A stretch of DNA of 11,821 nucleotides from Prochlorococcus sp. AG-355-B18 (GTDB taxonomy: Bacteria > Cyanobacteriota > Cyanobacteriia > PCC-6307 > Cyanobiaceae), in assembly GCA_003280965.1 (NCBI GenBank), contig QCDI01000018.1:1-11821 (forward strand), read 5' to 3'. How positions within the stretch are numbered: position 1 is the stretch's first letter; every line of letters begins with the position of its first letter. A model generated the notes under the pieces. The model saw only the letters and a program-made list of their open reading frames with translations, was not told the origin of the DNA and searched no databases. Positions 1 through 11,821 of this stretch are shown piece after piece. Both the position numbers and the translations under genes were made by a program.

Positions 1-117
1 GAAAGAGCGGTAACTATATTCTTAACGATATTATTAAGAGATTTTAATCAGAATTTAAAGTTAGGGACTCGCATTTTGAAGAAAAGAAAGAGAATATAAA
101 GAAAAAAGGTAATTCCA

Positions 118-321
118 ATGGAATCAACCAAAATTCCAAAAAGGATTATTAAAAAACAGGTTAAAAAGAGAGTTATTAAGAAACAGCTTAAAAAGGTTGA
201 TAAAGCAATTGTTGAAATTGCGGAAATGAAATTTGAAAATTATGAAGAAAAAGAAGAAAAACTAGACGCGCTTGTTTTTTTAAAGAATCAAATATTGACG
301 GAAGCGGAGGAGTTACTATGA
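118..321 (+). CDS. Small hypothetical protein (67 aa), basic N-terminus and helical acidic C-terminus
   Basis: ORF track. ATG start; its TGA (319-321) overlaps the next ATG (318-320) as ATGA, typical of translational coupling. Confidence 0.7.
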   Translation: MESTKIPKRIIKKQVKKRVIKKQLKKVDKAIVEIAEMKFENYEEKEEKLDALVFLKNQILTEAEELL

Positions 322-482
322 ACGGAAGACTAGACAAGGTTGCTATGACCAACAAACTAATGCAACTCAAGAGAGAACTTCACTACAAATGCGCGATTGG
401 GGAAAAGGGAAAATGGGAATGTATAGGAGCAAATGATTATCTCAACAGAGTGTTTGATGTATTAGATGAGTTTTGGCAGTAA
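318..482 (+). CDS. Small hypothetical protein (54 aa, MNGRLDKVAMTNKLMQLKRELHYKCAIGEKGKWECIGANDYLNRVFDVLDEFWQ), not in the ORF track
   Basis: Translated by hand. ATG at 318 with GGAGG at 306-310, ATGA overlap with the upstream stop, TAA at 480-482. From memory it resembles small Prochlorococcus/cyanophage proteins. Confidence 0.75.
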   Translation: MNGRLDKVAMTNKLMQLKRELHYKCAIGEKGKWECIGANDYLNRVFDVLDEFWQ

Positions 483-643
483 ATACTAAACAAAAAAAAA
501 GAATTGATATTGCAACTTGTTGGGCTACTAATAGAATTTCTGTTATGGATAATCTAGAAAGATATCAAGACAGTTATGCAATAGCAGAAGAATTTAGAGA
601 GTGGATACTGCATATAGGAGAAAAGAATGAAAAGAATTATTAG
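473..643 (+). CDS. Small picocyanobacterial hypothetical protein (56 aa from TTG, MAVNTKQKKRIDIATCWATNRISVMDNLERYQDSYAIAEEFREWILHIGEKNEKNY), possibly frameshifted at the 3' end
   Basis: Translated by hand. TTG at 473 overlaps the previous gene end, internal ATG at 545, TAG at 641-643. Another frame continues KELLDQKVND to TAA at 661-663. Confidence 0.55.
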   Translation: MAVNTKQKKRIDIATCWATNRISVMDNLERYQDSYAIAEEFREWILHIGEKNEKNY

Positions 644-663
644 ACCAAAAAGTCAACGATTAA

Positions 664-1158
664 ATGAAACGCTTAGCTTTATTTATTGTTTTCCCACTTA
701 TATTTGGTTTTGGAAACGATAAAGCAAGATTATGCGAAGACCTTAAATTTGCAATAAATAAATCAAAAAATGATTATCAGCAAAAAATATCATTTGCAAA
801 ACAAAGCAAAGAATTTGCTAATGATAAAATTACCAAAATTTATGCAATAGAAACAAAATGGGAGGATCTTTTTGATAGTCCTTATGAAATAGAAAGCTTA
901 TGTAATGAATATTTCTTAATAAAAGAATTTGATATTGATTTATCTAGTGAATGTTATTTGTTTGAAACTATCTTAAAAAGTGGAAATTATAGTGATGAAG
1001 ATTTTGATTTCATGGCAGAAGAAAGAAGACAAAATGCTCAAGCTCTTATAGAAGAATTTAAAGCCAAATATGATCAAATTAATAAACAAGCAAAAGAAGA
1101 TTATTTATCAGAACAAAAAGAAATGCAGAAAATATATCGAAAGAAAAAATGCGATTAA
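664..1158 (+). CDS. Hypothetical exported or membrane-anchored protein (164 aa), helical and charged
   Basis: ORF track. MKR plus a hydrophobic N-terminal stretch; no recognisable domain. Confidence 0.75.
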   Translation: MKRLALFIVFPLIFGFGNDKARLCEDLKFAINKSKNDYQQKISFAKQSKEFANDKITKIYAIETKWEDLFDSPYEIESLCNEYFLIKEFDIDLSSECYLFETILKSGNYSDEDFDFMAEERRQNAQALIEEFKAKYDQINKQAKEDYLSEQKEMQKIYRKKKCD

Positions 1159-1176
1159 GTCACTTATGGTTTTTAA

Positions 1177-1263
1177 ATGAAACGCTTACTACTGGCAGCT
1201 AAATTAAATAGGATTGAAAGTCGATCTAAATCTAAATTTAAAGATAAATTAAATGCTTTTTAA
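1177..1263 (+). pseudogene. Orphan leader stub MKRLLLAAKLNRIESRSKSKFKDKLNAF (28 aa)
   Basis: The first 17 nt (ATGAAACGCTTACTACT) are identical to the leaders at 1914 and 3093. It then loses hydrophobic character and stops at 1261-1263. Confidence 0.5.
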
Positions 1264-1305
1264 ATTATCGTTTTTAAATTGAAATTATATTATTCAATTT
1301 TAGTT

Positions 1306-1626
1306 ATGGCGTACTATCACGTTCATGGATTAATTCCTGATGGAATTTCTCAAGCTGAAGGTTACAAAATGTTTGAGCAATATATTGCTTCCGGTGCACC
1401 AATGGATAACTTTGAAGGATTTGAATTGATAAGTAGACTTCATGCTCCTGAAACCGGAGAAGTTTTTGTGACTTTCAAAGCTGATAATCACTTGGCAATA
1501 TCTGAACATTTCGGAGTGTGGAGAGCAAAATTTGGCCTCGAATGGAATATCACTGCTGTTTTAAATGATGAAGAAGTCATTCAAAGAAATAAGCAGGTTG
1601 CGGATGCTGTTGCTGCGATGGGATAA
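1306..1626 (+). CDS. DUF3303-like protein (106 aa)
   Basis: ATG at 1306 is preferred over TTG at 1279. The motifs 'FELISRLHAPETG' and 'EHFGVWRAKFGLEWNITAVL' resemble the picocyanobacterial DUF3303 family (from recall). Confidence 0.7.
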   Translation: MAYYHVHGLIPDGISQAEGYKMFEQYIASGAPMDNFEGFELISRLHAPETGEVFVTFKADNHLAISEHFGVWRAKFGLEWNITAVLNDEEVIQRNKQVADAVAAMG

Positions 1627-1654
1627 TTTAATTGAGTGACAGTCGATCTATATT

Positions 1655-1676
1655 GGAGGGATAAAATCCTCTTTTT
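1655..1676 (+). terminator. Possible weak intrinsic terminator
   Basis: GGAGGG-ATAAAA-TCCTCT hairpin (6 bp, two G:U pairs) followed by TTTT, about 30 nt after the stop at 1626. Confidence 0.35.
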
Positions 1677-1685
1677 ACATTATTT

Positions 1686-1913
1686 ATGTTGAGAAAAAAA
1701 GAAAAACAAACTTTAACAAGACTCTTCCTTTTAGGAGTTGGTGCTCCAATTGGACTTGATCGCTTTTACGAAGGAGATGTAACTGGTGGATTCTTAGCAA
1801 TTTTGGGTTTTCTTGTCGCTTTGATAACAGTAGTAGGTTTGTTAGTTTGGATCTTTCCTTTTATTTCCAAAACTTTTCGTTTGCTAAGAGAATTTGAAGA
1901 TGCGGAAGATTGA
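1686..1913 (+). CDS. TM2-domain small membrane protein (75 aa)
   Basis: 'LGVGAPIGLDRFYEGDVTGGFLAILG' fits the TM2 signature (G-x-[DH]-R-F-Y-x-G...G), flanked by hydrophobic helices. Confidence 0.75.
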   Translation: MLRKKEKQTLTRLFLLGVGAPIGLDRFYEGDVTGGFLAILGFLVALITVVGLLVWIFPFISKTFRLLREFEDAED

Positions 1914-2201
1914 ATGAAACGCTTACTACTTCCACTCCTAGCTACTCTCTCTTTAGCTACTGCTGTTGAAGCAAATCTTTTTCAAAAAGAACCTACTTAT
2001 AAACAAATAGTCTCTCAATGCAAAAGACCAGGTTTGAAATATGCAGAATATAACGAAATTGGGATGACCCAATTTGCAAAAAATTACTTGGATCTTTGCA
2101 TAAAGAAAGAAGCACAAAAAGTTTTACAGGCAAAATACAATAAATGTCTCAAAAAAAATAATGCTACTTTTTGCCAACTAACAACAAAGCTTGATCCATA
2201 A
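1914..2201 (+). CDS. Secreted hypothetical protein (95 aa) with four Cys
   Basis: Sec signal peptide MKRLLLPLLATLSLATAVEA. The mature part has 4 Cys, possibly forming disulfides. Confidence 0.8.
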   Translation: MKRLLLPLLATLSLATAVEANLFQKEPTYKQIVSQCKRPGLKYAEYNEIGMTQFAKNYLDLCIKKEAQKVLQAKYNKCLKKNNATFCQLTTKLDP

Positions 2202-2573
2202 ATGAAACGCATACTATTTGCACCGTTAATATTGCTTTTAACTGAAATTTCATTTGCAAAAGAGAAGCTGAATTATACAGTTACCTCTGATTCTCAGATA
2301 CAAAACGTAAAAGGGAGTTTTGAAGCTATTGGAAATGTAGTTATTAAAAGAATTAATAATAATTTTGAAGCTTCCTCAAATAAGCTTTCTTACGATAAAG
2401 AAGCTAAAACTTTAAAGCTAGTTGGAAATGTAGTCGTTAAAAATTTAGAGTCTGATGAGGGTTTATCTATCCAGGAATCTTATGGTGATGAATTGACTAT
2501 ATTTACTGATACAGGACTTTATGAATTCAAATCTAAAACTAGTAATAGAGTAAAAACAAAACTTAAATTTTAA
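2202..2573 (+). CDS. LptA/OstA-like beta-jellyroll exported protein (123 aa)
   Basis: Signal peptide ending SFA. The pattern 'TVTSDSQ...FEAIGNVVI...ASSNKLSYDKEAKTLKLVGNVVV' with repeated GNV motifs is typical of OstA/LptA. Confidence 0.7.
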   Translation: MKRILFAPLILLLTEISFAKEKLNYTVTSDSQIQNVKGSFEAIGNVVIKRINNNFEASSNKLSYDKEAKTLKLVGNVVVKNLESDEGLSIQESYGDELTIFTDTGLYEFKSKTSNRVKTKLKF

Positions 2574-2615
2574 ATGAAACGATTATTTCTCTTATCTCCA
2601 AAAATTAGTAATTGA
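2574..2615 (+). pseudogene. Orphan leader stub MKRLFLLSPKISN (13 aa)
   Basis: TAA-ATGAAACGATTA directly after the stop of 2202-2573; ends at TGA 2613-2615. Confidence 0.45.
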
Positions 2616-2683
2616 AGTTTGATCTAAAATAAGGGCAATTAGCTTCTTTTTTTTTAATATGTTTATATAAATTCCTTAAGTTT

Positions 2684-3088
2684 ATGCGTTCACTTTTATT
2701 ATTGCCTTTGCTTTTAGGTTTTTCATTTCCAGCGAATGCAAAGTCAGAGACTTACTTTATTGATGTTTCAGCAGAAAGTATAGAAAACTATATTCTTAGT
2801 GGTAAAGATAAAAATGGATCTGTAAGTGGGAATGATCCTACAGTTACTGTTAATAAAGGAGATACTATTGTTTTTAATGTTGATGCGTTTAGTCATCCGT
2901 TTTATATAAAGACTGAATTTTCTCGTGGAGGCGGTGATCAAGTAACCAAAGGGACATTATCAGGTACCCCTGGAACTCAAGATGGAAAACTATCATGGAA
3001 CACAACGGGTGTATCAGCTGGGAAATACTATTATGTTTGTTCTCCTCATGCACCTTTTGGGATGGGAGGCTCAATTATTGTTGAATAA
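2684..3088 (+). CDS. Secreted cupredoxin / plastocyanin-like blue copper protein (134 aa)
   Basis: Signal peptide ending ANA; 'VTVNKGDTIVF' strand; His in 'SHPF'; C-terminal 'YYYVCSPHAPFGMGGSIIVE' gives the C-x2-H-x4-M type-1 copper loop. Confidence 0.8.
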   Translation: MRSLLLLPLLLGFSFPANAKSETYFIDVSAESIENYILSGKDKNGSVSGNDPTVTVNKGDTIVFNVDAFSHPFYIKTEFSRGGGDQVTKGTLSGTPGTQDGKLSWNTTGVSAGKYYYVCSPHAPFGMGGSIIVE

Positions 3089-3092
3089 ATAA

Positions 3093-3662
3093 ATGAAACG
3101 CTTACTACTCCCATTACTAGCTGCCCTCGCTTTACCAACTGCTGTTAATGCTGAAATATCTGATGAATTACATAAAAAATGTTTAGAAGCACGAGATTAT
3201 GCAGGATGTGTGAAAACTAATAAAAAACTATCTCATAAAAAAGATAAGGAAATATCAGGGATTGGAATAAGGCTTTTTCTCAATAGTGACACTGCTGAAT
3301 TAACTATTCAATCTGTAATAAATGATTCGCCTGCTGCTTCAGCTGACATTAAACCAAATGATGTAATCATAAAAATAGATGGCAAATCAACTAAAGGAAT
3401 GGGTATAAATGAAGCTGTTTCTCTCATAAAAGGACCAAAAGATAAGCCAATTAAATTAGTTTTATCAAGAATTAATGAGGCAGGTAAAAAGGAAAAAATA
3501 AATGTTCGATTAGTAAGAGATACTTTTAAAGTCTCAACAAAAGACTATTTATATGAAGGTGATTTAAGGAGGCAATTAGAGTTTTTCTTTCCAGAAAATA
3601 TAAAACAGATTTTTCCAGAAAATGATTCCTCGTCAAAGCTCAAAAAAGGAACTTCAATTTAA
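3093..3662 (+). CDS. Secreted PDZ-domain protein (CtpA/Prc-type PDZ, no protease domain; 189 aa)
   Basis: Signal peptide MKRLLLPLLAALALPTAVNA. 'SGIGI...SVINDSPAASADIKPNDVIIKIDG...EAVSLIKGPKDKPIKLVLSR' is the tail-specific-protease PDZ pattern. No S41 catalytic domain follows. Confidence 0.85.
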   Translation: MKRLLLPLLAALALPTAVNAEISDELHKKCLEARDYAGCVKTNKKLSHKKDKEISGIGIRLFLNSDTAELTIQSVINDSPAASADIKPNDVIIKIDGKSTKGMGINEAVSLIKGPKDKPIKLVLSRINEAGKKEKINVRLVRDTFKVSTKDYLYEGDLRRQLEFFFPENIKQIFPENDSSSKLKKGTSI

Positions 3663-3670
3663 ATTTCTGA

Positions 3671-3883
3671 ATGAAACGCATACTCCTAGTTGAGCTTTTA
3701 TTAGTTTTAATTACCATAATTTATGTTTCTCTAAACCCAATTTCAAGAATTTATATTGCTGATTATTTAGAAAAGATATCCTTATTTTTATTTAAAACAG
3801 TAAGTGAAGAAGATTTAAATAAGTGGTATGAAAAAAGAGATAAGTATGAATTACTTGAGAAATTAAGCGGGCCTTCTTATTGA
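3671..3883 (+). CDS. Small single-TM hypothetical protein (70 aa)
   Basis: ORF track. MKRILL leader followed by a long hydrophobic helix. Confidence 0.65.
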   Translation: MKRILLVELLLVLITIIYVSLNPISRIYIADYLEKISLFLFKTVSEEDLNKWYEKRDKYELLEKLSGPSY

Positions 3884-3997
3884 TAGATGAAAAAAAATAT
3901 AAAAGGTTTTTTTTAACTAAAAAATATGCAATTAAATCTTAAAAAAGTTTGATTAATCAATCTATTTGCGCTTACTGCTTAAATGAAATTTAACAAG

Positions 3998-4064
3998 ATT
4001 AGAAATTACTTAACCAAACCTTATATAGAATTTATATTTTTCTTTAAAACAAAAATTATACAAT
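3998..4064 (+). promoter_or_regulatory. Putative Pho-box array (PhoB/SphR site) and -10 element of the phosphonate operon
   Basis: 11-bp phased repeats ATTAGAA (3998), CTTAACC (4009), CTTATAT (4020), TTTATAT (4031), CTTTAAA (4042) compared with the cyanobacterial PyTTAAPyPy(T/A) consensus. TACAAT at 4059-4064 lies about 10 nt downstream. The AT-rich background limits certainty. Confidence 0.55.
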
Positions 4065-4095
4065 TTTGCATATTGTAACTAGTAATACAAATTAA

Positions 4096-5148
4096 ATGAA
4101 AAAGTTATTTTCTTTTGTAATGGGGGCAGCTGTTATAGGAACAGCACTTGCACCTTCAGCAAATGCATGGTGGTGGGGTAAAAAAGGTTCTGAAAAGGCT
4201 TCAATTACTGTTTATACTGCTCTAGAGGATGACCAAATACCAAATTATCTAAAATCCTTTGAGAGAGATTACCCGAATATAGAAGTTAATATTGTTAGGG
4301 ACTCAACAGGTATAGTTACTGCGAAATTATTGGCTGAGGCTGAAAACCCACAGGCAGATGTGGTTTGGGGTTTAGCTGCTTCAAGTTTATTAGTAGCTAA
4401 TGATAGAGGTTTGATTCAAGGTTATGCTCCAAAAGGCCTTTCGAATGTTAAACCAAGCTTTAGGGATCCTGCAAAAAAACCTTCATGGGTTGGAATTGAT
4501 TCTTGGATTTCTGCTTTTTGTGTTAATAAAATTGAGGCCCAAAAAAAAGGGCTATCAATACCTAAATCTTGGGCAGATTTAACAAAACCAGAATACAAAG
4601 GTCACATAGTTATGTCTAACCCTGCATCCTCTGGAACAGGTTATTTGTCAGTAGCTTCAAGATTACAAAATTTACCTTCTGAAGAGGATGGTTGGAATTA
4701 CCTTGACGCTCTTCATACAAATATTGCTCAGTATATGCATTCTGGATCTAAGCCTTGTAAGGCTGCAGGTAAAGGAGAGTATCCAATAGGGGTTTCATTT
4801 GGTTACAGAGCTGTAAAACAGGTAAATATGGGACAACCAATTGAGGCTGTTTTTCCTAAAGAAGGTTCTGGATGGGATGTAGAAGCTAATGCCCTTATCA
4901 AAAAAGACAAAATAAAACCTGCTGCTAAGACTTTTCTTGATTGGGCAATTTCTCCTGAAGTCTCAAGAGAATATGCAAAAAGTTTTGCAATAACAGCTGT
5001 TGAAACTGATGTTCCGCTTCCTAAAGGTTTCCCTTCTAATCCAGAGAAACAGCTTGCAAAAAATGACTTACAATGGGCTGCTGTAAATAGGGAGAGAATA
5101 CTAGCAGAGTGGACAAAACGCTATGATGGCAAATCTGCTCCTAAGTAA
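4096..5148 (+). CDS. phnS: 2-aminoethylphosphonate-type ABC transporter substrate-binding protein (PhnS2/AepX family, TIGR03261-like)
   Basis: The motifs 'TVYTALE', '[32 protein letters not shown]', '[12 protein letters not shown]', '[10 protein letters not shown]' and 'EGSGWDVEA' are characteristic of this family. It has a signal peptide and phosphonate gene neighbours. Confidence 0.9.
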
Positions 5149-5165
5149 AAATTAAAAGCATATAA

Positions 5166-5200
5166 ATAAATTCCATGAATTGCTAATTCATGGAATTTAT
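5166..5200. terminator. Perfect 16-bp stem-loop between the binding-protein and ATPase genes (mRNA stabiliser or partial terminator)
   Basis: ATAAATTCCATGAATT-GCT-AATTCATGGAATTTAT is an exact inverted repeat; there is no long U-tract. Confidence 0.7.
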
Positions 5201-5229
5201 CATCTAGATGAATAATTATTTTAAATTTA

Positions 5230-6336
5230 ATGATTAAAAAAGAAGGAAGTTTTAAATATTTAGAAATCAAAAATATCAGTAAAAACTTTGGGGAAACATT
5301 CGTTTTGAAAAATATTCACTTGGATGTTTTTAAGGGAGAATTTTTATGTTTATTAGGACCAAGTGGTTGTGGAAAAACAACTCTGCTAAGAATAATTTCT
5401 GGCTTAGAGAGACAAACAAATGGCGATATTGTTCAAGATGGGCTTTTAATTTCTAATTCCCCCACTGAGAAAAGAGACTTTGGAATTGTTTTTCAGTCAT
5501 ATGCATTATTTCCAAACCTTAATGCAAAACAAAATATAGCTTATGGTCTTGAAAATAAAAAAATAAATAAAAAAGAAATTGAAAAAAGAACTAATAATTT
5601 AATTCGTTTGGTTGGATTAGAAAAAAATTCTGACCAATTTCCATCTCAATTATCTGGAGGTCAACAACAAAGAGTGGCTTTGGCGAGAGCCATGGCATTA
5701 TCTCCTGGTTTACTTTTATTAGATGAACCTCTTTCAGCACTAGATGCTCAAGTTAGATCAAAATTAAGAAATGAAATTAAACTAATACAAAAGAAACTTA
5801 ATTTAACTACTATCATGGTTACCCATGATCAAACTGAAGCTTTATCTATGGCAGATAGAGTTGTAGTCATGGAAAGAGGTCATATTGCTCAAATTGGAAC
5901 ACCTTTTGAATTGTATGAAAATCCAATTACACCTTTTGTTGCTGATTTCATAGGGAAGATGAATTTGTTAAAAGGTAAATATGATAAGAAAAATTGTGTT
6001 TTTTATTATCTTAATAATAGATTTTTAATTTCACAGAATACAGAATATTCATTTTTAGAAAACTGCTTGCTTGGTATTAGACCTGAAGATATTGAAATTA
6101 TTGAGTTCAGAAAAAATATAGAAAAGGAAGAAAATATTCTTAGAGTAAAAATAAAAGAAATTACTTATTTAGGAACGATTTTTAGATTAACAGTAGTTTT
6201 AGAATCTAAGCTAGAAGAAAATATTTTTGTAGACGTTATTTCTAATCAAGTGATCTCTAATAATTTAAAAATTGGAGATTTTATAGATATTAAATTAAAA
6301 AAAGAAAAAATTAAATTATTTGAAAGTAATTTATAA
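5230..6336 (+). CDS. phnT: ABC transporter ATP-binding subunit (PhnT2-like, PotA/FbpC class with C-terminal TOBE region)
   Basis: Walker A GPSGCGKT, Q-loop FQSYALFP, signature LSGGQQQRVALARA, Walker B LLLLDEP, H-loop VTHDQ. Confidence 0.92.
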   Translation: MIKKEGSFKYLEIKNISKNFGETFVLKNIHLDVFKGEFLCLLGPSGCGKTTLLRIISGLERQTNGDIVQDGLLISNSPTEKRDFGIVFQSYALFPNLNAKQNIAYGLENKKINKKEIEKRTNNLIRLVGLEKNSDQFPSQLSGGQQQRVALARAMALSPGLLLLDEPLSALDAQVRSKLRNEIKLIQKKLNLTTIMVTHDQTEALSMADRVVVMERGHIAQIGTPFELYENPITPFVADFIGKMNLLKGKYDKKNCVFYYLNNRFLISQNTEYSFLENCLLGIRPEDIEIIEFRKNIEKEENILRVKIKEITYLGTIFRLTVVLESKLEENIFVDVISNQVISNNLKIGDFIDIKLKKEKIKLFESNL

Positions 6337-6340
6337 GTCA

Positions 6341-8080
6341 ATGTATTTTAAAAAAAATCTTAACAAAAGTTTTAACATCTTATTATTAAAAATTTTAATT
6401 ATTTTTGTATTTATATTAGTTAGCTTTTTTATCATAATTCCTTTACTTCCATTATTCTTAAAAAGCTTTAGTGATAACAAAAATAATTTTATAGGATTAG
6501 AAAATTTTATAAACTATATTCAAAATCCATCCTTAACGCAATCCTTTATAAATAGCTTAAAGGTGGCACTTACTACGACTTTTTTTTCTGTATTAATTGG
6601 ATTTATTTATGCTTATGCTCTCACGAGGACAAGATTACCATTTAAAAAATTTTTCAATACTTTTAGCTTATTTTCTTTATATATTCCACCCCTGGCTGTT
6701 GCCATAGGTTTAATTTATATTTTTGGAAAACAAGGTTTAATTACTCAAGGATTTTTTGGGACTATTCCTGGATTTGATATAAATCTATATGGTTTTAATG
6801 GAATAATTATAGGTGAAATTTTTTACTGCTTTCCTCAAGCTCTAATTATTCTTGTGTCAGCATTAAATCTTAGTGATCAAAGATTATATGAAGCAGCAGA
6901 ATCTCTGAAAGCATCTCCACTTAGAAAATTCTTAACTATTACTTTACCCAATATCAAATATGGACTGATGAATTCATTTTTTATATGTTTTATTTTATCT
7001 TTTACGGATTTTGGAGTTCCTAAAGTTGTTGGGGGGAACTTTAATGTACTTGCTACAGATATTTATAAACAAGTTGTTGGTCAACAAAACTTTGCCATGG
7101 GAGCAACTATTAGTATCTATCTTTTAGTACCCTCAATTTTGGCTTTTCTAATTGATAAAAATTTCCAAAAGAATGAAGCATCTCTAATTTCGGGAAAATC
7201 TATACCGTTTAAACCAAGGAAGAATCTGATAGTTGATTCAATAATGTTTATTTTTTGCAGTTTAATTTTGATTTTAGTAATTGGGGTCTTTTCATCTATA
7301 GTATTAGCCTCGCTGGTAAAAATATGGCCATACGATATTTCTCTATCATTACAAAACTTTAGATTTTCTAATGTAGCTGGAAATGGTTATGAACCTTATT
7401 TTAATACTGTTTTCATGTCAATTTATACTGCAATATTTGGGACTATATTTGTATTTTTTACAGCTTATTTAGTAGAAAAATTTAAACCATTAAAAAAAAT
7501 AAGAATGCTAATATACTTTTTTTCAACATTACCAATTGCAATTCCTGGCTTAGTACTTGGCTTATCCTATATTCTTTTTTTTAATAAACCTTCTTTCTCT
7601 GTCCCCTTTTTAGATTTTCAAATATTTAATCCTTTCTCATTACTTTATGGAACAATGGGAATCCTTGTATTAGCTAATATCATACATTTTTTCACAGTGT
7701 GTTTTATATCAGCAACAACAACTTTAAAACAAATTGATAAAGAATTTGAAGAGGTATCAGAGTCTTTAAAAGTTCCTTTTTATAAAACCTTTTTAAGAAT
7801 AACGATACCATTATCACTCCCAACAATCTTAGAGATAGGAAGTTATTATTTTGTTAATTCAATGATAACTGTATCAGCTATTATTTTTCTCTACCCAGCA
7901 AAAATACCAGTTTCATCTGTTTCAATTGTAAACATGGATGATGCAGGAGATACAGCATCAGCGGCTGCAATGTCTACTCTTATCGTTTTAACAAGTCTAT
8001 TCGTAAGGTTAATTTATGAATTTACTTCTAGGAATGTTTCGAAAAAATCTTCTGTTTGGATTAATCCATTAGAAACTTAA
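6341..8080 (+). CDS. phnU: Fused two-domain ABC permease (PhnU2-like aminophosphonate permease)
   Basis: Many TM helices, two EAA loops ('LYEAAESLKAS', 'FEEVSESLKVP'), 'FTDFGVPKVVGG', 'ATDIYKQVVGQQNF'. ATG at 6341 is preferred over the in-frame TTG at 6320. Confidence 0.88.
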   Translation: MYFKKNLNKSFNILLLKILIIFVFILVSFFIIIPLLPLFLKSFSDNKNNFIGLENFINYIQNPSLTQSFINSLKVALTTTFFSVLIGFIYAYALTRTRLPFKKFFNTFSLFSLYIPPLAVAIGLIYIFGKQGLITQGFFGTIPGFDINLYGFNGIIIGEIFYCFPQALIILVSALNLSDQRLYEAAESLKASPLRKFLTITLPNIKYGLMNSFFICFILSFTDFGVPKVVGGNFNVLATDIYKQVVGQQNFAMGATISIYLLVPSILAFLIDKNFQKNEASLISGKSIPFKPRKNLIVDSIMFIFCSLILILVIGVFSSIVLASLVKIWPYDISLSLQNFRFSNVAGNGYEPYFNTVFMSIYTAIFGTIFVFFTAYLVEKFKPLKKIRMLIYFFSTLPIAIPGLVLGLSYILFFNKPSFSVPFLDFQIFNPFSLLYGTMGILVLANIIHFFTVCFISATTTLKQIDKEFEEVSESLKVPFYKTFLRITIPLSLPTILEIGSYYFVNSMITVSAIIFLYPAKIPVSSVSIVNMDDAGDTASAAAMSTLIVLTSLFVRLIYEFTSRNVSKKSSVWINPLET

Positions 8081-8129
8081 ACACAACTTAAACTTAAATG
8101 AATAAACTCAATATTATGAAGAAAAAAAT

Positions 8130-8861
8130 ATGAAAATAAAACTTGTTATTTTTGATATGGCTGGCACTACTGTGAAGGATAAAAATGAAGTCACTGGATG
8201 TTTTTTAGAGGCCGCCTCAAGAACAGGTTTAAATACTAATAAAAATGAAGTTGATCGATTACATGGCATTCCAAAAAAGAAGGTCTTTCAATTATTATGG
8301 GAAGAGAGAATCGGTAAAGGTAGTAATAAATTTGAAACTTATGTGAATAAATCTTTTGAAACTTTTAAGGATATCTTAGAAAGTCACTATTTATCTACTG
8401 ATATTGAACCAACAGAAGGCTGTCTTGAGTTATTTAGATCCTTAAAAACAAAAAATATTTTTATTGGATTAAACACAGGTTTTTATAGAAAAGTAACAAA
8501 CATAATACTTAAAAATCTTGGATGGGATTTAGGACTTAATGATAATTATGTGGGAGGCTCATCTTCAATTATTGATGTATCAGTAACCCCTTCAGAAATT
8601 TATAATAACGAAGGCCGTCCTTCTCCATATATGATTCAAAAGGCAATGTATGTTTTAGGAATTGATGATCCTAAATCAGTAGTTGTTATAGGTGATACCC
8701 CATCTGATTTGAAATCAGGAGTAAGTGCAGGCTGTTTAAAATCTTTTGCAGTCACAAATGGAACTCATTCAAAAGAACAGCTTGAGGCTTATAAAAATGA
8801 TGGACTTTTTTCTTCCTTAAATGAATTTTCATCTTACTTAAATCAATTTCTTGATGTCTAA
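8130..8861 (+). CDS. phnX: Phosphonatase-like HAD hydrolase (PhnX-like / HpnX, TIGR03351-like)
   Basis: Motif I is DMAGT (the DxAGT phosphonatase form), 'LNTGF', Arg in 'GRPSPYMI' replacing the usual Lys, 'GDTPSD', and cap Lys49 in 'HGIPK'. Confidence 0.82.
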   Translation: MKIKLVIFDMAGTTVKDKNEVTGCFLEAASRTGLNTNKNEVDRLHGIPKKKVFQLLWEERIGKGSNKFETYVNKSFETFKDILESHYLSTDIEPTEGCLELFRSLKTKNIFIGLNTGFYRKVTNIILKNLGWDLGLNDNYVGGSSSIIDVSVTPSEIYNNEGRPSPYMIQKAMYVLGIDDPKSVVVIGDTPSDLKSGVSAGCLKSFAVTNGTHSKEQLEAYKNDGLFSSLNEFSSYLNQFLDV

Positions 8862-9999
8862 AAATTGTAAAACTGATATAGCTATTATTGGAGCAGGTAT
8901 TGTAGGTCTTGCTCATGCATTGTCAGCTTCAAAAAGAGGTTTTAGTGTAAAAGTTTTTGAGAGAGAAGAAAAAGCTATTGGAGCTTCAATAAGAAACTTT
9001 GGAATGATATGGCCAATTGGTCAACCTTTTGGAAAGCTATATAGTAGAGCTCTTAATTCTAGAAAAATATGGATTGAGACAGCCAAAAGCAGCGACTTTT
9101 TTTTAGATCAAGTTGGTTCAATTATTTTGGCATATAAAGAAGATGAATATCAGGTTATGAAAGAATATTGTGATTTGTCTAAGTTTAAAAATTCAAGTGC
9201 AGAATTACTTTCAATAAAGCAAATCTTTAATCTTAGCCCTTATGTTTTAAGTAAAGGATTAATTGGAGGATTGTGGAGTCCTACTGAAATGATTGTTGAT
9301 CCTAGAGAGGCAATTAAAAAGATTACAATTTTATTAAAGAATAAATATGGAGTTGAATTTAATTTTGGTACAACAGTTTCAAGTGTTGAGCCAAATTTAG
9401 TAGTTACAAGTGATGGTAATAAGATTAATACAAAAAAAAGTATAATTTGTTCAGGAGCCGATTTTGAATCATTATTTCCTCAAGAATATAAGAAATTTCA
9501 TACAACCAAAAGCAAGCTTCAAATGTTAAGAACAATTACTCAACCTAAAAACTTTAAGTTAGGACCTGCACTTTGTTCAGGTTTTACATTAACGCATTAT
9601 GATTCTTTTGCTGAATGTTCATCAATTAATTCTTTAAAAGATAGATATAAAAAAGAGTTCCCTTTTGCAATTGAAAACGGAATACATATTATGATTTCTC
9701 AAAATGGATTAGGTGAAATTATTTTGGGAGATTCTCATGAGTATGGATTAACTTTTGATCCTTTTAATAATGAAGAAATAAATAAATTTATTGTCGATCA
9801 AGTTAAGAGTTTTATAAGTCTTCCTTCAATTGAGATAGCCTCAAGATGGAACGGAATATATCCTAAGTTAATAGGAGGAACAGAGTTAATAAAAGAAGTT
9901 GATGATTCAATCCTAATAGTCAATTGTTTGGGCGGTGCTGGAATGACCCAATCATTTGGACTCGCAGAAGAAATAGCTGAAGAATATTTAAATTTTTAG
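8854..9999 (+). CDS. hpnW: FAD-dependent amine oxidoreductase, phosphonate-cluster type (HpnW / TIGR03364-like, DAO superfamily)
   Basis: GAGIVG dinucleotide-binding motif, 'GASIRNFGMIWPIGQ', 'VDPREAI', 'KLQMLRT', 'GDSHEYG', 'GGAGMTQSFGLAEE'. Its start overlaps the end of the upstream HAD gene. Confidence 0.85.
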   Translation: MSKNCKTDIAIIGAGIVGLAHALSASKRGFSVKVFEREEKAIGASIRNFGMIWPIGQPFGKLYSRALNSRKIWIETAKSSDFFLDQVGSIILAYKEDEYQVMKEYCDLSKFKNSSAELLSIKQIFNLSPYVLSKGLIGGLWSPTEMIVDPREAIKKITILLKNKYGVEFNFGTTVSSVEPNLVVTSDGNKINTKKSIICSGADFESLFPQEYKKFHTTKSKLQMLRTITQPKNFKLGPALCSGFTLTHYDSFAECSSINSLKDRYKKEFPFAIENGIHIMISQNGLGEIILGDSHEYGLTFDPFNNEEINKFIVDQVKSFISLPSIEIASRWNGIYPKLIGGTELIKEVDDSILIVNCLGGAGMTQSFGLAEEIAEEYLNF

Positions 10000-10574
10000 C
10001 TTAAAAAAATACTTTCAATTTTTGTAATAAAAAATTCCAATTCTAGGTTTTTAAAATTAGTATCTTTTGCCTTTTCATCTAATTCTCTAACCAATAAAAT
10101 TTCATTAAAAAACTGATTTTTTTCAAAACTTTTTATTTCTTCCTTATTCATTTCACCTCCCTGAACCTTCAATGATGCTACTGAAGCTGATGAAAGTTTT
10201 GCAAAATAAGAAGAATCTTTTGTACATAGGTATCTTTTGGCATCAACATGCATTCTTACGCAATTAGTAATTTTATCTGAGAAAAAGTCCTTAATAAATT
10301 CTGCACCTATTTTTTCATGATCATTATATTTAGAATAGATATCTTGATCAAGAAGTAAATGACCTACATCGTGAAAAAGGGATGCGATAATGATTTCATC
10401 TGATAAACCGTTATTTACCGCATGAGTAGCGGATTGAAGCATATGATCTGAGACTGTTATTTCCTCACCTGCATATTGTTCTTTACCTTTCTGAGAAAAT
10501 AAATAATTAATCATTCTAAAGAATTCTTTTTTATCCTTTAAATTTATATTTTTCATCAAATTAAGATGTGCCAT
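9996..10574 (-). CDS. phnZ: PhnZ/HpnZ-type HD-domain diiron oxygenase for C-P bond cleavage (TIGR03276-like)
   Basis: 'YAGE' (YxxE loop), 'DHMLQSA', 'HDVGH', 'HEKIGA', 'HVDAKRYLC', 'LSSASVASLKVQGG' and 'RELDEKAK' give the full set of metal and phosphonate ligands. The start may instead be the ATG at 10556. Confidence 0.9.
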   Translation of the reverse strand: MAHLNLMKNINLKDKKEFFRMINYLFSQKGKEQYAGEEITVSDHMLQSATHAVNNGLSDEIIIASLFHDVGHLLLDQDIYSKYNDHEKIGAEFIKDFFSDKITNCVRMHVDAKRYLCTKDSSYFAKLSSASVASLKVQGGEMNKEEIKSFEKNQFFNEILLVRELDEKAKDTNFKNLELEFFITKIESIFLS

Positions 10575-10630
10575 TTCATTAAAATATATCTTATTAAAAT
10601 AAAGGTTAATAATTTATATAATATGAAATA

Positions 10631-11185
10631 ATGAAATCAGATTCTGAATCCAGAAAAAATCATATTTTTTTTAAGAGAGAAATTTTTGAAACCACTAAAA
10701 ATGTAAATTTAAAAATCGAACATTTAAAGCTAAATAATTCCTCCATTGGGAGATATGGTTCTATTGACCATAATGGATCAACAATGGTGATAGCTAAGAA
10801 TGAACAAGAAAAGATAATTGTTTTAAATCAATATAGATTTCCAGTTGAAGAATATATTTTAGAATTCCCATCAGGTACTATTAAAAATAATGAAAAGCCA
10901 ATATCGACTATAAGAAGAGAACTCATAGAAGAGACTGGCTATTCTTCAAAAAGTTTCAAATATTTCGGAGAAATCTTTGAGTCGCCATCTTATTCTAATG
11001 AAAGAATACATTTGTTTTTAGCTAACAATATTTTTAAAGAGGCTAATTTATTAGATAAGGATGATGATGAGGAAATCGAAGTTTTATTTTTTAGTAAAGA
11101 GAAAATCAGAGATTTAATTTACTCTGGAGCAATAAAAGATTCAGCTACGATAGCCTTTTTTTTTAAAGTTTATGATTTAATCTAA
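10631..11185 (+). CDS. Nudix hydrolase, ADP-ribose pyrophosphatase (NudF)-like
   Basis: Exact Nudix box GTIKNNEKPISTIRRELIEETGY (Gx5Ex7REUxEExGU); also 'QYRFPV', 'SPSYSNE', 'DDDEEIEV', 'IKDSAT'. Confidence 0.88.
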   Translation: MKSDSESRKNHIFFKREIFETTKNVNLKIEHLKLNNSSIGRYGSIDHNGSTMVIAKNEQEKIIVLNQYRFPVEEYILEFPSGTIKNNEKPISTIRRELIEETGYSSKSFKYFGEIFESPSYSNERIHLFLANNIFKEANLLDKDDDEEIEVLFFSKEKIRDLIYSGAIKDSATIAFFFKVYDLI

Positions 11186-11198
11186 ATACTAATTTATT

Positions 11199-11821
11199 TT
11201 AAAAAAATAAATTTTTAAAAATATTTTTTATATCATTTACTGAATTCAGTATGAAATCTGCTCCTGCAATCTTTAGTTTGGATTCATATATTTCTCTCGC
11301 TTTTAAACTGTTTTTTAAATGCAAATGTGGTGGAGCGACAGCAAGACTTATGAATTTCTGCTCTGGAATTATTTTTCTTGAATTAATAATTGTTTTAACA
11401 TCTGCTACCGTATCTCCAATATATGCTATGGGAGGAGCTGATCTTCCAAGCTCTTGATTAAGTAATTTTTTAGATAAATAAATGAAACCTTTAGGATCAG
11501 GTTTATCTGGAGCTTCTCCCATCGCGACTAGCGGAGGATTCAGAAGTTTTAATTTATTCTTTAATATATATTCAGCTGATGCCCTTTCTGCTCCACTTAC
11601 AAAACCCCACAAAATACTATTTTTAGTTAGTTCGCTAAAAATATTTTTCTCGATAAGAATTTTTTCGTTTTTTATAAATCCTGTCCAAATTTCTGATTCT
11701 AGAGGTGATTTCAAACCAAAATATAAATTTTCAAAATGGCAAACTAATTCTTTCCTTGTTGGAGGTGTAATAGTTAATCTATTGCTTACTATGTGTCTTT
11801 TTATTAGTTCTAAACTTAAAT
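11199..11821 (-). CDS. Cyanobacterial HAD-superfamily hydrolase (TIGR01548-like), 5' end outside the window
   Basis: The frame stays open from the TTG at 11714 to the window edge (...LSLELIKRH...PPTRKELVCHFENLYFG...). Motifs 'GFVSGAE', 'APDKPDPKG', 'YIGDTVAD', 'APPHLH'; HAD motif I must lie upstream. Confidence 0.85.
   Translation of the reverse strand, partial: LSLELIKRHIVSNRLTITPPTRKELVCHFENLYFGLKSPLESEIWTGFIKNEKILIEKNIFSELTKNSILWGFVSGAERASAEYILKNKLKLLNPPLVAMGEAPDKPDPKGFIYLSKKLLNQELGRSAPPIAYIGDTVADVKTIINSRKIIPEQKFISLAVAPPHLHLKNSLKAREIYESKLKIAGADFILNSVNDIKNIFKNLFF

Follow-up and report, generated by a model that had tools for sequence, protein, structure and literature searches.

The window, here the whole 11,821-nt stretch of contig QCDI01000018.1 from Prochlorococcus sp. 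AG-355-B18, holds between 661 and 3883 an array of genes joined by two short repeats, A and B (Table 1). A pattern search of the whole window places exact copies of TRAATGAAACGMWTA at 661, 1174, 1911, 2199, 2571, 3090, and 3668, all on the plus strand, against a mean of 0.03 and a maximum of 1 in 200 dinucleotide shuffles. All seven co-oriented copies of the initial annotation are thus confirmed, and its details hold as well. The triplet before the ATG is the real stop of ORFs 1686-1913, 1914-2201, and 2202-2573, and ORFs 2684-3088, 3093-3662, and 664-1158 end 4, 8, and 18 nt, respectively, before the next ATG. The Arg3 codon is CGC in six of seven copies (the 2571 copy has CGA), the copies at 1177 and 2574 lead no real gene, opening no ORF of 40 amino acids (aa), and family searches find functions that differ from gene to gene, i.e., unrelated cargo behind a common leader. 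The proposed division into units stands insofar as A copies bound them, but the units at 1177 and 2574 consist of an A stump, a B, and a gene. What does not stand is a single type of junction: the partner repeat B had been overlooked and explains as many breakpoints as A.

Three of the seven A copies (661, 2571, and 3668) diverge from the consensus past base 12-14, and the leader of the 1911 copy is 83% identical to that of the 3092 copy over 60 nt. B is approximately 47 nt long, occurs at 1213, 1635, and 2611 with a decayed copy at 3883, and resembles a -10 box followed by a terminator hairpin and a T run. A and B are different sequences (local score, 4). Relatives have a 52-aa gene for which the TAA at 661 serves as the real stop codon; in this genome, that gene is frameshifted by the loss of 40 nt at 621-633, between imperfect 13-nt repeats, and short-repeat deletion thus operates at this locus without A. 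The upstream neighbor of the 664 gene belongs to the same family in 7/7 distinct sequences. Atlas searches with the 664 and 1914 genes returned hypothetical clusters only, and an Rfam search gave two weak matches, neither inside the array.

Table 1. Repeats and genes of the array, with positions in the window
Feature	Position	Strand	Observation
A junction	661..680	+	Diverged after base 14; upstream side never seen swapped (7 upstream sequences, 1 family)
Cargo gene, 164 aa	664..1158	+	Without Pfam/PHROG family; 4 downstream partners, 8 distinct sequences
A junction, non-coding stump (A-to-B adaptor)	1174..1212	+	Breakpoint in several strains
B core, hairpin missing	1213..1232	+	Breakpoint in several strains; loose end in one metagenome
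Cargo gene, DUF3303	1306..1626	+	Extendable to TTG at 1279; 5 downstream partners, 10 distinct sequences
B repeat, G/C hairpin and T run	1635..1676	+	Repeat search, strain comparison
Cargo gene, 75-aa hydrophobic protein	1686..1913	+	Without family match; stop overlaps A
A junction, consensus copy, full Sec-type signal-peptide leader	1911..1973	+	Signal peptide read from sequence
A-to-A cassette, 95 aa, function unknown	1914..2201	+	9 upstream, 10 downstream partner families
A junction	2199..2222	+	Pattern match, strain comparison
A-to-A cassette, LptA/LptC-like fold	2202..2573	+	Match below curated cut-offs
A junction, diverged stump	2571..2610	+	Stays with upstream gene; exchange at following B
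B repeat, hairpin and T run	2611..2655	+	Repeat search, strain comparison
B-to-A cassette, cupredoxin PF00127, own signal peptide	2684..3088	+	5 downstream partners, 11 distinct sequences
A junction, consensus copy, full signal-peptide leader	3090..3152	+	Pattern match, strain comparison
A-to-A cassette, PDZ-domain protein	3093..3662	+	6 upstream, 5 downstream partner families
A junction, diverged	3668..3690	+	Pattern match, strain comparison
Cargo gene, 70 aa, N-terminal membrane segment	3671..3883	+	ORF list, family search
Decayed B	3883..3902	+	Relatives and metagenome contigs: full B here, then other genes

Conservation and distribution of A and B

A is a common linker that opens many small, unrelated island genes of Prochlorococcus, the photosynthetic bacterium most abundant in the ocean. 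It consists of a DNA core of 17-20 nt from the ATG onward, which continues either into roughly 60 nt of leader coding for a signal peptide or into a short stump followed by B. Its conservation has a sharp 5' edge at the ATG and peaks over the start codon and the next five codons. The CGC codon represents 2% of Arg codons genome-wide, and the chance of the four codons of one 17-mer under genome usage is 0.0009. This 17-mer recurs across several Prochlorococcus genera, often in non-coding stumps; in codon-free searches for the leader, one identical 17-mer made up 13/34 matches in one search and 7/13 in another. In 109 of the 201 downstream families, the A stump codes for nothing. The fixed rare codons, identical 17-mer, and non-coding stumps bear out the earlier suggestion that A is conserved at the DNA level. 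Comparison of synonymous sites, as proposed there, agrees: they are fixed in A and vary freely in other MKR-type leaders. An ordinary signal-peptide gene family was rejected as an explanation because the leader lacks free synonymous variation. The stop triplet had also been included in the conserved core of the proposed recombination. Its identity is 0.93-0.96 in pairs sharing the upstream gene, 0.53-0.74 in those sharing the downstream gene, and 0.54-0.64 in unrelated pairs; being high only in the first, it travels with the upstream gene, to which it belongs.

Both repeats are confined to variable regions (islands), and 27 A and 27 B matches cluster together in genome G000, against shuffled means of 2.5 and 1.0. 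In five genomes of high-GC relatives, four codon-free A matches were found, isolated and without a preceding stop, and neither A nor B was recognized behind the integrases of high-GC loci; genus g57 yields single one-mismatch matches near the backward control (5 genomes), to which we attach no weight. The A 20-mer occurs in one viral stretch, whose A and B copies match those in an island of this genome's chromosome, and the B 20-mer also in one. The A 17-mer occurs in 17, as single copies, mostly in one phage gene family and without arrays. A phage origin of A and B was set aside on these findings.

B lies no more than about 25 nt from the stop codon at 22/42 island integrases versus 14/1,081 ordinary ORFs, with 20 integrases lacking it, which links B to the cargo of tycheposons. 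The integrases with B downstream are very diverse (27-100% alike to two unrelated queries), and B is thus unlikely to be their cognate site. In this genome, A/B arrays follow island integrases beside tRNA-Ser and a partial tRNA-Pro, and arrays of the form integrase-B-gene-B-gene-A-gene-A are present on two contigs. Island integrases of G000 are located at C1:99270-100520 and C2:3562-4752. We take B to be, probably, the published repeat PRE1, which reportedly (Coleman et al., in 2006) is a repeat of about 48 nt confined to islands and suggested to mediate rearrangement. The likeness is one of reported length and distribution; A is unlike B in sequence, and A is coding. If the published PRE1 takes in the A stump, part of these observations is already known. 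No such repeat is described in the available parts of Steglich 2008 (PMC2518516) and Axmann 2005 (PMC1242208).

Gene gain, loss, and reordering at A and B

Across strains, genes are precisely gained, lost, and reordered at A and B, at repeats conserved as DNA and located in islands. Among selected loci, 151/359 homology breakpoints fall in A or B zones, against 34 under a gene-edge null and 14 under a uniform one; by zone, 76 lie in A and 82 in B, and 208/359 lie outside both. More than one downstream partner is observed for 12/13 families of genes ending with A and 10/10 ending with B, compared with 22/82 ending without a site; in a larger set, the counts are 22/28, 17/20, and 24/96. Pairs of empty and filled sites comprise five A/A and four B/B cases, with one event in both lists, and carry no direction as to gain or loss; no A-to-B class appears among them, which follows partly from the design and hence provides no control. 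The cassette at 2202..2573 is precisely missing in locus L099, where the flanks are the same, L247 carries the genes in a permuted order relative to L099, and in L255, two diverged PDZ alleles lie in tandem, joined at A. The initial annotation had named fixed gene order, random indel breakpoints, and an equal frequency of the motif at core secreted genes as evidence against a junction role; instead, order varies between strains, breakpoints map to A and B, and A sits in islands.

Identity at the exchange point is 11 nt for L099/L247 and 14 nt for L007/L009. Mapping by triples and rare alleles, with few informative sites, gives no single crossover point in A: variants link to the upstream gene up to base 18-24 and to the downstream gene from base 14. 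For B, the closest triples hint at a sharp switch at bases 12-13, at sites that are few and non-independent. A joint from 1197 to 3089/3090 in two metagenomes was not counted, its short side of 21-24 nt being the repeat itself.

Recombinases and short homology

The junction had been proposed as an integron-like site. Its role as a marker of gain, loss, and reordering holds, but neither IntI, nor a hairpin, nor a tRNA-derived att site was found with it. Genome G000 (99.35% complete) has no match to IntI (TIGR02249) and no IS110 transposase. Ten folds of A, A+B, and B, mostly on both strands, gave z values of -0.43 to +1.54 and no attC-type hairpin, and no dyad was found in either repeat. Best local scores against 38 tRNA/tmRNA genes were 9 (A) and 12 (B), within the shuffled range, and tycheposon att sites (partial tRNA/tmRNA copies) were discarded on this basis as an identity for A and B. 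The expected co-occurrence with a recombinase was not found either, since none of the recombinases searched tracks A: a core tyrosine recombinase (G000 C2:132175-133344) is present in 79/80 family genomes whether or not A is, and searches of the complete A-bearing genomes G081, G111, G067, and G093 did not recover the resident gene of the resolvase family. Metagenome contigs from four runs, which drop rare forms, contained no back-joint indicative of a circular unit, nor did these contig data reveal any intermediate, circular or linear.

On balance, we favor linker-type modular shuffling by short-homology recombination, with a joint that gives start codon and signal peptide. Each unit closes with its own stop codon immediately before the next A or B, so that, as we picture it, a crossover anywhere in the common sequence would move whole genes without harm to neighbors and would retain start codon, translational coupling, and export signal. 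The crossovers may be made by the host's short-homology recombination, with RecA acting on leader or B homologies of 40-60 nt and slippage or annealing on 11-20 nt. Copies within one chromosome would give loss and tandem gain, incoming DNA could insert or replace genes between two linkers, tycheposons may bring A/B arrays in (many tycheposon integrases have B directly behind them), and exchange, when repeated, would keep the core uniform. The breakpoints and partner counts at A and B, the empty/filled pairs, the permuted order and allele tandem, the variable crossover, the lack of a hairpin and of a recombinase tracking A, the presence of recA, the short-repeat deletion at 621-633, and the precedent of phage PeSLs are in keeping with shuffling. 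RecA has a minimum homology of about 20-30 nt; the exchanges on 11 and 14 nt are therefore short for it and count against the homology reading. In addition, homogenization alone would let the core drift, and an identical rare-codon 17-mer across genera and in stumps thus points to a protein reading A. The hint of a sharp switch in B, the lack of any intermediate in the contigs, and the 208/359 breakpoints outside A and B zones also weigh against shuffling by homology.

Such a protein could be a site-specific recombinase acting in trans on A and B as targets, giving two-site, integron-like cassettes with circular intermediates, an idea that we entertain tentatively. Candidates would be the core tyrosine recombinase, a tycheposon integrase of relaxed specificity, or an unrecognized enzyme. 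The synonymous sites fixed across genera, the very short exchanges, the sharp edge at the ATG, the arrays stacked behind integrases, and the enrichment of B at integrase stops argue for it, but the lack of a dyad, hairpin, or fixed crossover, a B shared by integrases too diverse for a cognate site, a core recombinase indifferent to A, and the missing resolvase, IntI, and IS110 genes argue against it. It also seems unlikely, if conceivable, that Prochlorococcus possesses a two-site gene-capture system, whose protein would read A for secreted and B for cytoplasmic cargo, cut single-gene units in and out, load them behind tycheposon integrases for transfer, and unload them into resident islands. 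If true, cargo captured at A would join a resident export signal in the same reading frame, and the system would explain some of the island content for which tycheposons themselves do not account.

Two further readings carry less weight. That A marks an old secreted-protein gene family spread by duplication, with repeats that cause nothing but deletions and present strains as deletion products of longer ancestral arrays, is improbable: the directionless empty/filled pairs, the short-repeat deletion at 621-633, and the many A copies that are decayed stumps fit it, but the 9 upstream and 10 downstream partners of the 1914 gene, the permuted order, the diverged PDZ alleles joined at A, and the unrelated cargo behind the same leader do not, and duplication and deletion alone are already disfavored for A. 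We give still less credence to a core kept by regulation, through a DNA- or RNA-binding factor or sRNA at the start codon, with shuffling as a side effect. The conservation peak at the start codon and the promoter- and terminator-like appearance of B would suit it; the cargo functions are unrelated, however, most A copies lead no protein, and the array has no Rfam match.

Comparison with known systems

For the single-gene gain and loss of Prochlorococcus islands, A and B supply defined coordinates, and the A joint could explain why genes for the surface and periplasm turn over rapidly. In the literature searched, we did not find a coding-internal joint that hands an export signal to the next gene described for cellular genomes. 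The arrays resemble integrons in their co-oriented single-gene units, each with one site, stacked behind a tyrosine recombinase gene, and in that units are gained, lost, and reordered. They differ in lacking IntI, an attC-type hairpin, and a fixed crossover, in having two unrelated sites, and in that the site overlaps the start codon of the cargo. With tycheposons they share the islands, A/B arrays lying behind island integrases. Tycheposons are mobilized as complete elements, with partial tRNAs as att sites. According to Hackl et al. (bioRxiv 10.1101/2020.12.28.424599), such elements account for only 3.6% of the material in islands, most of which is not derived from them and comes and goes one gene at a time; A and B, by contrast, bound single genes and are not tRNA-derived. 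No such repeat is named in the portion of the main text consulted from that preprint.

The PeSL regulatory cassettes of the T4-type phages RB49 and phi1 are short modules that separate accessory genes in hyperplastic regions and at which insertions, deletions, and replacements map, with mini-circles shown and no dedicated recombinase found (Arbiol et al. 2010, PMC2839356). A and B are likewise conserved, separate single accessory genes in variable regions, and mark the ends of strain differences, and the module also brings expression signals. Unlike PeSLs, they lie in a cellular chromosome, are of two types, and showed no circular joint in the contigs searched, whereas mini-circles were seen for the phage modules. 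A, moreover, is coding and unstructured, giving a start codon and signal peptide rather than a promoter and terminator; the likeness is closer for B, with its apparent -10-like box, hairpin, and T run. Should a recombinase take part, A and B would constitute a new cassette system; if none does, they would extend the linker shuffling of phages to a cell.

Two repeats and their cargo

The junction that joins a stop to an MKRLLL leader (repeat A) occurs seven times in the window, all on the + strand, as the initial annotation had described, against a mean of 0.03 in shuffled sequence, and the stop-to-ATG distances and codon counts reported with it agree with the window's ORF list. The cargo is indeed unrelated, comprising DUF3303, LptA/LptC-like (an assignment below the cut-off), cupredoxin and PDZ genes, together with four genes without family. 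The window is the entire contig C18 of the strain's genome (1.58 Mb, 31% G+C), in which the originally described pattern matches exactly 14 times and an A profile 27 times (shuffled mean, 2.5). The A core comprises 17 nt starting at the ATG, beyond which the repeat runs on either as a signal-peptide leader (those at 1913-1972 and 3092-3151 are 83% alike over the 60 nt compared) or as a stump, which in the profile scan of this genome frequently terminates 39-41 nt downstream in a second repeat, B.

Repeat B (27 profile matches in the genome against a shuffled mean of 1.0) is about 47 nt long and consists of a 20-nt core, a G/C hairpin and a T run, often followed by an ATG. Matches of A and B cluster together in a few regions of the genome, and sequence comparison revealed no relatedness between the two or of either to tRNAs. 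We take B to be, probably, the published Prochlorococcus repeat PRE1. The loci scanned from small genomes of higher G+C yielded no B above threshold, although one such genome carries a B variant in three copies, so that A appears the more widespread repeat.

Features of the window and related positions in the same genome (C4, C17: other contigs)
Position	Feature	Remarks
664, 1177, 1914, 2202, 2574, 3093, 3671	Repeat A (ATG)	
1213, 1635, 2611	Repeat B	
3883	Repeat B, decayed copy	
318-482	54-aa gene	phrog_566 match (E 1e-17), a family without assigned function
473-643	Frameshifted gene	40 nt lost at 621-633, between imperfect repeats of 13 nt; intact form (metagenome contigs, relatives) 52 aa, stop at 661
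3695-3887	Stretch with fused A leader	In G030, G029, G026 and G014: other 5' sequence without A, 3' of a gene (133 aa) that has paired Cys/His motifs
4096-10574	Phosphonate cluster	NCBIfam matches passing the cut-offs: PhnS2, PhnT2, PhnU2, HpnW-family oxidoreductase; matches under them: PhnX-like hydrolase, Phn-HD oxygenase; linked to the A/B array in G030, G026 and G014, unlinked in G029 and G017
C17:6188-6564	Copy of 2202 gene, 75-80% identical	Also in seven other loci; same upstream gene throughout and decayed A-like sequence on both sides, as if a settled cassette
C4:19070-19480 (L324 1348-1971)	Resolvase-family gene	Adjoins lipoate synthase-like gene; Thr at what we take to be the family's usual catalytic Ser position; single resolvase match of similar score in 5/5 genus genomes

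Conservation of A as DNA

The proposal that A is kept at the DNA level is borne out by its rare codons, by a 17-mer identical across genera and by stumps that keep the consensus. In long ORFs of this genome, Arg is encoded by CGC at 2% of its positions and Leu by CTA at 12%, and given such codon usage the four codons after the ATG of A have a probability of 0.0009. CGC is also used in 8 of the genome's 13 ORFs that start with MKR plus hydrophobic residues, a list made without the profile. With a codon-free pattern, the identical 17-mer accounts for 13 of 34 matches in five of the genus's complete genomes, the remainder being mostly all different, and for 7 of 13 in five genomes of other genera. 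Allowing one mismatch, it was found in 15/15 genus genomes and 17 further family genomes, all 1.7-2.0 Mb in size, and in no larger genome among the 200 searched (a backward control matched in 5 genomes). Named records carrying the same 17-mer, among the matches listed, are Prochlorococcus in 67 of 80 loci, Synechococcaceae in 2, and unrelated single matches in 11.

Downstream of A (201 families), fewer than 60 codons are opened in 109 cases and at least 60 in 65, and the ATG is lost in 27. Stump copies retain the consensus, at sites chosen by a profile that favours it. The stop triplet, initially regarded as part of the exchanged core, instead goes with the upstream gene. Nine viral contigs of about 40% G+C carry one gene family opening with the exact 17-mer, in single copies and not arrays; one of them (L259) additionally carries a large serine recombinase-like ORF.

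Breakpoints and neighbor exchange

Strain breakpoints map to the junction, with BLAST ends in 36 relatives heaping at A/B coordinates. The 24 island loci compared hold 359 unique breakpoints whose flanks are non-homologous. Of these, 151 fall within A or B zones (76 A, 82 B), where 34 would be expected if all gene-edge and intergenic bases were equally likely, and 208 fall elsewhere. More than one downstream partner was observed for 12/13 families of A-ended genes, 10/10 of B-ended genes and 22/82 with neither in 31 long loci, and for 22/28, 17/20 and 24/96, respectively, in 219 loci; these ratios, like those of the breakpoints, are inflated by an unknown amount because window similarity or a match to A served to pick many of the loci, some of which also went into training the profiles, and the genomes are non-independent. 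The 1914 gene, which doubled as query for the metagenome scan, has 9 upstream families (14 distinct sequences) and 10 downstream families (13 distinct sequences), and three site-free control genes have one neighbor family each, from 1-8 sequences. In three loci the mature 1914 protein stands behind another leader, predicted to be lipoprotein-signal-like in L250.

Precise empty/filled pairs (5 A/A and 4 B/B, one event counted twice, from 938 sites in 242 loci) include loss of the 2202 unit. Nor is gene order fixed, reading 1914 gene-A-B-cupredoxin-A*-X in locus L099 and cupredoxin-A-1914 gene-A*-X in L247, where A* has 11 nt in common with the A consensus. On one metagenome contig, possibly an assembly chimera, two diverged PDZ alleles meet at A. 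Loose contig ends from four metagenome runs fall at 1212, 1912, 1949, 3131 and 3884, with others off-site, and no swap at the 661 junction was seen among the sequences compared.

Mechanism of exchange and known systems

In this genome, B-gene-B-gene-A arrays begin directly behind two island integrases. Among 42 island integrase genes from across the genus whose end could be read (a further one was left out), 22 have a B no more than about 25 nt from the stop, versus 14/1081 ORFs of this genome. Because B-linked integrases are very diverse, we infer that B reads better as a cargo attachment point on an element such as a tycheposon than as an integrase att site.

The integron-like site initially envisaged is not supported: folds of A/B gave no hairpin, their sequences showed no convincing dyad and no fixed crossover point, and the genome search returned neither IntI nor an IS110 transposase. 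Exchange by a site-specific enzyme, toward which the 17-mer fixed across genera and exchanges resting on just 11-14 nt of identity would point, seems unlikely to us. Recombinase matches in the genome number four for the tyrosine type and three for the resolvase family. The core tyrosine recombinase occurs in 79/80 family genomes irrespective of A, two island integrases are patchy (31/120 and 13/120 genomes), and a search of four complete A-bearing genomes did not find the resident resolvase-family gene. The genome carries recA, and the 40-nt loss at 621-633 is a case of deletion between short imperfect repeats. We lean toward host short-homology recombination as the driver of A/B exchange. As units close flush in a stop, with crossover at or after the ATG, exchange would be safe and productive under either mechanism. 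Locus maps suggest that A-type units could pile up at a stump within a B-to-B block.

Outside subscription journals, no paper among those searched contains the A or B strings, the leader peptide, or a pairing of Prochlorococcus with PRE1, and listings otherwise showed nothing on the A junction. Three points appear to be new: a junction within coding sequence which, judged by sequence, would supply an export signal, A as a swap point on a par with B, and the tie of A/B to integrase cargo. The array resembles that of an integron but did not pass the tests for one; A/B exchange works as does the PeSL linker shuffling of T4-type phage genes (PMC2839356).
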